Source of the DNA: Candidatus Falkowbacteria bacterium
GTDB lineage: Bacteria > Patescibacteriota > Patescibacteriia > UBA11705
Direction: 5' to 3'
NCBI GenBank assembly: GCA_003518055.1
Contig: DOZJ01000006.1
Coordinates: 136,912 to 200,911, forward strand
Length of the DNA stretch: 64,000 nucleotides
How positions within the stretch are numbered: the first letter of the stretch is position 1; the number at the start of each line of letters is the position of its first letter. Shown here piece by piece: positions 1-64,000 of this stretch. The notes beneath the pieces were generated by a model, which was not told where the DNA came from, made no database searches, and saw nothing but the letters and a program-made list of their open reading frames with translations. A program made the position numbers and the translations under genes.

Positions 1-125
1 GGCGGGTAATTTGGGGATTAGGGCTTTTAATTACACGACATTTGAAGAAATGAGGAACAAGATTAGTGAATTAATTCGTAATTAGTTTTTGCGTCCTCCC
101 ACTAAAGTGGGCCAAAGTTTATTTT

Positions 126-1223
126 ATGGCAAAAGATTATTATAAAATATTGGGCGTGGAAAAAAACGCCAGTCAGGAAGAAATAAAAAAAGCTTTTCGG
201 AAAAAAGCTCATGAATTTCATCCAGACAAGCCGACCGGCGATGAAGCCAAGTTCAAAGAGGTAAATGAAGCTTACCAAATTCTTGGTAATGAAGAAAAAC
301 GAAAACAATTCGATCAGTTTGGAGATGCGGCTTTTTCCGGCCAGGGTTTTGGCGGCACGGGGATGAATTGGGATGACTTTAGGCGTCAGGCGCGGCAGGG
401 CGGCGGAGGGGCGCAAAACGTTAATTTTGATTTTGGGGATCTCGGAGATATATTTGGGGATATTTTTGGTTTTGGCGGGTCAAGACGCGGCGCGTCAAGG
501 GCCCAGCATGGAGCTGATATTCAAATGACGCTGAATTTGGAATTCAAAGAAGCGGTTTTTGGGGTAAAAAAAGATATCCGGGTGTCGCGGCACGTGAAAT
601 GTTCTCATTGTCATGGGAATATGGCGGAGCCGGGAACGCCGATCAAAACTTGCGGTACGTGCGGCGGCGCCGGCCAAGTGATTCAGATGCGCCGGACGAT
701 GCTCGGTCAATTTCAAACAGCGAGTGCGTGTCCGGAGTGCGGCGGTGAAGGCAAACTGGTTGAAACCAAATGTTCGGTTTGTTTTGGCGTTGGAGTGGTG
801 CAGGATGACAGCAGGCTTGATGTTTCAATTCCGGCCGGGGTGGAGAGCGGTATGACACTGCGAGTACCCGGACAAGCTCATGCCGGGATAAACGGCGGAC
901 AACCGGGAGATATATATTTGCAGCTTCGAGTGAAAAAAGATTTACGATTCACGCGTGATGGTTTTGATATTTTTGTTGAAAAAAATATTTCCATGGTTCA
1001 AGCGGCTTTGGGCAGTTCAATCGAGGTGGAAACATTGGAAGAGCCGATTGAATTAAAAATTCCGGCCGGCACCCAGCCGGATTCCAAGTTTCGATTAAAA
1101 AGTAAAGGGGTGCCAAAAATGAACACCGGCGGCCGCGGCGAGATGTATGTGGTGATAAAAGTGGAGGTTCCCAAACGATTAAGCCGGAAACAGAAAAAAA
1201 TCTTGGAGGAATTTGATGAATAA
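126..1223 (+). CDS. dnaJ: Molecular chaperone DnaJ
   Basis: N-terminal J domain (YYKILGV...HPDK), Gly/Phe-rich linker, four CxxCxGxG zinc-finger repeats and a C-terminal substrate-binding domain. 365 aa. Confidence 0.9.
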   Translation: MAKDYYKILGVEKNASQEEIKKAFRKKAHEFHPDKPTGDEAKFKEVNEAYQILGNEEKRKQFDQFGDAAFSGQGFGGTGMNWDDFRRQARQGGGGAQNVNFDFGDLGDIFGDIFGFGGSRRGASRAQHGADIQMTLNLEFKEAVFGVKKDIRVSRHVKCSHCHGNMAEPGTPIKTCGTCGGAGQVIQMRRTMLGQFQTASACPECGGEGKLVETKCSVCFGVGVVQDDSRLDVSIPAGVESGMTLRVPGQAHAGINGGQPGDIYLQLRVKKDLRFTRDGFDIFVEKNISMVQAALGSSIEVETLEEPIELKIPAGTQPDSKFRLKSKGVPKMNTGGRGEMYVVIKVEVPKRLSRKQKKILEEFDE

Positions 1224-1324
1224 GATGGGGTTGGTGGCTATTCTTGGTAACACAGAGCATGACGAGATTTTTTGGTTGTTCGGGGATAATGGTTTAATTT
1301 TATATTATAATTGGAAACTAAAAT

Positions 1325-1831
1325 ATGCCGGAAATAATCCTGTTGGCGGTGTGTGTGGCCTTGTTTGCTAAATATTTAATGCTCAACGCGCCGTTTGTGC
1401 CGACCCACAAAGTGGATTTGCAGCGAATTGGCGATATGGTTGAGCATTATGACATCAAACGATTGGTTGATTTAGGATCTGGCAACGGCCGGATAATCGG
1501 CTATTTGGCTAAAAGGTTTCCGGAAAGAAATTTCGCGGGGATTGAAATCGCGCCGCTGCTTTTTTCCCTGACCAAAATTCGGTTTTGGCGGATGAAAAAA
1601 ATAAAAATAATTTTGGGATCGGTTTTTAATCATGGTTGGCGTGATTATGACGCGATTTTTGTTTTTTGGATGCCAAAGGCGTTTGAAAAGAAAATTGAAA
1701 AAATAAAACAAAGACTGATTCAAGGACAGGTGGTGATTTCTTATGCTTTCCCCATTCCGGGGTTATCAGATCATTTGGTTGAAAAGAATGTTGAGGTCAA
1801 ACAGCTGCCGATTTATGTTTATAAAATATAG
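1325..1831 (+). CDS. Small class I SAM-dependent methyltransferase-like protein
   Basis: VDLGSGNGRIIGYL glycine-rich motif I. 168 aa. Confidence 0.45.
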   Translation: MPEIILLAVCVALFAKYLMLNAPFVPTHKVDLQRIGDMVEHYDIKRLVDLGSGNGRIIGYLAKRFPERNFAGIEIAPLLFSLTKIRFWRMKKIKIILGSVFNHGWRDYDAIFVFWMPKAFEKKIEKIKQRLIQGQVVISYAFPIPGLSDHLVEKNVEVKQLPIYVYKI

Positions 1832-1894
1832 GAAGGAGAGGGGGAAAGGGGGCGGAAGAGGGCAGGAGGGGGCGGAAGAAAATATAAAAAAAGA

Positions 1895-1922
1895 CTCACA
1901 TTGATATGTGAGATTTTATTTT
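1895..1922. terminator. Bidirectional rho-independent terminator between convergent genes
   Basis: Perfect hairpin CTCACAT-TGAT-ATGTGAG, with an A-run upstream and a T-run downstream. Confidence 0.5.
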
Positions 1923-2482
1923 CGGTATTGGTCGTAAATTTCTCGAATCAGCTCATCGGCTTCGGCCGGTGATTCGATGTATTGGAATTTGATGGCGGTG
2001 TTGAAGCCGGGGGCGATAAAGAAAGCCATTTCGGTGTGTTCACCGTGTTCGGTGTTGAGAATCAGGCGCGGCGTCATGCCTTGGGGTGTCTGATTGAGCT
2101 GGATGCGGGGAATAAATCCATGATCATCGGTCCAGACATTCTGAATCAAGAGATCGCAGATCACTGCGTCGCCCGGTTCGGCGTCGCCAAAGAAAGTCCA
2201 TTTCACGACCATATGTTTGCCGGTCAACTCCAAAACTTTTTTGGTGTGGGTAATCCAGCGAATGACCGGTTTCCCACTGGCAGTTTTCCCCTTTTCAACC
2301 CGGGCGTAGGGGTCATCTTCGTTTGGGATATAAAGGAAAACGCGTTTGATTGAGAATAAATTATGGATTTCCCTGCCGTTTGTTGGCGGCTGGCCGTCAA
2401 CTTCTTCGCCCGTTGGTTCAACCACAACGTCATCCATGGCACCGTTGTCTTCAAAATCATTCTGATCGGATACACCAGACAT
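1916..2482 (-). CDS. Hypothetical protein (moderately GC-enriched)
   Basis: 188-aa ORF with RBS AGGAGT 8 nt upstream of the ATG. GC is visibly higher than in neighbouring genes. No recognisable domain. Confidence 0.45.
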   Translation of the reverse strand: MSGVSDQNDFEDNGAMDDVVVEPTGEEVDGQPPTNGREIHNLFSIKRVFLYIPNEDDPYARVEKGKTASGKPVIRWITHTKKVLELTGKHMVVKWTFFGDAEPGDAVICDLLIQNVWTDDHGFIPRIQLNQTPQGMTPRLILNTEHGEHTEMAFFIAPGFNTAIKFQYIESPAEADELIREIYDQYRK

Positions 2483-2699
2483 TTGATTACTCCTATGGTT
2501 GGGGCAAATTGTCCCGAGGAGATCTCGGGATAAAAGGAACGGTTCAATATATTATAGTGAGCCAGGCGGGCTTTTGTCAAGGGGGCTTGCGGGTTTACGG
2601 GTATTTTGGAAATTACGGAAATTTCGGAAATAAGAAGGGGTTTTGGTTAAAGTAAACACTTGTAGTATTCGTAATCATTCGTAAATTTGCAATATAAAA

Positions 2700-2736
2700 A
2701 AAACCGCTCACTATTTAGGTGAGTCGGCGGGTAAGT
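2700..2736 (-). terminator. Rho-independent terminator of the GC-rich minus-strand gene
   Basis: Minus-strand reading CCGACTCAC-CTAAATA-GTGAGCGG followed by TTTTTTT. Confidence 0.5.
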
Positions 2737-2796
2737 TCACGTTGTGAGCTTTTTGGGATTGCCTCAGGTTTGAGGCTGTGGGGGAGTGCGGTCTTG

Positions 2797-3486
2797 CTAG
2801 CCGCGGCGCTGGACGGTCGGCTCTCGGTGGGAGTCCGCGAGGAGCGTCCGGAGGTTGACCGTGGGCGGGTTGAGCTCGCGCTGCTTCTGGTACTCCTCCT
2901 CCTCGGCGTCCTTGCGGGCGCGGAAGCAGGTGGGGCAGCAGATCGGCTCGCACTTGGCCTTCTCGCGGAGCTCGGTCGGGGTGAGGGTGTTCTGGAAGCT
3001 GCCCGGGCAGTCGTCGGCCTCGTGCACCTCGCACACGTGGGTGTGGAGAGCCTTGAACTTCAGGTTCTTGCGGCCGCCGAGCGCGATGTTGCCGCTGGCG
3101 TTGTCCTCGACGACCACCATCTTGGTGGTGGGGACGACGTTCGGCGTCTCGATCAGGTTGACGTAGCGGACGTCGCCGTGCGCCGTGGACTTCTCGTAGA
3201 CACGGACCGTGCAGACCGCGGTGCGGCCGGCGAGCAGCTTGCCGAAGAGGAAGTAGTTGATCACCAGCGTCTTGCCGGTCTTTTCCAGCAGATGGCGGGT
3301 CAGGCCGACCCACTGGAGATGCGGCGGGATCGGGGTGCCGTCGGGCAGGGTGGCGTCGGTGACGACGCGCACCGGCTGCTGATTGGGCATCAGCTCGGGG
3401 ACGCTGATCTGAACGGCGTGCTTCTCGTAGATGAGGTCGTGAGGGATGTTCTCGGGGTAGGTGTAGGGGCTCTGGAGCTCGCTCAT
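2797..3486 (-). CDS. Hypothetical Cys-rich protein in a high-GC (~65%) island
   Basis: Of three overlapping ORFs in the GC-rich block, this frame has protein-like composition, RBS GGAGGA before the ATG (MSELQSPYT...), its own terminator and a consensus promoter. C-terminal CxxxxC/CCPTC cysteine cluster. The other two frames are Ala/Arg/Gly/Leu-rich antisense artefacts. Confidence 0.55.
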   Translation of the reverse strand: MSELQSPYTYPENIPHDLIYEKHAVQISVPELMPNQQPVRVVTDATLPDGTPIPPHLQWVGLTRHLLEKTGKTLVINYFLFGKLLAGRTAVCTVRVYEKSTAHGDVRYVNLIETPNVVPTTKMVVVEDNASGNIALGGRKNLKFKALHTHVCEVHEADDCPGSFQNTLTPTELREKAKCEPICCPTCFRARKDAEEEEYQKQRELNPPTVNLRTLLADSHREPTVQRRG

Positions 3487-3564
3487 CGGATCCTCCGTAA
3501 AATGGCCCGTTTGGGCGTCATGTGGCGGCAATGCGCCGCGGGGATGGAATGTACAGTATTAAGC

Positions 3565-3593
3565 ATTATATCATATTTTTGACAAAAAGTCAA
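3565..3593 (-). promoter_or_regulatory. Sigma70-type promoter TTGACT-17-TATAAT for the GC-rich gene
   Basis: Minus-strand reading TTGACTttttgtcaaaaatatgaTATAAT. Lies directly downstream of repeat copy L. Confidence 0.5.
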
Positions 3594-3600
3594 TAGTTGG

Positions 3601-3652
3601 GGGTCGGGGGTAGGGTTTAGGGAACCATTGTGATGATTTTTGCCTAAAATAA
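3601..3652. repeat. Promoter-proximal repeat copy L (GGGTAGGGTTTAGGGA...TTGTGATGATTTTTGCCTAAAAT)
   Basis: About 50-nt near-identical copy of the sequence at 4033-4084. Each copy sits just upstream (minus sense) of a consensus promoter. Confidence 0.6.
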
Positions 3653-3653
3653 A

Positions 3654-3682
3654 ATAAAAAAATCGGCTAGATTTCTAGCCGA
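3654..3682 (-). terminator. Terminator of small membrane protein A
   Basis: Perfect hairpin CGGCTAGAAATCTAGCCG followed by a T7 run on the minus strand. Confidence 0.6.
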
Positions 3683-3692
3683 GAGGTGGGCT

Positions 3693-3962
3693 TCAGACTC
3701 GCCATTTGAGTCGATTGAATCTTGAGTGATTCGAGCGAAAGATAAAGAGTTCCCAGCTAAATACCAGCAGCGGTGGATTGATTAGCCAGATAGCTTTACT
3801 GCTGACGGCAAAGGCAATGACATCGATGACTCCGAGTAGAATTACGTTGGCCCAATAGAAGGTGAAAAAGGTGTTTTGGGTCCAGTGATAGGCGAGAGCC
3901 AGCTTCAACCAAACCACAAACAGAACTACAAGAAACAAATGCAGGCCAAGTAGAATGGTCAT
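3693..3962 (-). CDS. Small integral membrane protein A, with basic/aromatic C-terminal tail
   Basis: 89 aa, 2-3 predicted TM helices. RBS GGAGGAACC before the ATG. Consensus promoter and perfect terminator. Paralogous to the 5678..5932 product. Confidence 0.5.
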   Translation of the reverse strand: MTILLGLHLFLVVLFVVWLKLALAYHWTQNTFFTFYWANVILLGVIDVIAFAVSSKAIWLINPPLLVFSWELFIFRSNHSRFNRLKWRV

Positions 3963-4002
3963 GGTTCCTCCATCGTGGTTTAACTGTGGAATTGTATATT
4001 AT

Positions 4003-4031
4003 ATTATATCAATAATATTTTCTTTTGTCAA
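4003..4031 (-). promoter_or_regulatory. Consensus sigma70 promoter TTGACA-17-TATAAT for membrane protein A
   Basis: Minus-strand reading TTGACAaaagaaaatattattgaTATAAT. Confidence 0.55.
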
Positions 4032-4032
4032 T

Positions 4033-4084
4033 GGTAGCGGGTAGGGTTTAAGGGAGAGTTGTGATGATTTTTGGCTAAAAATTT
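4033..4084. repeat. Promoter-proximal repeat copy R
   Basis: GGGTAGGGTTTAAGGGAGAGTTGTGATGATTTTTGGCTAAAAA, a near copy of 3601-3652. Confidence 0.6.
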
Positions 4085-4099
4085 GGTGTTTTATTTACT

Positions 4100-4133
4100 C
4101 CCGTAGTGGTCGGTCGCGACCGACCACTACGGG
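4100..4133. promoter_or_regulatory. Perfect 34-bp palindrome CCCGTAGTGGTCGGTCG|CGACCGACCACTACGGG
   Basis: Exact dyad symmetry and GC-rich. Immediately upstream of the dus promoter. No flanking T-run, so it is probably not a simple terminator and may be an operator. Confidence 0.45.
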
Positions 4134-4143
4134 GATAGTTGAA

Positions 4144-4172
4144 TTGAATTTTTGGGGAAATTTGGATATAAT
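4144..4172 (+). promoter_or_regulatory. Promoter TTGAAT-17-TATAAT for dus
   Basis: TTGAATttttggggaaatttggaTATAAT. Confidence 0.45.
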
Positions 4173-4218
4173 TGTTAAATAATGAAGAATGTTCATGTAC
4201 TAAATAACAGTCGGAAGG

Positions 4219-4246
4219 TTACCCTTCGAGAACCTCAGGGTGACAA
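4219..4246. repeat. Hairpin repeat H1 (CCCTTCGAG-N-CTCAGGGTGACAA)
   Basis: Same about 28-nt imperfect-hairpin motif recurs at 4708-4737 (inside dus) and, reverse-complemented, at 49881-49910. Confidence 0.55.
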
Positions 4247-4274
4247 GAAGTAAAGGTGGTACAGAAAATGTTTT

Positions 4275-5243
4275 ATGAAAACTTTTTGGGACAAACTACC
4301 GCGGCCGTTTTTGGCCTTGGCGCCGATGGCGGGAATTTCAGATTCGGCTTTTAGACAGATGTGCTTGAAATACGGCGCTGATGTTGTTTATACTGAAATG
4401 ACGGCATTTGATGCGCTGCATTATGGCAGCGCAAAGACGCTTGAAATGTTGAAATTCAATAAACGCAAAGAGCGACCGATTGTTATTCAGCTTTTTGGTA
4501 AACGGCCGGAGACTGTTAAAAAAGCCGTGGAGATGGTTGAAACGGCCGGATTTGACGGGATTGATATTAATTTTGGCTGTCCGGCCAGAAAAGTGGTAGC
4601 GCATGGCGGCGGCATTACACTCCTGCGAGATTTGAATTTGGCGCGCGAGATGGTGCAAGCGGTCACAGAAGCGGCGACGGTTCCGGTGTCAGTTAAAACC
4701 AGAACGTCTATCCTTCGAGTGACTCAGGTTGACAAAAGGGTAACTGTGTTTGATTTTATTGATAAAATAAAAGATTTGCCGGTAAAAGCGCTCATGATTC
4801 ATGGGCGCAGTTATGAGGGTGGATTTTCTGCTCCGATTGATTTTGACGTGATTAAACAAGTAAAGGAAACATTTAACGGCGTGGTCATCGGCAATGGCGG
4901 CATCAATACGCCGGAGCAAGCGATGGAGATGTTGAATAAAACCGGTGTTGACGGTTTGGGTTTGGCGCGAGGTCTTTATGGTCGACCGTATTTGTTTCAG
5001 CAAGCCAAGGAATATTTAAATAAAGGAAAATACAAAGAAGTAACATTAAAACAAATAAAAAAAATTGCGGTTGAGCACACGGAGTTATTGGCGGAATTGA
5101 AGGGAGAGTCAGGGATGTTTGAAATTCGGAAACATTTGTTGTGGTATTTCCGAGGGTTTCCAAATGCAGCGGAATGGCGGCAAAAGTTGGTCCGGGTGGA
5201 AAGTGTGGATGAGGTGGAGGGAATATTAAAAACGATGGTGTAA
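4275..5243 (+). CDS. dus: tRNA-dihydrouridine synthase (Dus family)
   Basis: LAPMAGISD...QLFG...GFDGIDINFGCP...IHGRS motifs of FMN-dependent Dus enzymes. 322 aa. Contains in-frame hairpin-repeat copy H2. Confidence 0.8.
   Translation: MKTFWDKLPRPFLALAPMAGISDSAFRQMCLKYGADVVYTEMTAFDALHYGSAKTLEMLKFNKRKERPIVIQLFGKRPETVKKAVEMVETAGFDGIDINFGCPARKVVAHGGGITLLRDLNLAREMVQAVTEAATVPVSVKTRTSILRVTQVDKRVTVFDFIDKIKDLPVKALMIHGRSYEGGFSAPIDFDVIKQVKETFNGVVIGNGGINTPEQAMEMLNKTGVDGLGLARGLYGRPYLFQQAKEYLNKGKYKEVTLKQIKKIAVEHTELLAELKGESGMFEIRKHLLWYFRGFPNAAEWRQKLVRVESVDEVEGILKTMV
4708..4737. repeat. Hairpin repeat H2 inside the dus coding region
   Basis: ATCCTTCGAGTGACTCAGGTTGACAAAAG. Matches H1 and H3. Sits in frame (encodes ...SILRVTQVDKR...). 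Confidence 0.45.
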
Positions 5244-5352
5244 CTGGAATTACAAAAGTTTGGCGGGTAGGTTGGTTTTACAAAAGGACACAATAACCGC
5301 TGAAGTGTGATAGTTGGTGATTTTTACAAAAATTTGGCGGGGTAACTGGAAC

Positions 5353-5490
5353 TACCCACCTACGCTCTTACTTCCACCTACGCATAACGCTTATGCCTTC
5401 GCTAAAGCTATGGCATACAGGTCGGTGGACAGGGCGTAGAGCTACGGCGCCTGCCTGCCGGGAGGCAGGGGCGCGGCGGAAGTAACGAGG
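5353..5490. repeat. GC-rich dispersed repeat R1 (CCCACCTACGC / GCTAAAGC / CGGCGGGCAGG family)
   Basis: Shares the CCCACCTACG, GCTAAAGC and CCTGCCGGGAGGCAGG/CGGCGGGCAGGC cores with copies at 9570-9690, 38322-38440 and 49880-50021. Here it is frameshifted and non-coding. Confidence 0.6.
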
Positions 5491-5555
5491 GAAGAGTAAA
5501 GAGTAAAGAGGGATCGAAGATTGGTTGACTGTTAACTCGCCACTGATAATTTTTT

Positions 5556-5600
5556 TAAAAGACAAGACCCCCGGACCGTAGTCTCGGGGGCAGAACGTGG
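5556..5600 (-). terminator. Terminator of small membrane protein B
   Basis: Minus-strand reading CCCCCGAGACTACGGTCCGGGGG followed by a T-rich tract. Confidence 0.4.
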
Positions 5601-5677
5601 CCTTTGGCCAGCGTGGGTTTGATGGGATTATCCGTGGACGTGCCTGTTGGCGGGATGGTAGGGGGGGGCTGTGAGTT

Positions 5678-5932
5678 TCAGCGGATCAGATTTCTTATCC
5701 ATCGGCCGAAATAGCGGATGATTTCCCAAAGCGAACGAAAGAACAATTCTATAAACCAGAATACCACACGAAACGGCAACAAGGCAACAAAGACAAATGA
5801 ATTGCTGGCATGCTTCTTGATTTTTTTCCAGTTTTTCTCGCCCATGATCGGACGAAAGATAAAGGCGACGCCGACCAGAATCAGGTAGTAGGCGATAATA
5901 CGCCAAGCAAGAAACTGCCATTCGTTGGTCAT
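5678..5932 (-). CDS. Small integral membrane protein B (paralog of A)
   Basis: Start MTNEWQ with RBS GGAGGAACC. TM helices and a basic aromatic C-terminal tail (WEIIRYFGRWIRNLIR). Alignable with protein A (TQNTFFTFYWANVILLGV versus TNEWQFLAWRIIAYYLILVGV). Confidence 0.5.
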   Translation of the reverse strand: MTNEWQFLAWRIIAYYLILVGVAFIFRPIMGEKNWKKIKKHASNSFVFVALLPFRVVFWFIELFFRSLWEIIRYFGRWIRNLIR

Positions 5933-5957
5933 GGTTCCTCCTAGATTAGAATGTGTT

Positions 5958-5986
5958 ATTTTATCATATAATAATAATTTTGTCAA
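5958..5986 (-). promoter_or_regulatory. Promoter TTGACA-17-TAAAAT for membrane protein B
   Basis: Minus-strand reading TTGACAaaattattattatatgaTAAAAT. Confidence 0.45.
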
Positions 5987-6103
5987 ATGAGCGTGGGCTT
6001 AGACTGATTTACATTTTGGGATTTGACTGGTACAATAATCGTGAGTAATCTCGGGTAATTTTCAGGTAATAATCATTGTTTACAGAAAAAAATATAAATT
6101 AAT

Positions 6104-6823
6104 ATGAAAACAAAAACGACAACGAAAACCGGCAGTGATGAAGCGGAAAAATTAAAAAAAGACATTGTTGATGAAAATTCAGAATTGGATACAGGTTCAG
6201 AGACAATCGCTGATGAGGAGATTGAATCTGACGATGAAGATGAAGTGACAGCCAAAAAGCCCGACGGGGTTAAAAGATCAATAAAGGAAGATATCCTTTC
6301 GGTTTTGCCGCCGATTAAAGAGGTGGGAGCACCGGCCGGAGTAGTTGAAGTCAAGGAAAAAACAACCGAAGCATTGGAACAAGAAAAATTGGCATTGGAA
6401 AAAGAGCGGGAGGCGGTAAAAAAAGAAATTGAAGCTGACAAGGAAGATCTGGGTACGGTAGCGTCAGCGGCGGTCGCGGCGGCCACTCAGGACAAAAAAA
6501 ATCCAGTAATGGTGGAAGTGGAGGGAGTGCTGGAAGATGGTCTGGATCCTTATTTTTTGAAAATGACCCCGGCGGAAAAAGCTGAGTTCAAAAAAGTCGG
6601 CGAGGAAACGGCCGGCAAGGTAATGACGCTGTTGAAGGAAACAAAAGTAAAAGTGGTGAAAATTTTGGAATTGATTGCCAACTGGCTCAAAATGATTCCC
6701 GGAGTAAATAAATATTTTTTGGAGCAGGAGAGCAAGATTAAAACTGATACATTATTAAAAATGAAAGAGGAGGGGATGTTTGACCAGCCAGAGGCTCAAA
6801 CGGATGAAAACAAAATCAGCTAA
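6104..6823 (+). CDS. Highly acidic coiled-coil protein, first gene of the mreB operon
   Basis: 239 aa, Asp/Glu/Lys-rich, low complexity. Stop lies 2 nt before the mreB start. Confidence 0.45.
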   Translation: MKTKTTTKTGSDEAEKLKKDIVDENSELDTGSETIADEEIESDDEDEVTAKKPDGVKRSIKEDILSVLPPIKEVGAPAGVVEVKEKTTEALEQEKLALEKEREAVKKEIEADKEDLGTVASAAVAAATQDKKNPVMVEVEGVLEDGLDPYFLKMTPAEKAEFKKVGEETAGKVMTLLKETKVKVVKILELIANWLKMIPGVNKYFLEQESKIKTDTLLKMKEEGMFDQPEAQTDENKIS

Positions 6824-6825
6824 TT

Positions 6826-7833
6826 ATGTTTATCAAGAAAATTGGTATTGACCTTGGTACGACTTACACCCTCGTGCATTTACCGAAAAAGGGAATCGTG
6901 ATCAATGAACCGTCAGTAGTGGCGGTTTCGATTACGGACAAAAAAATTCTGGCGGTTGGTGATGAAGCGAAAGAGATGATCGGGCGCACACCCGAATCGA
7001 TTATCGCCTCGCGGCCGCTCAAAGACGGCGTGATTGCCGATTATAAAGCAACGGAGGCGATGCTTCGTTATTTTATTAATAAAGCACTTGGCGGAATTAA
7101 ACTGTTTCGACCGGAGGTGATGGTGGCGGTGCCGGCCGGAATCACTTCAACTGAACGTAGAGCGGTGATTGACGCGACAATCGCGGCCGGCGCGAGGGCG
7201 GCGTATATTATCAAAGAGCCGATCGCAGCGGCCATCGGCGCCAATATTCCGATTGGGACGGCCAGCGGTCATATGATTATCGATATCGGCGGTGGCACTA
7301 GCGAAATCGCAGTTATTTCACTTGGCGGTATTGTGGCGGCCAAGTCGGTTCGTATCGGCGGCAATCGGTTTGATAATGCCATTTCCGAGTTTATTAGACG
7401 AAAATACGGGTTGGCGGTAGGCGAGCGAACCGCGGAAAATATTAAAATTGAAATTGGCAGCGCGCTTTACGCCGAGGATCCGGATATTATGGATATCCGC
7501 GGCCGAGATATGATCAGCGGTTTGCCGAAAACGGTTAGCATTACGTCAAATGATGTGACTGAAGCGCTGCAGAAAGATTTGGAAGGAGTAATTCAGGCAG
7601 TCAAAGAGGTGTTGAATCAGACGCCGCCGGAGCTGTCAGCCGATGTGATTGATAAGGGAATTATCATGTCCGGCGGCGGCAGCCTGCTGCGCAATATTGA
7701 TCAATTGATTTCCCGCGCCATCGGCGTGCCGGTTTACGTGGCGGATGATTCTCTACTCTGCGTGGCCAAAGGTACGGGGATTGCGCTTGATAATTTGGAG
7801 ACTTATAAGCGGTCGATTTTGGCGACGCGATAG
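6826..7833 (+). CDS. mreB: Rod-shape-determining actin homolog MreB
   Basis: Collinear with bacterial MreB throughout (IGIDLGTTYT..., NEPSVVA, DIGGGTSEIAVIS, GGGSLL motifs). 335 aa. Confidence 0.9.
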   Translation: MFIKKIGIDLGTTYTLVHLPKKGIVINEPSVVAVSITDKKILAVGDEAKEMIGRTPESIIASRPLKDGVIADYKATEAMLRYFINKALGGIKLFRPEVMVAVPAGITSTERRAVIDATIAAGARAAYIIKEPIAAAIGANIPIGTASGHMIIDIGGGTSEIAVISLGGIVAAKSVRIGGNRFDNAISEFIRRKYGLAVGERTAENIKIEIGSALYAEDPDIMDIRGRDMISGLPKTVSITSNDVTEALQKDLEGVIQAVKEVLNQTPPELSADVIDKGIIMSGGGSLLRNIDQLISRAIGVPVYVADDSLLCVAKGTGIALDNLETYKRSILATR

Positions 7834-7837
7834 TTTT

Positions 7838-8374
7838 ATGACATATACGGATGCTTCATTACTCACGAATAGTATAATGTCTTCCTATGTAGAGTTGGTT
7901 GTTGGGATATTTGCAATTCGTCAGAATGGAATAGGAAATTTGTTTTGTTCTATTGGTGAGTTAAGTGTTGAATCCTCATTTAAACACCAACACTTTATAA
8001 TAGGATTACAGGATTTTATTTCAAAAATTACAACGGATGAATATAAAATGTTACACATGCAGACTGCTTTTAGACAGTTGAATCGAATGTTTATTTTATC
8101 GATGTGGGAAATATTGGTGGGGCATAATCGATATAATGATATTTGTAATGAGGAGGAAATCCAGTTTTTTCGACATATAAGAAATGGGTGTGCTCATGAT
8201 AATAAGTTAAATTTTAAGCAACTAGAAAAAACAGCTAAATGGAGAACTGTTGAGTTGAAGAGTTCTGATATTGCTAGGTCGATTTTTCCCGATGTTCTAA
8301 AAGATGGGGACCCAATTTTGTTATTAATAGATATAAATAATAAATATTTTACCCCGATTAATTTTTATAAGTAA
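7838..8374 (+). CDS. HEPN-superfamily protein (Abi_2 / AbiD-AbiF-like R-N-x3-A-H motif), predicted RNase
   Basis: FFRHIRNGCAHDNKL matches the R-x4-6-H HEPN signature in its Abi_2 RN..AH form. Start is 4 nt after the mreB stop. Gene is visibly more AT-rich than its neighbours. Confidence 0.45.
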   Translation: MTYTDASLLTNSIMSSYVELVVGIFAIRQNGIGNLFCSIGELSVESSFKHQHFIIGLQDFISKITTDEYKMLHMQTAFRQLNRMFILSMWEILVGHNRYNDICNEEEIQFFRHIRNGCAHDNKLNFKQLEKTAKWRTVELKSSDIARSIFPDVLKDGDPILLLIDINNKYFTPINFYK

Positions 8375-8385
8375 CTTTTAAATTA

Positions 8386-8862
8386 ATGAATTACGCTTTT
8401 ATTGATAGTCAAAATTTAAACTTGGGAGTTCAGGAGTTGGGTTGGAGGTTGGATTGGAAAAAGTTTAGGATATATTTAAAACATAAGTATAAGGTTGAAA
8501 GAGCTTATTTGTTTATTGGTTTTGTTGAAGATAATGGCAATATGTATCGGTTGTTGCAGTCGTACGGTTTTATTTTAGTCTTTAAGCCGACTTTGAAAGA
8601 TGGGAAAGGAAATATAAAGGGGAATGTTGATGCTGATTTAGTTTTGCGAGCAATGGTTGACAAGGAAGAATATGACCAAGCGATAATTGTTACAAGCGAT
8701 GGCGATTTTTATTGTTTGGTAGAGTATTTATACGGAAATAATAAGTTGCGTTGTGTTATTAGTCCGTGCAAGAAATATTGTTCAACATTACTTCAAAGAG
8801 CGGCAAAAGAGAAGATACATTATATGGATAATTTGTGTAAGAAATTGCAGTATTTAAAATGA
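8386..8862 (+). CDS. NYN-domain (LabA/DUF88-like, PIN-related) predicted ribonuclease
   Basis: YAFIDSQNL...VDADLVL...IIVTSDGDF reproduces the three acidic motifs of NYN/LabA nucleases. 158 aa, AT-rich. Confidence 0.6.
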   Translation: MNYAFIDSQNLNLGVQELGWRLDWKKFRIYLKHKYKVERAYLFIGFVEDNGNMYRLLQSYGFILVFKPTLKDGKGNIKGNVDADLVLRAMVDKEEYDQAIIVTSDGDFYCLVEYLYGNNKLRCVISPCKKYCSTLLQRAAKEKIHYMDNLCKKLQYLK

Positions 8863-8905
8863 AAAAGCACCGCTATTAGACTAACCTGAATAGAAGTGCT
8901 TTTTC
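8863..8905 (+). terminator. Terminator after the HEPN-NYN pair
   Basis: AAAGCAC...GTGCTTTTT stem-loop followed by a T-run. Confidence 0.4.
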
Positions 8906-9030
8906 CTATTGATTCCATTATAATTATAGCAAAATTAAGTAATTTGTCAATGTATCCACAGGGTTATAGTAGTTTTGGCTAAATTAATGGAGACCCTGAA
9001 ATAAATTCAGGGTGACGGATTGGAAAATAT

Positions 9031-10245
9031 ATGAAAATCGGCATTGATGCCTCGCGGGCGAATAAGCCCATAAAGACCGGCGTGGAGTGGTATTCATACC
9101 ATATAATTCAAGAACTCAAAAAAATTGACAGCGACAATCAATATTTTTTGTATACCAACACGCCGCTTGATATGGGGTTGGAGAAGTGTCCGGGGAATTT
9201 CAAAGAGGTGTGGCTCAAATGGCCGCTTCGCTATATGTGGACTTTGATTCGGCTCAGCTGTGAAATAAAATTCGGGAAAACCAAACCGGATTTGTTGTTT
9301 GTGCCGGCTCATACGCTGCCGCTGGTTAATCCATCCAAATCGGTGGTAACCATTCATGACATCGGATATGAACGCTTTCCGGATTTGTACAAATGGCCGC
9401 AAAGATTTTATCACAAATGGAGCTCAAGATTTGTAAAAAAACACGCGACAAAAATTTTGACCGTGTCGGAATTTTCCAAAAAAGAAATAATGGAAGTGTA
9501 TGGCGTGCCGGAGGAAAAAATCGCGGTGGTTTATAATGGGTATGATAAAGATGTATATGGGTTAAGGGGGCGTGAGGGGGCTGAAGAGGGTGGGGTTACG
9601 AAATTACCCACCTACGCTGATGCTCCGGCGGGCAGGCAAAACATTACCCGCCTACGCATGGGCTACGGCGGGCAGGCAAAAAGTTACGAAAACAAGACTG
9701 CTGTAAATGGGCAGTATATGATGTTCGTCGGCCGGTTGGAGGCGAAGAAAAATATTGAGCGTCTGCTTGACGCGTTTGTGACTTTCAAGGCCAAAAATCC
9801 TGAGGATAAACACAAACTGGTGTTGGTTGGCAAGCCAAGGCCGGAGTTTCAGCAAAAGATGATGCGGCTCGCCCTTGAAAATAAAGATAATGATATTATT
9901 CATTTTGAATATTTGAAGGCGGCCGAGGTGGCGTCGTTGTTGCATCGGGCGGATTTGTTTGTGTTTCCGTCGTTGTATGAAGGTTTTGGCATTCCGGTGC
10001 TGGAAGCCATGGCCTGCGGCTGTCCGGTGATTTGCGCCAATACGACATCTTTGCCTGAAGTCGCGGGTGAAGCCGCGATTATGTTTGATCCCGAACGGGT
10101 GGATTTGATCGTAAAGGCGATGGAAACCGTGCTTTTTAATCCCACCGTTGCGGTGGCGTTGAAGGAAAAAGGTTTGGAGCGCGTCAAGGCGTTTTCATGG
10201 AATAAAGCAGCGAGGGAGATAAAGGAGATTATGGAAAAAATATGA
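9031..10245 (+). CDS. Glycosyltransferase family 4, carrying an in-frame repeat insertion
   Basis: C-terminal EGFGIPVLEAMACGCPVI...E GT-B retaining-GT motif. A low-complexity insert (GLRGREGAEEGGVTKLPTYADAPAGRQ...GYGGQAK) is encoded by repeat R2. Confidence 0.8.
   Translation: MKIGIDASRANKPIKTGVEWYSYHIIQELKKIDSDNQYFLYTNTPLDMGLEKCPGNFKEVWLKWPLRYMWTLIRLSCEIKFGKTKPDLLFVPAHTLPLVNPSKSVVTIHDIGYERFPDLYKWPQRFYHKWSSRFVKKHATKILTVSEFSKKEIMEVYGVPEEKIAVVYNGYDKDVYGLRGREGAEEGGVTKLPTYADAPAGRQNITRLRMGYGGQAKSYENKTAVNGQYMMFVGRLEAKKNIERLLDAFVTFKAKNPEDKHKLVLVGKPRPEFQQKMMRLALENKDNDIIHFEYLKAAEVASLLHRADLFVFPSLYEGFGIPVLEAMACGCPVICANTTSLPEVAGEAAIMFDPERVDLIVKAMETVLFNPTVAVALKEKGLERVKAFSWNKAAREIKEIMEKI
9570..9690. repeat. 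GC-rich dispersed repeat R2 (tandem half-units) in frame within the GT4 gene
   Basis: TTACCCACCTACGC...CCGGCGGGCAGGCAAAA occurs twice in tandem, preceded by a G-rich GGGGGCGTGAGGGGGCTGAAGAGGGTGGGG leader. Confidence 0.6.
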
Positions 10246-10389
10246 GCGTAGTCTCCCTGAATCTTGTACCGGATTAGATCCGGTATTATTTCAGGGTAGC
10301 GACTTGTTTGTTTATAGTTTGAAACGAGTTCAGACTGACAAGGACTCGTGGGTTTATATGGAAATAAGAGTTTTGTGGTATAATTTATT

Positions 10390-11433
10390 ATGTCAGATCC
10401 CAAATTACAACTGGATTGGCAGGTGATTGGGCATGAACCGATTCTGCGGTTTTTGGAAAATAGTTTGGTCAAACGCTCACTGGCTCACGCCTATATTTTT
10501 GCCGGTCCGGCCAAAATCGGCAAGACAACAATCGCGAAACGATTTTGCCGCTTTGTTATTTGCGAGAAATTTACCAAATTGGATTTTTCGGTAAATGATC
10601 TTGCTCAGCTCGGATGTGGTGAGTGTAATCCATGCCGGATGAACGCCAAAGGTCTGTACGCTGATTTTCATATTGTTGAAAGAGAATTAAATAAGTCTGG
10701 AGTATTGAAGAAAAATATTTCGATTGAGCAGATTCGGAATTTGCGGTCACGGCTTAATAAACGATCATATCAAAATTCATATAAGGTGGTGTTAATTCCC
10801 GAAGCGGAGGCTTTGAGTGTGGAGGCTGGTAATGGGCTGCTTAAGTTTTTGGAAGAACCAACGCCCAAAACAATTTTGATTTTAAATGTTACGGACAAAA
10901 ATTTGGTTTTGCCAACCATATTGTCGCGGTGTCAGACCCTGCAGTTTGCGCCGGTGCCAAGAGAGACGGTTTATCAAGATCTTTTATCTCGCGGTTTGAA
11001 TAATAATGATGCGTGGGAGATAGCGGCATTATCAGCCGGACGGCCAACGGTTGCGGTTCAATTGGCTGAAAATAAGGACGTCTTTGATGAATATAAGAAA
11101 AATATTTCCGATATTTTTGGCTTATTGACGGTGAGTTTGAGCGAAAGGTGGTTGAGACTCGACAGCCTGCTTGGCCGGGCTGAGCAAAAACAAAAATCTT
11201 TAGCTATTATGCAGAATTTGTCGGCGATTTTCCGTGATTTGCAGTTGATTCAGATCTATCAGGATAATTTGATTCAGCATGTATTTTTGCGTGATGAATT
11301 ATCAGTATTGGGAAGACGGAACGTTTCTTGGTTTAAGAAAATCAAGCAGGTTCAGCGCGGAATAGATTTGGTTGAACGAAATGTCACTCCCCGGTTGGTT
11401 TTGGAAACCATATTGATGACTAATGAAGATTAA
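10390..11433 (+). CDS. holB: DNA polymerase III delta' subunit
   Basis: AAA+ clamp-loader fold: HAYIFAGPAKIGKT Walker A, CGECNPC zinc module, SRC-like SRCQ motif. Confidence 0.75.
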   Translation: MSDPKLQLDWQVIGHEPILRFLENSLVKRSLAHAYIFAGPAKIGKTTIAKRFCRFVICEKFTKLDFSVNDLAQLGCGECNPCRMNAKGLYADFHIVERELNKSGVLKKNISIEQIRNLRSRLNKRSYQNSYKVVLIPEAEALSVEAGNGLLKFLEEPTPKTILILNVTDKNLVLPTILSRCQTLQFAPVPRETVYQDLLSRGLNNNDAWEIAALSAGRPTVAVQLAENKDVFDEYKKNISDIFGLLTVSLSERWLRLDSLLGRAEQKQKSLAIMQNLSAIFRDLQLIQIYQDNLIQHVFLRDELSVLGRRNVSWFKKIKQVQRGIDLVERNVTPRLVLETILMTNED

Positions 11434-11476
11434 AATTGATAAAAATATTTATTTAATAAAAAATAAAGACAAAAGT

Positions 11477-12553
11477 ATGGGACGTAAAATTATTTTAACC
11501 GGATTAATTTTAATGTTGTCAGTGACTCTCACCGGCTGTATTTCATTTGGGAAAAAAGAAACAGCGGCTGGCAGTGGTGTGGGCGCAGTTGCCACCGGCG
11601 ACAGAGGAGATACTTGGGTTGCGAAATATAAATTGATGACTCCCGGCGCGATTGAGGCCAATATCGGCGGTGTTAATGTCACGACGATCGAGATGGATCC
11701 GACTGATACTAACGCGATTTATATGGGTACGCGCGGTAATGGTTTGTATTATTCTTATAATGGCGGTGACGGGTGGGATCACGCGGATGTGTTGTCCAAA
11801 GTCGCGGCCGGACAGATCAATTCAATATCGATTGACGCCAAAGATAAATGCAGCGTGTACGCGGCGGTCACCAATAGAGTGGTTAAAACCAGTGACTGCA
11901 ATCGAACGTGGCAGCAGGTGTTTAACACGGCTAAAGCTGATGAGGCGGTAGTCGATGTGGTGGTGGATTGGTTTAATACTTCTATCGTTTACGCGGCGGC
12001 AAAAGACGGTTCAGTGTATCAGAGTGCTAATGCCGGCGCCAGCTGGGCTAAATTGGCGGATGTTGAGCAAGAAATCAAAGAATTGGAAATCAGTTCAAAA
12101 GACAGCCGCGTGTTATTTATGACAACTGTGGCGGCCGGATTGTACAAATCAACTGATGGCGGTAAAAGCTGGCTGAGTATGAATGAGCGGATGGAATCTT
12201 TGGGCGGCAAGTATCGCAATGGTTACGCGGTGGCAGTGTCGAAAAATAATCCGGGCAAAGTATTTTATCTGTCGCGTCTCGGGCTGCTTCAGAGTTTTGA
12301 TAACGGTGAAACTTGGTCAAAAATCGCATTATTAACCGGTGAAAACGAAGCGACGTTCAATGCTCTCGATGTTTCAGTCAAAGATGATAATTTGATCTTT
12401 TTGGTCAGCGGCAGTACACTTTATCGCACGGTGAATGGCGGTCAGACGTGGGAAACGAGGAAGCTTCCAAGCACGGCAATTTTAACTGATTTGGATGTTC
12501 ATCTGGCAAATGACAAGCTGTTGTTTGTCGGGTTCAGTGCGCCGCAGAAGTAG
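11477..12553 (+). CDS. Lipoprotein with BNR/Asp-box beta-propeller repeats
   Basis: Lipobox LTGC. Repeated S-x-D-x-G-x-(S/T)-W motifs (TDGGKSW, NGGQTW, DNGETW, NAGASW). Confidence 0.55.
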   Translation: MGRKIILTGLILMLSVTLTGCISFGKKETAAGSGVGAVATGDRGDTWVAKYKLMTPGAIEANIGGVNVTTIEMDPTDTNAIYMGTRGNGLYYSYNGGDGWDHADVLSKVAAGQINSISIDAKDKCSVYAAVTNRVVKTSDCNRTWQQVFNTAKADEAVVDVVVDWFNTSIVYAAAKDGSVYQSANAGASWAKLADVEQEIKELEISSKDSRVLFMTTVAAGLYKSTDGGKSWLSMNERMESLGGKYRNGYAVAVSKNNPGKVFYLSRLGLLQSFDNGETWSKIALLTGENEATFNALDVSVKDDNLIFLVSGSTLYRTVNGGQTWETRKLPSTAILTDLDVHLANDKLLFVGFSAPQK

Positions 12554-12555
12554 CG

Positions 12556-12592
12556 TTTAGCGTATAGGGTATAGCGTATAGAGTGAAATAAT
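12556..12592. repeat. AGCGTTTAGCGTATAGGGTATAG repeat copy
   Basis: Same motif forms the arms of a long imperfect palindrome at 34795-34915. A weaker copy lies at 59330-59390. Confidence 0.45.
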
Positions 12593-12625
12593 ATTTCAAA
12601 ATTAGAAATTAATTGTTAATATTTT

Positions 12626-13183
12626 ATGGCCAATCAATACATTGCGAAAAATCAGGAGGACGTGGACAAAGCGATTGATCATTTTAAATCGGAAATTTCA
12701 TCTCTGCGTACCGGTCGAGCCAATCCGGCGTTGGTTGAGAATGTTTTTGTCGAGTGTTATGGCGTAAAAACTCCGATCAAGCAATTGGCGAGTATTTCAG
12801 TTCCCGAGCCGCGGGTATTGCGGATTGAACCGTGGGATAAGAGTTTGTTAAAAGAGATTGAAAAAGGGATAAGCGCGGCTAATATGGGTTTTCAAGGGGT
12901 GATTGACGGTAATATTGTCCGTGTGACCTTGCCTCAAATGACCGAGGAAAACCGCAAGGATTTGATTAAAATTTTGAAAGAAAAATTGGAGGCAGCGAGA
13001 GTGGCGGTGCGGTCGATTCGGGAAAGAATCAAGGAAGATATTATGGAGGCGGAAAAAAATAAAGAATTGAGAGAAGACGATAGATTTGAGTTTATCAAAG
13101 AACTTGATCGGGAAATCGAAATGTGGAATAGGAATTTGGAAGATATCGGAGAGGCAAAGGAAAAAGAAGTTATGACGGTTTAA
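12626..13183 (+). CDS. frr: Ribosome recycling factor
   Basis: 185 aa, collinear with RRF (...VECYGVKTPIKQLASISVPEPR...). Confidence 0.9.
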   Translation: MANQYIAKNQEDVDKAIDHFKSEISSLRTGRANPALVENVFVECYGVKTPIKQLASISVPEPRVLRIEPWDKSLLKEIEKGISAANMGFQGVIDGNIVRVTLPQMTEENRKDLIKILKEKLEAARVAVRSIRERIKEDIMEAEKNKELREDDRFEFIKELDREIEMWNRNLEDIGEAKEKEVMTV

Positions 13184-13213
13184 TCGCAATAATTATTTTT
13201 GAAATAAAATTAT

Positions 13214-13960
13214 ATGCAATTTGATAAACCATTATCTACTCCAAGTACTGCGGCTGAAATGAAAAAGCAGGAGCTGCCAAAAATGGAGTCAATTAAACTG
13301 CGGTTAAAAGTTTTACGGCATTTTACGGAGCTTCGTGAGGTTGAGGATACGAGTTATGATTATAATAGAATACAGTGGTACGATGAAAATGATAAATTGA
13401 AGCTTCCAATGCCTGAACAATATGTTAAAGATCTCAATGAGGTTTTGGAACCAATGAAAGTTGATCTGGCTGAATATATGAGGGTAATGTGTAAGAAGCA
13501 AAATAAGGATTTTGCAAAGGAATGGTCATTGGTTGAGAAATTGATGTCTACCGTAATAGAGCCTTCACGTATAAACAGTGATTTTGGCCCGGGTGGAGAA
13601 TGGATAGAAAGTTTGGGTAGTTTGGAGCGTATCTACGAGAATGAATTGGATGATATTGAACCGATTTACACCTATGTGTCAAATTATTCTGTATCATTGG
13701 CTGATTTTGCGGCAGACCCGGATGAGTACGAATCTCATTCAACCGCAGCCTACAAAGTTTTGGGTGATTTGGCGATTAGGGTGAGATACAATCAAGATAT
13801 TGATTTTAAGGCAGATTATGAAGTGACAGATTTGGAAATGTTTCATACTGATCTCAAGAAATCTATGGACCGTCTCGCTGATGAGGCTCGGGAGCTTGAG
13901 GAAAAACTAGCTCGGGTAAATGAAGAAAAAGAGCGCCGGATGAAGTTATTACAAAAGTAA
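13214..13960 (+). CDS. Hypothetical protein
   Basis: 248-aa ORF in the operon between frr and glyQS. No recognisable domain. Confidence 0.4.
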   Translation: MQFDKPLSTPSTAAEMKKQELPKMESIKLRLKVLRHFTELREVEDTSYDYNRIQWYDENDKLKLPMPEQYVKDLNEVLEPMKVDLAEYMRVMCKKQNKDFAKEWSLVEKLMSTVIEPSRINSDFGPGGEWIESLGSLERIYENELDDIEPIYTYVSNYSVSLADFAADPDEYESHSTAAYKVLGDLAIRVRYNQDIDFKADYEVTDLEMFHTDLKKSMDRLADEARELEEKLARVNEEKERRMKLLQK

Positions 13961-15340
13961 ATGACTATGAAAAATACGAACGATAATTTAATGGACAAAA
14001 TCGTCAGCTTATGCAAACGGCGCGGTTTTATTTTTCCGTGCTCGGAAATTTACGGCGGTTTTGCCAATTCATACACCTATGGACCTTATGGCGTGGAATT
14101 GAAGCGCAATATCAAAGATTTGTGGTGGAAGATGTTTGTGTCTGACCGTGAGGATATGGTTGGCATTGATGGGCCAATTATTCTCCACCCGAAAGTATGG
14201 GAGGCGTCGGGACATACGACGAATTTTAACGACGCCATGGTTGACTGCAAAAAGTGCAAAAATCGGTTTCGCGCCGATCATTTGGTGGACGAGGCGACCG
14301 GTGAAGATATGGAGGGCAAGCTGGATGAAATGACAGCGGTTTTTGCGTCAGGTAAAATCAGTTGTCCGAATTGTGGCAAAAAAGATTGGACTGAGGTGCG
14401 CAGTTTTAACATGATGTTTGAAACTAAAATGAATACGGTCAGTGGCGAAGAAGCTAATATGGCTTATTTGCGGCCGGAAACCGCGCAGGCGATTTTTATT
14501 GAATTCAAAAACGTGATTGATTCCACTAGGGTGAAGCTGCCTTTTGGGATCGCGCAAATCGGTAAAGCTTTTCGTAATGAAATCGTGGCTGGAAATTTTA
14601 TTTTTAGGTTGAGAGAATTCGAACAGATGGAGATTGAATATTTTATCAATCCAAAGATGAAATGGGAAAAGATGTTTAATGATTGGTTGGTGTTTCAGGA
14701 AGAATTTGCGTATCGTTTGGGAGCCAAGAAAGAAGATTTGCGTCATTATGAGCATCCGGATGAAAAACGCGCGTTTTATTCCAAGAAAACGATTGACATC
14801 GAGTACAATTTCCCGTTTGGTTTCAAGGAATTGTTTGGATTGGCTCATCGTTCGGATTATGATTTGAAGCGTCATGCGGAATTTTCCGGTCAAAAATTGG
14901 AATATCTGGATCAGGAAACGAATGAAAAATTCATTCCTCACGTGCTCGAGCCGACATTTGGTTTGGATCGCAGCATTTTGGTGGCTTTATTGGCCGCGTA
15001 TAGAGAAGAAGAAGTTGAAGGTGAAGTCAGAACCGTGATGGCTTTCCCTAAAGATATCGCGCCGGTTCAGGTGGCGGTGTTTCCTTTATTAAAAAACAAA
15101 GAAAATCTTGTCGCCAAAGCGCGGGAAGTTTTTGGTATGTTGAAAAAAGAATTCCGGGTGGAATTCGACGACAACGGCAACATCGGCAAGCGCTACCGCC
15201 GGCAGGATGAAATCGGTACACCGTATTGTGTCACCATTGATTTTGATACGCTGGAAGACAATACCGTGACAATCAGAGATCGGGATACGATGAAGCAGGA
15301 ACGGGTCAAAATTTCCGATTTAGCGGAAGGTTTAAGTTGA
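13961..15340 (+). CDS. glyQS: Glycyl-tRNA synthetase (alpha2 dimeric type)
   Basis: Class II aaRS motifs, insertion-domain Zn cysteines and a C-terminal anticodon-binding domain. 459 aa. Confidence 0.9.
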   Translation: MTMKNTNDNLMDKIVSLCKRRGFIFPCSEIYGGFANSYTYGPYGVELKRNIKDLWWKMFVSDREDMVGIDGPIILHPKVWEASGHTTNFNDAMVDCKKCKNRFRADHLVDEATGEDMEGKLDEMTAVFASGKISCPNCGKKDWTEVRSFNMMFETKMNTVSGEEANMAYLRPETAQAIFIEFKNVIDSTRVKLPFGIAQIGKAFRNEIVAGNFIFRLREFEQMEIEYFINPKMKWEKMFNDWLVFQEEFAYRLGAKKEDLRHYEHPDEKRAFYSKKTIDIEYNFPFGFKELFGLAHRSDYDLKRHAEFSGQKLEYLDQETNEKFIPHVLEPTFGLDRSILVALLAAYREEEVEGEVRTVMAFPKDIAPVQVAVFPLLKNKENLVAKAREVFGMLKKEFRVEFDDNGNIGKRYRRQDEIGTPYCVTIDFDTLEDNTVTIRDRDTMKQERVKISDLAEGLS

Positions 15341-15690
15341 AATATGGAGCGTCAAGAGGTCAAACAATCAGATGTCTTGAAAGAATTGGAACAGTTGAAA
15401 ACGCCGGTAAGACGCTTTACGGAACAGGCGGCGCGTTCAGAGGGGGTGGATTTGGTGAAATCGAGCGTCGGTTGGTTTTGGAGTTGAAGTCAAGGGGGTA
15501 TCTTCATGGCCGCCAAGCCAGATCTTGGGTTGAGGCTGGTGGTGATCCGACAAAAGCGATGCATAATTACAAATTTTACCATTTTGCCATTGGTAGCAGT
15601 CTTGGGTTAGATAAATCCCTTTGGCCGCTGTATGATGATTTCCCGGGAGATGATTCAGTAATAAAAATTTTAAATAGTTGGGTTAAATGA
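15337..15690 (+). CDS. Hypothetical protein
   Basis: ORF overlapping the glyQS stop. No recognisable domain. Confidence 0.3.
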   Translation: MKYGASRGQTIRCLERIGTVENAGKTLYGTGGAFRGGGFGEIERRLVLELKSRGYLHGRQARSWVEAGGDPTKAMHNYKFYHFAIGSSLGLDKSLWPLYDDFPGDDSVIKILNSWVK

Positions 15691-15857
15691 TAATCAAATC
15701 AGGCTTAGCGGCCTGTTTTTGTTTTACGTTGTAAATCGCCTAATGATTTAGATGTGAAGAAAATAATTGAGACATGTTTCTTCTTATATGAGTTATTTTA
15801 TTGAAAGAAATAAAAAGGCTATATTGCTTAAAATAAGTCTAAATTAGACTTTATCGG

Positions 15858-15886
15858 TTGACATTTTTGGTAAAATGTGATATCAT
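15858..15886 (+). promoter_or_regulatory. Promoter TTGACA-17-TATCAT for the GC-rich Zn-ribbon gene
   Basis: TTGACAtttttggtaaaatgtgaTATCAT, followed by RBS GAAGGGAGGGGA. Confidence 0.5.
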
Positions 15887-15936
15887 GATAGGTCACCTAA
15901 TCGTGCGAGTAGCACCATTACGAAGGGAGGGGAGCC

Positions 15937-16476
15937 ATGAACGGCGGAATCGAGATTCTGTGTCCGAAGTGCGGCAGCTACGCCCACAATGGGCGGGACA
16001 ACTTCTGCGCCTCCTGTGGGCACCGGTTCGAGGCCAAGGACCGCGTCAAGCGGATCGGCGAGCTGCGCGACGAGGGAGTCTATCGGATTTCGATGGAAGC
16101 CTTCGAGGCAGAGTGTAACTGTGAGCCGCGGGAAGGTGGCTACCTCGACAGCTTGGTTGGCCGACATGCCACAGCCGTCCTGATCAAGCTGAAGTATCCG
16201 CGAGAGACCCACCCATACCTCTGCGGCTACTGTGGCAAGCGCGTCTCGGATTCGACCGACGGCAAGTGCGACACCTGCGCTCAGCAGCTGTGGGTGGAGC
16301 GGACCGACGAGTCCGAAGCCCGCTGGTGCTGGAACATGGAGTCGTACGGCACAGCGGTCAACTGTACCTGCGGCCTCGAGGTCTGGACCGACATGCCAGA
16401 GTGCCCCAAGTGCCGCAAGCCGATCGACGAGATCGTCGAGGCGGCATCGGAAGATGACGCAGACGACGACGATTAG
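15937..16476 (+). CDS. High-GC (~62%) multi-zinc-ribbon protein with acidic C-terminal tail
   Basis: Five or more CxxC pairs (CPKCGS...CASCGH, CGYCGK, CDTC, CTCG, CPKC) and a terminal EDDADDDD. Codon usage is G/C-rich at third positions, unlike its neighbours. Has an AT-rich host-type promoter and RBS. Confidence 0.55.
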   Translation: MNGGIEILCPKCGSYAHNGRDNFCASCGHRFEAKDRVKRIGELRDEGVYRISMEAFEAECNCEPREGGYLDSLVGRHATAVLIKLKYPRETHPYLCGYCGKRVSDSTDGKCDTCAQQLWVERTDESEARWCWNMESYGTAVNCTCGLEVWTDMPECPKCRKPIDEIVEAASEDDADDDD

Positions 16477-16630
16477 AGCTTGGTTAGTTCGTCATTTCAA
16501 GTGACAAGGATAAATTTAATCTTTGATTTGTGAGAAGGTTGATAAACAGCCTTCTTTTTTGTTAATTTATTGGCTTTGATAAAGTTAAGTGATATAATAT
16601 GAATGAGTTAATTTATATTTATTTTTAAAA

Positions 16631-18397
16631 TTGTCTATGTTTGCAACAACCAAAGAAAAAGTTTATTTTATTGTTTTAATTGTGCTCGGGGTTTTGCTGG
16701 TGGTGTCAAACGCGGTGACGGTTTATTTTTTGGTCAGTCAAAATGATGATGTTTTACCGAATCAGGAAGATTTGACGAACGATCAAGGAGTAAATACCGA
16801 TGTGCCTGTGCCTAATAACGAAGATCAAAACGAACCGGACACTATTGTAGAAGATAATACTTCCGGTCAGCTGGAGGTCGAGTGGTTTGAGTTTCCGGCC
16901 AATGACACCGCGAAAAATTTTATCCCTTATACCTGGTATAGCGGCGATGAAGCCAAACAAAGAGAATTGACGCAGATGGTTGGATCATCGACTAAAGCGG
17001 GCCAAATCACGTCCGGTCAATTTAATAATTCACCTATTTATTTGGTTGAGGTCTATCCCGATGGGATAGGGTTTAGCAATGATTATTTTTGGTTAATTGA
17101 CGATCAAGAGAATAATCAATTGGTGGTGCTGGACAAGTATTCTACCTATTCAGGGGTAACTGAGTTGAGTAAATTGTTTGTTTTTAACAAAGATTTGACG
17201 ATTAAAAACTGGGACGCGCCGGAAACAATCAATATTCCAGGTAGTTCCTATAAACTGGTTCGGGCGGAAATGAGATCGGTGCGGTTAATCTCGAGTTATA
17301 ATTTAACGCGGCAATTCAAATACAATAATGATGATTATGTTTATTGGGATCAGAATTCCGGATGTTTTATCATCAAACGTCAAGGAAATACGGTCCAGGA
17401 TTATTATTTGGACGTGGAATTCATGACTGGCAATAGGGAAAGCGGCGGCTTGGCGCTTACTAACCAGATTTTGAAGTTTCGCTGGAACGGCGGAGCAAAC
17501 AATGATAAAGAATATGAGACGACCAGAATGACCGGCTGCGGTTCGGCCGGATGTTATTCTTATGTGACTAATTTGAAAGAAAGCGAATTGATAAAGGTGG
17601 GAGAAACAGCTACCGATGGTATTTTATATGCCTATAATACAAACATTAAATTTGAAGATTTGGATAAAGGACACAGGCTATGGAGTTCTTATAAATCATA
17701 TTATCCGGGTTATGATGAAGAAAGCGGTGAAACCTTGGAAAAAGATAATTTTGCCAACTATTTATCCGATTATCCACTGTTATATTGGAAAGATCCGTTT
17801 GGCCGCTGGATGGAATTTATCTATATCAAATATCAACCGGCGGTGGAATGCGGTAAACCGGTGATTTATTTGTATCCGGAAGAAGATATGAATATTGACG
17901 TGAAAGTTGAGCCGACCGGAGGGATCAAAATCAGCGAGCCGAATTATGGAGACGGCTGGTCAGTCAAAGCGTCCACCGATAGCCAACTGTTTAATTTGAG
18001 TGACAAAAAAACTTATCCGTATTTATTCTGGGAAGGCTATGGGTACAAATATACTCAGCCGGATAAAGGCTATGTGGTAAAACAGGCGGAAGTAAAACCG
18101 TTTTTAATGCACATTTTGGGTCAACTTGGGTTGAGTGAAAAAGAAACCGCTGATTTCAATGAGTTCTGGGTGCCAAAAATGCAGGAAAAGCCATATTATT
18201 TCATCACCTTTCTGCCTCAGACGGAATTTGATAAAATCGCGCCGTTAACCGTTACGCCAAAGGCTGATACCACCATCCGCGTCTTTATGGATTACAAGGG
18301 TTTGGATGAATGGCAAAATGTTGAGCCGCTTAATATTCGAACACCGAAAAGAAATGGCTTCACGGTAGTCGAGTGGGGCGGCGCGCTGCATGACTAA
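16631..18397 (+). CDS. Membrane-anchored large extracellular protein, hypothetical
   Basis: N-terminal TM helix. 588 aa. Confidence 0.5.
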   Translation: MSMFATTKEKVYFIVLIVLGVLLVVSNAVTVYFLVSQNDDVLPNQEDLTNDQGVNTDVPVPNNEDQNEPDTIVEDNTSGQLEVEWFEFPANDTAKNFIPYTWYSGDEAKQRELTQMVGSSTKAGQITSGQFNNSPIYLVEVYPDGIGFSNDYFWLIDDQENNQLVVLDKYSTYSGVTELSKLFVFNKDLTIKNWDAPETINIPGSSYKLVRAEMRSVRLISSYNLTRQFKYNNDDYVYWDQNSGCFIIKRQGNTVQDYYLDVEFMTGNRESGGLALTNQILKFRWNGGANNDKEYETTRMTGCGSAGCYSYVTNLKESELIKVGETATDGILYAYNTNIKFEDLDKGHRLWSSYKSYYPGYDEESGETLEKDNFANYLSDYPLLYWKDPFGRWMEFIYIKYQPAVECGKPVIYLYPEEDMNIDVKVEPTGGIKISEPNYGDGWSVKASTDSQLFNLSDKKTYPYLFWEGYGYKYTQPDKGYVVKQAEVKPFLMHILGQLGLSEKETADFNEFWVPKMQEKPYYFITFLPQTEFDKIAPLTVTPKADTTIRVFMDYKGLDEWQNVEPLNIRTPKRNGFTVVEWGGALHD

Positions 18398-19268
18398 GCT
18401 GAATAAAATATTATTGTTAAGTGTAATTCTCCTTGGATTTTTTCAAGGAGGATTACTTTTTTTGGGTTTGAATCGCGTTGATGTCAGTCCGGCCGGAACT
18501 CATCGCAGTTTATACGTCTCCAAGAGTTTTTATGATGATGCTTATCGGCTGGCGGGTGATGGGTTTGATTTAAATGATGATGAAGTCGTGGCGGCGATTG
18601 TGCCGCACCATTTATTCGTTAAAGATCGATCAGCGGCGTTGTTCAAGGCTTTGTCTAGATTTGATTTTCAGCGAATTATTATGATCGGGCCGGATCATTT
18701 GAATGATGCTAGGGCGTCGATTGTAATCTCAGATTATGATTGGCAAACACCATACGGCAGTTTGTCGTCTGATTCACGGTTGGTCTCAAAGATTTTAGAC
18801 GCTGGTCTGGCGGCCACTGATGAACAGGCGATGGGGGCGGAGTTTGCAATCAGTGGGTTGGTCCCGTTCGTGAAAAATAGTTGGCCGGAAGCTGATTTTG
18901 TGCCGATAATCATTGGAACCGACGCGGAGAGAGAAAATCTAGATAAACTGGTTGATTTTCTGGTTGAAAATTCAAATGGCAAGACATTGCTGTTAACCAG
19001 CGTGGATTTTTCTCATTACAAATCACCGGCCGAGGCGGAAGCGCAAGATAAAATTTCAGTGAAAGCGATTGAAGATTTTGATTTTGAAAGAGCTTTTACA
19101 TTGGATGTGGATTCTCCCCAGTCGATATACATGATTCTAAAATATGCCGCGCGTATTGGGGCAAATTTAACGCAGTTGTTGTCTCATACAAACACCGGAT
19201 TGATTCAGCCGGAGAGTTCACAGACGGCGGTCACTCACAATATAATTGTTTTTACCAAACCAAGATAA
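18390..19268 (+). CDS. MEMO1/AmmeMemoRadiSam-system-protein-B-like protein
   Basis: AAIVPHH motif typical of the Memo/extradiol-dioxygenase-B fold. Overlaps the upstream gene by 8 nt. Confidence 0.35.
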   Translation: MTKLNKILLLSVILLGFFQGGLLFLGLNRVDVSPAGTHRSLYVSKSFYDDAYRLAGDGFDLNDDEVVAAIVPHHLFVKDRSAALFKALSRFDFQRIIMIGPDHLNDARASIVISDYDWQTPYGSLSSDSRLVSKILDAGLAATDEQAMGAEFAISGLVPFVKNSWPEADFVPIIIGTDAERENLDKLVDFLVENSNGKTLLLTSVDFSHYKSPAEAEAQDKISVKAIEDFDFERAFTLDVDSPQSIYMILKYAARIGANLTQLLSHTNTGLIQPESSQTAVTHNIIVFTKPR

Positions 19269-19345
19269 TTATTGTTTTTGTTTGATGAAAACAGCCGGCA
19301 TGATTGATTTCTCGAAATTATAAAAAAGACTTGATAAGTCTTTTT

Positions 19346-20089
19346 TTAGTAATCGCGGTCGAAATGTTTTTGGGAGATGAATCTTGGCTGCTCCGGATCT
19401 ACTTGCCAGCAGTTGAATTCTTGTTCCGCGGCACAGAGGGGAAAACAGGTATGGTTTTGACAGTACCCTTGATGTTCGGCCGCGGTCAGGCAGGGCAAGA
19501 CGGTTTTGTCTTTGTCATTGAGGTCGCATTCGGGAGCAAAAGGAACGGCGGCTGGCGCTTCGATCGGTTTGGTTACGGTTACGGTCAGCTCATATTCGAT
19601 AAAATCTGAATCTGATGCTGATTCAGAGTCAGAGTCAAAGTCTGAACACTCACTTCGCATCTTCTGCTTGATCATGGTGATAAATGTTTCATCATAATCT
19701 TCTTGATTTTGATCCATTCCTTCCGCCATAGACAGAATCAGTGAATAAGCCCAGCAGCAACGTTTGGCAGCGGCCAAGGCGATTAGTTGAAACTGGTGAT
19801 CTAAAATGGTTTGTTCTGCCGGGTGCAGATCATTTAGATGCTCGGCGCAGGTTGGCTCCATTTTTAACAGTTGAAGTGATTGGGTGTGTCGATACATCTG
19901 CTGCAAGGTTGAAATCAGCTGAACGCAATCATATGATTGTTTTTCGGTTGATGCCGACAAAGCAACGACGCTTTTGACGTGAAAATTGATTTGTTCTGCG
20001 CACTCACTGCTGTCAAAGGTCTGGGCGTTTAATCTGATGGCGAGAATGACCCCCAAGATGAGCAACGGAATCGGCAGAAATTTGCGCAT
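19346..20089 (-). CDS. Secreted Cys-rich protein with acidic Ser/Asp tract
   Basis: Signal peptide, more than 12 Cys, and a SDFDSDSESASDSDF tract. 247 aa. Confidence 0.5.
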   Translation of the reverse strand: MRKFLPIPLLILGVILAIRLNAQTFDSSECAEQINFHVKSVVALSASTEKQSYDCVQLISTLQQMYRHTQSLQLLKMEPTCAEHLNDLHPAEQTILDHQFQLIALAAAKRCCWAYSLILSMAEGMDQNQEDYDETFITMIKQKMRSECSDFDSDSESASDSDFIEYELTVTVTKPIEAPAAVPFAPECDLNDKDKTVLPCLTAAEHQGYCQNHTCFPLCAAEQEFNCWQVDPEQPRFISQKHFDRDY

Positions 20090-20250
20090 GATTTGCCTCC
20101 TGTTGGTTGGGAGATATTATGATATTAAAAGCGATAATTTCTGTCAATGAGGCATTTATGATTCACGGGGGTGATTGGGCTTGAATGTTTGACAGATTTT
20201 AGTATTTATGTTAATGTTGTTTGTTCAGTTCAACCACAAAAGGAGGAGAG

Positions 20251-21048
20251 ATGTTTACAGTTATTACTGTCATCATGGTTATGATCAGTTTGATGGTTCA
20301 TGAATTCGGTCACGGCTGGGCGATGACGCGGCATCAGATTCCGATCAAGGAAGCCGGAATCGGTTTTGGCCGGAAATGGATTCCTCACTTCTGGTTCGAG
20401 TGGCGTGGGGTGCCGATCAAGGTGACGCCGCTTATTCTCGGCGGTTATGTGATGCCGGCGGAAGAAAGCGAGAAGTTGATTGAGAATGCGTCATACAAGG
20501 TTAAGGCGGAAATTTTCGGCGCTGGGGTTCTAGGCAATATTTTGTTTTTTTATGTCATGCAGGTGCTGGCAATCATCATTCATCCCGAGTGGGGTTTTGA
20601 CTGGATTTATTTGGGCCTGCCGTTTTGGGCCATTACAAGTATTGTCGCTGTTATGCTGTTGTTCAGGAGATTTTGCTTTGAATGGTTGTTTATTATGATC
20701 GGTTTGGCGCAATTGGGATTTTTGGTTTATGCCTTATTCATTCATAATCCGTTCGAAGTGATGGCCGGTCCGGTCGGAGTGGTGAATCTGGCGGTGGTTC
20801 ATCCGGCAGATGATTGGACCGTGACTATGGCTGATGTGTTCAGTCGAGCCGGTTTGATCTCGTTGTTGATTGGTTTGACCAATATGTTGCCGTTGTTTCC
20901 CTTGGATGGCGGCCGGATTATGGCAGCGTTGTTTCATCGATTCAACTGGAATCGGGTCAAGAATTTTTATACAGTGATTAGTTCTTTGGCTATGCTGGGG
21001 CTGATTATCTTGGCGTTGACCTCGGATGTCGTGAAGTTGTTGAGATAA
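20251..21048 (+). CDS. Site-2 protease family (M50) intramembrane metalloprotease
   Basis: HEFGH in a TM helix plus an LDGG second motif (NMLPLFPLDGGRIM). Multi-TM protein. Confidence 0.7.
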   Translation: MFTVITVIMVMISLMVHEFGHGWAMTRHQIPIKEAGIGFGRKWIPHFWFEWRGVPIKVTPLILGGYVMPAEESEKLIENASYKVKAEIFGAGVLGNILFFYVMQVLAIIIHPEWGFDWIYLGLPFWAITSIVAVMLLFRRFCFEWLFIMIGLAQLGFLVYALFIHNPFEVMAGPVGVVNLAVVHPADDWTVTMADVFSRAGLISLLIGLTNMLPLFPLDGGRIMAALFHRFNWNRVKNFYTVISSLAMLGLIILALTSDVVKLLR

Positions 21049-21082
21049 AGTTAACTTTCCCCACAATGGTAGGAGAAAAAAC

Positions 21083-21694
21083 ATGAGCGCCAAACGAGTA
21101 CCGGTTAGAGTACTCCCAATGGATTTGTTTGACGGCAAATATACTCGGTATTTGGGGTTTCAGCACGTTCCGGTGATTCATGAAGATAACGTGGCGGCCG
21201 CTGTGCAGGAGATTATGGTTTTTCTAAACCAAAATCGTGTAAATAAAGAACACAATGATGGAGCTGAGTTTTTGCGGGCATTTGCCAGTGAAATCTTGTT
21301 TGTCTGTACCAGAAAGCAGGTTGAAGTCATGGAGTTGGTGCGTGACTTTGACGCGCTGAAACCGAGTGACCTTATGCAAGCCGTCAGATCGGAGATGCGC
21401 GGTTGGCATCAGAGAAGGTATCATTCGGTGTTGGCTAATTGGAAGAGTTTGAAGCAGCTGGGGTTGGGGCTAATGGATGCATGGTATCTCGGTACGTGTT
21501 TGTTGGAGGCGTTGCGGCACGCGGCTGGAACCGCGGATTCAAGAGAGGATTCCAAGCAGTTCCTGGTTTGGTGGGAGTTGGTGAGTTGTAGAGTGGATTT
21601 GATTGGGATGGAGATGTCAATCATTGATGGTACGCGAGACACGGTGGCTAGAATGGTGAGTAATGAACAAGCGAGTGTGATTCGATACTGGTAA
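21083..21694 (+). CDS. Hypothetical protein
   Basis: 203-aa ORF. No recognisable domain. Confidence 0.4.
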   Translation: MSAKRVPVRVLPMDLFDGKYTRYLGFQHVPVIHEDNVAAAVQEIMVFLNQNRVNKEHNDGAEFLRAFASEILFVCTRKQVEVMELVRDFDALKPSDLMQAVRSEMRGWHQRRYHSVLANWKSLKQLGLGLMDAWYLGTCLLEALRHAAGTADSREDSKQFLVWWELVSCRVDLIGMEMSIIDGTRDTVARMVSNEQASVIRYW

Positions 21695-21776
21695 AATATT
21701 AAACAGCTAATAAATATTAGTTGTTTTTTTGTTTTTTATGGTATAATTTTTTTATAAATAATCTAGTTCATCTGTT

Positions 21777-22775
21777 ATGCGGCATGTGGATGTAGTAACA
21801 ATCGGCAGCGCGATCAAGGACGTGATGTTTTATACTAATCATGGAGAATTGATATCCAATAAAAATGATTTGACAGCGCAGACGCTGTTGGCTTTTGAAT
21901 ATGGCGCCAAGATTGAGATTGATGAACTTTATCTCAATTACGGCGGCGGAGCGCTGAACGTGGCGGTCGGGTTGAAAAATTTCGGTTTAAAAGTAGCGCC
22001 GCTGGTCAATATCGGTGATGACGCGGCCGGACGGGAGATATTTAATTTTTTGAAACATAAAAGGATAAATACCGGTCTCGTGACGATTGATAAGACGCAT
22101 CCGACCGGATTCTCATATATTGTGAGTTTGAGATCTGATCGCGACCATACGATTTTTACCTATAAGGGAGCCAGTGTTTTTCTTGATACTTCACACATTA
22201 GTCATTTGACAGCGGATTGGTATTATATTTCAGCGTTGTCAATGCGGTTTTGGGCCAAGGAGATTGACCGGGTAATCGATATAAAAAGGTATCGAAGCCG
22301 AAAAAATTTGACTGAGCCAAAGATAGTTTGGAATCCCGGTCGACGGCAGTTTGATGAATCTTTGAAGATGCTTAGAATACTTCCGCATATCGATTTATTG
22401 ATATTGAATAAAGATGAGGCCATTGAGCTGGTGTTGAAGGTTTTGGGCCGAGGCGTTGAACGACAGCGGATCAATCAATCACGGTATTTGCTTGATGAGC
22501 TTCGACGGCTTGAGATAAAAAATATTGTCATTACAGCCGGGGCGAGAGGCGCCTATGGGCTTGATGATCGAGGCCGATATTATTTCAAGGCCAGTTTAAA
22601 GCGCAAAAAAGTTGATACGGTTGGCGCGGGCGATGCATTTGCTTCCGGTTTCGTGGCTGCTTGGCATCAAACAGGGCGGTTTGATCGAGCCATGGAATGG
22701 GGGATCAAAAACAGCGGCGCGGAATTAACAGAGGTCGGCGCCCAAAATGGTTTGTTGAAAGGAAAAATAAAATAA
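21777..22775 (+). CDS. PfkB-family carbohydrate kinase
   Basis: GGGALNVA N-terminal motif and a GAGDAF C-terminal ATP-site motif. Confidence 0.75.
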   Translation: MRHVDVVTIGSAIKDVMFYTNHGELISNKNDLTAQTLLAFEYGAKIEIDELYLNYGGGALNVAVGLKNFGLKVAPLVNIGDDAAGREIFNFLKHKRINTGLVTIDKTHPTGFSYIVSLRSDRDHTIFTYKGASVFLDTSHISHLTADWYYISALSMRFWAKEIDRVIDIKRYRSRKNLTEPKIVWNPGRRQFDESLKMLRILPHIDLLILNKDEAIELVLKVLGRGVERQRINQSRYLLDELRRLEIKNIVITAGARGAYGLDDRGRYYFKASLKRKKVDTVGAGDAFASGFVAAWHQTGRFDRAMEWGIKNSGAELTEVGAQNGLLKGKIK

Positions 22776-22933
22776 AAGATAAAAGACACTGATACCAAGT
22801 GTCTTTTTGTTTCAAAGATAAATTTAGCGTTTTTTAATTTTATTTTAGGCATGACCCAATTTATTCTATGATAAAGTCGATATTTTAGGATGTTCAAAAT
22901 CAATCAGTCATGATATATTGTTTTTAGCGAAAT

Positions 22934-24508
22934 ATGTATAAAATACTCAGCAAAAAAATTCATTCAATCGCCGGCGGAGCGTTGGTAGTGGCGGTTTTAG
23001 GTATAATCAGTCGGTTGTTTGGCGTCATTCGCGATCGAATCTTGGCGGGCGAATTTGGCGCGGGCAGCGAATTGGATATCTATTACGCGGCTTTTCGTAT
23101 TCCTGATTTAGTATATAATTTTGTAATTTTTGGCGCGATTTCAGCGGCATTCATTCCGTTGTTTACCAAGTTGGTGGTAGATGATGATGCGGTTGAATAC
23201 GGTAAAAATAAAAAGGCTTGGGATTTTTTGTCAAATGTTATAAATGTTTTTTCAGTCATGTTGATTATTGTTTGCGGAGTGTTATTTATTTTTGCCAGAC
23301 CGCTCATGTCGGCCATTACTCCGGGATTTACATCAATTGAGGTGACCGCAATCGTTTTATTAACTCGGATAATGTTTTTGAGTCCATTGCTTTTGGGTAT
23401 TAGTGGAATGATCGGCGGTGTGCTGCAGGTGTATAAAAGATTTGTGATATTTTCTCTGGCGCCGATTTTTTATAATCTTGGGATTATTTTTGGGGTTTGG
23501 TGGCTGGTGCCGATTATGGGTTTGCCGGGGCTGGCCTGGGGGGTGGCGTTGGGCGCGGGTCTGCATTTGATCATTCAGCTGCCGGCTTTGAGGCGGTTGG
23601 GATATCAATATCGGACAATTTTCAATTGGCGGGACAAAAATTTACGGTCGGTTTTTGTCTTGATGCTGCCGCGAGTGCTGGGCTTGATGGCTTCTCAAGT
23701 AAATCTGATTGTGATTACGATTTTCGGTTCTTTTTTGGCTTCCGGAACAATTACGATTTTTAACTTAGCCAGTAATTTACAATATTTCCCGATCTCTTTG
23801 GTCGGAATATCATTGGCGGTGGCGTCATTCCCGGTTTTGACGCGCAAATTTGCTCAAAGCGATGATGCCGGTTTTCGGGAGACTCTCGGAGCAACATTTC
23901 GTTTGATATTGACGGCGATAATTCCAATTTCAGTTATTTTTATTTTATTAAAATGGGAAATCGTGGCTTTGGTTTTAGGTACAGGTGAATTTTCTGCTCA
24001 GGATATTGCTCTGACCGCGAATGCTTTGGCCCTTTTTAGTGTTAGTTTGTTCGCGCAGGCATTGCTGCCGCTGCTGGCTCGGGCGTTTTACGCTAGACAC
24101 AATACATGGCTGCCATTTATTGTCGGTTTATTAAGCGCCGGAGTTAATGTGTTTTTGTCATGGCTTTTGGCTGATGCTTATGGAGTTTTGGGGTTGGTTT
24201 GGGCGTTTAGTTCAAGTTCGATATTTAATTTTATTTTATTGTTTGTATTTTTACGTTATCATGCCGGCAATTTTGATGATAAAGCATTAATTTCAACTTT
24301 ATTTAAGTCGTTAACCGCCACCGCTGGAATGGCGGTGGTAGTGGTGACTTCACAAAGGGTTATATTTGAATTATTTGTTTTGAATCAATTATGGCGAATT
24401 GTTGTGGCAACCGGTTTGCTGGTAATTTTGGCTATGGTGGTTTACGTCGGTATAGGATGGCTGTTAAATATGAAGGAGTTGAAAGAGATTTACAAGAAAA
24501 TGATATAA
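22934..24508 (+). CDS. murJ: Lipid II flippase MurJ/MviN
   Basis: ISRLFGVIRDRILAGEFGAGSELDIYYAAFRIPD signature. About 14 TM helices. 524 aa. Confidence 0.85.
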   Translation: MYKILSKKIHSIAGGALVVAVLGIISRLFGVIRDRILAGEFGAGSELDIYYAAFRIPDLVYNFVIFGAISAAFIPLFTKLVVDDDAVEYGKNKKAWDFLSNVINVFSVMLIIVCGVLFIFARPLMSAITPGFTSIEVTAIVLLTRIMFLSPLLLGISGMIGGVLQVYKRFVIFSLAPIFYNLGIIFGVWWLVPIMGLPGLAWGVALGAGLHLIIQLPALRRLGYQYRTIFNWRDKNLRSVFVLMLPRVLGLMASQVNLIVITIFGSFLASGTITIFNLASNLQYFPISLVGISLAVASFPVLTRKFAQSDDAGFRETLGATFRLILTAIIPISVIFILLKWEIVALVLGTGEFSAQDIALTANALALFSVSLFAQALLPLLARAFYARHNTWLPFIVGLLSAGVNVFLSWLLADAYGVLGLVWAFSSSSIFNFILLFVFLRYHAGNFDDKALISTLFKSLTATAGMAVVVVTSQRVIFELFVLNQLWRIVVATGLLVILAMVVYVGIGWLLNMKELKEIYKKMI

Positions 24509-24601
24509 AAGACGATTTAAATTGATAAAATGGCTAAAGGGGCTGTTTTTTTTATTACACTAGTAAATGGTTACTGACTTGGAAAGTTCATCTGGTTCGG
24601 A

Positions 24602-24630
24602 TTGACAATTTGTGAATTATCTGATATCAT
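24602..24630 (+). promoter_or_regulatory. Promoter TTGACA-17-TATCAT
   Basis: TTGACAatttgtgaattatctgaTATCAT. Same -10 variant as at 15881. Confidence 0.4.
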
Positions 24631-24676
24631 TCATGGTTCAACTCAAAACTGAACGTCAACACAACAGGGGGTGGTG

Positions 24677-25021
24677 ATGAGCAACGGTAGACAATTTCTC
24701 ACTATTTGCTTTTTGCGACATTTGTACACGGTTACGCGTCAAGAAGGAGATGGTATTGAATCTGTTGACTCCTCGCTTGATGTTTCCTTGTTTTGTCCGT
24801 ATTGCGGCACTGCGGCCATTTGGTTTGGGCGATTGGGCGTTGGCGGGGATGGGGTCGAGGAAACAGATATTGAGTATCGTTTGATTCCGATTCGGCTGGG
24901 AGAAGAAGAAGTTATAGTTAAGAGTGTCAAGGCGATGCCGGCCAAAAAGCTTGGTTGGTGGAAAGATGGTCCTTGGCGGCGGTATTGGACTGCCACCGGA
25001 CGGATTGAGACGGTTGAATAA
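24677..25021 (+). CDS. Hypothetical small protein
   Basis: RBS AGGGGGTGGTG before the ATG. One CxxC pair. Confidence 0.35.
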   Translation: MSNGRQFLTICFLRHLYTVTRQEGDGIESVDSSLDVSLFCPYCGTAAIWFGRLGVGGDGVEETDIEYRLIPIRLGEEEVIVKSVKAMPAKKLGWWKDGPWRRYWTATGRIETVE

Positions 25022-25155
25022 GCGGCTTGAATCAGGGCTGCTTTTTTGATAAAAGGGCATAGTTATATATACAGCAACATTTTATCAGTTTTTGACGTTT
25101 AGTTTATTTGAAGGGAGTTGATTTAACTTAATAAATCAGGTATAATTGGTTTATT

Positions 25156-26979
25156 ATGACTGAAAAAATCCGTAATTTTTGTATCATCGCACATATCGAT
25201 CATGGGAAGTCAACATTGGCTGACCGGTTTTTGGAATTGACGGAAACGGTTGAAAAGAGAAAAATGCACGATCAATTGCTCGATCAAATGGATTTGGAGC
25301 AGGAACGGGGGATTACGATTAAGTTGCAGCCGGTTCAGATGAATTATAAGGGTTATGTTTTGAATTTGATTGATACGCCTGGTCATGTGGACTTTTCTTA
25401 TGAAGTATCCAGGTCTCTGGCGGCGGTTGAAGGCGCGATTTTGTTGGTTGATGCTACTCAAGGCGTGCAGGCGCAAACGGTGGCCAATTTGTATCTGGCG
25501 ATTGAGCAGGGATTGGAAATTATTCCCGTGGTTAATAAAATCGATTTACCGGCGGCTGATGTGAACAAGGTCTCCCAAGAAATAATTGATTTGATCGGGT
25601 GCAAACGCGAGGAGATATTAACTGCTTCGGGTAAGACCGGCGATGGGGTTTTGGCCTTGCTCGATCAGGTGATTGAAAAAGTACCAGCCCCAAATGAAAG
25701 TTCGGACAAAGATTTACGGGCGTTGATTTTTGACTCTTATTACGATGAATATAAAGGCGTAGTGGCTTATGTGCGGATTTTTGACGGACAAGTAAAGTTC
25801 GGTGATGGGTTGTATTTTTTTGCCACGCAGGCAGATGGGGAAGTCTTGGATGTTGGAGTGCTCAAGCCGCAATTGAAGACTCTGGGACATTTGGGCAATG
25901 GTCAGATTGGTTATCTGGTGACAGGGCTAAAAGATATTGAGTTGTGTCGCGTCGGTGATACAATCACCCTGAGCAAGAAAAGTGTTCAGCCGTTGGCCGG
26001 TTATAAAGAAGTTAAACCGATGGTTTATGCCGGTATTTTTTGCGAAGAAGGCAATGAATACAATGAGCTGCGGGACGCTATCAATAAGTTAAAATTAAAT
26101 GATGCATCGTTGATTTTTGAACCGGAAAATTCCCCTGTTTTAGGTTTTGGTTTCCGTTGCGGATTTCTGGGGTTGTTGCATTTGGAGATATTTACCGAAC
26201 GATTAAGACGAGAGTTCGGATTGACGATTGTCATTACCACACCGAGCGTAGCTTACAAAGTAACGCAAAAAAATGAGTCAAAGATTGACATTAGAATAAA
26301 AAAAGAACAAATAATTGATTCACGGACTTTTGTCATGAAAAATCCCAATGAATTTCCCGATCCGTCGGCGATTGAACATATTGAAGAACCAATCATGAAT
26401 GTTGATATTTTGTCGCCAAAAGAATATATCGGGAACATCATGACATTGGTTCAGGATTCTCGAGGGGTGTATTTAAATACTGAATACATTGGAGAAGACC
26501 GGGTCATACTACATTATCATATTCCATTGGCCATGGTCATTGTCGATTTTTATGATAAATTAAAGAGCACATCGTCGGGTTTTGCCTCAATGAATTATGA
26601 AATTTGGAAATATGAAAGAGCTGATCTGCAAAAAATGGATGTTTTGGTTGCGGAAAAGCCGGTTGAGGCGTTTGCGACGATTGTATATCGGGATTCAGCT
26701 TTTAACACGGGTAAAGTGATTGTAACGTCACTCAAGGAAACTATTCCCAAACACCAATTTGTAATCAAATTACAGGCGGCAATTGGCGGCAAAGTGATTG
26801 CGTCAGAAAGAATATCGGCCATGCGCAAGGACGTAACAGCCGGGTTATATGGCGGAGATCATTCTCGAAAACAGAAATTATTGAATAAACAAAAAAAGGG
26901 AAAAAAGAAAATGATGGAAATGGGCGTGGGCAAAGTGAATATCCCGCAGGAAGCGTTTATTAAAGTGATGAAGCGGTAG
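25156..26979 (+). CDS. lepA: Elongation factor 4 (LepA)
   Basis: GTPase motifs AHIDHGKST and DTPGHVDF. C-terminal LepA-specific domain. 607 aa. Confidence 0.9.
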   Translation: MTEKIRNFCIIAHIDHGKSTLADRFLELTETVEKRKMHDQLLDQMDLEQERGITIKLQPVQMNYKGYVLNLIDTPGHVDFSYEVSRSLAAVEGAILLVDATQGVQAQTVANLYLAIEQGLEIIPVVNKIDLPAADVNKVSQEIIDLIGCKREEILTASGKTGDGVLALLDQVIEKVPAPNESSDKDLRALIFDSYYDEYKGVVAYVRIFDGQVKFGDGLYFFATQADGEVLDVGVLKPQLKTLGHLGNGQIGYLVTGLKDIELCRVGDTITLSKKSVQPLAGYKEVKPMVYAGIFCEEGNEYNELRDAINKLKLNDASLIFEPENSPVLGFGFRCGFLGLLHLEIFTERLRREFGLTIVITTPSVAYKVTQKNESKIDIRIKKEQIIDSRTFVMKNPNEFPDPSAIEHIEEPIMNVDILSPKEYIGNIMTLVQDSRGVYLNTEYIGEDRVILHYHIPLAMVIVDFYDKLKSTSSGFASMNYEIWKYERADLQKMDVLVAEKPVEAFATIVYRDSAFNTGKVIVTSLKETIPKHQFVIKLQAAIGGKVIASERISAMRKDVTAGLYGGDHSRKQKLLNKQKKGKKKMMEMGVGKVNIPQEAFIKVMKR

Positions 26980-27348
26980 TTTAAAGCGAGAAAAGCGAGA
27001 TAAGCAAGACAAGCGAGAGAAGTTAGTATGTTGAGTTTATTTATGTGGTTTTGCTTATTTCTCTTAAAACTTTCTTGCTTAATTGGCTTGTGAAAAAAAG
27101 ACTACTCGGGTTGGAGTAGTTTTTTAATCGTCGAGGCTTATGTTTGTCGGTTTTAGACAGTCTTTGAAGGATGTTTTGATTGTGGTTATGTCAATGGTAC
27201 TGGAGAGTGTTTTAATAAAACGCTGGCGCGAATGTAAACATTATCATGGAAAACAACATAAAGATAACGATGACCGTCCACACGATTTTTTGGGCTTTTT
27301 TCATACAATATAGTAAAATAAGTTTATGATTTATAACAATTAGACTTT

Positions 27349-29076
27349 ATGCTGGAAAAGAGGTGGCGGGTGTCCGAACAACCACCGGATAATTTTATTA
27401 AAGAATTTTCCGATTATAATCCAATCTTACGTCAACTATTATATACGAGAAATCTCAAGAGCGCAAAGCAGATAGAGGCTTTTTTGCGTCCGCGGTATGA
27501 GGCGCTTCATGATCCGTTTCTTTTCGCGGATATGTCCAGGCTGGTATCTCGGATATATCAGGCCATTGATACTGGTGAAAATATCATAATTCATGGAGAT
27601 TATGACGCGGACGGCGTGACCAGTACGGCCGTGATGTATGAAACGTTGAAGGCGCTTGGAGCTCGGGTTGATGTATTTATCCCCCATCGGGAAAAAGACG
27701 GTTACGGCCTTCGGCCCAAAACAATCGATCGGCTCATCAATGAAGGTTATAAATTGTTGATCACGGTTGATTGTGGGGTGACTAATGTGGCAGAAGTCAA
27801 AATGGCGATGGATGCCGGTTTGGATGTGATTGTGACCGATCATCATGAACCTTTGGATATTTTACCAGAGCCATTAGCCTTGATAAATCCCAAAGTTGAC
27901 CCAAATTATCCCTTTCAGTATTTATGCGGTGCTGGCGTGGCGTTTAAAGTGGCTACGGCGTTAATCAAAAATTATCATGGTTCTGATAGCTGGGCGAATT
28001 ATGGCGGGCCGGAGGGTTTTTTGAAATGGCTGCTGGATTTGGTGGCAATTGGTACGGTCGCCGATGTAATGCCGCTCGTTGATGAAAATCGGGTTTTGGT
28101 TAATTACGGTCTGATCGTGTTGCGACAAACAAGGCGGCCGGGAATCAGAAAATTGGCGGCGGAAGCCAATATTGATCTGGCGGCGGCTGATAGTTATACC
28201 ATCGGTTATCAAATCGCCCCCCGACTAAACGCGGCCGGTAGAATTGAACATGCCAGAGAAGCCTTTGAACTTTTGACCACTATGGATGAGGATGAAGCTT
28301 ATAAATTGGCGCACAAACTTCAAGAAACCAATTTGGGGCGGCAAAAAATTACGGATGAGGTTATGATAACGGCCAAGGAGAAATTGGTACAGCAAGAGGG
28401 GCAAAAAATGTTATTTTTGTATGATGAAAATTGGCATCCGGGTGTGGTTGGTCTCGTGGCCGGCCGAATCGCGGAGGATTATTACCGGCCGGTTTTGGTG
28501 ATGACGATGATTGATGGCCAGATTGTCGGTTCCGGCCGGAGCATCAGCGATTTTAATATTACCGAGGAGCTGATGGCGGCGGAAAAGTATTTGGCTCGCT
28601 ATGGCGGGCATGCGGCTGCTTGCGGTTTTACTCTGAAAAACAAAGATGAGTTGGCGGACTTTACCAGTTTCTTGGCGGATCGGGCGCGGCAGAGCTTGAC
28701 GGATGAACATTTAATTCCGATTATTTATGCTGAAACCGAGTTGGCGATGACTGAGATTAATCTTGATTTGGCTGAGCGGTTGAAAACCTTGTCACCGTTT
28801 GGCGAGGGCAATGAAAAACCGAGATTTATTTTGCGCGACTTGATGGTTACATCGTTGGATTTACTTGGAGACAAGGAACAGCATTTGCGGTTGATGGTCA
28901 GGAATGGCCATAGTCCGGCGGTGAAGAAGGTGATGGGATTTGGTTTGGGTAAAACTTGGGGCGGAGTGCTCAACGCGGGGGATAAAATTGATCTTATGGT
29001 TGAATTGAGTGTTAATGAGTGGAATGGCAGTCGAAACGTGGAAATGAAAATTGTGGATTTGAAATTAAAAGCGTAA
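27349..29076 (+). CDS. recJ: Single-stranded-DNA-specific exonuclease RecJ
   Basis: DHH family motifs (IIIHGDYDADG, VIVTDHH) and a DHHA1 domain. 575 aa. Confidence 0.85.
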   Translation: MLEKRWRVSEQPPDNFIKEFSDYNPILRQLLYTRNLKSAKQIEAFLRPRYEALHDPFLFADMSRLVSRIYQAIDTGENIIIHGDYDADGVTSTAVMYETLKALGARVDVFIPHREKDGYGLRPKTIDRLINEGYKLLITVDCGVTNVAEVKMAMDAGLDVIVTDHHEPLDILPEPLALINPKVDPNYPFQYLCGAGVAFKVATALIKNYHGSDSWANYGGPEGFLKWLLDLVAIGTVADVMPLVDENRVLVNYGLIVLRQTRRPGIRKLAAEANIDLAAADSYTIGYQIAPRLNAAGRIEHAREAFELLTTMDEDEAYKLAHKLQETNLGRQKITDEVMITAKEKLVQQEGQKMLFLYDENWHPGVVGLVAGRIAEDYYRPVLVMTMIDGQIVGSGRSISDFNITEELMAAEKYLARYGGHAAACGFTLKNKDELADFTSFLADRARQSLTDEHLIPIIYAETELAMTEINLDLAERLKTLSPFGEGNEKPRFILRDLMVTSLDLLGDKEQHLRLMVRNGHSPAVKKVMGFGLGKTWGGVLNAGDKIDLMVELSVNEWNGSRNVEMKIVDLKLKA

Positions 29077-29235
29077 AGAAATCGGATTTGTTTCTGGGAG
29101 TTATTTCGGGGTATGAATTTAGTTCATGTTTGATTTATAATTTTAAATAATTACTGAAACCATGTTATGCAATAGGGTGCCGTGAACTCAACACACGGTT
29201 TAGGCTGACGAAAAAAAACAATTTAAAATAATAAT

Positions 29236-29640
29236 ATGAAACTGAAAATTTATTCTGATGGCGGTGCTCGAGGTAATCCCGGACCGGCCGGAATCGGCGT
29301 GGTGATTTATAATCAGGACGGCGACGTTGTACATGAAATTAGTAAATATATTGGCGAAACCACCAATAATCAAGCGGAATATCAGGCGATAATTGCCGGG
29401 TTGAAATACGCAAAATCAATCAAAGCGCCTGAGGTTGATTGTTATCTTGATAGTGAATTGGTGGTCAAGCAAGTAAATGGCGAATACAAAGTTAAGGATC
29501 AGAATTTAGCTGAGCATTTTTTAACCATTTGGAATTTGAAAAAGTATTTCAAGACAATTCGATTCAGCCACGTGAGGCGTGAACAAAATAAAGCGGCGGA
29601 TAAACTGGTCAATCAGGCGCTTGATCTTCGGAGCAAGTAA
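29236..29640 (+). CDS. rnhA: Ribonuclease HI
   Basis: DGGARGNPGPAG...TNNQAEYQA...D motifs. 134 aa. Confidence 0.85.
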   Translation: MKLKIYSDGGARGNPGPAGIGVVIYNQDGDVVHEISKYIGETTNNQAEYQAIIAGLKYAKSIKAPEVDCYLDSELVVKQVNGEYKVKDQNLAEHFLTIWNLKKYFKTIRFSHVRREQNKAADKLVNQALDLRSK

Positions 29641-29709
29641 ATCATTTGACGGTTGATTTTTTTTGTGTTAATCTTTATTGTTCTTCAGCCCCAAGGAGAG
29701 GAGAGATAA

Positions 29710-30477
29710 ATGACTCGAGAAGAAGCCAAGAGTTTGGTGTTGCGGCGGTTGAAGTTGGCTGATGTATGGGAGCCGTCGACATGGATAATCCTTTCGGGGC
29801 TGGTTCTTGTGGGATCACTCTTTGTTTATGCCACCTATGATGGATCATTTGAAACAAAGGATTTGTCGCTGGTAGTCTTGTTGATTCATCTCGGAGTTTG
29901 GTTGGTTGTAAACGCGTTTTTTTCTGTCCGATGGTTTTGGTTTAGAAAACTGGCAAAAGAGTTTGACGCAAGATACGGGGTTGGTCGATATTTTGAACGA
30001 GAGACATTTAGAGATGAAATTTATGCTCTGGGCGAGTTTGGCTCGGATGGGGAAGTCGATGAAATTATTGCTTTCCGCCTGAATCGTTTTCCTCCAGGAT
30101 TTCACAGTTTTGGTCGGTTTTGTACTACGGTTTATAGTGATCATTATGAGGTGCCGTTGGAGGTGCCGGTTGGGCAGAAAAAGCCGCTGTTTATTGAAGT
30201 GGAGTTTAAATTTAAGAACGGTACGGTTGATGAAATGATGGCAGGAATTGAAGCTGGCCGGAAGCCGTATTCGGTTGATGATCCGGATGATCTGATTCAT
30301 CATGTGATTCAAGCGGCAAGGATTATCCCTGAAGAGTTGGGTGATTTTGAACCAAAAGAATTAGCCGCGGCTGAATTGAGGTTGCAGGATATTGTGCTGC
30401 GGCATCGGGAAAAGTTTGAGCCGCCCGGATTGAAGCTGACCGGAGTCAAGCTAAAAGGAATTTCCAGACAATTTTAA
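29710..30477 (+). CDS. Hypothetical membrane protein
   Basis: Two N-terminal TM helices. 255 aa. Confidence 0.4.
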   Translation: MTREEAKSLVLRRLKLADVWEPSTWIILSGLVLVGSLFVYATYDGSFETKDLSLVVLLIHLGVWLVVNAFFSVRWFWFRKLAKEFDARYGVGRYFERETFRDEIYALGEFGSDGEVDEIIAFRLNRFPPGFHSFGRFCTTVYSDHYEVPLEVPVGQKKPLFIEVEFKFKNGTVDEMMAGIEAGRKPYSVDDPDDLIHHVIQAARIIPEELGDFEPKELAAAELRLQDIVLRHREKFEPPGLKLTGVKLKGISRQF

Positions 30478-30672
30478 CAGATAAAGTTGGTAAAAGCCGA
30501 CTTTTTTGTTTTAAGCGAAAATTTATTTGCATTATTTATTAATGATTGGTTATTGTTTATTTGTGATTGTTTATTGTTTATTTATGATTAAATTCGCTGT
30601 GGTGGATAATTGTTTTAATTTTCAGCCCTTTGTGGTATAATTTTATTGAATAGAATAACTATTTAGCAGTTT

Positions 30673-31767
30673 TTGCATATGGGTTTATTTAAAAAAAGCC
30701 AGGATGAGAAAAGTTATCTTGGTGTGGATATCGGCGGCAGCAGTATAAAATTGGTTGAGTTGTCAAAATACAAAAATCGTCCGCGGTTGTTGACATATGG
30801 TTATCTTGAGCGATCGACCAAGTCAGCGGATGAAAGTTTGCTTGAGAATCCGACAGCGATGGCTGAGGCGATAAAAAAAGTGGCTGATCAGGCCAAAGTT
30901 CAAACCAAGGATGCGATAACTGCGCTGCCGGCGTCTTCGGTTTTTAGTACGATTTTGAATCTTAACGGCTTGACGCCCAAGGATGTCGCGTCGGTTAAAA
31001 AAGTCACTGAGGCGATTGAAAAAGAAGCCACCAAGGTTTTGCCCATGCCGGTTGATGAGATGGTGTTGGATTGGAAGATTGTCAAGCAAAACGGCGAGGG
31101 CGATAACGGAAACAGTGTTCAGGTTTTGTTGAACGCGGCTTCAAAGAGTTTGGTCAAAAAATTCATTGAAATTTTCAAGAAGGCGGGTTTCAATCTTTTG
31201 AGTTTGGAAACAGAATCGTTTGCCATGTCCAGAGCGCTGGTTGGTAAGGATAAGTCAACGGTGATTGTGATTGATATTGGCGCGTCCAATACTGATATTT
31301 CGATTGTTGATAATATGATTCCTCATATGAGCCGGTCGGTTGATGTCGGCGGTTATACCATTACCAAAGCATTGGCTGAATCCATGGGGATCTCAATTGA
31401 TCAAGCAGAACAATTTAAACGAGATTTGGAGCATTATGTCGGGGAATTGCCTGAAGGCAGAAAGATTCCTGAGGTGATTGAGAAAATCATGGAGCCGATT
31501 GTTAATGAAATCCGTTATTTGTTGGATTTTTTCGGCAAGCAGCCGGGTAATGAGGGTAAAAATGTTGATCGCTTGATTTTGTCCGGCGGAACCGCTAAGA
31601 TATTTAACCTACCGGATTATTTTACTGAAATGTTTAACATCAGAACTTTTTTGGGTAGTCCGTGGGCGAGAATTATATATCCGGATGATTTGAAGCCGGC
31701 GCTTGATCAGGTTGGATCACGGTTGACGGTGGCGGTTGGCTTGGCTTTGAGGGAGCTCGATAAGTAA
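30673..31767 (+). CDS. pilM: Type IV pilus assembly ATPase-fold protein PilM
   Basis: Actin-like fold: LGVDIGGSSIKLVEL...VIDIGASNTDISIV. Precedes the pilin genes. Confidence 0.75.
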   Translation: MHMGLFKKSQDEKSYLGVDIGGSSIKLVELSKYKNRPRLLTYGYLERSTKSADESLLENPTAMAEAIKKVADQAKVQTKDAITALPASSVFSTILNLNGLTPKDVASVKKVTEAIEKEATKVLPMPVDEMVLDWKIVKQNGEGDNGNSVQVLLNAASKSLVKKFIEIFKKAGFNLLSLETESFAMSRALVGKDKSTVIVIDIGASNTDISIVDNMIPHMSRSVDVGGYTITKALAESMGISIDQAEQFKRDLEHYVGELPEGRKIPEVIEKIMEPIVNEIRYLLDFFGKQPGNEGKNVDRLILSGGTAKIFNLPDYFTEMFNIRTFLGSPWARIIYPDDLKPALDQVGSRLTVAVGLALRELDK

Positions 31768-31824
31768 GTGCTAATATAACGTTCGAATTATACATTTCCA
31801 TTTCTAAGCGCAACATTAGTAACT

Positions 31825-32292
31825 ATGAAAAAAAGAAACGGATTTACGCTTATAGAGATTTTAGTGGTGGCCGCGGTTTTGGCGATTTTGTTTTTGATTG
31901 GTTTGATGTCATTGAATGGGATCAAGGAAAAGGGCCGCGATGCCAAGAGAATTAATGATTTGATCAATTTACAGCAGGCAATGGAAATTATTTTTGAGCA
32001 ATCGGGGAATTATCAGATGGCCTGCGGTGGCGGAAATTACGTTGGCGCGGTTAGCGGGTGCAAGGGCGATGGTGATGAGTTTTTACTGGACGAATATTTA
32101 AACGCGATTGACGCCATTAGTGATCCCTTGGAGCGAGTTACTGCCTGCGATGCCGGTTGTTCAAGCGGGCAATGCAATTATGCTTTTCAGGTAATCGAAA
32201 ATAATACTTTTGCCGTGACTTTTTGGCTTGAACGCAATGTAGGTGAATTTGGGCCGGGCTGTCATGTGTTGACTGAAAGGGGCATAAAATAG
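31825..32292 (+). CDS. Type IV pilin / pseudopilin
   Basis: Class III signal KKRNG|FTLIEILVV with Glu+5. Cys pairs in the C-terminal domain. Confidence 0.7.
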   Translation: MKKRNGFTLIEILVVAAVLAILFLIGLMSLNGIKEKGRDAKRINDLINLQQAMEIIFEQSGNYQMACGGGNYVGAVSGCKGDGDEFLLDEYLNAIDAISDPLERVTACDAGCSSGQCNYAFQVIENNTFAVTFWLERNVGEFGPGCHVLTERGIK

Positions 32293-32294
32293 TT

Positions 32295-32747
32295 ATGAAA
32301 ACGCAAAAGGGATATTCGATAATTGATATATTGATAACCATTGCTCTGGTGGTGTTGGTAGTTTTAATAATTTTGGTAATGTTTTATTTTGTCAGCAAGG
32401 ATTCTCGAGATGTTAAACGAATCAGTGACATGGATGCAATTCGAAGCGCGATGGCCAGAGTGAAGGTTCAAACTGGGACGTTTATAGACTCTGGCTGTGG
32501 TGTCGGGGCGGTCAGCGAGTGCCAATCCGGTTTGTTGTCAAGAGTTTTACCGACAGTGGCCAAGATGAGTGACCCGAAAGGAAGAGTCTTGTGTACTCAG
32601 AATTGCACTGAGGCCTGCGAATATTCTTTTGTTACGGCTCCGACAGAGGCTGAATTTTCAGTTTTATTTTATTTGGAAACCGGAGCTGGTAATTACAGCC
32701 AAAAAGGGTGTTACGTTTTGACTCAGGATGGGATTAAGCTACGCTAA
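32295..32747 (+). CDS. Type IV pilin-like protein
   Basis: KG|YSIIDILITIALV prepilin-like N-terminus, hydrophobic helix and C-terminal Cys pairs. Confidence 0.55.
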   Translation: MKTQKGYSIIDILITIALVVLVVLIILVMFYFVSKDSRDVKRISDMDAIRSAMARVKVQTGTFIDSGCGVGAVSECQSGLLSRVLPTVAKMSDPKGRVLCTQNCTEACEYSFVTAPTEAEFSVLFYLETGAGNYSQKGCYVLTQDGIKLR

Positions 32748-34023
32748 TATTATGTCGACACGAAGAGAATTTATTTTTTTTATCACAGCCATTTTGGTGC
32801 TGATTTTTGCGTTATTTCAAGCCAGTGAAGCGGGCGCGGCGGTTTTGGATGTCAAGGTTTTATATTTGGATCAAAGTACGGTGGCTCGGGGATATACGGT
32901 CAAAAGCGCGGATGAGAATTTTTGGCTGCCGGTATTGCCGAGTTTGTATTCTGAACCGGTGACAGTGAAAATCGAGACATTATCGATAGGCACTCCAATC
33001 CCTGATGATAGACAAGGTGTCAGTCAATCATATATTTATGACATAAAGAAATCCGAGCCCGGAGTTTTTGATAAATCGGTTATTGTGGCCGTCAAAATGA
33101 CTCAGCCGTCGGAGACGGCGGTCGTGTGTTTTTATGACCGATCGCAGCAGCGTTGGCGTGAGTTACCGACGACGATCGATTCTGTGCGTGGTTTAGCTAT
33201 TGCCAAAACCGTGTTTCCTTACGCTGAAGTGATGGTGATGACTGAGGGGCAGGAACAAGCACCAGTGCCGGTGATTTTATCTTTGGAAGAACAGTTGACG
33301 GCGCAATCGGCGATTGTGATTGATCAAGATGGTAATGTTTTATTTGAAAAAAATGCCGATGAGGTTCGGCCGATAGCCAGTTTAACGAAATTGGTGACAG
33401 CGGCAGTCTTTCTGGATTATAATCCGGGTTGGGATAAACAGGTGACGATTGTGGCGGCCGATAATGTCGGCGGCGCGAGTGTGCCGTTTGAACCCGGTGA
33501 TGTGGTTTCGGCCAAAGATTTGTTCTACGCCACCCTGGTTGGCTCAAAAAATAACGCGGCTAGAGCTTTGATGCGGGCGTCCGGGTTGAGTGAAGTCGAA
33601 TTTATCTCCGCCATGAATCAAAAAGTAAAAAGCTGGGGATTGATAAATACGAAGTTTGTGGAGCCGACTGGATTGAGCGAATTGAATGTGTCAACGGCGA
33701 GAGAAATGATGGAAATTTCCAGAAAAACATTGAGTCAATACGAATATTTACAGGCTTCAACCACGTTGTGGTATGAAATAAAATATACCCGCGGCGCGGA
33801 GGCGAAAACTTTTTGGTGCCGCAATACCAATCAGAAATTACTTGAACGCGATTTGTATGTGACCGGCGGTAAAACCGGATTTACTTATGAGGCGGGATAT
33901 AATTTGGTTACCAAGGCGCGATTGACAAAAGACTCCAATCGAGAATTGATCGCATTGGTTTTGGGCGCTAAAATCAGTATGAATTACGAAGAAGTTTATT
34001 TGCTGCTTAAAAAGTTTTTATAA
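32728..34023 (+). CDS. Serine-type D-Ala-D-Ala carboxypeptidase (S11, PBP5/6-like) with N-terminal extension
   Basis: SxxK active site ASLTK. Downstream S-x-N-like and KTG motifs (GGKTGFT). Confidence 0.7.
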   Translation: MGLSYANIMSTRREFIFFITAILVLIFALFQASEAGAAVLDVKVLYLDQSTVARGYTVKSADENFWLPVLPSLYSEPVTVKIETLSIGTPIPDDRQGVSQSYIYDIKKSEPGVFDKSVIVAVKMTQPSETAVVCFYDRSQQRWRELPTTIDSVRGLAIAKTVFPYAEVMVMTEGQEQAPVPVILSLEEQLTAQSAIVIDQDGNVLFEKNADEVRPIASLTKLVTAAVFLDYNPGWDKQVTIVAADNVGGASVPFEPGDVVSAKDLFYATLVGSKNNAARALMRASGLSEVEFISAMNQKVKSWGLINTKFVEPTGLSELNVSTAREMMEISRKTLSQYEYLQASTTLWYEIKYTRGAEAKTFWCRNTNQKLLERDLYVTGGKTGFTYEAGYNLVTKARLTKDSNRELIALVLGAKISMNYEEVYLLLKKFL

Positions 34024-34027
34024 TTAT

Positions 34028-34738
34028 ATGCATAGTGAAGGTAATGGAATGCAACCAATCAAAGAAGAATCTCCGATCCAAGTGCAGGCTGAGGTTAAGC
34101 CGGAGAAAAAGAAAATTGACGGATCGGTCAGGGTTAATATAACGGCTATAGCCGCTTTGGTGGTGGCTTTGGCGAGTCTATTTTATTTTGTTTATTTGAA
34201 TTCAAATCAAAAGGTTCAGATCGCGGAATTGGATTTACGTTTGAGTAAGGTTGAGAATACAGTCAAGGATGTTCGGGCGGATACGCAGGAGCTTCAGGAG
34301 AGTACGGAGACAACGGCCATCAGCGCTGACGGGCTGGTAGTGAAGTCATTTGTCAGTACCAAGGGCGGATATCAATTTAATTATCCGGAAGCTTGGAAGA
34401 TTGAGACTTTTGAGTTGAATGAGGTGGTTCAAAATGTTTATTTCGGCCCGGGCGCGACCGTTGAGAAAGGTCTTGGCCAGGTGAAAATGATAAAGTACGA
34501 CAAAAGCGTAGATGCTTATTTGGCTGAAAATGAATCTGAAGTTGAGTTTGAAAATACCACCAGAGGCGTGATCAATGGGGTCAGTGTGACCAAGGCTGAT
34601 TTTAAGTCCGGTAAGGTGAATGGATTCGCGGCTTTTTTTATCAAAAATGGGACGATATATTCTCTCCAGCTCAATAGCATTGACCCGAAAGATAAAGTTT
34701 TGTTTGATGTGCTGGTCAAGAGTTTTGAAATCAAATGA
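34028..34738 (+). CDS. Membrane-anchored hypothetical protein
   Basis: Single TM helix. 236 aa. Confidence 0.4.
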   Translation: MHSEGNGMQPIKEESPIQVQAEVKPEKKKIDGSVRVNITAIAALVVALASLFYFVYLNSNQKVQIAELDLRLSKVENTVKDVRADTQELQESTETTAISADGLVVKSFVSTKGGYQFNYPEAWKIETFELNEVVQNVYFGPGATVEKGLGQVKMIKYDKSVDAYLAENESEVEFENTTRGVINGVSVTKADFKSGKVNGFAAFFIKNGTIYSLQLNSIDPKDKVLFDVLVKSFEIK

Positions 34739-34794
34739 TCGGAGTCGTGTTTGAACTGAAATTTATCACTCGTCGTTGACTCGCGGCGGGTTTT

Positions 34795-34915
34795 TTGTTA
34801 TTATAAGAGCGTTTAGCGTTTAGGGTATAGGGTATAGTGATTAGATACTTACGCTATATTCATTATATATACAGTTATCTTATTATAAGCGCTAACCGCT
34901 ATACGCTAAACGCTT
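34795..34915. repeat. Long imperfect palindrome built from AGCGTTTAGCG/TATAGGGTATAG repeat arms
   Basis: Left arm GAGCGTTTAGCGTTTAGGGTATAGGG. Right arm CGCTAACCGCTATACGCTAAACGCT, followed by TTTTTT. Confidence 0.5.
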
Positions 34916-34919
34916 TTTT

Positions 34920-36005
34920 ATGATATTCAAACTCAAGAAAAATATTACGGTGGCTGTGGGTATGAGCGGCGGTGTAGATTCGTCAGTCGCGGCGGCACTA
35001 TTGAAAAAACAAGGCTATAATGTCATTGGCGTATATTTTATTACTTCAGCCCAGACTACCAGCGGCAAAATTAGGGATAACATCTGCTGCTCGCTCGAAT
35101 CGATGATGGATGCGCGTAAAGTCGCTCAGCAGCTTGGGTGTAAATTTTATACTATTAATTTGCGGACCGTTTTTAAACAAAAAGTTTTTGATGATTTTAT
35201 TCATGAATATGAATCCGGTCGAACGCCCAATCCGTGTATTCATTGCAATAAATTCGTAAAATTTGGCGAGGCGTTGCAGAAGGTAAAGGCGATTGGGGCT
35301 GATTATTTGGCGACCGGCCATTATGCTCGGGTCAAAAAGTCGCGGGATGGAAAGTTTCATCTATACGAGGGCAAGGATAAAAAAAAGGATCAAACATATT
35401 TTTTGCATTCATTAACGCAAGAGCAGTTGGCGCATGTCATTTTCCCCTTGGCCAAACTGATCAAACCGCAAGTTAGAAAATTGGCGGCCAAGTTTAAGTT
35501 GCCGACGGCCAGTAAAGTTGAATCACAGGAAATTTGTTTTATTCCTGACGGTGATGTGGCCAAATTTTTACGCGAGTATATTGAATTCAAGCCGGGGGAT
35601 ATCATTGATGTTGAAACAAAAAATAAAATCGGCCGACACGATGGGCTGCAGCAGTATACGGTTGGGCAGAGAAAAGGTATCGGTCTGCCCGGTGGCCCGT
35701 GGTATGTCGCGAAATTGGATATAAAAAATAGTATCTTGTGGGTGACAACCGATCTCAATGTGATAAATAAAAGTTTCATGCGGCTCAAAGATATTCATTG
35801 GATTACCGGTGAACCGAAATTACCAACCAGAGTTACGGTAAAAATACGTTACAATTCAGAGCCAGTGGCCGTAAAAGTAAACCCAAAACAAAACGGTTTT
35901 TATCTTGTAGAATTCAAAAAACCGCAAAAAGCTATTGCCCCGGGTCAATCGGCCGTATTTATGAAAAAAAATGAGTGTCTGGGTGGAGGGATAATCGATG
36001 AATAG
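34920..36005 (+). CDS. mnmA: tRNA-specific 2-thiouridylase MnmA
   Basis: PP-loop SGGVDSS, catalytic Cys and a C-terminal beta-barrel. 361 aa. Confidence 0.85.
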   Translation: MIFKLKKNITVAVGMSGGVDSSVAAALLKKQGYNVIGVYFITSAQTTSGKIRDNICCSLESMMDARKVAQQLGCKFYTINLRTVFKQKVFDDFIHEYESGRTPNPCIHCNKFVKFGEALQKVKAIGADYLATGHYARVKKSRDGKFHLYEGKDKKKDQTYFLHSLTQEQLAHVIFPLAKLIKPQVRKLAAKFKLPTASKVESQEICFIPDGDVAKFLREYIEFKPGDIIDVETKNKIGRHDGLQQYTVGQRKGIGLPGGPWYVAKLDIKNSILWVTTDLNVINKSFMRLKDIHWITGEPKLPTRVTVKIRYNSEPVAVKVNPKQNGFYLVEFKKPQKAIAPGQSAVFMKKNECLGGGIIDE

Positions 36006-36089
36006 TATAGGCTGGTTTAATTTGCCAGTTGACAAATTATCGGTATATAGTATGTTGATGAGTTCATTTACAAGCCAAGGAGGGGCTCC

Positions 36090-36269
36090 ATGATTCAAAA
36101 ATTAGTTGCCATTTTAACGGTTCTGACTTTGTGGCTCGTGTATTTTCTTGTTTATTTACCAACGACAAAAGATTCAATCTACGTGGAAGCTTATGTGGGA
36201 ATTCTGGTTTTTACTGCTACTTATTGTGGGGTGAAGATCATTAGAATTAAGAATAAAGACAATAAATGA
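36090..36269 (+). CDS. Small 2-TM membrane protein (tandem paralog 1)
   Basis: 59 aa, RBS AAGGAGGGG. C-terminal motif ATYCGVKIIRIKNKDNK is shared with the next ORF. Confidence 0.4.
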   Translation: MIQKLVAILTVLTLWLVYFLVYLPTTKDSIYVEAYVGILVFTATYCGVKIIRIKNKDNK

Positions 36270-36314
36270 TACTTGTTTTTTCTGTCTCTCAACTACAGCC
36301 CAAAGGAGTACCGC

Positions 36315-36509
36315 ATGATCAGAATTCGCACCATTATAATTATTCTAGTTGTTTGCTGGTTGATCTTTGGCGTTATTTGGCGATTTATTGCCAGCTCGTT
36401 TATTTGGGGGTTTATGTTCGTTTTGATGTTGTTTGCCACGGCTTGCGGGGTGATTGCGATTAGACAAAAAATCAGGGGAAATAAAAACCGCGATTTACGG
36501 TTATTATGA
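36315..36509 (+). CDS. Small 2-TM membrane protein (tandem paralog 2)
   Basis: 64 aa, RBS AAAGGAG. C-terminal motif ATACGVIAIRQKIRGNKNRD. Confidence 0.4.
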   Translation: MIRIRTIIIILVVCWLIFGVIWRFIASSFIWGFMFVLMLFATACGVIAIRQKIRGNKNRDLRLL

Positions 36510-36587
36510 GAACGAAGAAAATCGTTCTTTTTTGTTTGAACTTTGAATGTGGTGGTGGTATGATTTTGTATCCCCAAAGGAAAACGG
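36508..36587. repeat. Direct repeat DR-a (terminator hairpin GAACGA..TCGTTC + T-run + RBS module)
   Basis: About 80% identical over about 78 nt to DR-b at 37093-37170. Confidence 0.5.
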
Positions 36588-36694
36588 TTTTTATCTCGTA
36601 GAATTCAAAAAATCGCAAAAAGCTATTGCCCCGGGTCAATCGGCCGTATTTATGAAAAAAACGAGTGTCTGGATGGAGGTATTATAAATGAATA
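36576..36694 (+). pseudogene. Duplicated 3' end of mnmA (about 120 bp, frameshifted fragment)
   Basis: More than 90% nucleotide identity to 35884-36003, with a 1-nt deletion in the A-run. Located about 570 bp downstream of the intact mnmA stop. Confidence 0.6.
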
Positions 36695-36804
36695 ATTAAT
36701 CTGATGTTATCTTGATGTTTTTGGTATTTTAATTAACCCTTGACAATCATATACAATCTGGTAATATATGTAATCTTGTCCCCAGCAAGCAAAAGGAGGG
36801 GCCG

Positions 36805-37086
36805 ATGTCAGGATGTCAGTGTCATTGTGCTACGGTTGAAGTTCAGACCAGAATTCATTTTTTCTTTAAGGAAGATGAGGTCACGATCAATTTTCAACCT
36901 AGAAAGGCTGACCCTGTGGTTGAGGATCGCAATCTTGATCGGGCGTGGTCTATGGCGCCGGAATATGTTAAAGCGGTTGTTTTTTATGATCTGGTAGTGG
37001 CGACGACTCAAGAATTGAACGAAGCATGTCATAAGGTTGTCTGTACCAGCCAGCCGATTCGAGTGTCGCAGGCCTTTACTCGGTGA
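36805..37086 (+). CDS. Small Cys-rich hypothetical protein
   Basis: 93 aa with MSGCQCHC N-terminus. Own promoter TTGACA...TAATAT, RBS AAAGGAGGGG, and terminator GAACGATAAGATCGTTCTTTTT. Confidence 0.35.
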   Translation: MSGCQCHCATVEVQTRIHFFFKEDEVTINFQPRKADPVVEDRNLDRAWSMAPEYVKAVVFYDLVVATTQELNEACHKVVCTSQPIRVSQAFTR

Positions 37087-37092
37087 TGATTT

Positions 37093-37170
37093 CAGAACGA
37101 TAAGATCGTTCTTTTTGTTTGACATTGATAAGTGGTCGTGGTATGGTTGTCTGTTCCCAAAGGAAGGGGG
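37093..37170. repeat. Direct repeat DR-b
   Basis: Second copy of the terminator-RBS module. Confidence 0.5.
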
Positions 37171-37177
37171 AAAAACG

Positions 37178-38218
37178 ATGACAACGAATATTGCGAGCGG
37201 ACTGAAGGGCGTTATTGATAATTTTAATGAAAAACCGTTTTTAATTGTGGTTACACAAGTTGATCCTGATGCTTTGGGTTCTGCTTGTGGTTTGGCTGAA
37301 ATTATTCGGATTCTTGGCGGTAAAGTGGAATTGGTTTATTGCGGATATGTTGCTCATCCGCAGAATCGAGCCATCTTCAATCGATATAATTTGGAAACGG
37401 TTTTTAAGTCAATTGCGGATTTTACGACCTTTGACGGCTATAATGTTTGTTTGGTTGATTCGAGTACAATCGGAGACGTGAGGCTGGGACCGTTTAAGCG
37501 GACGTTCAAACCGGTAATCGTAATCGATCATCATCGTGGTCATGATTTTGAGTGTCCGGAGGTTCCATATTGTTTGATTGAAGAGGTCGGAGCTTGCGCC
37601 ACGTTAATCGTGGAAATCATCAATGAATTGAACTTGGTTTTTGATGAGAGCAAGAAATATTTGAGTTACCTGTTGGCATTGGGAATTTATACTGATACCA
37701 AGAGCTTGATTAGCGCAGGGGAGAGAGATCGTACGGCTTTTGGCGAAATTACCAAGAATATTTCTGAAACTGAACTTTCAAAGATGATTGAGTATCCTCT
37801 GCCCGATACATATTATCGGAATATGAAGCATGCGCTTCAGAGAATGGAGCAGCGGGGATCTCGGGTGTTGACCAACATCGGTTATATTAAGCCGGATGAA
37901 GGTGATGATCTTTCAACAATTGCTGATTTGTTAATTCGCCATGACGGTGTCAGTTTGGTTGTGGTTTGGGGTGTGATTGGCGATAAGGTGAGAATCAGTT
38001 CTCGCAATCGGGACATTTCTGTTTCTTTACTGACTTTTATGAAAGAGCGGTTTGGTGAACGTTCAGGTGCCAAGTTGACGCCTGATGGCCGAGGCGAGGG
38101 AGGGGCGATTCTTGATTTGAATTTCTATACTTTCTGGTTGTGTGACACCAATAGGAGCGTAGTTGCTGATGCCGTTAATTTGAAGCTGCAATCGCTAGTA
38201 TTCCCGACAGAAGAATAG
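37178..38218 (+). CDS. DHH/DHHA1 phosphoesterase, NrnA-like nanoRNase / pAp phosphatase
   Basis: DHH motif VIVIDHHRGHD and glycine-rich DHHA1 motifs. 346 aa. Confidence 0.6.
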   Translation: MTTNIASGLKGVIDNFNEKPFLIVVTQVDPDALGSACGLAEIIRILGGKVELVYCGYVAHPQNRAIFNRYNLETVFKSIADFTTFDGYNVCLVDSSTIGDVRLGPFKRTFKPVIVIDHHRGHDFECPEVPYCLIEEVGACATLIVEIINELNLVFDESKKYLSYLLALGIYTDTKSLISAGERDRTAFGEITKNISETELSKMIEYPLPDTYYRNMKHALQRMEQRGSRVLTNIGYIKPDEGDDLSTIADLLIRHDGVSLVVVWGVIGDKVRISSRNRDISVSLLTFMKERFGERSGAKLTPDGRGEGGAILDLNFYTFWLCDTNRSVVADAVNLKLQSLVFPTEE

Positions 38219-38321
38219 ATAAGACGTAATTAAGAGCTAAAAATGCTCTTTTTTCATTTGCAAAACTTAGTAGAATAAGATAGAATGTTTGTATTAACTA
38301 CAACTTGTCACATTGAGTTTG

Positions 38322-38440
38322 CCGAAGGGTACGACATGCTTCCCGCCTACGTTACACCCTATGCTAAAGCTTCGGGTGTCAAGAAAACTCCGGCGGGCAG
38401 GCGAGAGCCTTCCACCTTCACTCAAGTTTCGGTGGACAAG
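38322..38440. repeat. GC-rich dispersed repeat R3, in frame upstream of alaS
   Basis: ATGCTTCCCGCCTACGTT...GCTAAAGC...CCGGCGGGCAGGCGAGAGCC. Encodes MLPAYVTPYAKASGVKKTPAGRREPS, contiguous in frame with AlaRS. Confidence 0.6.
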
Positions 38441-38457
38441 CAGTATGACAAAAAGAA

Positions 38458-40309
38458 TATGACGACTCACGAGCTCAGAAAAAAATATTTAGACTTTTTT
38501 AAAAGTAAAGGGCATGCCATCATTCTTTCCGCCTCTTTGATTCCGGAAAATGATCCAACGACATTATTTACCGGTTCCGGTATGCAGCCGATGGTGCCAT
38601 TTTTGCTTGGGCAAAAACATCCGCTTGGGACAAGAATTGCGGATTCGCAGCGGTCTTTTCGAACGCAAGATATAGAAGACGTGGGCGACAATAGACACAC
38701 GACTTGTTTTGAAATGCTTGGTAACTGGAGCCTCGGAGATTATTTTAAAGCAGAGCAAATTCCGTGGATGTTTGAATTTTTGACAGAAGAATTAAGGCTT
38801 GATCCCAATCGATTATACATTACCGTCTTTGGCGGCCAGAAGGAAATCGGGATTGACCGTGATGATGAAGCGGTTGAATTGTGGCAAGAGCAATTCAAGA
38901 AAAAAGGGATTGACGCTAAGGCGCTCGATGATGCGAAAGTTGATGGTATGCGCGACGGCCGGATTTTCTATTATGATGAAACCAAAAACTGGTGGAGTCG
39001 AGCTGGTATAACTTCAAATATGCCGGTCGGTGAACCGGGTGGCCCCGATTCGGAGATATTTTGGGATTTTGGCGTTGAAAGAAAAATACATGAAAATTCT
39101 ACTTACAAAAATGAAGAATGCCATGTAAATTGCGATTGCGGCCGATTCGTGGAAATCGGGAACAATGTTTTTATGCAATATATTAAAGCTGAAACTGGTT
39201 TTGATGAGTTATCGCAGCGAAACGTGGATTTCGGCGGTGGATTGGAACGCATGACAATGGCCACGATTGATTCACCGGATATTTTCCATATTGATTTGTT
39301 TCAAGTGGCGATAAAAAAACTGGAAGAACTCAGCGGAAAAAAATATAATGATAATGTTGAGGATGACAAAGCCTTTCGAATAATTGCCGATCATCTGAAA
39401 GCGGCGACCCTCTTAATTTATGATGGTGCGATTCCATCAAATGTGGATCAAGGTTATTTCACCCGCAGATTAATTCGACGGTCAATCCGTTATGCCAATC
39501 AATTGGGTATTACTAAACATTTTGCGATCGAAATAGTGGGATCATATATTGAATATTATTCTCAGGTTTACAATATTGCAGAAAAGAAAAATTTTATTAT
39601 TCAAGAAATTCTCAAAGAAGAAGAAAAATTCAGCAAAACTTTGGAGCGGGGAATCAAAGAGTTTGAAAAAATGGCGGAGAAAAAACAGATGAGCGGCGAG
39701 GAAGCGTTTGTTTTGTTCTCAACCTATGGCTTTCCATTTGAAATGACAGAGGAGTTGGCCAAGGAAAGCGGATTTGAAATTGACAGAGTCGCCTTTGATG
39801 CCAAATTTGCCAAGCATCAGGAACTCTCCCGTCAAGGCGCGGAAAAGAAGTTTAAGGGTGGGTTGGCTGATCATTCGGAGAAAACCACAAGATTGCATAC
39901 CGCCACTCATTTGCTTCATGCGGCGCTCCGAAAAGTTTTGGGCGATCATGTGTTTCAGAAGGGCAGCAATATTACGGAAGAACGGCTTCGATTTGATTTT
40001 TCCCATCCGGAAAAGATGACACCAGAGCAGCTTGAACAAGTTCAGACGTTGGTTAACGGCTGGATAAAAGCCGATTATCAGGTGAGCTGTGAGGAATTGC
40101 CTTACGATGAAGCCAGAAAACGAAATGTGATGGGTTTGTTTGACGATAAATATGGTGATATAGTAAAAGTGTATTCGGTTGGCGATATCTCAGCTGAAAT
40201 GTGTGGCGGACCGCATGTTACTCATACCGGTGAGCTTGGACAGTTTGAAATAAAGAAAGAAGAAGCCAGTTCGGCCGGTGTCAGAAGAATTAAAGCAATA
40301 TTAAATTAA
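38458..40309 (+). CDS. alaS: Alanyl-tRNA synthetase (catalytic + editing domains, no C-Ala domain)
   Basis: Class II core (FTGSGMQP, GNWSLGDYFK) and editing-domain HxxxH...CGGxH. The upstream in-frame ATGs at 38285/38336 would add a repeat-encoded extension. Confidence 0.8.
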
Positions 40310-40318
40310 TATCAAAAT

Positions 40319-40579
40319 ATGGGGGAACGAAATATCCCAAGACGAGAGCCGTCATTGCATGACCCTGATAGAGTAGAAACTTTTATTAGAGTGGCACAGT
40401 TAATAGAAGCCGGACGTTTGCGTGAGGTGCCGGCGCAAGATTTTGGTGTTTACGTCGATATTTTTGGCCGGAGTTTAGACCAATTACGACGCGATGATCC
40501 GGATACATATGAAGAATTCCGTCGAAAGTTGCAGGTTAGATTTGAGGCGTTTAAGGAACTTAATCGAAATATTTTATGA
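40319..40579 (+). CDS. Hypothetical protein
   Basis: 86-aa ORF. No recognisable domain. Confidence 0.3.
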   Translation: MGERNIPRREPSLHDPDRVETFIRVAQLIEAGRLREVPAQDFGVYVDIFGRSLDQLRRDDPDTYEEFRRKLQVRFEAFKELNRNIL

Positions 40580-40845
40580 CAAAAAAATGTGATCAATGCG
40601 GTGCGCCGATTGAAGGTTTTTTGGCCAAAATTTCGGCTCTGCTTGGAGTAAAAAAATCAGAGGCCAATCCAAATCAATGCAATAAATGTGATGCGCAGCC
40701 GGCCAATGAATCAAACACTGATCCAAATAAATCAGTCGAAATTACGCCGGCGTCGAATGGCGATGTGGCGGATGAAATTATCGATGAAAAAGATATGGTA
40801 CCAACCGAAAACGTGGATTCAGCGGCTGAAAAACATGAAATGTAA
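40576..40845 (+). CDS. Small zinc-ribbon protein
   Basis: CDQCGAP...CNKCDAQP cysteine pairs. 89 aa. Confidence 0.35.
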   Translation: MTKKCDQCGAPIEGFLAKISALLGVKKSEANPNQCNKCDAQPANESNTDPNKSVEITPASNGDVADEIIDEKDMVPTENVDSAAEKHEM

Positions 40846-40888
40846 ATGATAGAAAATAGAAAACACTCTGGATTCAGAGTGTTTTTTG

Positions 40889-41254
40889 TTAGTCTGGAAA
40901 TCCGCAGTCAATAAATGCAAAATCAAGCGGATTGTCATCTCTGCGGGCTGATCTTGGTCGTTTGCTGCGGTGGTAGCGATCCCAGGCTTTTTTAGTTTCT
41001 TGCTCTCTCCACTCTCGCCAAACTCCTCCGAAAAGCTGATTGAAAAGCTTGAAAATGATTTTTTTATTTTCAAATTTTTTTAGATGAGTTTGGTAAAATG
41101 GATAGTAATTCTCATCATAAAATTTGGCGAGAGCTAATAATCTATTTCTGAGCGCTAGTAGCTGGCAATGGATAAATGTGTCTCTTTCAAAACGGGCGAG
41201 ATGGCGGTTATAAAGTTTATATACTAAACTGGCGAGCCAAAGCCGTAGATTCAT
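40889..41254 (-). CDS. Hypothetical basic protein
   Basis: 121-aa ORF divergent from the four-helix-bundle gene. No recognisable domain. Confidence 0.35.
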   Translation of the reverse strand: MNLRLWLASLVYKLYNRHLARFERDTFIHCQLLALRNRLLALAKFYDENYYPFYQTHLKKFENKKIIFKLFNQLFGGVWREWREQETKKAWDRYHRSKRPRSARRDDNPLDFAFIDCGFPD

Positions 41255-41404
41255 GATGCCTCCTTGTGGGTCGGTGATGTTGATAACTTAGCATTTTTGC
41301 GTTTTTTGTCAAGGTAGCATTAAGCGTGATTTGTTGGTAAAATATAGTTCACGGTTTAAAGTCGTAACGCGTAACTCGAGATCCGTAATTCGTTTGAATA
41401 AAGT

Positions 41405-41779
41405 ATGGCTTATGATTTTTATGATTTAGATACCTGGAAAGTTGCTCATAGCTTTGTGATGGATATATACGAGTTGTCAAAATGTTTACCTAATGATGAA
41501 CGTTTTGGTTTAATTAGTCAGATTCGGCGTGCAGCTGTTTCTATAACTTCTAATATCGCTGAAGGGCATTCTCGCTTTTATTTTAAAGATAAAGTAAGAT
41601 TTTATTATTATGCAAGGGCTTCTGCAGCGGAAGTGTTGAGCCAACTTTTTATTTTTCGGGATTTGGGCTATTTGAATGAAAGCGAAATGACTAAAATGCT
41701 AGAAAAATGTAATAGAGTTAGAATGTTAATAAATGGCATGATTAGGGCAATCGAAACAGAAAATCAGAATGAGGTTTAA
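41405..41779 (+). CDS. Four-helix-bundle protein (the TIGR02436 / 23S rRNA intervening-sequence protein family)
   Basis: LISQIRRAAVSITSNIAEGHSRF...ARASAAEV matches the family signature (L.SQ.RRAAVSIPSNIAEG...ARGS..E). Confidence 0.8.
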   Translation: MAYDFYDLDTWKVAHSFVMDIYELSKCLPNDERFGLISQIRRAAVSITSNIAEGHSRFYFKDKVRFYYYARASAAEVLSQLFIFRDLGYLNESEMTKMLEKCNRVRMLINGMIRAIETENQNEV

Positions 41780-41804
41780 AATCAGTTCGAGCGAATATCG
41801 AATT

Positions 41805-44381
41805 ATGAATGACGAAAAACAAAATTTATCTATGCCCGAACCCACTCCAATGTTCAAACAATACAATGACATCAAAGAAAAATATTTGAATGATATTCTC
41901 TTTTTTCGTATGGGGGATTTTTATGAGATGTTTGGGGAGGACGCAAAGGTGGCGTCAAAAATTTTGAATATAACTTTAACGAAAAGAGCCAAGGGGACGG
42001 AAAATGAAATCCCGATGTGCGGTATTCCTTATCACGCGGCTGAGGGGTATATCGCCAAATTAACTAGAGCGGGGAAACGAGTGGCTGTATGCGAGCAAAC
42101 CAGCGATCCGGCGTTGCCGGGGATTGTCAAACGGGAAGTGGTTCGGATTGTTACTCCGGGTACTACTATGGATGACAGTGTTTTGGAGACCGGGCACAAC
42201 AATTATATTTTGAGTTTAATCTTGCAAAAAGATATCTGGGGTTTGGCATTGTGTGATTTGACGACAGGGGAGTTCCAAGCGAGCGAATTCAATGACTTTG
42301 AAATTATAAAAACCGAGGTTAACCGATTGGCTCCAAGTGAAGTGGTGGTGGTTCCGGAATTGTTCAATGATTCCCGTTACCATTCATATATTAAAACGTT
42401 GAAAAATATTCAGGTTTATACCTTGCCTCCGTATGTTGAAGCGGAGAAAGGTTTGATTAAACAGTTTAAGGTGAAAAATTTAGCTTCATTTGGTTTGGCG
42501 TCTTTACCCATGGCGATCGAGGCGGCTGGTTTGCTTTTAGCGTATCTTTCCGAGATGCAAAAAACATCACTTGAACATTTGCTGACAATCAAGAGATACG
42601 CGGCGGAAAATTATATGGTATTGGATCAGTCGACGATTCGTAACTTGGAATTGTTTCAAAACAATTGGGATTTTTCTCGTCGCGGCAGTTTGATCGAAGT
42701 GATTGATCGCACTCAGACGGGTATGGGCGCCCGGCTGCTGCGTCGTAACATGATTTTACCGTTTATCAGCGTGAATCAAATAGAAAAAAGACATGAGGCG
42801 GTGGCGGAATTGATCGACCAGCCGATAATTTGCAGCGATATTGGACTGAATTTAAAGCAAATGGCTGATTTTGAACGCTTGATTGGACGGATCGGGTGCG
42901 CTCGAGCTAATGCCAGGGATTTGGTGGCGCTTAAAAACAGTTTGTTATTGGTCGAACCGATTGTTAAGGTTTTGGTTGAGGTAAAATCAGAGGCATTATT
43001 GTCAATCAGAAATACTTTGCCTAGAAATGAAGTTTTGATTGATTTGATTCAAAATACGTTAGTGGATGAACCGCCGATCTTTTTAACTGAGGGCGGCATG
43101 ATTAGACCGGGGGTACATCAAGAATTAGATGAACTCCGTCAAGTGTCACATGGCGGCAAAGAGTGGCTGATGCGCTATCAATCTGAGCAGGTGGAATATT
43201 CTGGTATTTCTTCTTTAAAAGTTAAATATAACAAAGTTTTTGGATATTACATTGAAATCAGCAAAACAAATTTAGACTCGGTGCCGGAAAAGTATATCCG
43301 GAAACAGACTTTGGTCAACGCCGAACGGTTTATCACGCCGGAATTGAAAGAATACGAAGACAAAGTTCTTGGGGCGGAAGATAAAATTAGCCAGATTGAA
43401 TATCAATTGTTTAATGAATTGCGGGAAAAGGTGGTGAAATATTTTGCCGGCGTCCAAACAACCGCGCAATTAATTTCTGAACTTGATGTGATACTCAGTT
43501 TTGTCATTAGCGCGAAAGAACGGAAATATTGCCGGCCGCAGATGAATGATCGTGATGAAATTCGAATTGTTGATGGTCGTCATCCGGTGATTGAAACCAT
43601 TGAAGAGTTTTATGTCCCCAACGACACGGTTTTGGATCATGAGGCCAACGAATTGGTGATATTAACCGGTCCCAATATGAGCGGTAAATCCAGTTATTTG
43701 CGGCAAGTCGCGCTGATGACATTAATGGCGCAGATTGGATCATATGTTCCGGCCAAAGAAGCTAATTTGGCGGTGGCTGATCGAATTTTTACTCGGGTTG
43801 GAGCCAGCGATAATTTGAGCCAAGGTGTTTCAACTTTTATGAATGAAATGCAAGAGGCGGCCAACATTCTGAATAACGCGACAAAGCGTTCGTTGATAAT
43901 CTTAGATGAAATCGGGCGCGGCACCTCGACTTTTGATGGGGTGAGTATTGCGTGGGCGATTGTCGAATATATTCATGATATGATTCGAGCCAAAACTTTG
44001 TTTGCCACTCATTATCATGAACTGACCGATTTACCCAACAAACTTCAAAGAGCGGAAAATTATTGTGTGGCGGTGTCTGAAAAAGATGGCCGGGTGATTT
44101 TTCTTCATAAAATTATCAAAGGTGCGACCAGTGACAGTTATGGCATAGAAGTTGCCAAACTGGCCGGTCTGCCGGCCAAAATAATCGATCGAGCCGAAGA
44201 AGTGCTTCGCGAGCTGGAAGAAAAATCAAATATCCAAATCGATAAACCGGTCCAAACAAGTTTACAATTGTCACCGAGAGAAGAAAAATTAACGCGCGAA
44301 ATCGCCAAGGTCGATCCAAATAATTTAACCCCGATTGAAGCGTTGCAGCAGATTGAAAAATGGAAACGGGAGCTAGAGTAA
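41805..44381 (+). CDS. mutS: DNA mismatch repair protein MutS
   Basis: N-terminal mismatch-binding domain (FFRMGDFYEMFGEDA), Walker A GPNMSGKSS, and a DE...TH motif. Confidence 0.9.
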   Translation: MNDEKQNLSMPEPTPMFKQYNDIKEKYLNDILFFRMGDFYEMFGEDAKVASKILNITLTKRAKGTENEIPMCGIPYHAAEGYIAKLTRAGKRVAVCEQTSDPALPGIVKREVVRIVTPGTTMDDSVLETGHNNYILSLILQKDIWGLALCDLTTGEFQASEFNDFEIIKTEVNRLAPSEVVVVPELFNDSRYHSYIKTLKNIQVYTLPPYVEAEKGLIKQFKVKNLASFGLASLPMAIEAAGLLLAYLSEMQKTSLEHLLTIKRYAAENYMVLDQSTIRNLELFQNNWDFSRRGSLIEVIDRTQTGMGARLLRRNMILPFISVNQIEKRHEAVAELIDQPIICSDIGLNLKQMADFERLIGRIGCARANARDLVALKNSLLLVEPIVKVLVEVKSEALLSIRNTLPRNEVLIDLIQNTLVDEPPIFLTEGGMIRPGVHQELDELRQVSHGGKEWLMRYQSEQVEYSGISSLKVKYNKVFGYYIEISKTNLDSVPEKYIRKQTLVNAERFITPELKEYEDKVLGAEDKISQIEYQLFNELREKVVKYFAGVQTTAQLISELDVILSFVISAKERKYCRPQMNDRDEIRIVDGRHPVIETIEEFYVPNDTVLDHEANELVILTGPNMSGKSSYLRQVALMTLMAQIGSYVPAKEANLAVADRIFTRVGASDNLSQGVSTFMNEMQEAANILNNATKRSLIILDEIGRGTSTFDGVSIAWAIVEYIHDMIRAKTLFATHYHELTDLPNKLQRAENYCVAVSEKDGRVIFLHKIIKGATSDSYGIEVAKLAGLPAKIIDRAEEVLRELEEKSNIQIDKPVQTSLQLSPREEKLTREIAKVDPNNLTPIEALQQIEKWKRELE

Positions 44382-44494
44382 AAACGGTTAATTATTTAAA
44401 TTAAATTTTTAATGTTGACAAAAGTTATTTTTGTTTGTATATTTTTTTGAAGTCATATTAAGTATTATCCACACCACCAAGAAGGGAGGCCGAG

Positions 44495-44842
44495 ATGCTA
44501 GCGGGTGTAGCGACTCTTGGAGCCCTCGTTATTGTTTTTTCCTTGATTTGTTTTGTTTTTATTATCGGGGCGAATACCTCGACCAATTCTCCAAGGGCGG
44601 CTTTGGGGGCTTTGGCCATGATTTCTTGGGTGATTACTACCTCTTTGCTGATTATTTTCTTTATTTTTGTCGTGGGCAGCGGTTCAATGGTAGTGGTTCT
44701 TCTGGGTTGTTTGGCGTTGTTTTTTCAGCTGGTAATGGCTTTGAGTATGTTTGGGGGTGAACTCGCTATCGCTTTGTCCAGTATTATTTCTTTGGGCATG
44801 AATATTTCGTTTTATGTGGTTACTTTGGCTAATTTGAGTTAA
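44495..44842 (+). CDS. Small polytopic membrane protein
   Basis: Own TTGACA-17-TATATT promoter, RBS AAGAAGGGAGG, and terminator AACAG..CTGTTTTTTT. Confidence 0.45.
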   Translation: MLAGVATLGALVIVFSLICFVFIIGANTSTNSPRAALGALAMISWVITTSLLIIFFIFVVGSGSMVVVLLGCLALFFQLVMALSMFGGELAIALSSIISLGMNISFYVVTLANLS

Positions 44843-45024
44843 AACAGTATAAAAGATGCTGTTTTTTTGATGGCAGACAGATGTCGGTATTTTATTTTGA
44901 AAGAATTGTTTATGATCACGGCGTTAACAGTAGTGTTCGGATTGTCTTGACAAACATGATAAAAAGAATAAGGTAAACTGTTAAGTTCCTTTAAAATTTT
45001 CCACGAAAACAAGGAGGACGAGCC

Positions 45025-45813
45025 ATGCTGTGGAACATAGTAATTTTAGTTTGCGCACTGGTAGCCATTTTGACCGGATTGGGTTTTATCATTTCCCACT
45101 TATTGGCGAGCGGCCGCGGTGAGCAGGCGGATACGGTTTATCGAGTTAGTCGTGGTATTCATGGTTTTGCGCGAAAAGTTGTCGGTATGGGCCGTGATCG
45201 TTTCGGAGTCAATCAGGATGCCGGAAAGTCGGGCCTTAAAAATATGGTGCTATTAACATTGTGGGATATGGTGGAGAAGAATTTGGACCAATGGAATCCG
45301 GCTTTGCAGGTGAAACGTGACTTTGAACAGCTGATTCAATCTACAATGCAGCTAATTGTCGAGGCGCAGATCAACGCGGAAAGATTAGGATCAGCTGAAG
45401 CTCAGGAGTATTTGGTTGAATGCCTGGAAGATTTGCGGACAATAGCGGCGAGACTTCCCCAATTGGAATCAATCGTTGAAACGAAAAATCAGATTATCCA
45501 AATATGGCGTGACGTTGAACTAATCGCCAAGGCGCAGAGTTTTAATGATAGCAACAAGTCTGAAACTGATTCTGCTTCAAGCGCCGGGTCGGCCAAAAGT
45601 TATTATGAGATTTTGGGGGTTGCCTCGGGCGCGACTTTAGAAGAAATTAAGCACGCGTATAAAAATCTAGCGGCGTTGTATCATCCGGACAAGTACGCTC
45701 ATTTGGCTGATGATATGAGGCAGGAGGCTGAACGGCGATTCCGAGAAATTAATTTGGCTCACTCTGTTTTGTCGGATAGACAGAAAAGAAGCGCTTATGA
45801 CCAATCACTTTGA
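45025..45813 (+). CDS. Membrane-anchored J-domain protein
   Basis: N-terminal TM helix, coiled-coil middle, and a C-terminal J domain with HPD (YYEILGV...YHPDKY...RSAYD). Confidence 0.6.
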   Translation: MLWNIVILVCALVAILTGLGFIISHLLASGRGEQADTVYRVSRGIHGFARKVVGMGRDRFGVNQDAGKSGLKNMVLLTLWDMVEKNLDQWNPALQVKRDFEQLIQSTMQLIVEAQINAERLGSAEAQEYLVECLEDLRTIAARLPQLESIVETKNQIIQIWRDVELIAKAQSFNDSNKSETDSASSAGSAKSYYEILGVASGATLEEIKHAYKNLAALYHPDKYAHLADDMRQEAERRFREINLAHSVLSDRQKRSAYDQSL

Positions 45814-45822
45814 CCAAGGAGG

Positions 45823-46617
45823 ATGCTGATGACTGATGATAAACTAGAGCGTGTTGCCTCGGTTGATATTGGACGGTTGCGGCGAAAAAGAATGGCGGAA
45901 CAAACTGTTGGCGCACTTGTGGCTGGAAAAAACATGGTTCCAGATTTGCAATTGGTGGTGATGGCTGATATTACCGGCAGTATGTATAAATACTTTGATG
46001 AAGTAAGGCAAAAATTTGCTGAAATTGTGGCGGCGGTAAAAAAAGAAGTGCCCCGATCACAATTCGCGGTTTTTGCTTATCGTAATCATGGTGATGAAGA
46101 TCGATATGATCAGATATTTTACGCGTCACCATTATCGAGTGATGAAGAAGCAGTTGCGAAGTTTATTCGTGACATTAAACGCGGCGGCGGTGGATCGGAC
46201 GCGCTTACTTGCATGGAAGATTGTCTGCGGGAAGCAAATGGTTTGACGTGGCAGTCAAAAGCGCAGAAAGCGATAGTGATTGTTGGCGACATGCCTCCTC
46301 ATGGAGTGTTGGATTCGCTGGATAAATGTTATCGAGGGATTGATTATCGAGCGGAGATTTCTGCGTTGAAGAATAATGGTGTCCGGATTTATCCGGTTTT
46401 TTGCGGCGACAATCAGCGAGTGAAGGATTTTTATCAATCAATGGCGGTCCAAACCGGCGGCCGATTGATGGATTTGGCGCATATTGGTGAAATTGTTACA
46501 TTACTGGTCGCTGTTTGCATGAAAGAAACAGGCAAGTTGGATAAGTTTTTAGCCGATTTACGGGCGCAAAAACAGCTTAGTCCCGGTCAGGAACGGATTA
46601 TCAAAGCTTTGTTGTGA
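45823..46617 (+). CDS. von Willebrand factor A (vWA) domain protein
   Basis: MIDAS DxTGS (VVMADITGSM), GGGSDA and VIVGDMPPHG motifs. Start is 10 nt after the J-protein stop, with RBS GGAGGA. Confidence 0.65.
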   Translation: MLMTDDKLERVASVDIGRLRRKRMAEQTVGALVAGKNMVPDLQLVVMADITGSMYKYFDEVRQKFAEIVAAVKKEVPRSQFAVFAYRNHGDEDRYDQIFYASPLSSDEEAVAKFIRDIKRGGGGSDALTCMEDCLREANGLTWQSKAQKAIVIVGDMPPHGVLDSLDKCYRGIDYRAEISALKNNGVRIYPVFCGDNQRVKDFYQSMAVQTGGRLMDLAHIGEIVTLLVAVCMKETGKLDKFLADLRAQKQLSPGQERIIKALL

Positions 46618-46764
46618 TAGCGGATAGCTTAAAGAGTTATCCGTTTTTGTTGTTTTAACTATAACTACGGAAGTTAGACCGTGTTATAAAATATATCAGA
46701 ATAGTATTTTATTGTATTTTTTATCTTATTTTAGCTAAATTTCTGTAGTTATAGTTAAAGCCAA

Positions 46765-46793
46765 TTGACAAATATAAAAAACTATGCTGTAAT
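46765..46793 (+). promoter_or_regulatory. Promoter-like TTGACA-17-TGTAAT upstream of the GC-rich noncoding element
   Basis: TTGACAaatataaaaaactatgcTGTAAT. Confidence 0.35.
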
Positions 46794-46828
46794 GGACTAT
46801 TGACAATCAAGATTGGTTTTATTGACGT

Positions 46829-46959
46829 GGGCAGCGCGATTAGTCGCAATTAGGTTACTGTTCGTGAAGTTAGTTTGTTAACTTCGCGCTGCCCAGTTCT
46901 TTTGAGACCAACACCCTGAAAGGAAGTAAAGATTTGATTCTTTCTACTGGGTGTTTTTT
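46829..46959 (+). terminator. Two consecutive strong stem-loops, each followed by a T-run
   Basis: GGGCAGCGCGA...TCGCGCTGCCC (11-bp perfect stem with a nested hairpin) followed by AGTTCTTTT. AACACCC...GGGTGTT followed by TTTTT. Confidence 0.45.
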
Positions 46960-46967
46960 GAAAATTC

Positions 46968-47763
46968 AGGAGCGCCTCCTGGATGGCCCCCACTGCAAAA
47001 TTGATGGGCCGAAATTCATAGGCGTTCCAATCATAGTAATGCCGGAGCATTGGAGAGTCTACCCTGGAGGGTGACTGGTCAGGAATGACCACCAGTGTTT
47101 CCGGCTTGTTGTTCCCCCACGCGGATGCCCTGCGCGCTCGTTCTGAGCCGCCGGTCGTAAGGGGGATGCGACGGAGCTAAGGCTCTTGTCCGCAATCGCT
47201 TCGGGGCGGCATTCATGTCGTTCGGCGGCGGGTTTCGCGGAGATTTGAGCCCGAGCGCTCCGTATTGGGAGAGAGGGTTTTGGCTACCTGGCGTCGAAAG
47301 ATGCCAAAGGATAAGCTGACAGGGGGCAAATCTGTCAGTGGAAATCCGGGGGTACCTAGACCTTCGGAGTGGTGGCTGATCCCACCATCCAAGCCACGTA
47401 CCGGCACAAGCATGCCTACGATTTGGCGGGCCGGTATGGTCGTGTTGAGTGGCAACAATCCCTGATTGTGGCGTATCGGCAGCAGGTCTGTCGGCGTTCA
47501 GTGGGGTGAGCCGCGGCGACATTAGTTGCCAAAGAGGTTGGCGAAGGCTTAGTAGGATGGGTCTTCGCTGAACGCGCCCTCTGGCAGCAAAAAGACAGCA
47601 CAGGCGATTGGGTAGCGCAAACCCGGACGTCTGACGCTCCTCTAGGATAAAATTGGGGATTGCGGTGAAGATGAGAACGTGCCCCCGTTTGATTCCGAGC
47701 CTCTTTCCCCGCGTTTATAAATTTAATCCCGCTGGCGTCACTACGTCTGCGGGCTTTGTTTTT
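46968..47763 (+). ncRNA. Candidate large structured noncoding RNA (about 800 nt, GC about 60%, class unknown)
   Basis: No protein-like ORF on either strand (only Arg/Pro-rich artefacts). Many local hairpins, including UUCG-capped (47356-47372; cgcUUCGggg around 47215) and GNRA-capped (GGCGTC-GAAA-GATGCC, 47290-47305) stems. 3' end has stem CCCGC..GCGGG followed by a T-run. Strand is inferred. Confidence 0.45.
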
Positions 47764-47952
47764 AAAAAAAATATTTGTTTTGTGAATGTAGGTAGAGGGT
47801 TGAAGGGCAACTCCTTTTTTTGTCCACATTGCTAAACGAGTTTTTTGTGGTAAATTGTAGATATCATGGGAAATTTATAGAAAAAAAGAAATTGATTGAA
47901 ATTTATTGGTTGACCATCTAAATTTCCATTTATTTCAAATAATTTCATTATT

Positions 47953-49779
47953 ATGAATAGTGATAGCAAAATAAAAATATTACCACCGGAATTGGTGAAT
48001 CAGATTGCCGCTGGTGAGGTGGTTGAACGGCCGGCTTCGGTGGTAAAGGAATTGGTGGAGAATTGTCTGGATGCTGGGGGGCGGAATATTTCGATTGAAC
48101 TTACTAACGGTGGGGTTGATTTGATTCGAATTACGGATGATGGTTCGGGAATGTCGCCGGAAGACGCTCGGTTATCAATCGCTCAACACGCTACCAGTAA
48201 AATAAAAACTATTGATGATTTGTTCAGTGTCGTGACCATGGGATTTCGCGGTGAGGCTTTGGCCAGTATTTCTTCGGTCAGTCAGTTCAAATTAACCACA
48301 AAACAAAAAGGCCGGATGGCCGCGACGCAGCTGAGTGTATTTGATAATCAGATTGAAACAGTGGAGGTCGGCGCGCCGGAGGGGACTACAATTGAAGTGA
48401 AAAATCTTTTTTATAACATTCCGGCGCGTAAAAAATATTTGAAGACGGCGGTGACGGAATATAATCATATTGTGGATTTGTTTCTGTACTATGTTTTGCT
48501 TCACAAACAGATCAATTGGACGCTCAGCCACAATGGAAAAGTCGTGTATCAATTTACGGCGATAGATGATCACCAAGGTCGAATTTTTGAAGTTTTGGGT
48601 CGAGAGGTGGCGGAGAATTTACTTGATGTTGATTATAATGGCGTGGAATTCAAAATCAAGGGTTTTATCGGCCGGCCGCAGATTGCCAGAAACAATCGCA
48701 AGCTGCAGTATTTGTTTGTGAATAATCGACCGGTAGATGAATATGTAATCGCCAAGCAGATTAAAGATGCTTTTGCCACGTTGATTCCGCATACTTTATA
48801 TCCGGTTTATATTTTATCGCTTGACATTGAGCCGAGTGCGGTGGATGTGAATGTTCATCCACGAAAAATGGAAGTGCGATTTTCCGAGCCGCAAAAGATT
48901 TATAAAATGATATATCGGGTGGTGGCGGAGACACTCGACAAGAATGAATTGACCAAACAGATTCATGATTTTGAGTCTACGTCCGAAGTGATTTTCAAGC
49001 AGCGAGAAAGGTTTCAGGGGGCCAATCAGATGCCGGTTCAAACTAACTGGCGCGGTGGTGAAACCGGTTTAACCGGACAATTTAATTCCCAGATTAGTCA
49101 AAAGTTTGATTTTGTTCCACAGGGGAATCACAATCAGGTTGTTTTGGGCGCAGTTGAAAGTGAAGATTCAAGTATAACTAATCACAGGGGATTTAAAGTA
49201 ATTGGTCAGGTTAATCGGTCATATATTGTGGTTGAAACAAATAGCGGACTCAAAATATATGATCAGCACGCTTCAAGTGAGCGGGTACAGTTTGAGAAGT
49301 TAAAGCAAGACTGGCAAGCGGGGCATGTCAGTCAACAGACATTGCTTTTACCCGAGCAGATTGTTTTTCCGCCGCAGGAAATTCATGTAGTGGAAGGGAA
49401 TTCAGAGTTTTTACAGATTATGGGATTCACGCTGGAGCCTTTTGGCGGTAATACCTACATTTTAAGCGCTGTCCCGCAGCTTTTAATTGACAAAAACGTC
49501 AAAGAAGCGCTGAAAGAGTTGGTCGGGTTATTGCTTGAATCACCAAATTCGGTCGGTAATAATCAGGAAGATATGCCTGATTCGGTTCGCCGCGTCATCA
49601 ATATGATGAGCTGTCGTAGTGCCGTCAAATTTGGAGATGAATTATCTGTACCGGGAATGTATGCTTTGATTGAAGCGCTTGAAGCCAATCCCAGCCAATA
49701 TACCTGTGTTCACGGCCGGCCATGCGTGATAGAATATAAGTATGAAGAATTGGAGAAGCTATTTAAGAGAAGGAACTAG
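47953..49779 (+). CDS. mutL: DNA mismatch repair protein MutL
   Basis: GHKL ATPase motifs (ELVENCLDAG, DDGSGM, GFRGEAL). C-terminal dimerisation domain. 608 aa. Confidence 0.9.
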   Translation: MNSDSKIKILPPELVNQIAAGEVVERPASVVKELVENCLDAGGRNISIELTNGGVDLIRITDDGSGMSPEDARLSIAQHATSKIKTIDDLFSVVTMGFRGEALASISSVSQFKLTTKQKGRMAATQLSVFDNQIETVEVGAPEGTTIEVKNLFYNIPARKKYLKTAVTEYNHIVDLFLYYVLLHKQINWTLSHNGKVVYQFTAIDDHQGRIFEVLGREVAENLLDVDYNGVEFKIKGFIGRPQIARNNRKLQYLFVNNRPVDEYVIAKQIKDAFATLIPHTLYPVYILSLDIEPSAVDVNVHPRKMEVRFSEPQKIYKMIYRVVAETLDKNELTKQIHDFESTSEVIFKQRERFQGANQMPVQTNWRGGETGLTGQFNSQISQKFDFVPQGNHNQVVLGAVESEDSSITNHRGFKVIGQVNRSYIVVETNSGLKIYDQHASSERVQFEKLKQDWQAGHVSQQTLLLPEQIVFPPQEIHVVEGNSEFLQIMGFTLEPFGGNTYILSAVPQLLIDKNVKEALKELVGLLLESPNSVGNNQEDMPDSVRRVINMMSCRSAVKFGDELSVPGMYALIEALEANPSQYTCVHGRPCVIEYKYEELEKLFKRRN

Positions 49780-49879
49780 GTATGAATAAAGACAAGTTAA
49801 AAAATTGAACAGAAATTTTCGTTGCATATAAATAGCGAGTGAGAAGAAAGAAGTATTTAACGATTATTGTATGAAAAGT

Positions 49880-50021
49880 TTGTCACCCTGAGGAACTCGA
49901 AGGGTGAGTCTTTAAACGCTTGTCTATGCTTCCCACCTACGTTAAAACTTCTGCCTTCGTTAAAACTCCGGCAGACAAGCCGGCGGGCAGGCGAGAGCCT
50001 CAGCATGACAAGTTTACTTAA
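49880..50021. repeat. GC-rich dispersed repeat R4 with intact 31-codon ORF (49926..50021)
   Basis: Contains ATGCTTCCCACCTACGTT...CCGGCGGGCAGGCGAGAGCC. Encodes MLPTYVKTSAFVKTPADKPAGRREPQHDKFT, homologous to the R3-encoded extension of AlaRS. Confidence 0.55.
49881..49910. repeat. Hairpin repeat H3 (reverse complement of H1/H2)
   Basis: GTCACCCTGAGGAACTCGAAGGGTGAG. Directly abuts repeat R4. Confidence 0.55.
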
Positions 50022-50026
50022 TTATT

Positions 50027-50740
50027 ATGCATGAACAGCCCACACAACAAAATATCAAGGAAGCGTTATTGAATTTGCCGTCGGTCAAAAAGGTTTTTGA
50101 GCAGCTGGGATATTTTGTCTCTTTGTATCATGAGGCGGAAGAAGGAAAGAAAAACGAGGTCTTGGGGCGGATGAAAAAGTTTTTGCCCCAATTTGATGTC
50201 TTGTTGGATAAAATGGCGGCGGCGGCACATTATTCGATTGATGATTTTGTTAATGATTTGATGGCGACGGATCGGCTTGAAGCTTTGAGACAAGCGTTGG
50301 CCGGCGCTGAAAATAAACGGGATTTTTCCGTCGGTGTCTTTAATATTGATTACAATCCGGCTGAGCATCGTTATGTTTTACATATGCCGCCATATCAGGG
50401 GCAAGATTTTCAGGCCGACTTTACAAGATCCATGTATTTATTGGCGGAGAAGATGGCCGCGGATGAAAAGGTTGAATTGGTTGAGGGCTATTCTTGGATT
50501 TTTAATATTCCTTTTGTCGGCGATTTGTTTAACAATGCCAGATTTGAGGATACAAGAAAAACGGAGCGTAACATGAATACGCGCGGCGAGTTTTCCGGTT
50601 CTCAGCGGTCAGCTTTATTATTCAACAAAAAATCACTCCGAGAGTATTTGCAAACAGGAGAAATGCCCATCACCACTGGACGGGTTTATTTGAGGGATGA
50701 TTTTTTGCGTGATTATTTAGAACCGACAAAAAAACAATAA
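50027..50740 (+). CDS. Hypothetical protein
   Basis: 237-aa ORF. No recognisable domain. Confidence 0.4.
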   Translation: MHEQPTQQNIKEALLNLPSVKKVFEQLGYFVSLYHEAEEGKKNEVLGRMKKFLPQFDVLLDKMAAAAHYSIDDFVNDLMATDRLEALRQALAGAENKRDFSVGVFNIDYNPAEHRYVLHMPPYQGQDFQADFTRSMYLLAEKMAADEKVELVEGYSWIFNIPFVGDLFNNARFEDTRKTERNMNTRGEFSGSQRSALLFNKKSLREYLQTGEMPITTGRVYLRDDFLRDYLEPTKKQ

Positions 50741-50966
50741 GTGGTAATGATTGATGTTTTTATGGTTGTTTTTTTTTGACAAATTTGATTTTGGTGTGTA
50801 TGTGGATAATAATTCGTCTTAAATTTGACAAAATATTCGATTTTAGTTATTATAGTGATACTTATTTAAGCCGTGAGGATAAATAATATTTTTTTGCTAA
50901 TTTACGCTGATTAACAGTGATATAAAGGGTGGCTACACACGTTAATGACGCAAACACCATAAAGTG

Positions 50967-50994
50967 TTGACATTATTTTATTTTACTGTATAAT
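50967..50994 (+). promoter_or_regulatory. Promoter TTGACA-16-TATAAT for infA
   Basis: TTGACAttattttattttactgTATAAT. Confidence 0.5.
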
Positions 50995-51011
50995 TAAGCT
51001 AGCTTTAACGC

Positions 51012-51230
51012 ATGGGAAACAAAAAAGACGTGATTGAAATGACGGGTGTGGTTGAAGAATTGCTGCCGGCGGCCATGTTTCGTATTGCTCTTGACAATGG
51101 CCACGAAATAACCGGTTTGCTGTCAGGGAAAATGCGGATGAATAAAATTCGTATTCTACCTGGTGACAAGGTTAAATTGGAGTTGACTCCATACGATTTG
51201 ACCAAGGGGCGAATCGTATATCGGTATTAA
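51012..51230 (+). CDS. infA: Translation initiation factor IF-1
   Basis: 72 aa, S1-like OB fold (...[16 protein letters not shown]...). Confidence 0.9.
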
Positions 51231-51253
51231 CTTCGAGCTCGATGATCGCGAAT

Positions 51254-51279
51254 AGCGGTTGGGGCCGCTTGTCATTTTT
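51254..51279 (+). terminator. Hairpin + T-run after infA (terminator/attenuator)
   Basis: AGCGGttggggCCGCT followed by tgtcaTTTTT. Confidence 0.4.
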
Positions 51280-51301
51280 ATGTCTAAAAAATATTTTTAA
51301 T

Positions 51302-51415
51302 ATGAAGGTTAGATCTTCGGTAAAAAAAATGTGCAAAGATTGTAAGGTTGTCAAACGCAAAGGGCGAGTGGTGATCATTTGCAAAAATCCTAAGCATAAA
51401 CAGCGTCAGGGTTAA
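51302..51415 (+). CDS. rpmJ: 50S ribosomal protein L36
   Basis: [37 protein letters not shown]. 37 aa, CxxC...C...H Zn ribbon. Not in the ORF track because it is below the 60-aa cutoff. Confidence 0.8.
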
Positions 51416-51500
51416 TTTGGTATACAAATTTACTTGCCAAAGGACCAGTTAGTCCTAAAGGCGGACAAAACTACGAATACTACTAAAATTTTAAATTAAT

Positions 51501-51890
51501 ATGTTACGTATTTCAGGTGTTACACTTCCAAACGAGAAAAGAGTCGAAATCGCTTTGACCTATGTTTATGGTATCGGATTGGCTCATAGTCAGGATATTT
51601 TGGCGCAAGCCAAGGTGAGTCCGGATACCCGGGTCAAAAATTTGACTGAAGATGAGGAAAGCCGAATTCGCCAAGTCATTGAGGCTAACTATAAAATCGA
51701 GGGTGAACTTCGACGCGAGGTTTTGACCAATATCAAGATATTAAAGGAAATTAAATCGTACAGAGGTTCTCGTCACGTTAAGGGGCTGCCAGCTCGAGGC
51801 CAGAGAAGCAAAACGAATTCTCGGACTGTCCGCGGCAATGTTCGTCGAACAGCTGGAAGCGGTCGTAAATTGTCAGCGCAAAAAACATAA
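51501..51890 (+). CDS. rpsM: 30S ribosomal protein S13
   Basis: [26 protein letters not shown]... Confidence 0.9.
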
Positions 51891-51946
51891 TGATAACAAC
51901 GTTAGTTTATAAATATTACCAAATTACGAGTACAAATTAATTAAAT

Positions 51947-52405
51947 ATGGCAGAAGAACAACAGACAACTGAACAACAACCGGTAGCGGAAACAACGGTT
52001 GATGAAAAATCAACCAAAAAAGTGAAAGCGGCAAAGGGACGAAAAAAAGTTATTAGACAAGTTTCTCTAGGCCGGGCTTTTGTTAAGGCTACATACAATA
52101 ACACCTTGATTACTTTTACCGATCAGAATGGCAATGTGCTTGCGACTTCGAGCGCGGGGGAGAATGGCTTTAGCGGTCCACGCAAAGCGACTCCGTATGC
52201 CGCGTCGGTGATTGTCAAGAAAGCCGCGGAAAAAGTTGCTCCTTTTGGATTGAAAGAGGTTAATGTTTTTGTAAAAGGTGTTGGGTTGGGCCGAGAGTCT
52301 GCAATTCGTTCAATTAATGCCAATGGGATTAATATATTATCAATCAAGGATGTGACGCCGATTCCTCACAATGGATGTCGTCGTCGTAAACCTCGAAGAG
52401 TATAA
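51947..52405 (+). CDS. rpsK: 30S ribosomal protein S11
   Basis: Core ...ATSSAGENGFSGPRKATPYAA..., with an N-terminal acidic extension. Confidence 0.9.
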   Translation: MAEEQQTTEQQPVAETTVDEKSTKKVKAAKGRKKVIRQVSLGRAFVKATYNNTLITFTDQNGNVLATSSAGENGFSGPRKATPYAASVIVKKAAEKVAPFGLKEVNVFVKGVGLGRESAIRSINANGINILSIKDVTPIPHNGCRRRKPRRV

Positions 52406-52414
52406 TCGAAGACT

Positions 52415-53059
52415 ATGCCAGAAATAACTACACAACAAGATGCTAAATGCAGAAGCTGCAGACGCTGCGGCCGAAAGCTTTTTTTAAAAGGTGATCGTTG
52501 TCTTACCCCAAGTTGCGCCGTGACAAAGAGAAAGTATGGCCCGGGTATGCATGGTGAAAAGAAAGTGGCCAGCCGAACCTCAGATTATGGCAGCCAATTG
52601 AAGGAAAAACAATCAGCCAGAACTTCTTATAATTTGCGCGAACGACAATTCAAAGCTTATTTTGACAAAGCGGTATCACACGAGGGTGAAACCGGTCAAA
52701 ATTTTTATCAAGTTTTGGAATTGCGTTTAGATAATATCGTAAGACGGTTGGGTTGGGGCAAGTCCATGAAGCACTCCAGACAGCTGGTGAACCATGGTCA
52801 TTTCTTGGTTAACGGTAAAAAGGTATCTATCCCTTCCTATCAAGTGAAAGTAAATGATATAATTACAGTCAAGGAAGCCAGCATGAAGAATCGACAAGCA
52901 TTCGCTGATTTGGCGGAGAGAATGAAGGGCAAGGAAGTCGCTGATTGGTTGTTTTATGATGAAAAAGAAATAAGCGGCAAAGTTGTTGGAGTGCCGAATG
53001 TCAGTAAAGTGGCTTTAGATTTTGACTTGAAAGCGATTATTGAGTTCTATTCACGTTAA
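52415..53059 (+). CDS. rpsD: 30S ribosomal protein S4
   Basis: N-terminal Zn-ribbon (CRRCGRK...C..C) and S4 RNA-binding domain. Confidence 0.9.
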   Translation: MPEITTQQDAKCRSCRRCGRKLFLKGDRCLTPSCAVTKRKYGPGMHGEKKVASRTSDYGSQLKEKQSARTSYNLRERQFKAYFDKAVSHEGETGQNFYQVLELRLDNIVRRLGWGKSMKHSRQLVNHGHFLVNGKKVSIPSYQVKVNDIITVKEASMKNRQAFADLAERMKGKEVADWLFYDEKEISGKVVGVPNVSKVALDFDLKAIIEFYSR

Positions 53060-53142
53060 TAAATAAAACCACCGAGTTGTAACCCAGGTTTATTTGTATC
53101 CGATGGAGGGTAGAGTAGCCAGGGCAGCTCGACAAAATGTGT

Positions 53143-53877
53143 ATGGAGTTATTTCTCCTTCCGTCAAAAATTGAATATAAAAAAGGTGAAAAACCGAATG
53201 AAGCGGTGTTGGAAGTAGAGCCGTTGTATTTCGGATATGGTACCACCATGGCGAACGCGTTGCGTCGAGTTTTGATGTCATCATTGCCGGGAGCGGCGGT
53301 GACAGCGGTGAAAATCAAGGGTGTAGATCAAGAATTTTCAGCGATAGAAAACGTAAAAGAAGATGCTTTGAATATAATTTTAAATTTAAAAAAATTAGCG
53401 GTAAAAGTCCACAGCGATGAACCGATAAAACTCAAGCTAAAAGTAAAGGGTGCAAAGACAGTGACGGCCGACGACATTGAGAAGAATAGCGATGTGGAAA
53501 TTATCAATACTGATTTGGAAATTTTGACTTTGACGGATAAAAAGGGCGAAATTGACATGGAAATTACAGTGGAAAAAGGCAGAGGATATATTCCGGTTGA
53601 GGAAAGAAGCCGCGATGATTTGGAAATCGGGACGATGATGGTTGACTCGGTTTTTTCTCCGGTAAGAAATGTGGGATATCAGGTGGAAAATGTTCGTGTC
53701 GGCGATATTACGGATTATGATAAATTGACCATGAATATTGAGACTGATGGCACGCTCACTCCGGAAGAAGCGGTATCCCAAGCGACTAAAATTTTAATAG
53801 ATCACTTTTCTTTGTTGCAGGGAGACAAAAAAAATGTCGACTTGAACGATGAAGAAGAGCCATCGGCCGCCGAATAA
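53143..53877 (+). CDS. rpoA: DNA-directed RNA polymerase alpha subunit, N-terminal domain only (no alphaCTD)
   Basis: NTD dimerisation/assembly domain motifs (GYGTTMANALRRVLMSSLPGAAVT). ORF ends after about 245 aa. rplQ starts 90 nt later, leaving no room for an about 80-aa alphaCTD. Confidence 0.8.
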   Translation: MELFLLPSKIEYKKGEKPNEAVLEVEPLYFGYGTTMANALRRVLMSSLPGAAVTAVKIKGVDQEFSAIENVKEDALNIILNLKKLAVKVHSDEPIKLKLKVKGAKTVTADDIEKNSDVEIINTDLEILTLTDKKGEIDMEITVEKGRGYIPVEERSRDDLEIGTMMVDSVFSPVRNVGYQVENVRVGDITDYDKLTMNIETDGTLTPEEAVSQATKILIDHFSLLQGDKKNVDLNDEEEPSAAE

Positions 53878-53966
53878 TTTTTAACATAAAGTTTTTAATT
53901 CTATTGCCAAGCCATTCATATCGATATGGCGCGTTAACCAGGCCGGTAGATAAATAACAGCGAAGT

Positions 53967-54320
53967 ATGCGACACAATAAACAAGGAAAAAAATTAGGAC
54001 GAACTCGGGACCCGCGAAATGCCCTGCTTAGAAGTCTGGCGACTAATTTTGTTTTGGCCGGAGGGAAGATTAAAACGACTGAAATCAAGGCTAAAGCGGT
54101 TAAGCCAATCATTGAAAAATTTATTACTGTCAGTAAAGTGAATAGTCTGGTGGCGAGAAGGAAGCTGCTTGAATATTTTTATCAAGAAAAAGCCGTAGAA
54201 AAACTCCTCAGTGAAATCGGACCTAAGTATAAGGATAGAAACGGCGGTTACACCAGAATTATTCATATTGGAGCTCGCAGAGGTGATAACGCTGAAGAAG
54301 TGATTTTAGAATTAGTATAA
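53967..54320 (+). CDS. rplQ: 50S ribosomal protein L17
   Basis: [24 protein letters not shown]... Confidence 0.9.
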
Positions 54321-54331
54321 ATATTTTGAAT

Positions 54332-54682
54332 ATGGTACGACAAACACACACAATTGACGCGACAGATAGAGCCTTGGGCCGTTTGGCGTCCGAGGTGGCG
54401 AGTATTTTGCGCGGAAAGAATAAAGTAACATTTCAACCACACATTGACGGCGGAGATTTTGTGGCTGTAAAAAATGCCGCAGGGGTAAAATTAACCGGTA
54501 AAAAAATGATCCAGAAGGTATATCACCGTTATTCCGGCTATCCGGGTGGTTTGAAAACAACAAAGGCCGGAGATTTGATGAAGAAAAATCCTGAGAAATT
54601 GATTCATGATTCGGTATTAAAAATGTTACCGAAAAACAGACTCCGATCGGAAATGATCAAGCGATTGAAATTTGTAAAATAA
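54332..54682 (+). CDS. rplM: 50S ribosomal protein L13
   Basis: [29 protein letters not shown]... Confidence 0.9.
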
Positions 54683-54697
54683 TTGTATACTTATAGT

Positions 54698-55153
54698 ATG
54701 GTACAAAAAACCACTAAAACTGAAGAAAAAGAAGTAATCAAGGAAGTTGATCCCAAGAAAAGGGCAGAATATTTGTATTCCGTGGGCAAAAGAAAGACTT
54801 CTGTTGCTCAGGTTCGTGTCTTCAAAAAAGGCGAAGGTGAAATTGTGATCAACGAAAAGAAATTGCATGAATATTTTCCGACCAAAGAGCGTCAAGAAAC
54901 AGTAAAAGCGCCTCTAACTTTAATTGGTCAAGGCGATAAATTGAATGTTTCGGTCAAGGTTCTTGGCGGCGGCACCGTTAGCCAATCGGAAGCGATTCGA
55001 CACGGTGTATCCTTGGCGTTGGTGCAGTTGAATCCTAATTTTCGAAAACCATTAAAAAAGGCCGGTTACATTACCCGCGATGCCCGTAAGAAAGAGCGTA
55101 AGAAACCAGGTTTAAAACGCGCTCGTCGAGCACCGCAATGGAAGAAACGTTAA
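54698..55153 (+). CDS. rpsI: 30S ribosomal protein S9
   Basis: C-terminal ...GYITRDARKKERKKPGLKRARRAPQWKKR. Confidence 0.9.
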   Translation: MVQKTTKTEEKEVIKEVDPKKRAEYLYSVGKRKTSVAQVRVFKKGEGEIVINEKKLHEYFPTKERQETVKAPLTLIGQGDKLNVSVKVLGGGTVSQSEAIRHGVSLALVQLNPNFRKPLKKAGYITRDARKKERKKPGLKRARRAPQWKKR

Positions 55154-55264
55154 TTTTTGTCCAATATTGATTTTTCATCAAAAGATTCGCCTGTTAAGGT
55201 GGATCTTTTTTTCAAAGTTTAGACACTTTACCGCAAGTAAATTTATAGATATAATAAAGTTATT

Positions 55265-56710
55265 ATGATGAAAAAAACGGTTGCTCAAAATACGTCATAT
55301 TTAACATTCTCTTATATCGCGCAAAAGCTGTTATCTTTTGTTTATTTTGTGCTAATAGCGAGATTTTTGGGGGTTGAAGATTTGGGAAAATATACTTTTG
55401 CTCTGTCTTTCACCACGATGTTCGCGGTATTTATTGATTTGGGTTTGACGTCGGCTTTGATTAGGGAGATCGCGAAGTATACTGAAAAAGCGAAAGATTA
55501 TATTTCGGCCATAATCGGGGTAAAGCTAATCCTTGGCGTTTTGACTTATGTCGCGGTGGTTATAGCCATAAATTTAATGGGGTATCCGCTGCTGACCAGA
55601 CAATTGGTTTATTTGTCGGCAATCGTAATGGTTATGGATTCAATTACATTATCACTTTGGGGGGTTTTTCGCGGCCAGCAAAATTTAAAATTGGAATCAT
55701 TGAGTGTGATTTTGAATCAATTTTTAATTGTGACCATCGGGTTCGTGATTATATATTTAAATTTGCCCTTGACCTATTTGATGGCTCCGTTTATTGTTGC
55801 TAGTTTGTTTAGTTTAGTATTTGCTTTGACGATGATTAAATTACGCGTCGGTTCATGGCCGCAGATCCACTTTAATCATGAATTGCTGAAGCCGTTGCTT
55901 GTAATCGCGTGGCCGTTTGCTTTGATCGCTATTTTTAGCCGAATATATGGCAATGCTGATTCGGTTTTATTGTCATATTTACTGGGCGCTGACGGCGATA
56001 AAGCGGTTGGCTGGTATCAGGCAGCCATGAAGATTCCATTTGCTTTACAGTTTATCCCTTCCGCGTTTGCCGCGGCGATTTTTCCGGCGTTTAGTCATTA
56101 TTTTCATTCAGACCGGAAACAACTGACTTATATATTCAATAAGACCATGCTGCTTTTAACCATAATTGTGGTTCCGATGGCTTTTGGTTTGGTCAGTATT
56201 GCTCCGGAGGCGGTGGTTATATTATTCGGTTCTGAGTTTATGCCTTCAATTATAGCGCTGCAAATTTTGGCTTTGGGGCTGATTTTTGTCTTTTTGAATT
56301 TTCCCTTGGGGTCGCTATTAAATAGCTGTGATAAACAAGTTTTGAATACGAAAATGATGGGAATAGTATTGGTTATAAATTTGGGTTTGAATTTTATTTT
56401 TATTCCTCATTATCAATATGTAGCGTCCGCCATAATTTTCTTATTTACTCATGGTTTGTTGTTTGCCATGAGTTTACTCGCAGCCAAAGATATTATCCCA
56501 TACAGCAAAAGAAATTTAGTGTTAGTCTTTTTCAGAACAATAGTTAGTTCAATTGCGATGGTGGCCGTGGTTTTGTTTTTGAAGGCGTATATTGGTGTTT
56601 TTGGGGCTATTATCCCGGCGGTAGCGGTTTATTTGGTGGTATTGTATGTTATAAAGGGGTTTACGAAGGAGGACGTAATCTATTTAAGACAAGCCATTGT
56701 GAAAAAATAG
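55265..56710 (+). CDS. Polysaccharide/oligosaccharide flippase (MOP superfamily, Wzx-like)
   Basis: About 14 TM helices. N-terminal pattern of PST-family flippases. 481 aa. Confidence 0.6.
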   Translation: MMKKTVAQNTSYLTFSYIAQKLLSFVYFVLIARFLGVEDLGKYTFALSFTTMFAVFIDLGLTSALIREIAKYTEKAKDYISAIIGVKLILGVLTYVAVVIAINLMGYPLLTRQLVYLSAIVMVMDSITLSLWGVFRGQQNLKLESLSVILNQFLIVTIGFVIIYLNLPLTYLMAPFIVASLFSLVFALTMIKLRVGSWPQIHFNHELLKPLLVIAWPFALIAIFSRIYGNADSVLLSYLLGADGDKAVGWYQAAMKIPFALQFIPSAFAAAIFPAFSHYFHSDRKQLTYIFNKTMLLLTIIVVPMAFGLVSIAPEAVVILFGSEFMPSIIALQILALGLIFVFLNFPLGSLLNSCDKQVLNTKMMGIVLVINLGLNFIFIPHYQYVASAIIFLFTHGLLFAMSLLAAKDIIPYSKRNLVLVFFRTIVSSIAMVAVVLFLKAYIGVFGAIIPAVAVYLVVLYVIKGFTKEDVIYLRQAIVKK

Positions 56711-56713
56711 TTT

Positions 56714-57433
56714 ATGGTACAATATTTTCATAAGGCTGAGAAAATTAAAGCGTACATGTCTGATGGAGCTGATGACAATCTATCGTTAAAGTGGGGCAGA
56801 GCGCATGGTGGAGCAAATAGGACACTTTTTTTATCAAAATTTGGATTAAATGTCAGTAACTTAATCACCGCCGAGCAGGTTCATGGATCTCACGTTGCAG
56901 TGGTTGGAGCTAAAGAGCGGGGAATGGGGTCGGAAAACAAAGATTGGATCAAAAAATGTGATGGCTTGATTACGAGTGAACGGGAGGTGATTTTGGGTGT
57001 AGAAACCGCCGATTGTGCGCCGATTTTGTTTTGGGAGGATAAAAAGGGAATAATTGGTATTGCTCACTCCGGTTGGCGCGGTACGGTCAAGAATATAGCT
57101 CAGCAAATGGTTAATAAAATTGTTCAACTTGGAGGAAATGTGAAAAATATTCAAGTGGAAATCGGCCCGCATATTGGTAAATGCTGTTTTGAGATAAAGA
57201 AGGATGTCGCGGATGAATTTATAAATTGGCCCAAGGCATTGAGTTGTGTTGGGACGAAAAAATATCTTGATTTGACTGCTGTGATTAAGTCGCAACTGAT
57301 ACAGTGTGGGGTGAATAAACGGCGTATTTTATCTTCTAAACATTGTACAGCCCATGAACAAAATTTTTATTCATACCGGAGACAAGGTGTAGATCTTGAC
57401 GGAGCGATGCTCAGTGTTATTATGATGATATGA
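56714..57433 (+). CDS. YfiH/PgeF-family laccase-domain protein (peptidoglycan editing factor / purine nucleoside phosphorylase)
   Basis: GSHVAVV...ETADCAPILFWE...GIAHSGWRG motifs of DUF152/Cu-oxidase_4. Confidence 0.7.
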   Translation: MVQYFHKAEKIKAYMSDGADDNLSLKWGRAHGGANRTLFLSKFGLNVSNLITAEQVHGSHVAVVGAKERGMGSENKDWIKKCDGLITSEREVILGVETADCAPILFWEDKKGIIGIAHSGWRGTVKNIAQQMVNKIVQLGGNVKNIQVEIGPHIGKCCFEIKKDVADEFINWPKALSCVGTKKYLDLTAVIKSQLIQCGVNKRRILSSKHCTAHEQNFYSYRRQGVDLDGAMLSVIMMI

Positions 57434-58572
57434 GAAAAACATTACTTTTAACAATGGATTTTCCACCGGAAATTGGAGGTGTGGCGAATTATTGGGGCAA
57501 TCTATTGCTAAATTTGCCTGAAGACAAGGTGGTGGTATTGGCGCCGGAGAATGATAATTCTTTGGATTTTGATGTCAAACAAAAATATGTAGTTTATCGA
57601 AGACGGTTGTTGACAACGAGTAGCCGTGTTTGGCCACGTTGGTGGCCGTATTTGTGGCAGGTTTATCGACTTTGTCGGGTTGAATCACCGGAGCAGATTA
57701 TTGTCGGACAGGTTTTACCCGGAGGAACTATAGCTTGGTTGATGAAAAAAATATTAAATATTCCATATATTTTATCATTTCATGGTTTGGATATATCAAT
57801 GGCTCAAATGACTAAAAGACGAAAAAAATGGTTTAGATTTTTAGTGAATTCTGCGAGCAAAATTATTGTTAATAGTGATTTTACCAAGCAAAAATTAATT
57901 TTGGTAATGGGTACAGTTAAGGCTCCAATCGAAATTGTTTATCCGTGCGCCTCAATATTACCGCTGAATGAATATTCAGATTTGATATTGAATGATTTCG
58001 TCGATAGATATAGCGTGAAAAACAAAAAAATAATTTTGTCAGTGGGACGATTGGTTGAACGTAAAGGTTTTGATCAAATGATTAGAGTGGTGTCTAACAT
58101 TAGACGAAAAATGCCGTTCATTCATTACTTTATTGTGGGCCGCGGACCGGATAAAAATAGATTGGAATCAATTGTAGTTCATCATAACGCGGAAAAATAT
58201 GTGACGATTTTGTCTGATGTATCTGATGATGAATTACCATATTTTTACAAACTCGCTGATTTGTTTGTCATGCTGCCAAGGGAGTTGGCGGATGGTGATG
58301 TCGAGGGCTTTGGGATAGTTTTTTTGGAGGCCAATCTATTTCATTTGCCGGTTTTGGCCGGGAATAGCGGAGGCGTGCCGGAGGCGGTCGAGAATAACGT
58401 GAGCGGTGTTTTGGTTGATTCAAGCGATATAATGCAGATTCAGCAAGCGGCGGAGTCGCTACTAAAGAATGATGAAAATCGGCGGTTAATGGGTGATTTG
58501 GGATTTGAGAGAGCTCAACGGCTGTACAATTGGCCGGCTCAGGCAAAAAGATTAGAAGCTTTTTTGGGCTAA
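57430..58572 (+). CDS. Glycosyltransferase family 4
   Basis: EGFGIVFLEA...GGVPEAV GT-B C-terminal motif. 380 aa. Confidence 0.75.
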   Translation: MRKTLLLTMDFPPEIGGVANYWGNLLLNLPEDKVVVLAPENDNSLDFDVKQKYVVYRRRLLTTSSRVWPRWWPYLWQVYRLCRVESPEQIIVGQVLPGGTIAWLMKKILNIPYILSFHGLDISMAQMTKRRKKWFRFLVNSASKIIVNSDFTKQKLILVMGTVKAPIEIVYPCASILPLNEYSDLILNDFVDRYSVKNKKIILSVGRLVERKGFDQMIRVVSNIRRKMPFIHYFIVGRGPDKNRLESIVVHHNAEKYVTILSDVSDDELPYFYKLADLFVMLPRELADGDVEGFGIVFLEANLFHLPVLAGNSGGVPEAVENNVSGVLVDSSDIMQIQQAAESLLKNDENRRLMGDLGFERAQRLYNWPAQAKRLEAFLG

Positions 58573-58615
58573 TTTTGGCGATAATTGTGTGATTTTATCG
58601 AGCTGAATAATGAGC

Positions 58616-58803
58616 TTGACGAAATATTTATCTTTTGCTAAAATATAAATACAAATTAATTCCGCAGACTGCAAGTGTCGATAGACTTAAATATCTTGCA
58701 TAGGAACGAATAAGAGCTTACGGTCTTTGAGCCGTTAGTTTTTAGAAGATAAGTCTGCGGGGAACCGGAGATATTTTTTTACTAATTATTCATTTTTAAC
58801 AAT
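58616..58803 (+). promoter_or_regulatory. rplJ promoter (TTGACG-17-TAAAAT) and structured 5' leader (L10-leader-like autoregulatory element)
   Basis: About 150-nt untranslated leader enclosed by a long-range pairing CCGCAGAC (58662-58669) / GTCTGCGG (58753-58760), consistent with an L10(L12)4-binding leader. Confidence 0.45.
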
Positions 58804-59322
58804 ATGGCTAAAACTAAGCAGCAAAAAGAAGATTTTATTTCTTTGCTCAGAGACAAGCTGTCTGAAGCCAAAGGTGTTGTGGTCGTGAGTTACACTGGTT
58901 TAAATGTTCCTAATACCGAGGAACTTCGCAATAAGTGTAAAAACGAGCAAGTCAACTTCATGGCGGTCAAAAAGACCTTGCTAAAGAAGGTGTTGAGTGA
59001 GTTGAAACTTGATGACGTGGAGCTGGATTACTCGGGTAGTTTGGCCGTGGCCTTTGGTCGTGAGGATGAGATCGCTCCGGCAAAAATCTTGAATGATTTT
59101 GCTAAAAAACATGAAGAAATAGTGTTTAAGGGCGGAATTCTAGAATCAAAGATTATCGGGGTTGAAGGCGTAAAGGTATTGGCGGCAATTCCAAGTAAAC
59201 CTGAATTGTACGCAAAACTTGTCGGATCGTTGAATGCTCCGATCAGTGGATTTGTCAATGTGATGGCGGGAAACTTACGGGGTTTGGTGAACGTGCTTAA
59301 CGCAATTAAAAATAATAAATAA
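58804..59322 (+). CDS. rplJ: 50S ribosomal protein L10
   Basis: 172 aa, collinear with L10. Confidence 0.9.
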   Translation: MAKTKQQKEDFISLLRDKLSEAKGVVVVSYTGLNVPNTEELRNKCKNEQVNFMAVKKTLLKKVLSELKLDDVELDYSGSLAVAFGREDEIAPAKILNDFAKKHEEIVFKGGILESKIIGVEGVKVLAAIPSKPELYAKLVGSLNAPISGFVNVMAGNLRGLVNVLNAIKNNK

Positions 59323-59400
59323 TTAACGAAGTGTTTAGCGATTAGAGTTTGTAATTATTAGATACAACGCTATACGTTTAACACTAAGATTGATAACATT

Positions 59401-59844
59401 ATGACAGATGAAAAAAAGCCAGTTGAAGAAACAACTGTAGCCGAAGAAAAGAAGGCGGTTGAAGTACCGGCGAAATTCAAATCTTTGGTAGAGGAAATTG
59501 AAAAAATGTCGGTTATGGATTTGGCTGAGTTGGTCAAAATTTTGGAAGATAAATTCGGCGTGAGCGCGGCGGCCCCAATGATGGCTATGGCCATGGGACC
59601 AGCTGCCGGTGCTGAAGCGGCGGTAGAAGAGAAATCTGAATTTGATATCGAACTTGCTTCAGGCGGTGCAAATAAAATTGCCGTTATTAAGGTGGTTAAG
59701 GAAGTAACCGGTCTTGGTTTGAAAGAAGCCAAAGATTTAGTTGATGGCGCTCCAAAGGTAATCAAACAGGCCGTCAAAAAAGAAGAGGCGGAAGTCATCA
59801 AAACCAAAATTGTTGAAGCTGGCGGGCAAGTCAATTTGAAGTAA
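59401..59844 (+). CDS. rplL: 50S ribosomal protein L7/L12
   Basis: Ala-rich hinge ([19 protein letters not shown]) and a C-terminal GTPase-interaction domain ([20 protein letters not shown]). Confidence 0.9.
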
Positions 59845-59938
59845 GATAAAATTTAGTTATACGATAAAGAGCTCTCCTGTCCGGAGGGCTCTTTTTTTAG
59901 TTTAATTTGGTTTAACTTGAAGTTGCTAGGTAGCTGGT

Positions 59939-62083
59939 TTAAAGAGTGAATTTATATATTCCGCCGTCGGCAATTAGATACCCAGATTGACCGTCAGGGC
60001 TGACCTGAATTGATGTCGTGGTAACGATGCCTGAAAAAATTATTTGACGAATAATCGATCCTTGTTTGTCGGTAATGATTAACCGGTTGTTGGCCGGATC
60101 AGAAAGGAAAAGATTGTTTAGCTCCGGTGTGGTGAAAATATGATTGGCGGCGTTGGTTGTGGGATCCAAACTCGGTGAATTGATAGTGTCAGGAGCCCCG
60201 GCGTAATATTTTTGAAGTTTTCCCGTTTGATTGAGGGTGTAAATACTACCATCAACAGTGAGATCAGAAAAGCTGGAAAAATCGGTTTCAGCAGACAACC
60301 AGATCGTACTAGCGCCGGTTCCCAGATTATTCGTTTTGACAATTTGTGATTGAGTTAACAAGTACAGATTACTGTTGTAAATTTTGAAACTGATGGGTTG
60401 ATTGTCCAATGTTTTTATGGGTTGAAAGCCGTTGGGAGTAAATTTAACCATCCGATTGTCTTTGGTTATCATAATGACATTTCCGTTGTTGTCGTTGTCA
60501 GCCAGAGTGATGTCAGCCTCATAATTAATGATCTTGTCGATAGTTTTGGTTTGAGAATTGACAGTAGCGACGGTTTGGCCGTTGCCGAAAAGGTAAAGCT
60601 CATTCTGAGCAATCAATATTTTGGTGGTCGATAATTTTTCGCCATTTATTTCAAGCGACATGATTTTTTCCGGCACGATGTTTTCAATATGGGAAATTTT
60701 ATTTTTCAGGTCAATAATTTTTGTCTGAAGCTCTTCGTAGTTTATTTTTTGATTGTTGGTGTCCTTAGGTAATTGGCTTAGTTTGGCGGCGGCTTCGGTA
60801 ATGAAGACTAGGCTTTGATCTTGATTCTTGTAGATATAATTAGATTCGGCATCGGCAATCAAGGTTTTGACCGATTCAATTTGAGTTTTGTAGGTGGCGG
60901 ACGCGGCGTGGACGTTTTTTTGATATTTTGACCAGAAAATACCGCCGCTTAATAATAGGCCAAACATAATTATAGCCGTAATGATATAAAGACCGTTTTT
61001 GGGTTTTTTTGTCAAGCTGAGTATGTTCTTAATTGAGAATGATCTGGTCTCGACGTTTTTGGGGGTGGTAATGACGTTTCCGGTCTTTTTGAACGATAAT
61101 AAAGCCAATATGGTGGATTTTAATTGGTTTAATGTCCGTGAAATGGCTGTTCGTCCGGATTTATTGGTCGTCGGATCGAGAGAAAATATTTTGGAGATAA
61201 AGATCAAAGCGCGTTTGGCATGTTTGGTAATATTAAGAGCAAAGCTTGGTGTGAGAAGTTTTTCGGTGGTTTGGGTGGTGTTGATGAAACTGGCAATGGA
61301 CCGCTCTGAATCGGATTTGGGGTTATTATCGAGGGCGAGTTCATGTTTTAAAAATATCGTACAATGACTTTGAAAGTTTTTGGTGTGCAATTCTTTTAGT
61401 TGAGTTTTGAAATAGTCTATGGCTTCATTTAAGCTATTGTGACTTATAATATGCAAAATTTTGGCCGGGGATATCAGGTTGTGAACAATTTCGGTCATAA
61501 TGACAATGGTGTCATAAAAGTTGAGTTGGCCGGAGGTGATAGAGGAAAAAATTTTGACTTTATTGTTTATGGTTTGGTTTGGCTGGGGAGCGGAGTCAAT
61601 GATGCTAACCAGTTTATAGTCATTTTTTTTGGTTTTATGAACCACGTACGCGTTTATTTGGCCTTTACTGGTGAAGTAAAGTTGACTTTCCGTGTTGTCG
61701 GTATTCGGCTTCACGATGCCGATAAAATAGCTTAGGTTTTCAAGGATTAAATTGATCTGCCCGATTTGGATTAGTTCGATGATTTTTTGATTGGTTTTGT
61801 TAAGAGCGAATTCAAAAATTGTTTCAAGGTGGCATTTTGTCGGGTCTGGTGAACTGGTAATCTGTTGGTAGTAGCTTTCGTTCAGACCGTTGAGGATAGT
61901 GGTGTAAACTTTTTCCGCTTGATTTGGGTCAGTGGCTCTTATTTCAATAATGCCAAAAAGAAAACCACCGTGTTTTTCTTTGTTTTCCGGAAAAATTTTA
62001 AAATTTTGACAGAAATAATCTGACGATTTTTTGGGATTATCGATGGTTAAATCCTTGATTGACAATAAATGGTTTTCTGGCAT
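59939..62083 (-). CDS. Large membrane protein: cytoplasmic N-domain, one TM helix, extracellular beta-rich C-terminal region
   Basis: 714 aa, TM helix at about residue 365, Asn/Thr/Ser-rich C-terminal half. No confident domain assignment. Confidence 0.5.
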   Translation of the reverse strand: MPENHLLSIKDLTIDNPKKSSDYFCQNFKIFPENKEKHGGFLFGIIEIRATDPNQAEKVYTTILNGLNESYYQQITSSPDPTKCHLETIFEFALNKTNQKIIELIQIGQINLILENLSYFIGIVKPNTDNTESQLYFTSKGQINAYVVHKTKKNDYKLVSIIDSAPQPNQTINNKVKIFSSITSGQLNFYDTIVIMTEIVHNLISPAKILHIISHNSLNEAIDYFKTQLKELHTKNFQSHCTIFLKHELALDNNPKSDSERSIASFINTTQTTEKLLTPSFALNITKHAKRALIFISKIFSLDPTTNKSGRTAISRTLNQLKSTILALLSFKKTGNVITTPKNVETRSFSIKNILSLTKKPKNGLYIITAIIMFGLLLSGGIFWSKYQKNVHAASATYKTQIESVKTLIADAESNYIYKNQDQSLVFITEAAAKLSQLPKDTNNQKINYEELQTKIIDLKNKISHIENIVPEKIMSLEINGEKLSTTKILIAQNELYLFGNGQTVATVNSQTKTIDKIINYEADITLADNDNNGNVIMITKDNRMVKFTPNGFQPIKTLDNQPISFKIYNSNLYLLTQSQIVKTNNLGTGASTIWLSAETDFSSFSDLTVDGSIYTLNQTGKLQKYYAGAPDTINSPSLDPTTNAANHIFTTPELNNLFLSDPANNRLIITDKQGSIIRQIIFSGIVTTTSIQVSPDGQSGYLIADGGIYKFTL

Positions 62084-62174
62084 ATTAAGAAATAAAATTC
62101 TTTGGTCGGTTGACGGTTCAAATCTTAGTGTATTATACTATAATAAATGCCTAATGTAAATATTATGACCCAAT

Positions 62175-62810
62175 ATGCTTGATCAATTATTTGGTTCAAA
62201 AACTAGGGTGAAAATGATAAAGTTATTTCTCAGTAATCCTGAACGGATGTTTTATGTCCGAGAATTGACAAGATTAACTGATTCTCTGATAAATTCGATT
62301 CGACGAGAACTGGATAATTTGTTGGAGGTCGGATTGATAGAAGTCGTTACACCTGAACAGGAAAATGGTTCAGTACCGAAAATCGTCGAGGAGACGGCAA
62401 CTAGAGGCGTTAACGCCAAGAAATATTATCGATTGAATAAACGGAATATATTCAAAAATGAACTGGATGCACTTTTTTGTAAAAACAAAATGATGATTGA
62501 AAAAAGATTCGCCGAAAAAATCAAGGAGGTCGGTCAAGTTAATTATCTGGCTTTGAGCGGAATTTTTGTTGACAACCGTAAATCCCCAACTGATTTGGTG
62601 GTGATTGGATCGTTTGAAAAGAAAGATATGATTAGAGCGATTAATCGGTTTGAACAGGAAATAGGAAAGAGGATTAAATTTACAATCATGGATTTAAAAG
62701 AATATAAACTGCGTCATGATATTGCGGATCGTTTTCTGCTTGACATCCTCGATGAGAGTCAGCAAGATTTGATTATCGTCAATCAATTGTCAGAAATAGA
62801 CAATTTATAG
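62175..62810 (+). CDS. Hypothetical protein with N-terminal winged-helix-like region
   Basis: 211-aa ORF. N-terminus KTRVKMIKLFLSNPERMFYVRELTRL resembles a wHTH. Confidence 0.35.
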   Translation: MLDQLFGSKTRVKMIKLFLSNPERMFYVRELTRLTDSLINSIRRELDNLLEVGLIEVVTPEQENGSVPKIVEETATRGVNAKKYYRLNKRNIFKNELDALFCKNKMMIEKRFAEKIKEVGQVNYLALSGIFVDNRKSPTDLVVIGSFEKKDMIRAINRFEQEIGKRIKFTIMDLKEYKLRHDIADRFLLDILDESQQDLIIVNQLSEIDNL

Positions 62811-62833
62811 TATAATGATGATGATATAATCTA

Positions 62834-64000
62834 AACGATTTTTATGAAAAAATATTTGATGGCGGTTTTTTTTATCGTTATGCTGGCGGGATGTGTGATG
62901 TGGGCTTTTTCCGCTCGGGCGCAAATTGAAGATGCAACTGAGCTCCGTGTTTATAGTCATGGCTTGGAGCTGCAACAGAAGCTGGAATTGTTCGCGGATG
63001 ATTTTCCCGGCTATTTGGATTTCGATTTGATTGATCTCGGAGGTGATGGGATTGATGAAGTTTTGCTTGGAATGGGATATCAAGCGAAACCCACGGTGCG
63101 TTTGCTTCGAAATGATGGCAGTGAGATAAATTCATGGCAGCCGTATGTGGCTGGTTATGAGGGGCGGGTGAATGTGGCTTCTTATGATTTTGATGGTGAT
63201 GGTCTGGAGGAAATTGTGACCTCTCCCGGTGAGGGCGGCGGACCTCAGATTCGGATCTTTGACGGTTATGGCCAACCGAAATTTTCTAATGGATTTTTTG
63301 TATATGATAAAGGTTATCGCGGCGGTGTAGAAATCGCCATCGGTGACGTTAACGGTGATGGCCAAGTGGAAATCGTATCCAGTCTTTATGCTGATGGAAA
63401 GAATATTATTAATTTTTATGATCATTCTGGGACCAAGGTGTTGAGTGATATTGTGATAGATGCTGTTGATGCATTCGAACCCATGAAAATCACAGTTTTG
63501 GATGTGGATTCTGATGGTCTGGATGATATTATTATGGGTTCAAGCGCAGGGATGCGGTCGACCGTTTTAGCCTATAATATTTTTGGTGAGAAAGTTTTGG
63601 AGTTTGATGCCTATGCTTCTGGTTTTAGAGGCGGGGTTGATGTGTCTGTGTCTTATTTCAACGGAGTCCCATATATTACCACCGCGGCCGGATTCAGCGG
63701 CGGACCTCACGTGAGATTTTTTGATGTTAATGGACAATCGAGAATTAATCCGACATTCTTTGTTTATGATAAAGACTTTCGGGGTGGTGTGAATGTGGCA
63801 TATGGCAACTTGATTGGAAATAACGAGGTAGTGGTTGTGCCGCAGACATTGCAGTTAGGCGGTGATTTGCCGGCTGGTTATAAAGTGATTAAGGTTGATT
63901 TATCAGAGCAAAAATTGTACGCCTATACTCGTGGCCGGTTGGAAAAATCGTTTTATATTTCTTCCGGCAAGTGGGGATATGATACGCCGATCGGAACATT
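62834..64000 (+). CDS. FG-GAP/VCBS-repeat beta-propeller fused to L,D-transpeptidase (YkuD) domain; 3' end truncated by the window
   Basis: Signal peptide. Repeated D-x-D/N-G-D-G-x-x-E/D-I motifs (DFDGDGLEEIV, DVNGDGQVEIV, DVDSDGLDDII). C-terminal ...KVDLSEQKLYAYTRGRLEKSFYISSGKWGYDTPIG is the start of a YkuD catalytic domain. Confidence 0.6.

Follow-up and report, generated by a model that had tools for sequence, protein, structure and literature searches.

A duplicated spacer beside dus in a Candidatus Falkowbacteria genome, probably the footprint of a small-gene cassette insertion

Two direct copies of a 48-bp sequence enclose a self-contained 383-bp cassette next to dus in a groundwater Candidatus Falkowbacteria (CPR) genome, and this repeat is probably a local, lineage-specific duplication footprint of the insertion of a moron-like cassette, with the adjoining promoters working autonomously. 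The window, that is the whole stretch of DNA that was analysed (64,000 nucleotides), is at this point a housekeeping chromosome stretch and not a prophage, as the neighbours dus, dnaJ and mreB show. Here dnaJ is followed by the methyltransferase gene and then by four single-gene units on the minus strand, with dus placed among them; a 239-aa gene and mreB come next. Pfam-annotated gene lists covering 10 kb on each side of the locus showed no integrase or recombinase, and no phage or lysis genes appeared among the neighbouring genes. The features of the locus are:

126-1223, dnaJ
1325-1831, methyltransferase gene
1916..2482, minus strand, 188-aa gene (promoter 2580-2551, terminator 1912-1895)
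2707..2723, minus strand, terminator of the GC-rich gene
2797..3486, minus strand, GC-rich 229-aa gene (GC 0.67, GC3 0.96), driven by P1
3565..3593, minus strand, P1, TTGACT-17-TATAAT with TG before the -10 box, promoter of the GC-rich gene
3602..3649, plus strand, repeat copy R1, abutting the promoter of the GC-rich gene; positional orthologue of the single spacer of the relatives
3650..4032, minus strand, unique 383-bp segment between R1 and R2, the putative inserted cassette
3663..3682, minus strand, intrinsic terminator of the 89-aa gene (-13.2 kcal/mol, z -5.1)
3693..3962, minus strand, ORF of the 89-aa hydrophobic orphan, protein A
4003..4031, minus strand, P2, TTGACA-17-TATAAT with TG before the -10 box (12/12 match), promoter of the 89-aa gene
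4033..4080, plus strand, repeat copy R2, upstream of the promoter of the 89-aa gene and without counterpart in the relatives
4100..4133, perfect 34-bp palindrome between R2 and the dus promoter, single in the window, not in the relative L022
4143..4172, plus strand, dus promoter, TTGAAT-17-TATAAT, present in L022 too
4275..5243, plus strand, dus (tRNA-dihydrouridine synthase), anchor gene for the synteny comparison
5265..5337, plus strand, R3, probable degenerate third copy of the repeat, just after the dus stop codon
5678..5932, minus strand, gene of the 84-aa membrane protein B, 64% identical to the 86-aa protein of L022; conserved syntenic gene
5958..5986, minus strand, promoter of gene B, TTGACA-17-TAAAAT, likely source module for P2, RBS and start of the 89-aa gene

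The first-pass annotation, made from the letters alone, had described two near-identical repeat copies, each of them upstream, in minus-strand sense, of a consensus promoter which is followed by GGAGGA and an ATG. Both statements were borne out: R1 and R2 are direct copies with 40 of 48 positions identical (83%), and promoter, GGAGGA and ATG follow in each case. The eight mismatches cluster, with five of them in an 8-nt centre, and leave perfect blocks of 12 nt and 15 nt (15 + 6 nt). Block A is GGGTAGGGTTTA and block B is TTGTGATGATTTTTGCCTAAAA, elsewhere written TTGTGATGATTTTTGSCTAAAA; both are far above the expectation from shuffles. With an nhmmer profile built from the two copies, these were retrieved with E-values of 2e-14 and 4e-13, and the next match, in the infA-rpmJ spacer, had an E-value of 0.39. 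Within the repeat, neither an inverted repeat nor a palindrome nor an internal direct-repeat symmetry was found. The copies had been placed immediately upstream of their promoters, but the spacing is not fixed: the distance to the -35 box is 8 nt at P1 and 1 nt at P2, with a 6-nt indel in the alignment.

Further copies were searched for in the 64-kb window and in 6 kb beyond its start, that is in ~70 kb of one genome, and none was convincing apart from the degenerate R3. Within this range the repeat is confined to the locus, with two strong copies and one degenerate copy within 1.8 kb. The degenerate copy had been proposed at 5270-5340 and, indeed, both blocks are found at 5265-5337, with order and strand unchanged but 26 nt more between them; block B of R3 taken alone, however, scores within the coding-region background. 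The two-block pattern gave three matches compared with 0.01 expected, using a pattern that was designed after R3 had been seen. R3 sits in ~200 nt of extra DNA that is missing from L022, and it adjoins no minus-strand promoter. A second degenerate copy, claimed for positions 1-40, turned out to be at chance level. The same applies to a third copy picked by eye at 2726-2765, where the orthologous stretch of L022 shows no resemblance, and to the regions upstream of the promoters P188 and P84, which were rejected as repeat copies. All loci of the relatives lack the two-block pattern. In public DNA collections that do not include this organism's own contigs, exact scans for block B matched at 2 loci of genome_contigs and at 13 of metagenome_contigs, and at 0 of viral_contigs; these are chance matches, and block A was never adjacent. 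A MITE or IS-type element was rejected since inspection showed no terminal inverted repeats at 3650/4032 and since there were no dispersed copies in 70 kb.

P1 and P2 are ordinary strong sigma-70-type promoters. The 89-aa, 229-aa, 188-aa and 84-aa genes have their own promoter and their own terminator each, and the cassette promoters match the consensus in 11-12 of 12 positions. The description of the small genes as self-contained promoter-ORF-terminator units was correct, and so were the terminator ascribed to the 89-aa gene, which is strong (read from 3682 to 3663), and the TTGACA-17-TAAAAT promoter and own terminator ascribed to gene B; the terminator hairpin of the latter is kept in L022 with changed stem bases. 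The unique segment 3650-4032 begins precisely with the -35 box, continues over RBS and ORF, and ends with the T-tract of the terminator. Its module of P2, 5'UTR and start resembles the P84 module of the window with a local score of 43, compared with scores of 14-25 for unrelated consensus promoters and 35 for the true orthologues P84/P86, and in the window the 16-mer GGAGGAACCATGACCA occurs only at the P2 and P84 modules. Paralogy had been claimed for the membrane proteins A and B. The likeness of their promoter-RBS-start modules stood, but that of the proteins did not, as homology between A and B was not detectable (BLASTP E 2.6; tblastn). A source of the 89-aa ORF was searched for in all frames of the window, including the dus, GC-rich, 188-aa, 239-aa and methyltransferase genes, and no similarity was found. 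Since what looks like a copied module is combined with a novel ORF, a terminator that is also new and a duplicate of the local spacer, while the ORFs share nothing detectable, the cassette looks mosaic.

Protein A is identical to the NCBI hypothetical protein DF272_05765, and a word-indexed search of 5.8 billion proteins retrieved only the identical sequence. Its gene has a normal GC content of 0.45. The proteins A and B, with 89 and 84 aa, have at least two hydrophobic segments each, and none of the proteins of 89, 84, 229 and 188 aa or their relatives could be assigned to a family of Pfam, PHROG, PADLOC or NCBIfam. The small membrane proteins had been likened to type I toxin or holin-like modules; their sizes, the absence of family matches and the housekeeping context speak against this. 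Type I toxins are usually smaller than 60 aa, single-pass and hydrophobic. A type I toxin is not supported in view of 84-89 aa, at least two hydrophobic segments and no family match; nor is a holin, because there is no PHROG or Pfam match and no lysis gene nearby, and because gene B belongs to the chromosome and is conserved there in synteny.

For comparison, syntenic loci of relatives were fetched through Dus homologues. The closest relative, L022 (Dus 76% identical), has a methyltransferase gene, then a 168-aa gene that shares 50% identity with the 188-aa gene, a GC-rich 261-aa gene and its promoter, a spacer of ~50 nt, the dus promoter, dus and, finally, an 86-aa gene that shares 64% identity with the 84-aa gene; the 89-aa cassette, a second spacer and the 34-bp palindrome are absent from this locus. 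In a second clade, made up of L025, L027 and L028 (Dus 64-65% identical), a GC-rich 192-aa gene is found, only 9 nt lie between its -35 box and the -35 box of the dus promoter, and both the 89-aa cassette and R2 are absent. L022 and the L025 clade share the arrangement of GC-rich gene, P_GC, one spacer, dus promoter and dus; in L024, the methyltransferase gene directly abuts dus. Since the two outgroups have a single spacer, R2 together with the 383-bp segment is most parsimoniously explained by an insertion in the lineage of the window. A loss of the cassette in both outgroup lineages, by recombination between R1 and R2, is possible but less parsimonious.

The comparison with L022 also revealed a drop of conservation at the edge of the promoter. 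The core promoter (3548-3598) is identical to its orthologue in 44 of 51 positions, and the 51 nt upstream of the P1 core, which correspond to R1, in only 28 of 51. Since the P1 core is kept but R1 has decayed in L022, R1 does not appear to be a functionally required upstream element. The dus promoter of L025, TTGTAA-17-TATATT, contains TTGGCTAAAATAAGATA at the same position as block B of R1 (TTGCCTAAAATAAAATA). When block B was compared with the present dus promoter and with the relatives' spacers, the likeness had p-values of ~0.01-0.02 against shuffles and stayed within the tile background; it is not significant on its own, and the letters suggest at most that an older dus promoter has left a relic in block B. 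Within the window's own lineage the locus is uniform: the 89-aa protein was found on 7 contigs from several samples, these contigs are 100% identical, the 5 loci that were fetched from them all match the window at 100%, and an empty-site allele was not seen among the contigs bearing the locus. A short contig with the locus ends inside the 34-bp palindrome.

From the comparison with the relatives we infer an insertion rather than a loss, which may have proceeded as follows. R1 would be the ancestral spacer that separates the promoter of the GC-rich gene (minus) from that of dus (plus), the two standing back to back, and R1, R2 and the degenerate R3 would be lineage-specific local duplicates of that spacer. 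R2 would have arisen when the self-contained 383-bp cassette, with its -35 box, extended -10 box, RBS, 89-aa orphan ORF and terminator, was installed in the spacer. A copy of the spacer would have been left on each side, either by a single crossover of a small spacer-bearing circle or by duplication-insertion, and the promoter-5'UTR-start module of the cassette would have been copied from the resident 84-aa gene. The promoters would act through their own consensus -35 and extended -10 boxes, and the repeat would be a structural footprint that probably has no conserved regulatory role. As a regulatory element the repeat would then be of little importance, a local duplication scar; it may mark, however, how a streamlined CPR genome gained an orphan gene, that is, as a ready-made cassette set between divergent promoters and partly built from a copied resident promoter-RBS module.

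Two observations speak against a footprint. The clustering of the mismatches might stem from a bipartite protein-binding site and not from one small indel, and both copies adjoin strong promoters, which the duplication model covers only via the geometry of the insertion. Both would be accounted for if the repeat were a shared operator or activator site and a factor bound to blocks A and B co-regulated the GC-rich and the 89-aa genes: two perfect blocks (12 nt and 15 + 6 nt) surround a variable centre, and both copies lie directly upstream of strong promoters. We nevertheless consider such a site unlikely, because the two copies are offset by 6 nt with respect to the -35 box, which is roughly half a turn of the helix, R3 adjoins no promoter and the blocks have neither a palindrome nor an internal direct-repeat symmetry. 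Moreover, the activator site that had been suggested is not conserved, neither at the orthologous promoter of L022, with its well-kept core and poorly kept repeat, nor in the L025 clade, where the repeat is absent and the two -35 boxes leave no more than the 9 nt between them. A role as an UP-like element had been suggested as well. UP elements are A/T-rich, lie at -40 to -60 and contact the alpha-CTD of RNA polymerase. The repeat resembles them in adjoining the -35 hexamer of a strong promoter, but the 25 nt upstream of the -35 box have an A+T content of only 40% (P1) and 44% (P2) and are G-rich on the plus strand, and RpoA (53137-53877), a protein of 246 aa, has matches to the N-terminal domains PF01000 and PF01193 only, which confirms the remark of the first-pass annotation that the alpha-CTD is lacking. 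Since the DNA is G/C-rich, the registers are 6 nt apart and there is no alpha-CTD, the UP reading fails. A search of the literature on the alpha-CTD in Patescibacteria and on Falkowbacteria yielded nothing relevant. The adjacent promoter could also be boosted or shielded by a G-quadruplex or insulator, and R1 indeed provides a canonical G4 motif (3599-3622), with G4 motifs being enriched on the plus strand (6 compared with 1.0 expected); R2, however, has three G3 runs only and is not canonical, and the G-rich block is absent in the relatives. Boosting or shielding of the promoters, whether by an UP element or by a G-quadruplex or insulator, has in our view next to no chance of being the role of the repeat. 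The proposal of an sRNA is not supported. At the gathering threshold, Rfam detected in the window only an L10 leader at 58644 and nothing on the repeat, folds of both strands did not differ significantly from those of shuffles (z -0.9 to +1.7), and the repeat carries no tRNA or protein-family signal. A plus-strand promoter-like site, TTGTGA-16-TAAAAT (9/12), is present in R1 only and faces the 3' end of the 89-aa gene, and block B is similar to the L025-clade dus promoter. The repeat could be a plus-strand promoter or sRNA, with R1 driving an antisense transcript across the 89-aa gene in the style of a type I toxin-antitoxin system. Yet the weak site has no equivalent at R2 or gene B, R2 and R3 have no usable -10 box, neither a stable or conserved RNA structure nor an Rfam match was found, and a protein of 89 aa with at least two hydrophobic segments would be an atypical type I toxin; we regard this as highly improbable.

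The repeat could also be an active att-like recombination site at which small cassettes are captured and excised, with the flanks of dus as a hot spot. The direct repeats enclose exactly one self-contained cassette, a third copy (R3) lies beyond dus, and the locus varies among the relatives, being far more diverged than its flanks in the L025 clade (dus 88-90% identical, mreB 100%). In addition, lineage-specific insertions, namely the 34-bp palindrome and the TACCCACCTACGC element, cluster here. An active site is nevertheless distinctly unlikely in view of the lack of an integrase or recombinase gene within 10 kb on either side, copies that are only 83% identical, a repeat without an inverted-repeat core, and fetched loci that are 100% identical with no empty-site allele seen. 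We give the same low standing to a wider proposal, in which the dus-flanking sites would be a cassette-capture hot spot with recycled promoter modules, exchange at the att-like R1, R2 and R3, and a GC-saturated orphan. There, a P84-type module would have been reused for the 89-aa gene and a P_GC-type module for a GC-rich 76-aa gene in L025. The GC-rich gene may, within this proposal, be a fast-evolving, Zn-ribbon-like orphan, and its GC3, kept at 0.85-0.96 across deep divergence, would point to active GC maintenance and not to a recent transfer.

The duplication footprint left by the insertion of a cassette, which we favour, shares features with known systems, of which phage morons come closest. 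Integron cassettes are usually promoterless and read from a common Pc, their attC sites are imperfect palindromes that form a hairpin, and intI is adjacent. The locus is similar in having single-ORF units of ~0.4-0.8 kb in one orientation with a recurring short sequence between them and orphan proteins as products; it differs in that intI and an attC-like imperfect palindrome are missing and every cassette brings a promoter and a terminator of its own. An integron cassette was rejected on these grounds, as there is no integrase within 10 kb, the repeat folds like shuffles and the promoters are the cassettes' own. Campbell-type integration or att duplication is matched by an insert which lies between direct repeats of a sequence that is single in the empty site of the relatives. 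The differences are that no recombinase gene is near, that the insert has just 383 bp and that the repeats are 83% identical, so that the event was not recent or the copies have decayed. Phage morons carry their own promoter and terminator, have a deviant GC content and represent extra DNA compared with related genomes (PMC3594210). In the locus studied here, likewise, every unit comes with a sigma-70-type promoter and a factor-independent terminator of its own and lies between genes that are conserved in synteny, the 89-aa cassette occurs in one genome but not in the relatives, and the neighbouring GC-rich cassette has a GC content of 0.67 compared with ~0.43. Unlike morons, however, the units reside on a CPR housekeeping chromosome (dnaJ, dus, mreB) without a prophage, and block B is unmatched in viral contigs. 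Furthermore, the 89-aa cassette has a normal GC content, the 48-bp flanking direct repeats are outside the definition of a moron, and the GC-rich cassette is no recent addition but an old one that is kept in synteny among the relatives.

The GC-rich gene had been taken for a foreign gene driven by P1. P1 indeed lies upstream of it, but a recent foreign origin did not hold up, because GC-rich genes occupy the same slot in the relatives. The homologue in L022 has a GC3 of 0.85, its protein is 22% identical to the 229-aa protein (E 4e-12) and shares with it the motif HTHxC...CPTCFR; since this GC-rich homologue fills the same slot, the gene is not a recent arrival. L025, L027 and L028 have GC-rich genes in this slot as well, with GC3 values of 0.86-0.89. 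The 229-aa protein belongs to an orphan family and has a Cys-rich C-terminus. A word-indexed search of 5.8 billion proteins retrieved only the identical sequence, and when 1.84 billion representatives were searched exhaustively with HMMER, nothing came up but the query and its homologue in L022. An AlphaFold model, calculated from an alignment of three sequences, had a mean pLDDT of 39.9 and was unusable. The neighbouring 188-aa protein, whose gene has a normal GC content, is paralogous to the N-terminal domain encoded by the GC-rich gene (E 9e-9). That GC3 values of 0.85-0.96 persist in genomes of 39-43% GC across deep divergence is more surprising than the repeat, and this GC-rich orphan family, with its GC3 retained over long evolutionary distances, deserves a follow-up of its own.

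The high GC content of the orphan gene located upstream of the tRNA-dihydrouridine synthase gene dus appears to be maintained and not the result of a recent import. Synteny of the gene is kept in the closest relative (L022) and in the three loci of a second clade (L025, L027 and L028):

2797-3486, minus strand, GC-rich orphan gene of the window
L022 8911-9696, minus strand, counterpart in the syntenic slot
L025 2221-2799, minus strand, counterpart in the syntenic slot
L027 and L028, 4247-4825 in both, minus strand, counterparts in the syntenic slot

Across this set GC3 ranges from 0.85 to 0.96 in host genomes of 39-43% GC, and the gene is flanked by a native AT-rich promoter and terminator. 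The proteins of the window and L022 share only 22% identity; when 1.84 billion proteins were searched exhaustively with HMMER, the L022 homologue was the sole match besides the query. A second GC-rich gene, encoding a membrane protein of 76-77 aa with a GC3 of 0.73-0.78, was found 3' of dus in the L025 clade; the same slot of the window holds an 84-aa gene of normal GC content. Its promoter is similar to the promoter type of the GC-rich orphan gene (scores 30-35).

L025 4005-4235, minus strand, GC-rich membrane gene
L027 6020-6250, minus strand, GC-rich membrane gene
L028 6052-6285, minus strand, GC-rich membrane gene

Two elements precede the GC-rich orphan gene in the window, L022 and L025:

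3495-3520, L022 9716-9728 and L025 about 2812-2832, short hairpin 5' of the RBS
3579-3593, L022 9789-9803 and L025 2917-2932, palindrome at the -35 region of the promoter

The hairpin, identified by inspection, lies immediately 5' of the RBS in all three genomes with stems that differ in sequence (GCCCAAACGGGC, GCCCAAAGTGGGC and GGCGCTCAAGTAGCGC), and may represent a structure conserved in the 5' UTR. The small palindrome, TTGAC-N5-GTCAA in the window and kept as TTGA-N7/8-TCAA in the relatives, includes the -35 region and could serve as an operator that overlaps the -35 box.

Among L025, L027 and L028, mreB and a 299-aa gene are about 100% identical (98-99% at the codon level), but dus and the GC-rich gene share only 83-90% protein identity. 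Because of this difference, the dus locus of these genomes is a hot spot of recombination or divergence. In the window, two features are located at dus:

4100-4133, perfect 34-bp palindrome between the second copy of the ~48-nt repeat and the dus promoter
4218-4250 and 4711-4743, similar stretches of the dus leader and the dus coding region

The palindrome has 17-nt arms and zero loop (-31 kcal/mol, z -7.6), occurs once in the window and was not found in the L022 locus; one short public contig ends within it. The leader sequence acccttcgagaacctcagggtgacaagaag resembles atccttcgagtgactcaggttgacaaaagg of the coding region (about 24/30, counted by hand), a likeness that could reflect a feedback element or chance, and TCAGGGTGACAA occurs in the L022 dus leader too.

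A second short repeat family, comprising TACCCRCCTACGC and a related sequence (3 matches versus 0.01 expected), is present at:

5340-5470, second short repeat family
9555-9690, second short repeat family

G-rich tracts precede its repeats and one copy is situated 3' of dus. The GT4 glycosyltransferase ORF (9031-10245), which exceeds those of the relatives by about 28 aa, contains an in-frame tandem array with two copies of 40-nt units. GC skew of the plus strand is strongly positive (0.13-0.36) in all 1-kb bins of the window, and this strand carries six canonical G4 motifs versus about one expected, including G-rich intergenic tandem repeats (1837-1879); the minus strand of the window carries none. 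RpoA (53137-53877, 246 aa) comprises the N-terminal dimerisation and insert domains only and lacks the alpha C-terminal domain; rplQ follows directly after rpoA.

Follow-up and report, generated by a model that had tools for sequence, protein, structure and literature searches.

The genes that follow mreB in a contig of Candidatus Falkowbacteria raise two questions: whether the two predicted RNases encoded there, one HEPN-like and one of the NYN type, form a system of their own, and whether they have anything to do with MreB. In the window, the stretch of 64,000 nt analysed here, a sequence-only reading had seen them as an inserted two-gene cassette that could be a toxin-antitoxin (TA) or abortive infection (Abi) pair, or a system that senses MreB perturbation.

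The transcription unit of mreB runs on the plus strand. A promoter-like site at 6008-6036 precedes its first gene (6104-6823), which lies outside the insert and codes for a 239-aa acidic, lysine-rich protein with no family match in Pfam and NCBIfam scans. The closest relatives (L026-L030) keep the C-terminal ~88 aa of this protein immediately before mreB. Then comes mreB itself (6826-7833; Pfam MreB_Mbl, 6.9e-135). Between its stop codon and the start of a GT4 glycosyltransferase gene, which is again context (9031-10245, plus strand; Pfam Glycos_transf_1, 9.7e-33), lie 1193 bp of AT-rich DNA (7838-9030). These hold, on the same strand, a stand-alone gene for a 178-aa HEPN-superfamily-like protein of an unnamed family (7838-8374), 4 nt after the mreB stop, and 11 nt further on a gene for a small LabA-like NYN (PIN-like) predicted nuclease of 158 aa (8386-8862). 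The layout proposed earlier, with the 178-aa ORF 4 nt behind mreB, was therefore borne out, and so was the claim that both genes are richer in AT than mreB; GC content is 0.31 in the HEPN-like gene, 0.33 in the NYN gene and 0.32 in the 3′ spacer, against 0.51 in mreB and 0.47 in GT4.

We compared this arrangement with 80 mreB loci of metagenomic relatives (MreB identity 72-89%), 68 of which were informative. The GT4 start lies no more than 150 nt from the mreB stop in 43 of the 68 related CPR loci, where neither mreC nor mreD is immediately downstream of mreB, and farther downstream in 14 more. The order in the closest relatives, dus - 239-aa gene - mreB - GT4 - holB, is that of the window without the cassette, and L026 shares with the window the same junction, TAG-TTTT-ATG. 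The 7838-9030 insertion is missing from all 68 informative loci; a search of its borders for direct or inverted repeats and target-site duplications gave only short repeats at chance level. Judging from this comparison, 7838-9030 is a lineage-specific, horizontally acquired AT-rich insertion between mreB and GT4, and GT4 is the ancestral downstream neighbour of mreB in this lineage. The earlier idea that the cassette replaces the usual mreC-mreD neighbours has to be given up, since with GT4 following mreB so closely in most relatives nothing was displaced and 1193 bp were added. MreC is reported from most Patescibacteria classes (PMC11809585) and is evidently encoded away from mreB in this lineage. 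Other accessory genes occur at the same 3′ junction, AAA_13 and HopJ in L050 and DUF2207 in L100, and the locus illustrates the precise slotting of accessory genes between stop and start codons in conserved CPR operons.

A functional coupling of the cassette to MreB, either to sense perturbation of the cytoskeleton or as a substitute for MreC/MreD, would be striking, and all that speaks for it is that the cassette begins 4 nt behind mreB and is probably co-transcribed with it. Yet neither gene is present at mreB in any of the 80 related loci, and mreB is a neighbour in none of the ~22 loci sampled for the two families themselves (~15 HEPN-like and 7 NYN contexts). In addition, the ancestral neighbour of mreB is GT4, and in other lineages unrelated genes occupy the same junction. 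Because neither gene is linked to mreB in related or family loci, the basis for the MreB-sensing idea is gone. The comparative data thus contradict a tie to MreB, none being detectable in these loci, and we regard such a coupling as very improbable.

What, then, are the two proteins? The 178-aa ORF contains FFRHIRNGCAHDN, with R115-N-G-C-A-H120 (8180-8197; R115 at 8180-8182, H120 at 8195-8197) as a predicted HEPN RNase active-site motif of the Rx4H form. It agrees with the Rx4-6H signature of HEPN proteins, in which a polar residue (N/D/H), here N116, follows the arginine. The start at 7838 is supported by residues 1-13, which align with the N-terminus of the family; the NCBI annotation gives a shorter, 165-aa form. 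A similarity of the ORF start to the GT4 start was considered and rejected on the same alignment. All 24 close homologues share the RNGCAH motif without change, its conservation among 110 representatives is at least 90%, and F110, H113, R115, N116, H120, W135, D158, L162 and D165 are nearly invariant in the family.

The window protein itself matches nothing in Pfam, NCBIfam or PADLOC, a profile search of PDB sequences found nothing, and PHROGs gave a weak match (E 0.033) of residues 108-136 to an abortive-infection family. Among 110 relatives, sub-threshold matches were obtained to the Pfam families pEK499_p136 (17), Abi_2 (7), LA2681 (2), MAE_28990 (2) and Swt1 (2), and to AbiD (7) and Cas13b (3) of PADLOC; only HEPN families are matched by two or more members. 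The best relatives reach 7.9e-5 for pEK499_p136 and 3.6e-4 for Abi_2, the individually scanned members stay below the gathering scores of the curated HEPN models, and the family-level matches cover mainly ~45 residues around the motif. An AF2 model built from 110 sequences (pLDDT 94.5), which replaced a mediocre one from 24 sequences (pLDDT 76), has a helix at 106-118 that ends at C118, with H120 as the first residue of the loop. HEPN proteins carry this motif where core helix 3 ends and the next loop starts (PMC3710099), and the predicted structure places it there. A HEPN assignment is therefore probable from motif and model. Of the proposed label, an Abi_2-like HEPN, the motif, its helix-end position and the HEPN-only sub-threshold matches stand, while a match to a curated model does not: the window protein is matched neither by PF07751 nor by AbiD of PADLOC, and its relatives only in 7 of 110 cases, all sub-threshold. 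The protein is thus predicted to work like an Abi2-type HEPN, rather than being a member of the Abi_2 family.

The family to which it belongs has 24 close clusters and, at E<=1e-3, comes to 304 representatives; searching for homologues a third time, with a wide alignment, gained little, owing to the word index. Its distribution is patchy, with members in Patescibacteria, Thermodesulfobacteriota, Longimicrobiales, Dehalococcoidales and on one Rhodococcus plasmid. The genes are AT-rich relative to their flanks in most loci, and their neighbours include IS elements, an RM-AbiU2 fusion, NERD, an MNT-type nucleotidyltransferase gene and BrnT. Across ~15 contexts there is no constant partner gene, and no conserved non-coding flanks were found. 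The patchy spread, the low GC content and the mobile or defence neighbours suggest a mobile gene. The analysis thus brings to light an unnamed family of the HEPN superfamily, of ~300 representative clusters in several phyla, with a clear active-site signature and mobile or defence contexts.

The assignment of the 158-aa protein is solid: Pfam NYN matches residues 5-142 with 49.4 bits against a cut-off of 24.2 (E 8.8e-13), and D7, N10, D82, D105 and D107, which include the four acidic metal-binding residues, are invariant in 26 aligned NYN homologues. The NYN/LabA call made from the sequence alone was correct, and both genes do fall into classes of nuclease that are typical of conflict systems. 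Among solved structures the closest is 2qip (VPA0982), of unassigned function, found by a family profile match (1.5e-14). According to PMC5499597, none of the proteins in the NYN.COG1432 cluster has been characterised as a nuclease. The family is very large, with at least 7992 homologous clusters, mostly from Patescibacteria, and identity is 62-70% among the matches listed. We note that such high conservation across CPR may mean a housekeeping rather than a selfish role. No conserved 5′ flank of the NYN genes was found. A phage or plasmid origin of either cassette gene was also considered and rejected, as INPHARED and PLSDB hold no close relatives of them and IMG/VR holds only two distant NYN homologues.

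Do the two genes nevertheless form a dedicated two-component system in one operon, be it a TA pair or a defence module of two RNases? They share the strand, the GC content and a common terminator, lie 11 nt apart and are linked in the population (7 and 9 contigs), and on these grounds they may have arrived together and may act together. Moreover, another lineage (L003/L004/L011) independently juxtaposes a HEPN-like gene and an NYN-OST-HTH gene, and Swt1, a HEPN domain fused to a PIN-like domain, is a precedent (PMC3710099). However, the NYN of that other lineage is of a different subfamily, missed by phmmer with the window NYN at E<=0.01, and the gene order there is reversed relative to the window. 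The families also differ greatly in size, at least 7992 clusters against 24 to 304. The NYN gene is solitary, a HEPN-like gene being present in 0 of its 7 different contexts, and an NYN gene of any kind is found in only 2 of the ~15 HEPN-like contexts. Furthermore, a conserved RNA module goes with the NYN gene and does not depend on the HEPN-like gene. The pair is, from these comparisons, not a conserved operon or system, and we consider a dedicated two-gene system rather unlikely. What was right in the notion of an inserted two-gene cassette is the insertion, given its absence in relatives and the drop in GC; the conserved two-gene unit was not, the families being mostly apart. Counting against two independent genes is that the juxtaposition in L003/L004/L011 exceeds a naive chance prediction.

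The RNA module just mentioned lies at the 3′ end of the NYN gene. A hairpin with A-run and T-run flanks (8861-8905), a bidirectional intrinsic terminator for both strands, had been taken for the cassette's own terminator; the hairpin is indeed there, and it belongs to a conserved NYN-linked antisense module of ~90 nt, which in the 8 loci analysed consists of a covarying bidirectional-terminator hairpin and a convergent sigma-70 promoter. The hairpin folds with -17.1 kcal/mol on the plus strand (z -3.5) and -19.2 on the minus strand (z -4.2), and is kept 3′ of NYN in 7 other loci. Compensatory changes are seen in 7 of its 16 pairs, with 88% of the cells paired against 79% in shuffles, and reading the stem in the minus sense gives 15 G.U pairs, compared with 3 in the plus sense. 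The promoter (8923-8950, minus strand), TTGACA-16 nt-TATAAT with an extended TGn -10 element, faces into the NYN gene and is a 12/12 match to TTGACA/TATAAT. Only 4 perfect sigma-70 matches exist in the 64 kb, against 0.03 expected, and, as read from the sequence, two others on the minus strand lie just upstream of start codons with a ribosome-binding site. The -35 and -10 boxes are kept in the same register with 16-17 nt spacing in all 8 NYN loci. Identity in the element is 0.59-0.74, against 0.35-0.46 at third codon positions (six closer loci), and in 67 of 120 NYN homologues the C-terminal tail is a translation of the element, three different frames being used, so that it is the DNA, and not the peptide, that is conserved.

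Conservation and covariation of the module are thus evident in the alignments, the evidence being these 8 loci together with the indirect evidence of the protein tails. A covariance model (R1) run over 527 kb matches only NYN 3′ ends, all of them its building loci. The element is covered by no Rfam family, and the NYN full-text literature that we searched contains no description of a convergent promoter-plus-hairpin module for NYN genes. Promoter, terminator and their conservation predict an antisense small RNA of ~60 nt (8855-8916, minus strand), made of a ~10-nt leader, the hairpin and a U-run, which would overlap the stop codon and the 3′ end of NYN; the NYN mRNA and the antisense RNA would then both end in the hairpin, although it could also be a terminator only. 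As a lead, we mention that the 5′ part of the small RNA finds its best base-pairing site at NYN codons 3-9 in 4 of 8 loci, with a significant energy in L111 only.

The same evidence may be read otherwise. NYN could be a housekeeping CPR enzyme of RNA processing, its 3′ hairpin a cis autoregulatory target or a mere terminator, and the HEPN-like gene a hitch-hiker, with no toxin-like biology involved. Regnase-1, an NYN/PIN-like RNase that cleaves a stem-loop in its own 3′ UTR, offers a precedent for a cis-acting hairpin. The size and conservation of the family fit such a role, as do its co-directional settings in housekeeping operons, after prfA, between a NUDIX gene and pheT, or downstream of the RNase Y gene. 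Bacterial NYN proteins are also predicted to act in tRNA or rRNA processing (PMC5499597). Nonetheless, the genomic position of NYN differs in every lineage sampled, the gene is absent at the mreB locus of close relatives, and its GC content is below that of its flanks. A cis-acting hairpin, moreover, leaves unexplained why a promoter on the opposite strand is kept in register and why the G.U asymmetry favours the minus strand. This account seems to us less probable still than a dedicated pair.

We favour, with a probability of roughly 60%, an accessory islet of two independently mobile predicted-RNase genes, of which NYN carries an antisense 3′ module, with no link to MreB. The islet would have been acquired horizontally, landing precisely between mreB and GT4, the mreB 3′ junction being simply a permissive site. 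By analogy with other HEPN proteins, RNGCAH may form a metal-independent endoRNase site in a dimer, and the protein, whose closest kin are pEK499_p136 and Abi2/AbiD, may act as a solitary Abi-like or toxin-like effector. NYN would be a small LabA-type metal-dependent nuclease from a very large CPR-wide family, its gene moving as a unit with the ~90-nt module. Both ORFs lack a promoter of their own and are most likely read through from the promoter of the mreB operon. The ~60-nt RNA that the convergent promoter would yield is complementary to the NYN mRNA at its 3′ end and perhaps restrains NYN expression in an antitoxin-like way, as in type I TA loci with convergent transcripts. The larger claim, that NYN and its module are a widespread new antisense-RNA-controlled nuclease unit and that HEPN-NYN is, on top of this, a genuine two-RNase conflict system, is a tentative one that we hold doubtful.

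With the MreB link removed by the comparative data, the interest of the locus lies elsewhere. The evidence indicates that a small nuclease gene which ranks among the most abundant ones in CPR bacteria bears a conserved antisense small-RNA module that was not previously described. CPR genomes are tiny and are thought to be poor in regulatory RNAs and in known TA or defence systems, and a nuclease with an antisense-RNA unit would for this reason be a useful entry to CPR RNA biology. If true, the ~60-nt RNA is an undescribed RNA family, and with NYN it makes a type I-like module of a testable new type in thousands of CPR lineages.

Among known systems, the HEPN-like protein resembles the pEK499_p136-like and Abi2 (AbiD/AbiF) proteins (PF18736, PF07751; PMC3710099), which are likewise small and helical, have an Rx4H motif of the R-N-x-x-A/x-H type with a polar residue after the arginine, and occur sporadically in R-M, defence and mobile contexts. 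It differs from them by the invariant H113, W135, D158 and D165 of its family, by a long non-helical insert (residues 121-147) after the motif, and in that no member of the family reaches a curated cut-off. With the HEPN-MNT type II/VII TA systems (7ae2, 5yep, 8xdj) sequence similarity is undetectable, and an MNT partner is lacking in the window, where the neighbours are mreB and NYN; an NTP_transf_2 gene is found only near the homologue in L009/L010, with a downstream partner ORF of its own. Swt1 unites the PIN and HEPN folds in one functional unit, so that the two can cooperate, yet its HEPN dyad is listed as inactive (PMC3710099), and it is a single eukaryotic polypeptide, whereas here two bacterial genes belong to families that are mostly apart.

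The NYN protein shares the single-domain PIN-like fold of ~160 aa and the four acidic residues of LabA-like NYN.COG1432 proteins (PF01936; 2qip VPA0982; PMC5499597). In contrast to these, the CPR subfamily is unusually uniform (the 62-70% given above for the matches listed), has no OST-HTH domain and is accompanied by the conserved promoter-plus-hairpin module. Convergent transcripts with a shared bidirectional terminator are known from type I TA systems, such as par/Fst-RNA II of pAD1 and TxpA/RatA and BsrG/SR4 of Bacillus. There, as predicted for the NYN module, one terminator hairpin serves both a protein gene and, from the opposite side, a short antisense RNA with a strong promoter, which makes the two RNAs complementary at their 3′ ends, and both kinds of module are mobile and occupy varied genomic sites. 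Unlike those loci, the NYN gene lacks a promoter of its own, its toxicity and its RNA are putative, and its product is a soluble predicted nuclease of 158 aa and not a membrane peptide of ~30 aa. Nearer precedents for NYN in this respect are the nuclease toxins SymE and RalR.

In the Candidatus Falkowbacteria contig (CPR/Patescibacteria), mreB (6826–7833; MreB_Mbl, 6.9e-135) is followed after 4 nt by an ORF of 178 aa (7838–8374), after a further 11 nt by one of 158 aa (8386–8862), and then by a strong hairpin at 8861–8905. The products of the two ORFs, HCC23653.1 and HCC23654.1, are both annotated as hypothetical. GC content is 0.51 in mreB and 0.47 in the gene downstream of the hairpin; in between, the two ORFs have 0.31 and 0.33, and the 168-nt spacer behind them has 0.32. 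The sequence-only reading had described this arrangement correctly, with coordinates, gaps, AT-richness and hairpin all confirmed. Directly 5′ of mreB, and ending 2 nt before it, lies a gene (6104–6823, plus strand) for an acidic, lysine-rich protein of 239 aa without family assignment. Its conservation is limited to the C-terminal ~88 aa, which are always found directly 5′ of mreB in the closest relatives; possibly it is an MreB-associated protein particular to this lineage.

Comparison was made with 80 metagenomic loci whose MreB is 72–89% identical to that of the window, 68 of them with enough downstream sequence. An orthologue of the glycosyltransferase gene GT4 (9031–10245 in the window) begins within 150 nt of the mreB stop codon in 43 of these 68 loci and 151–2902 nt from it in 14, while other genes follow in 11. 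The four closest relatives, L026–L029 (MreB identity 84–89%), have the gene order of the window minus the two ORFs: dus, the 239-aa gene, mreB, GT4, holB and a BNR-repeat protein in L026–L028, and the 239-aa gene, mreB and GT4, which alone are visible on the short contig, in L029. The junction TAG-TTTT-ATG is shared, its ATG being the start of GT4 in L026 and that of the 178-aa ORF in the window. Since related loci lack both genes and the junction is the same, the 1193 bp from 7838 to 9030 are an insertion specific to this lineage, fitted exactly between a stop codon and a start codon. The proposal that this cassette replaces mreC and mreD is thus overturned; nothing was replaced, and GT4 is the usual neighbour of mreB. 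Most Patescibacteria classes are reported to have MreC (PMC11809585), but in this clade its gene does not adjoin mreB.

Another CPR relative, L050, carries a low-GC insertion in the same mreB–GT4 junction (1223–4058 of that locus), coding for a 783-aa AAA_13 ATPase (5.4e-120), the ATPase type of RloC/PrrC-like defence proteins, and for a HopJ-like protein. Insertions at this junction were also seen in L100 (a DUF2207 protein) and L058 (a glycosyl-hydrolase-like protein). As other accessory genes occupy the junction in a few lineages, it seems to be a permissive and recurrent landing site. Neither a HEPN-like nor an NYN gene, the types to which the two ORFs are assigned below, was found anywhere across ~525 kb of related mreB loci. 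Neither family is linked to mreB, and the suggestion of an MreB-linked HEPN–NYN system finds no support in the comparative data.

No match to the 178-aa protein was obtained in curated family libraries, the sole hit being a weak one in PHROGs to an abortive-infection family (residues 108–136, E 0.033). The family is a small one: a word-indexed search yields 24 clusters, an exhaustive HMMER run (E<=1e-3) 304 representatives, and 185,579 species genomes contain 8 loci. All members are stand-alone proteins of roughly 170–220 aa. Across 110 diverse representatives, F110, H113, R115, N116, H120, W135, D158, L162 and D165 are near-invariant, and the consensus of the motif region is F-x-R-H-x-R-N-A-x-A-H. 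When members were scanned singly, every family matched by more than one of them was a HEPN family: in Pfam, pEK499_p136 (17 members, best 7.9e-5), Abi_2 (7), LA2681, MAE_28990 and Swt1 (2 each); in PADLOC, AbiD (7) and Cas13b models (3), with single hits to CARF_HEPN and an RT-HEPN model. The matched stretch spans the motif region. In an AlphaFold2 model built from the 110-sequence alignment (pLDDT 94.5, pTM 0.88), helix 106–118 ends with R115–C118 and H120 opens the next loop; the Rx4-6H motif of HEPN domains has been described at this same position, at a helix end and loop start (PMC3710099). The protein is very probably a HEPN-superfamily RNase whose active-site signature is intact. It had been called HEPN and Abi_2-like, which is probable on motif, family hits and model. 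It falls within no named family, Abi_2 included, pEK499_p136 and Abi2/AbiD being its nearest. This unnamed HEPN family is new; the HEPN fold itself is well known.

About 15 distinct genomic contexts of HEPN-like genes were read. Their distribution is patchy, extending over Patescibacteria, Thermodesulfobacteriota, Longimicrobiales, Dehalococcoidales and one Rhodococcus plasmid, and the gene is usually 5–20 GC points lower than its flanks. It adjoins an IS200 transposase in one locus, a NERD protein in another, lies near IS110 and BrnT in a third, and in L113 has IS3 and IS5 on either side. In L009 it is located within an rpsP-KH...trmD stretch, next to an NTP_transf_2 (MNT-type) gene and a 133-aa ORF without family. 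A clear defence context for the family is given by L016 (Roizmanbacteria, 98–3819), where a distant homologue precedes, by 11 nt, a 1067-aa protein that fuses an N6-methylase, a type I specificity domain and a HEPN_AbiU2 domain. In L013 (Longimicrobiales, 3828–5531), a 368-aa GGDEF/Cas10-palm-like protein is followed after 46 nt by a homologue that is GC-rich (0.56), matching its host; this could be a pairing of nucleotide signal and effector. No conserved partner or conserved non-coding flank was found in the contexts read, and the pattern is that of a mobile conflict-system gene.

The 158-aa protein had been named as NYN, rightly, for it matches Pfam NYN with 49.4 bits against a cut-off of 24.2, and D7, N10, D82, D105 and D107 are invariant in its family. 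Among solved structures the nearest is 2qip (VPA0982), which represents the LabA-like NYN.COG1432 cluster (PMC5499597). The family is very large, with at least 7992 homologous clusters, the number found significant among 8000 scored candidates; identity to the query among the matches listed is 62–76%, mostly 62–70%, and the source names are almost all Patescibacteria. The NYN gene was solitary in seven independent contexts, at a different position each time. Neighbouring genes were read in five: it lies between a histidine kinase gene and a Mg-chelatase-like gene, beside recombinases (L019), behind a pilM-type operon (L021), 12 nt past prfA (L024), behind an RNase Y gene and three small ORFs (L106), and between a NUDIX gene and pheT (L108). 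The other two, L111 and L112, are IMG/VR contigs. A NIF3 (DUF34) gene is found at most two genes away in L024 (4595–5572) and L108 (2134–2883), which, in two otherwise different contexts, may be coincidence.

Do the two genes, then, form a dedicated pair? They are 11 nt apart, alike in base composition and linked in the population (7 and 9 contigs), yet the sizes of their families are grossly unequal, and the sequence-only reading's question whether the pair is conserved elsewhere is answered in the negative, with no HEPN-like gene in the seven NYN contexts and no constant partner on the HEPN-like side. Adjacency amounts to 0/7 from the NYN side and 2/about 15 from the other. In one further lineage (L003, L004 and L011) an NYN-OST-HTH gene does lie 56 nt upstream of the HEPN-like gene, but the NYN subfamily is different and the gene order reversed. 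Although 2/about 15 exceeds naive chance, such a rate could come from nucleases gathering in variable islands, and we consider a dedicated pair unlikely. In L003 (5177–5944) and L004 (2834–3601) the NYN-OST-HTH gene carries one in-frame stop between its NYN and OST-HTH parts, present in independent assemblies and read through by one gene caller; it may represent a split gene, a pseudogene or recoding.

What does accompany the NYN gene is a 3′ module, found behind every NYN gene examined (8 loci): window 8855–8950, on both strands, L019 and L021 (each 4492–4600), L024 (4474–4590), L106 (3981–4085), L108 (3983–4095), L111 (1958–2075) and L112 (1961–2075). The ~90 nt past the NYN stop are 70–77% identical to the same site in unrelated contexts (blastn, 4 of 5 other close loci), and the block recurs in a multiple alignment of all six close loci; no conservation of the 5′ flank was found across the compared loci. 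Element identity among the six closer loci is 0.59–0.74, with one pair at 0.49; at third codon positions of the neighbouring ORF, identity is saturated at 0.35–0.46. The C-terminal tails of 67 of 120 NYN homologues (KKHRLRTEP, KKSTA, KKAPLKDGT and similar) are the same DNA in three frames; conservation is therefore at the level of nucleotides, and it reaches many lineages beyond those of the eight loci read.

The hairpin is bordered by an A-run and a T-run. In most loci the outer stem reads AAAAAGCAC/GTGCTTTTT; L111 has GGCTGGC/GCCAGCC in its place, and L112 GGGGC/GCTCC. Covariation is seen in the inner stem (CTTAGGG/CCCAAAG, CTTAAAG/CTTTAAG, CTATT/AATAG), and the apex, GGGACGRAACCC, is conserved. 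Compensatory changes occur in 7 of 16 pairs, the paired fraction of cells is 88%, compared with 79% in shuffles and 54–64% with the partner slid, and the covariation score exceeds that of all 500 shuffles. G.U pairs number 15 on the minus strand and 3 on the plus, and in 6 of 7 sequences the minus-sense hairpin is the more stable one, which together point to a functional minus-strand RNA. The module is thus conserved, covarying and strand-biased. A covariance model placed it solely behind NYN genes in 527 kb, the hits being the loci from which the model was built. It matches no Rfam family; the only gathering-level Rfam match in the window is a ribosomal protein L10 leader (RF00557, 58644–58788, plus strand, 56.4 bits), and ARAGORN detected no tRNA gene across the 64 kb.

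Within the module, a minus-strand sigma-70 promoter is directed towards the NYN gene; the copy in the window (8923–8950) matches TTGACA-16 nt-TATAAT perfectly and has an extended TGn -10. Perfect matches to TTGACA-N16-18-TATAAT number 4 in 64 kb, against 0.03 expected, the others being at 2551–2580 (minus), 4003–4031 (minus) and 50967–50994 (plus). Those at 2551–2580 and 4003–4031 lie, as read from the sequence, roughly 40–70 nt 5′ of start codons with a ribosome-binding site. Promoters of the textbook sigma-70 kind are apparently in use in this CPR genome. A 230-aa ORF at 2800–3489 (minus strand) stands out by its GC content, about 65% against 42% for the genome. Neither Pfam nor tblastn against phage and plasmid collections gave a match, and the ORF may have come from a high-GC donor or else result from a chimeric assembly. 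In all eight loci the -35 and -10 boxes of the module stand at 16–17 nt spacing, in the same register, 15–18 nt before the hairpin. The predicted product is an antisense RNA of ~60 nt, from about 8916 to 8855, sharing a bidirectional terminator with the NYN mRNA. Partial complementarity between its 5′ part and NYN codons 3–9 exists in 4 of 8 loci and is significant in L111 only; such pairing is offered as no more than a lead.

On the plus strand, 6036–8861 shows no terminator and no good promoter, and read-through from the mreB operon promoter would transcribe both ORFs. As a consequence of the insertion, a terminator now lies between the mreB promoter and GT4–holB; only a weak plus-strand promoter candidate (TTGTCA-15 nt-TATAGT, ~8945–8971) can be read in the sequence. 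Catalytic signatures are intact in both predicted nucleases. The HEPN-like protein would act as a solitary Abi-like endoRNase, and the antisense RNA would hold the NYN nuclease in check. More tentatively, the nuclease and its small RNA may form a type I-like module found throughout the CPR, perhaps working together with HEPN proteins; to this reading we give a probability of about 0.3.

The HEPN fold, the NYN fold and accessory islets are already well known. The NYN-linked antisense module is new, in that no description of it was found in the full-text literature searched with the term NYN. Its predicted layout is the same as that of the type I toxin-antitoxin loci par/Fst-RNA II and TxpA/RatA, with a nuclease where these encode the usual peptide; among toxins, nucleases have precedents in SymE and RalR.

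Follow-up and report, generated by a model that had tools for sequence, protein, structure and literature searches.

The question raised by this locus is how GC-rich repeat DNA came to lie inside an intact gene, and what kind of element it represents. The gene codes for a GT4 glycosyltransferase of 404 amino acids (positions 9031-10245, plus strand) and is part of a 64-kb stretch of DNA, the window, which was analysed as a whole; its product matches a Candidatus Falkowbacteria protein at 100% identity. A sequence-only reading had placed one copy of a dispersed repeat at 9570-9690, inside this ORF and with the frame intact, and this placement is borne out by the translation and by the Pfam domains Glyco_transf_4 (residues 17-174) and Glycos_transf_1 (residues 225-381). 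Our present results indicate that the feature probably consists of in-frame insertions of a dispersed, selfish hairpin repeat of 30 nt, which is called the P unit below.

Within 9570-9690, repeat DNA is limited to two P units on the plus strand. The first one (9607-9636; CCCACC TACG CTGATGCTCC GGCGGG CAGG; GC content 0.73) is matched by covariance model (CM) R1 with 43 bits and E=1.8e-7, the second one (9647-9676; CCCGCC TACG CATGGGCTAC GGCGGG CAGG) with 41.1 bits. Folded as single-stranded DNA, the second unit forms a 6-bp stem and a 2-bp inner stem. Unit 1 is read in frame 0 and supplies residues 193-202 (PTYADAPAGR), while unit 2 is read in frame +1 and supplies residues 206-216 (TRLRMGYGGQA). 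Their different reading frames show that the P unit is a repeat at DNA level and not a protein motif. The opposite explanation, in which selection on the protein maintains a shared low-complexity motif such as PAGRQ or YGGQA linkers, could appeal to the fact that both segments are translated and lie within a linker. It is refuted by the frame analysis, in which the same DNA gives unrelated peptides, and it also conflicts with the use of three frames across other proteins, with the many intergenic copies and with the covariation of the arms as base pairs; we regard it as extremely improbable. The earlier preference for a mobile repeat over a shared protein motif thus agrees with the two frames in GT4 and the intergenic position of other copies.

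A syntenic relative (locus L001) has empty sites, ATTA^CAAAA, at both GT4 positions, and window positions 9587-9700 without the two 30-mers align with it gaplessly over 49 nt, 44 of them identical. Since these empty sites are exact, each insertion is precisely 30 nt long and is not accompanied by a target duplication. Both sites can also be read as TTAC^, the boundary being ambiguous by 1 nt. The GT4 linker measures 59 aa, against 20-30 aa in 113 of 120 homologs. Together with the empty sites, this supports the proposed lineage-specific, frame-preserving insertion of dispersed repeat DNA, with the proviso that the nearest relative is only 75% identical in protein sequence and that gain here and precise loss there are not separable at this distance. 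The site is a permissive one: in the AF2 model of the protein (mean pLDDT 86), residues 180-219 score below 50, and both inserts fall in this region, between the two Rossmann halves. In other CPR lineages, the same linker contains unrelated hairpin repeats.

The pair could alternatively stem from one insertion, followed by local tandem duplication of 40 nt (the unit and a 10-nt spacer). The repeats 9603-9642 and 9643-9682 are indeed 83% identical, short tandem repeats are abundant in the GT4 linker, and Bacteroidota loci contain arrays in which P units recur every 37-40 nt, separated by short spacers. L001, however, has the tandem 10-mers ATTACAAAAT and ATTACAAAAG without a P unit, and because these 10-mers are already present there, an origin by duplication needs two later precise excisions. 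Furthermore, mismatches between the units occupy 7 of 30 positions, in contrast to near-identical flanks. We consider duplication unlikely and retain two separate insertions as the preferred reading. An artefact of assembly or chimerism has a negligible probability. The source is a metagenome-assembled genome, and GC-rich islands against an AT-rich background can be a sign of chimerism; yet the feature is not an assembly artefact, because the identical 404-aa protein is encoded on contigs of at least three independent groundwater assemblies/runs. The inserts are, besides, exactly 30 nt long with the frame kept, and P units are also present in complete genomes and several-hundred-kb contigs of other organisms.

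The P unit is a 30-nt module that starts with an arm of 6 nt and TAYG, continues through a loop of 10 nt to the complementary arm and ends in CARG, with the consensus CCCGCC TACG CCAAGGCTTC GGCGGG CAGG. When folded, it would have P1, a stem of 6 bp, then an internal loop of TAC/TWC and a variable inner stem, P2. In longer variants, self-complementary mini-hairpins stand in place of CYAARG. Arms found in the window covary (CCCGCC/GGCGGG, TCTGCC/GGCAGA, TCCACC/GGTGGA, ACACCC/GGGTGT and TATGCC/GGCATA). Over 41 distinct units, pairing holds for 96% of cells, compared to 87% in shuffles, a statistic that is partly circular, as stem pairing was a selection criterion for units; the inner pair 11-16, which was not used for selection, is CG in 34 of these units and UA in 5. 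Fold stability of single 30-mers is barely above that of shuffled sequences (z from +1.0 to -2.6). GC content is 0.73-0.77, against 0.38 in the surrounding 2 kb. The length is divisible by three (30 nt, with some variants of 33 nt), and none of the three sense frames contains a stop codon. In consequence of these two properties and of the lack of target duplication, a sense-strand insertion adds about 10 residues. UNCG tetraloops, a G-quadruplex and a likeness, judged by eye, to SRP RNA or 16S rRNA were considered and dropped as unsupported.

Six contiguous P units are present in the window according to a script search, all on the plus strand and all on the locally G-rich strand; shuffled sequence gave 2.1 loose matches. 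The four repeat sites proposed at the outset, at 5353-5490, 9570-9690, 38322-38440 and 49880-50021, hold up in so far as their motifs exceed expectation. YCCCRCCTACGY with at most one mismatch has 7 matches (0.93 expected), six of which are those reported before, all on the plus strand (5354, 5372, 9606, 9646, 38341 and 49931); CCGGCGGGCAGGCRA has 5 matches (0.11 expected), on the plus strand at 9625, 9665, 38390 and 49980 and on the minus strand at 5447. The core GCTAAAGC, by contrast, is found in two units only (5392 and 38354), and the supposed single element of about 120-140 nt gives way to the 30-nt module as the true unit. CM R1 recovered no extra diverged P units in the window.

At the other three sites, 5.4, 38.3 and 49.9 kb, P units are nested in one another. 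The intergenic nest located 3' of dus (5353-5490, plus strand; found by script and fold, CM 38.7 bits) has a contiguous unit at 5392-5421 (TATGCC...GGCATA CAGG), situated inside a host P-like unit (5373-5391 and 5422-5433). It also holds an incomplete CCCACCTACGC (5356-5366) and, at 5447-5472, a GC hairpin, the parse of its outer layers being ambiguous. The copies at 38.3 and 49.9 kb are composites in which nested P units lie additionally inside an inverted doublet of a second hairpin, H. Composite C (38305-38451, plus strand; script, CM 38.6 and 38.2 bits) comprises a degenerate H(+) at 38305-38333 and an H'(-) half in three pieces (38336-38341, 38402-38410 and 38441-38451). Its P layers are an outer unit (38342-38353 and 38384-38401), an inner one (38354-38383) and a further one (38411-38440). 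It is positioned between a promoter-like site (38258-38286), near which a terminator is found at 38232-38250, and the alaS start codon (ATG 38459); the AlaRS Pfam domain begins at residue 63 of the extended alaS ORF. Composite D (49880-50011, plus strand; script, H-pattern match, CM 41.6 bits) consists of H(+) at 49880-49908, a spacer and an H'(-) half at 49926-49931 and 49992-50011, the latter enclosing an outer P unit (49932-49949 and 49980-49991) with an inner one at 49950-49979. It is flanked by mutL (end 49779) and an ORF starting at 50027. The inner-in-outer arrangement of composite D is also seen in a Doudnabacteria locus (L102), and the inner unit occupies the identical loop position in the window, in that locus and in Acidobacteria (L051). 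Three composites lie in putative 5' UTRs, just 5' of start codons, which is compatible with a regulatory role.

The H hairpin had been taken for a companion of the repeat. It is instead a separate, widespread family that serves here as a host of P-unit insertions. In metagenomes, two H units in inverted orientation, separated by a spacer, make up doublets about 90 nt long, and composites C and D are such doublets; with this length and inverted ends, the doublets look MITE-like. More than 40 uninterrupted H' halves were found in metagenomes, where they represent the unoccupied state of the GCTT^CGAG insertion site. The motif TTGTCACCCTGAGGNNCTCGAAGGGT has 3 matches in the window (0.00 expected): 49880 on the plus strand, 4221 on the minus strand, and 4710 on the minus strand with 3 mismatches. 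The second of these is a single H unit (4221-4246, exact match to the H pattern), 29 nt 5' of the dus start codon (4275). The third is a 26-nt segment inside dus (4710-4735), which agrees with H at 23 of 26 positions and is read in frame (peptide ILRVTQVDK). An in-frame hairpin in dus had been reported, and its H-like character stands. As an insertion it was rejected: the orthologous gene in L004 has unrelated DNA of near-equal length and a single 1-aa gap, that is, no net length change.

The P unit is not special to CPR genomes. In a genome scan, the same 30-mer was found in at least eight phyla, Patescibacteria, Acidobacteriota, Bacteroidota, Planctomycetota, Omnitrophota, Pseudomonadota and others among them. 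The loop is conserved although the search pattern left it unspecified, and the histogram of gaps has its peak at exactly 10 nt (31 matches), a gap of 40 (4 matches) representing nested forms. None of the 119 matches was a cyanobacterial locus. Viral contigs gave 5 matches, none with a spacing of 10 or 40 nt; these are chance matches and show no sign of spread by phages. In-frame units occur in housekeeping proteins of other organisms whose identity Pfam confirms (DnaX, PheT, ValRS, PolA, LigA, HsdS and a P-type ATPase); these units are 30 or 33 nt long and use all three sense frames, and one copy is antisense. Units in two loci (L037 and L099) are embedded in tandem repeats of 7-8 nt, and tandem repeats beside P units are weakly enriched in general (30% vs 18% at random positions; TRF, lax settings). 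At one locus, L025, two identical units 3 kb apart were considered as the possible ends of a transposon; this was rejected, as both are found upstream of large paralogous genes, in regions that are duplicated. REP-like elements do not usually stay nearly identical from phylum to phylum as the P unit does, which could mean a conserved function instead.

Such a function is the core of a further alternative, according to which the P unit is a selected structured motif (a protein-binding site, or an mRNA-stabilising or regulatory hairpin of the 5' UTR) whose copies in ORFs are incidental. Sequence and two-helix structure kept in at least eight phyla, in which the internal loop is constant and P2 varies, speak for it, as do the location of composites C and D and of the single H unit between promoter-like sequence and start codons and the location of the L025 units 47 nt 5' of the paralogous genes. 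A selected motif is, on the other hand, difficult to reconcile with copies in unrelated housekeeping ORFs in three frames and one antisense, with units nesting in one another, and with their absence from syntenic loci of relatives, where CM R1 found no diverged units either. Intergenic copies have no consistent orientation with respect to flanking genes (about 8:8). The 94 ORFs neighbouring P units match 71 Pfam families, none of which is present in more than two members. Rfam gave no P or H match at gathering thresholds in the window or in 11 loci, and its sole match in E-value mode on the 38.3-kb composite was noise. On balance, we find this alternative improbable and adhere to the selfish repeat.

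How would such a repeat move? Neither a transposase nor a Y1/HUH or RAYT enzyme is among the families shown for the 94 neighbouring ORFs, and the 55 window ORFs scanned include no transposase; no family was enriched in either set. A link to a 23S_rRNA_IVP (Avd-like) gene was considered and rejected, since its flanks in the window and in L004 have other short repeats and no P or H units. As neither a mobilising enzyme, nor an excision product, nor polymorphism within a population was found, the case for mobility is a comparative one. The 5' flanks of 62 P units have no conserved tetranucleotide, and only C at +1 is conserved (50/62); the insertion target is ill-defined and approximates to T^C. 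Intergenic units prefer the locally G-rich strand (30:13, p=0.014), with GC skew over 8-kb loci as a crude proxy of replication direction; the G-rich strand is the template for lagging-strand synthesis.

The anatomy of the unit, its precise sites (empty and filled), its nesting, its use of several frames, its spread over phyla and the absence of a linked gene are shown; mobilisation in trans, a single-stranded DNA intermediate and a neutral encoded peptide are what we infer. As a non-autonomous selfish mini-element, it would be copied precisely into new sites, most often just 5' of C, and often into the loops of other small hairpin repeats, so that nests would arise. A sense insertion would be kept wherever the protein tolerates a loop. 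The likeliest mechanism would be that a trans-acting enzyme of the HUH/RAYT or IS200/IS605 type recognises the hairpin, folded as single-stranded DNA, while the replication fork passes; we consider this specific mechanism conceivable but rather doubtful. A broader proposal is offered tentatively, with slightly more confidence: the P unit may be a mobile element of bacteria at large that has not been described before and, at 30 nt, would be one of the smallest proposed. Its sequence and two-helix fold would be conserved in at least eight phyla because it uses conserved trans machinery (a shared HUH-type enzyme or a core replication/repair activity), and with a length divisible by three and no stops it may provide a general source of new surface loops in essential proteins such as aminoacyl-tRNA synthetases, polymerases and ligase. 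Our literature search for P and H elements by nucleotide string, by encoded peptide and by topic (MITE/REP in Patescibacteria/CPR; nested hairpins) retrieved no description.

In-frame palindromic repeats were known before (RPE, some REP families), but as lineage-specific elements, whereas the P module crosses phyla and sits in essential genes. If it is mobile, it lowers the smallest size known for mobile DNA, points to a conserved mobilising activity, and explains "PAGRQ / LRRAG / GGQA" low-complexity segments and spurious small ORFs in metagenome annotations. The consensus and covariance model can serve as a marker for masking P-derived segments, and exact 30-nt indels present clean characters for recent insertions in uncultivated lineages.

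Among known repeats, GTAG/CGTC REPs, which include RPE-4 and RPE-6 of Rickettsia, are palindromes of 20-40 bp with stems of 6-9 bp (5-13 bp by definition), complementary stem variants and, terminal to the stem-loop on one side, GTAG or CGTC as an unpaired tag; they are seen singly, as dimers or clustered, both between genes and within ORFs, which they extend by 10-30 aa and which are often replication/repair genes (Di Nocera et al. 2013, PMC3733652). The supplements of that paper (PMC3733652) contain neither P-unit strings nor their encoded peptides. The P unit resembles these REPs in its 30-nt length, 6-bp stem, covarying arms and intergenic as well as intragenic location. It differs in that CTAC, the complement of GTAG, is situated in the loop beside the 5' arm, the end tag being CARG. 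On the reverse strand, CCTG-CCCGCC-GAAGCCTTGGC-GTAG-GCGGG, GTAG accordingly lies within the loop and the terminal tag is CARG, and the canonical GTAG hairpin appears solely at junctions of adjoining units (GGCGGG CAGG CCCGCC TAC). Moreover, REP families are largely lineage-specific and often linked to RAYTs, while the P unit is near-constant across phyla and no RAYT was seen nearby. REPINs are doublets of REPs that form hairpins, and the doublet was proposed as the mobilisable unit (Bertels & Rainey 2011, PMC3116915). The inverted H doublets with their spacer are similar to REPINs; the P unit, as a single hairpin, is not.

The RPE-like character originally proposed stands for behaviour: like RPEs, the P unit is palindromic and enters an ORF in frame at a permissive site, as the GT4 pair, the empty sites of L001 and pLDDT below 50 illustrate. 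It does not extend to family membership. RPE-1 is reportedly about 100-150 bp long and restricted to Rickettsia, and the P unit, at 30 nt, modular, self-nesting and found in many phyla, is set apart from it by length and host range. By length, host range and position of the tag, the P unit belongs neither to the RPE family nor to the GTAG/CGTC REP families. Small dispersed repeats (SDR) of Nostoc/Anabaena are said to be hairpins of 21-27 nt, apparently mobile without target duplication, which nest in one another, associate with short tandem heptamer repeats and are confined to heterocystous cyanobacteria, with SDR1-8 consensus sequences that are probably different from that of the P unit. By this description, the P unit behaves alike in nesting and in the lack of target duplication, as do the L037 and L099 units in lying within tandem repeats, and differs in its 30-nt length and pan-phylum distribution. 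Mobile GC clusters and byp elements of yeast mitochondria are GC-rich hairpins of about 30-50 nt that have spread through an AT-rich genome, coding regions included; they are organellar, and the ribosome skips byps instead of translating them. Nothing suggests such bypassing for the P unit, as it is in frame and free of stops. MITEs have terminal inverted repeats and target-site duplications and are usually longer than 50 bp, unlike the 30-nt P unit, which shows no duplication at either GT4 site or at nested sites. IS200/IS605 elements insert 3' of a tetra- or pentanucleotide without duplication, have subterminal hairpins and a bias for the lagging-strand template, and are moved by TnpA (HUH) in cis or in trans. 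For the P unit, the absence of duplication, the TTAC^ reading possible at the GT4 sites and the preference for the G-rich strand would fit such an origin; the lack of a conserved 5' tetranucleotide, one hairpin instead of two and no TnpA among the neighbouring and window ORFs speak against it. The P unit is best read as a tiny, non-autonomous selfish hairpin element, compatible with ORFs, that behaves like RPEs and intragenic REPs.

The motifs behind the reported repeat are real and occur far above chance in the window: YCCCRCCTACGY is matched 7 times against 0.93 expected, CCGGCGGGCAGGCRA 5 times against 0.11, and the hairpin TTGTCACCCTGAGGNNCTCGAAGGGT 3 times against 0.00. The repeat is composed of GC-rich units (P units) of 30 nt in total, each consisting of a 6-nt arm, TAYG (or TTCG/TTCA), a 10-nt loop, a complementary 6-nt arm and CARG. 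A simple pattern scan of the window, with a background of about 2 loose matches in shuffled sequence, located contiguous P units at 5392, 9607, 9647, 38354, 38411 and 49950, all on the plus strand. Three further units are broken by another unit inserted in their loop (38342..38401, containing 38354-38383; 49932..49991, containing 49950-49979; 5373..5433, containing 5392-5421). The arms covary (CCCGCC/GGCGGG, TCTGCC/GGCAGA, TCCACC/GGTGGA, ACACCC/GGGTGT, TATGCC/GGCATA). Folded as single strands, window units form a 6-bp stem and a 2-bp inner stem with a tetraloop, with stability only modestly above that of shuffled sequence.

Two units, 9607-9636 and 9647-9676, lie within the GT4 glycosyltransferase ORF (9031-10245), which, as claimed for the copy at 9570-9690, contains no stop there. 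By sequence comparison, insertion is established by empty sites for both 30-mers in L001, the contig encoding the best GT4 homolog (P0002, 75% identical) and syntenic with the window (MreB-x-GT4-HolB-BNR-RRF-GlyRS). The linker reads ...GGTGTTGCAAAATTA|CAAAATATTA|CAAAAGGTTACGAAAACAAG... in L001 and ...GGGGTTACGAAATTA[30 nt]CAAAACATTA[30 nt]CAAAAAGTTACGAAAACAAG... in the window. With both 30-mers removed, the flanks align to L001 without gaps (44/49 positions identical), so that each insertion is exactly 30 nt long. Both sites fall between ATTA and CAAAA, with a boundary ambiguous by 1 nt, and comparison with L001 revealed no target duplication at either. A shared protein motif, the alternative named in the sequence-only reading, is excluded, because the same DNA is translated in two frames: the first unit in frame 0, as PTYADAPAGR, and the second in frame +1, as TRLRMGYGGQA. 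An assembly artefact is ruled out as well, since the 404-aa protein is encoded identically on contigs of three independent assemblies.

The GT4 linker (VVYNGYD to FVGRLE) counts 59 aa in the window versus 20-30 aa in 113 of 120 homologs. In an AlphaFold2 model (mean pLDDT 86, pTM 0.85), the sole low-confidence stretch is residues 180-219, the linker joining the two Rossmann halves, and both inserts lie inside it. Unrelated hairpin repeats are present in the same linker of other CPR lineages (P0057 on L130, P0086 on L131, and P0091), which indicates a generally permissive site; examples at L130 10545-10665 and L131 10535-10640 include GTCATTCCCGCGCAGG...GGGAATC, ATTCCGGA...TCCGGAATGAC and CCCCCTTTACTAAGGGGG. 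The window linker has a further in-frame stretch, about 24 nt long (9563-9590), G-rich and with the look of a short tandem repeat (AGGGGGCGTGAGGGGGCTGAAGA), that is missing from L001, and L001 has a 48-nt TTAC-rich segment not present in the window; the linker is thus hypervariable through several kinds of indel.

P units also reside within genes of other organisms, 21 of 64 lying in long ORFs (19 sense, 2 antisense). Host identity was confirmed by Pfam for DnaX (L027), PheT (L045), HsdS (L054), a P-type ATPase (L085; antisense, peptide PARQSLGVGG) and LigA (L095), all with 30-nt units, and for ValRS (L060) and PolA (L072, in the linker of the 5'-3' and 3'-5' exonuclease domains), both with 33-nt units; every insert in these seven hosts is therefore 30 or 33 nt long. 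Between them, the sense copies are read in each of the three frames (PAYAK.., PPTPRLRRAG, RLRQGFGGQA). Read in sense, the consensus is free of stops whatever the frame; in antisense, a single frame contains one TAG. With a length that is a multiple of three and no sense-strand stops, sense insertion cannot break the frame, which explains the behaviour likened to Rickettsia palindromic elements (RPEs).

The claim of a second in-frame insertion, in dus, did not hold. The segment 4710-4735 is significantly similar to the H hairpin described below (23/26 positions), but opposite it the L004 ortholog of Dus (65% identity) has unrelated DNA of nearly equal length and aligns with only a 1-aa gap, and an insertion is rejected. 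Upstream of dus, at 4100-4133, is a 34-nt perfect palindrome, CCCGTAGTGGTCGGTCGCGACCGACCACTACGGG, with GTAG/CTAC within its stem; it is REP-like and bears no relation to P or H. A small ORF on the reverse strand (3693-3962) lies between the two copies of a 48-nt direct repeat (3602-3649 and 4033-4080, 83% identity; GGT.G.GGGTAGGGTTTA.GG...TTGTGATGATTTTTG.CTAAAA), and GC at 2-4 kb is unusually high (0.53 versus about 0.42 for the window).

The companion hairpin of the sequence-only reading, H, is likewise real, but it is a separate, widespread family that acts in the window as host of P units. A metagenome scan with GTCANNCTGAGGNNCTCGAAGNNTGA found at least 120 loci and at least 137 units. Among the matches listed, 121/137 units have Watson-Crick complementary NN arms (CC/GG 49, TG/CA 45, CA/TG 11, and others). 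H usually occurs as a doublet of inverted copies, about 90 nt long (gggtGTCACCCTGAGGCACTCGAAGGGTGA-spacer-ATGCTTCGAGTGCCTCAGCATGACaccc), an architecture resembling REPINs (PMC3116915) or MITEs. The composites C (38305-38451, before alaS) and D (49880-50011, after mutL) are such doublets, whose second half, ATGCTT^CGAGAGCCT^CAG(C/T)ATGACAA, is broken by P units; the many uninterrupted second halves in metagenomes represent the empty sites. An outer P unit (loop TTAAAACTCC) is common to both composites and identically placed in each; the composites differ in later units, inserted in C at 38354 after TT and at 38411 at GCCT^CAG, and in D at 49950 after TTAAAACT. The composite thus appears to have been copied, after which P insertions continued. 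Among the matches listed, the H loci (806 kb) contained no P unit and the P loci (about 1 Mb) no H unit, so that in the listed loci the two co-occur only in the window.

Scanning one genome per GTDB species with CCTGCCCGCC-N10-40-CGTAGGYGGG yielded at least 119 P loci. Among the matches listed, spacing peaks sharply at 10 nt (31), followed by 11 nt (8) and, in nested forms, 40 nt (4), and the loop, left open by the pattern, is yet conserved as C-Y-A-A-R-G-C-T-W-C (T18 42/42, A14 39/42, C17 40/42). In longer variants of 33-40 nt, CYAARG is swapped for a self-complementary mini-hairpin, e.g. CTCCTGCGGAG, TCCCTTCGGGA or CGGGAAGACCCG. From the conserved loop and these variants follows the fold: stem P1, which pairs positions 1-6 with 21-26, then a TAC/TWC internal loop (3x3) and a P2 inner stem whose length varies. 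Over a set of 41 distinct units, pairing holds in 96% of cells versus 87% in shuffles, a P1 statistic that is partly circular as units were chosen for pairing; the inner pair 11-16, not selected on, shows 5 double changes.

Listed hosts include Patescibacteria (Kerfeld-, Falkow-, Harrison-, Buchanan-, Doudna-, Peri-, Peregrini- and Saccharibacteria), Acidobacteriota, Bacteroidota (including Ignavibacteria), Planctomycetota, Kiritimatiellae, Omnitrophota, Desulfobacterota and Alpha-, Beta- and Gammaproteobacteria. One "archaeon" match, on a 1.5-kb contig, is doubtful, and viral contigs gave chance matches only. Locus GC among the matches listed is 0.33-0.68, and complete genomes and contigs of several hundred kb are represented. 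This cross-phylum conservation keeps alive the reading of the P unit as a functional motif, which we nevertheless consider improbable.

No conservation is seen in the 5' flank; immediately after the unit, the base is C in 50/62. Relative to flanking genes, intergenic units point either way about equally often (about 8:8); they lie preferentially on the strand that is locally richer in G (30:13, p=0.014), on which all window units lie too. The 94 ORFs within 1.2 kb of units (about 60 loci) fall into 71 Pfam families, none with more than 2 members and, among those shown, no transposase. Rfam has no match for P or H, and neither repeat came up in the literature when searched by sequence, peptide and topic. 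In two Bacteroidota genomes (L037 5189-5480, L099 4513-4689), P-unit arrays lie within 7-8-nt tandem repeats (CATAACCT; ATTCGCT/GTTCACT; periods 37-58 nt); short tandem repeats beside P units are weakly enriched overall (30% versus 18% at random positions).

The source is a groundwater genome of Candidatus Falkowbacteria (Patescibacteria/CPR); a Falkowbacteria entry, on a contig of up to 354 kb, matches its GT4 protein at 100% identity. Window GC is about 42%, GC skew is strongly positive along the full length, and the plus strand holds almost all genes. Among 55 ORFs annotated with Pfam there is no transposase, only ordinary housekeeping genes (DnaJ, Dus, MreB, NYN, GT4, HolB, RRF, GlyRS, MurJ, LepA, RecJ, RNase H, PilM, MnmA, AlaRS, MutS, MutL, ribosomal proteins, RpoA). 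The 64 kb contain no tRNA genes and a single Rfam match, a ribosomal protein L10 leader (RF00557, 56 bits; 58644-58788) preceding the ORF at 58804. Two intergenic sites (12552-12591, 34802-34920), inverted relative to each other, hold heptamer-like tandem repeats (AGCGTTT AGCGTAT AGGGTAT AGCGTAT), and similar ones flank 23S_rRNA_IVP genes in the window (41350-41400) and L004. The window gene (41405-41779), a stand-alone, Avd-like four-helix-bundle, overlaps the mutS start by 11 nt; its L004 relative lies upstream of dus, so the gene appears to move between lineages. The mnmA 3' end and downstream sequence have second copies beyond them, at distances of about 690 nt and 583 nt (35877-36004 vs 36568-36694; 36529-36582 vs 37112-37165; identities 94%, 85%, 78%), which suggests gene-fragment duplications at 36-37.2 kb. 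Two direct copies of a 94-nt sequence at the window end (63235-63328 and 63697-63790), 462 nt apart and with 70% identity, are probably repeats internal to a protein-coding region.

The evidence fits a tiny nonautonomous selfish element, copied precisely into new sites, which would persist where it is harmless: in intergenic DNA, 5' UTRs, loops of other hairpin repeats and disordered protein linkers. Conservation of the fold, the lack of target duplication on insertion, the preference for the G-rich strand (the lagging-strand template) and the possibility of reading both GT4 sites as TTAC^ suggest that a trans-acting enzyme, in the style of HUH/RAYT or IS200/IS605 proteins, may recognise the unit as a folded single-stranded hairpin. 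Against this style stand the unconserved 5' target, the single hairpin per unit and the lack of TnpA or RAYT among ORFs near P units and in the window.

Cyanobacterial SDRs nest, and P units behave alike. Their behaviour also matches that of RPE-1, and of intragenic REPs and RPE-4/6 (Di Nocera 2013, PMC3733652). The original observation is confirmed in part, and its RPE-like interpretation stands for behaviour, in-frame insertion into ORFs, but not for membership, as length and host differ. In contrast to GTAG/CGTC-tagged REPs, the P unit has no terminal GTAG or CGTC and carries the GTAG complement inside its loop, and unlike MITEs it lacks target-site duplication. It is best filed as a variant among small palindromic repeats colonising ORFs, an already known kind, in which 30-nt modularity, self-nesting and cross-phylum conservation are the unexpected traits.
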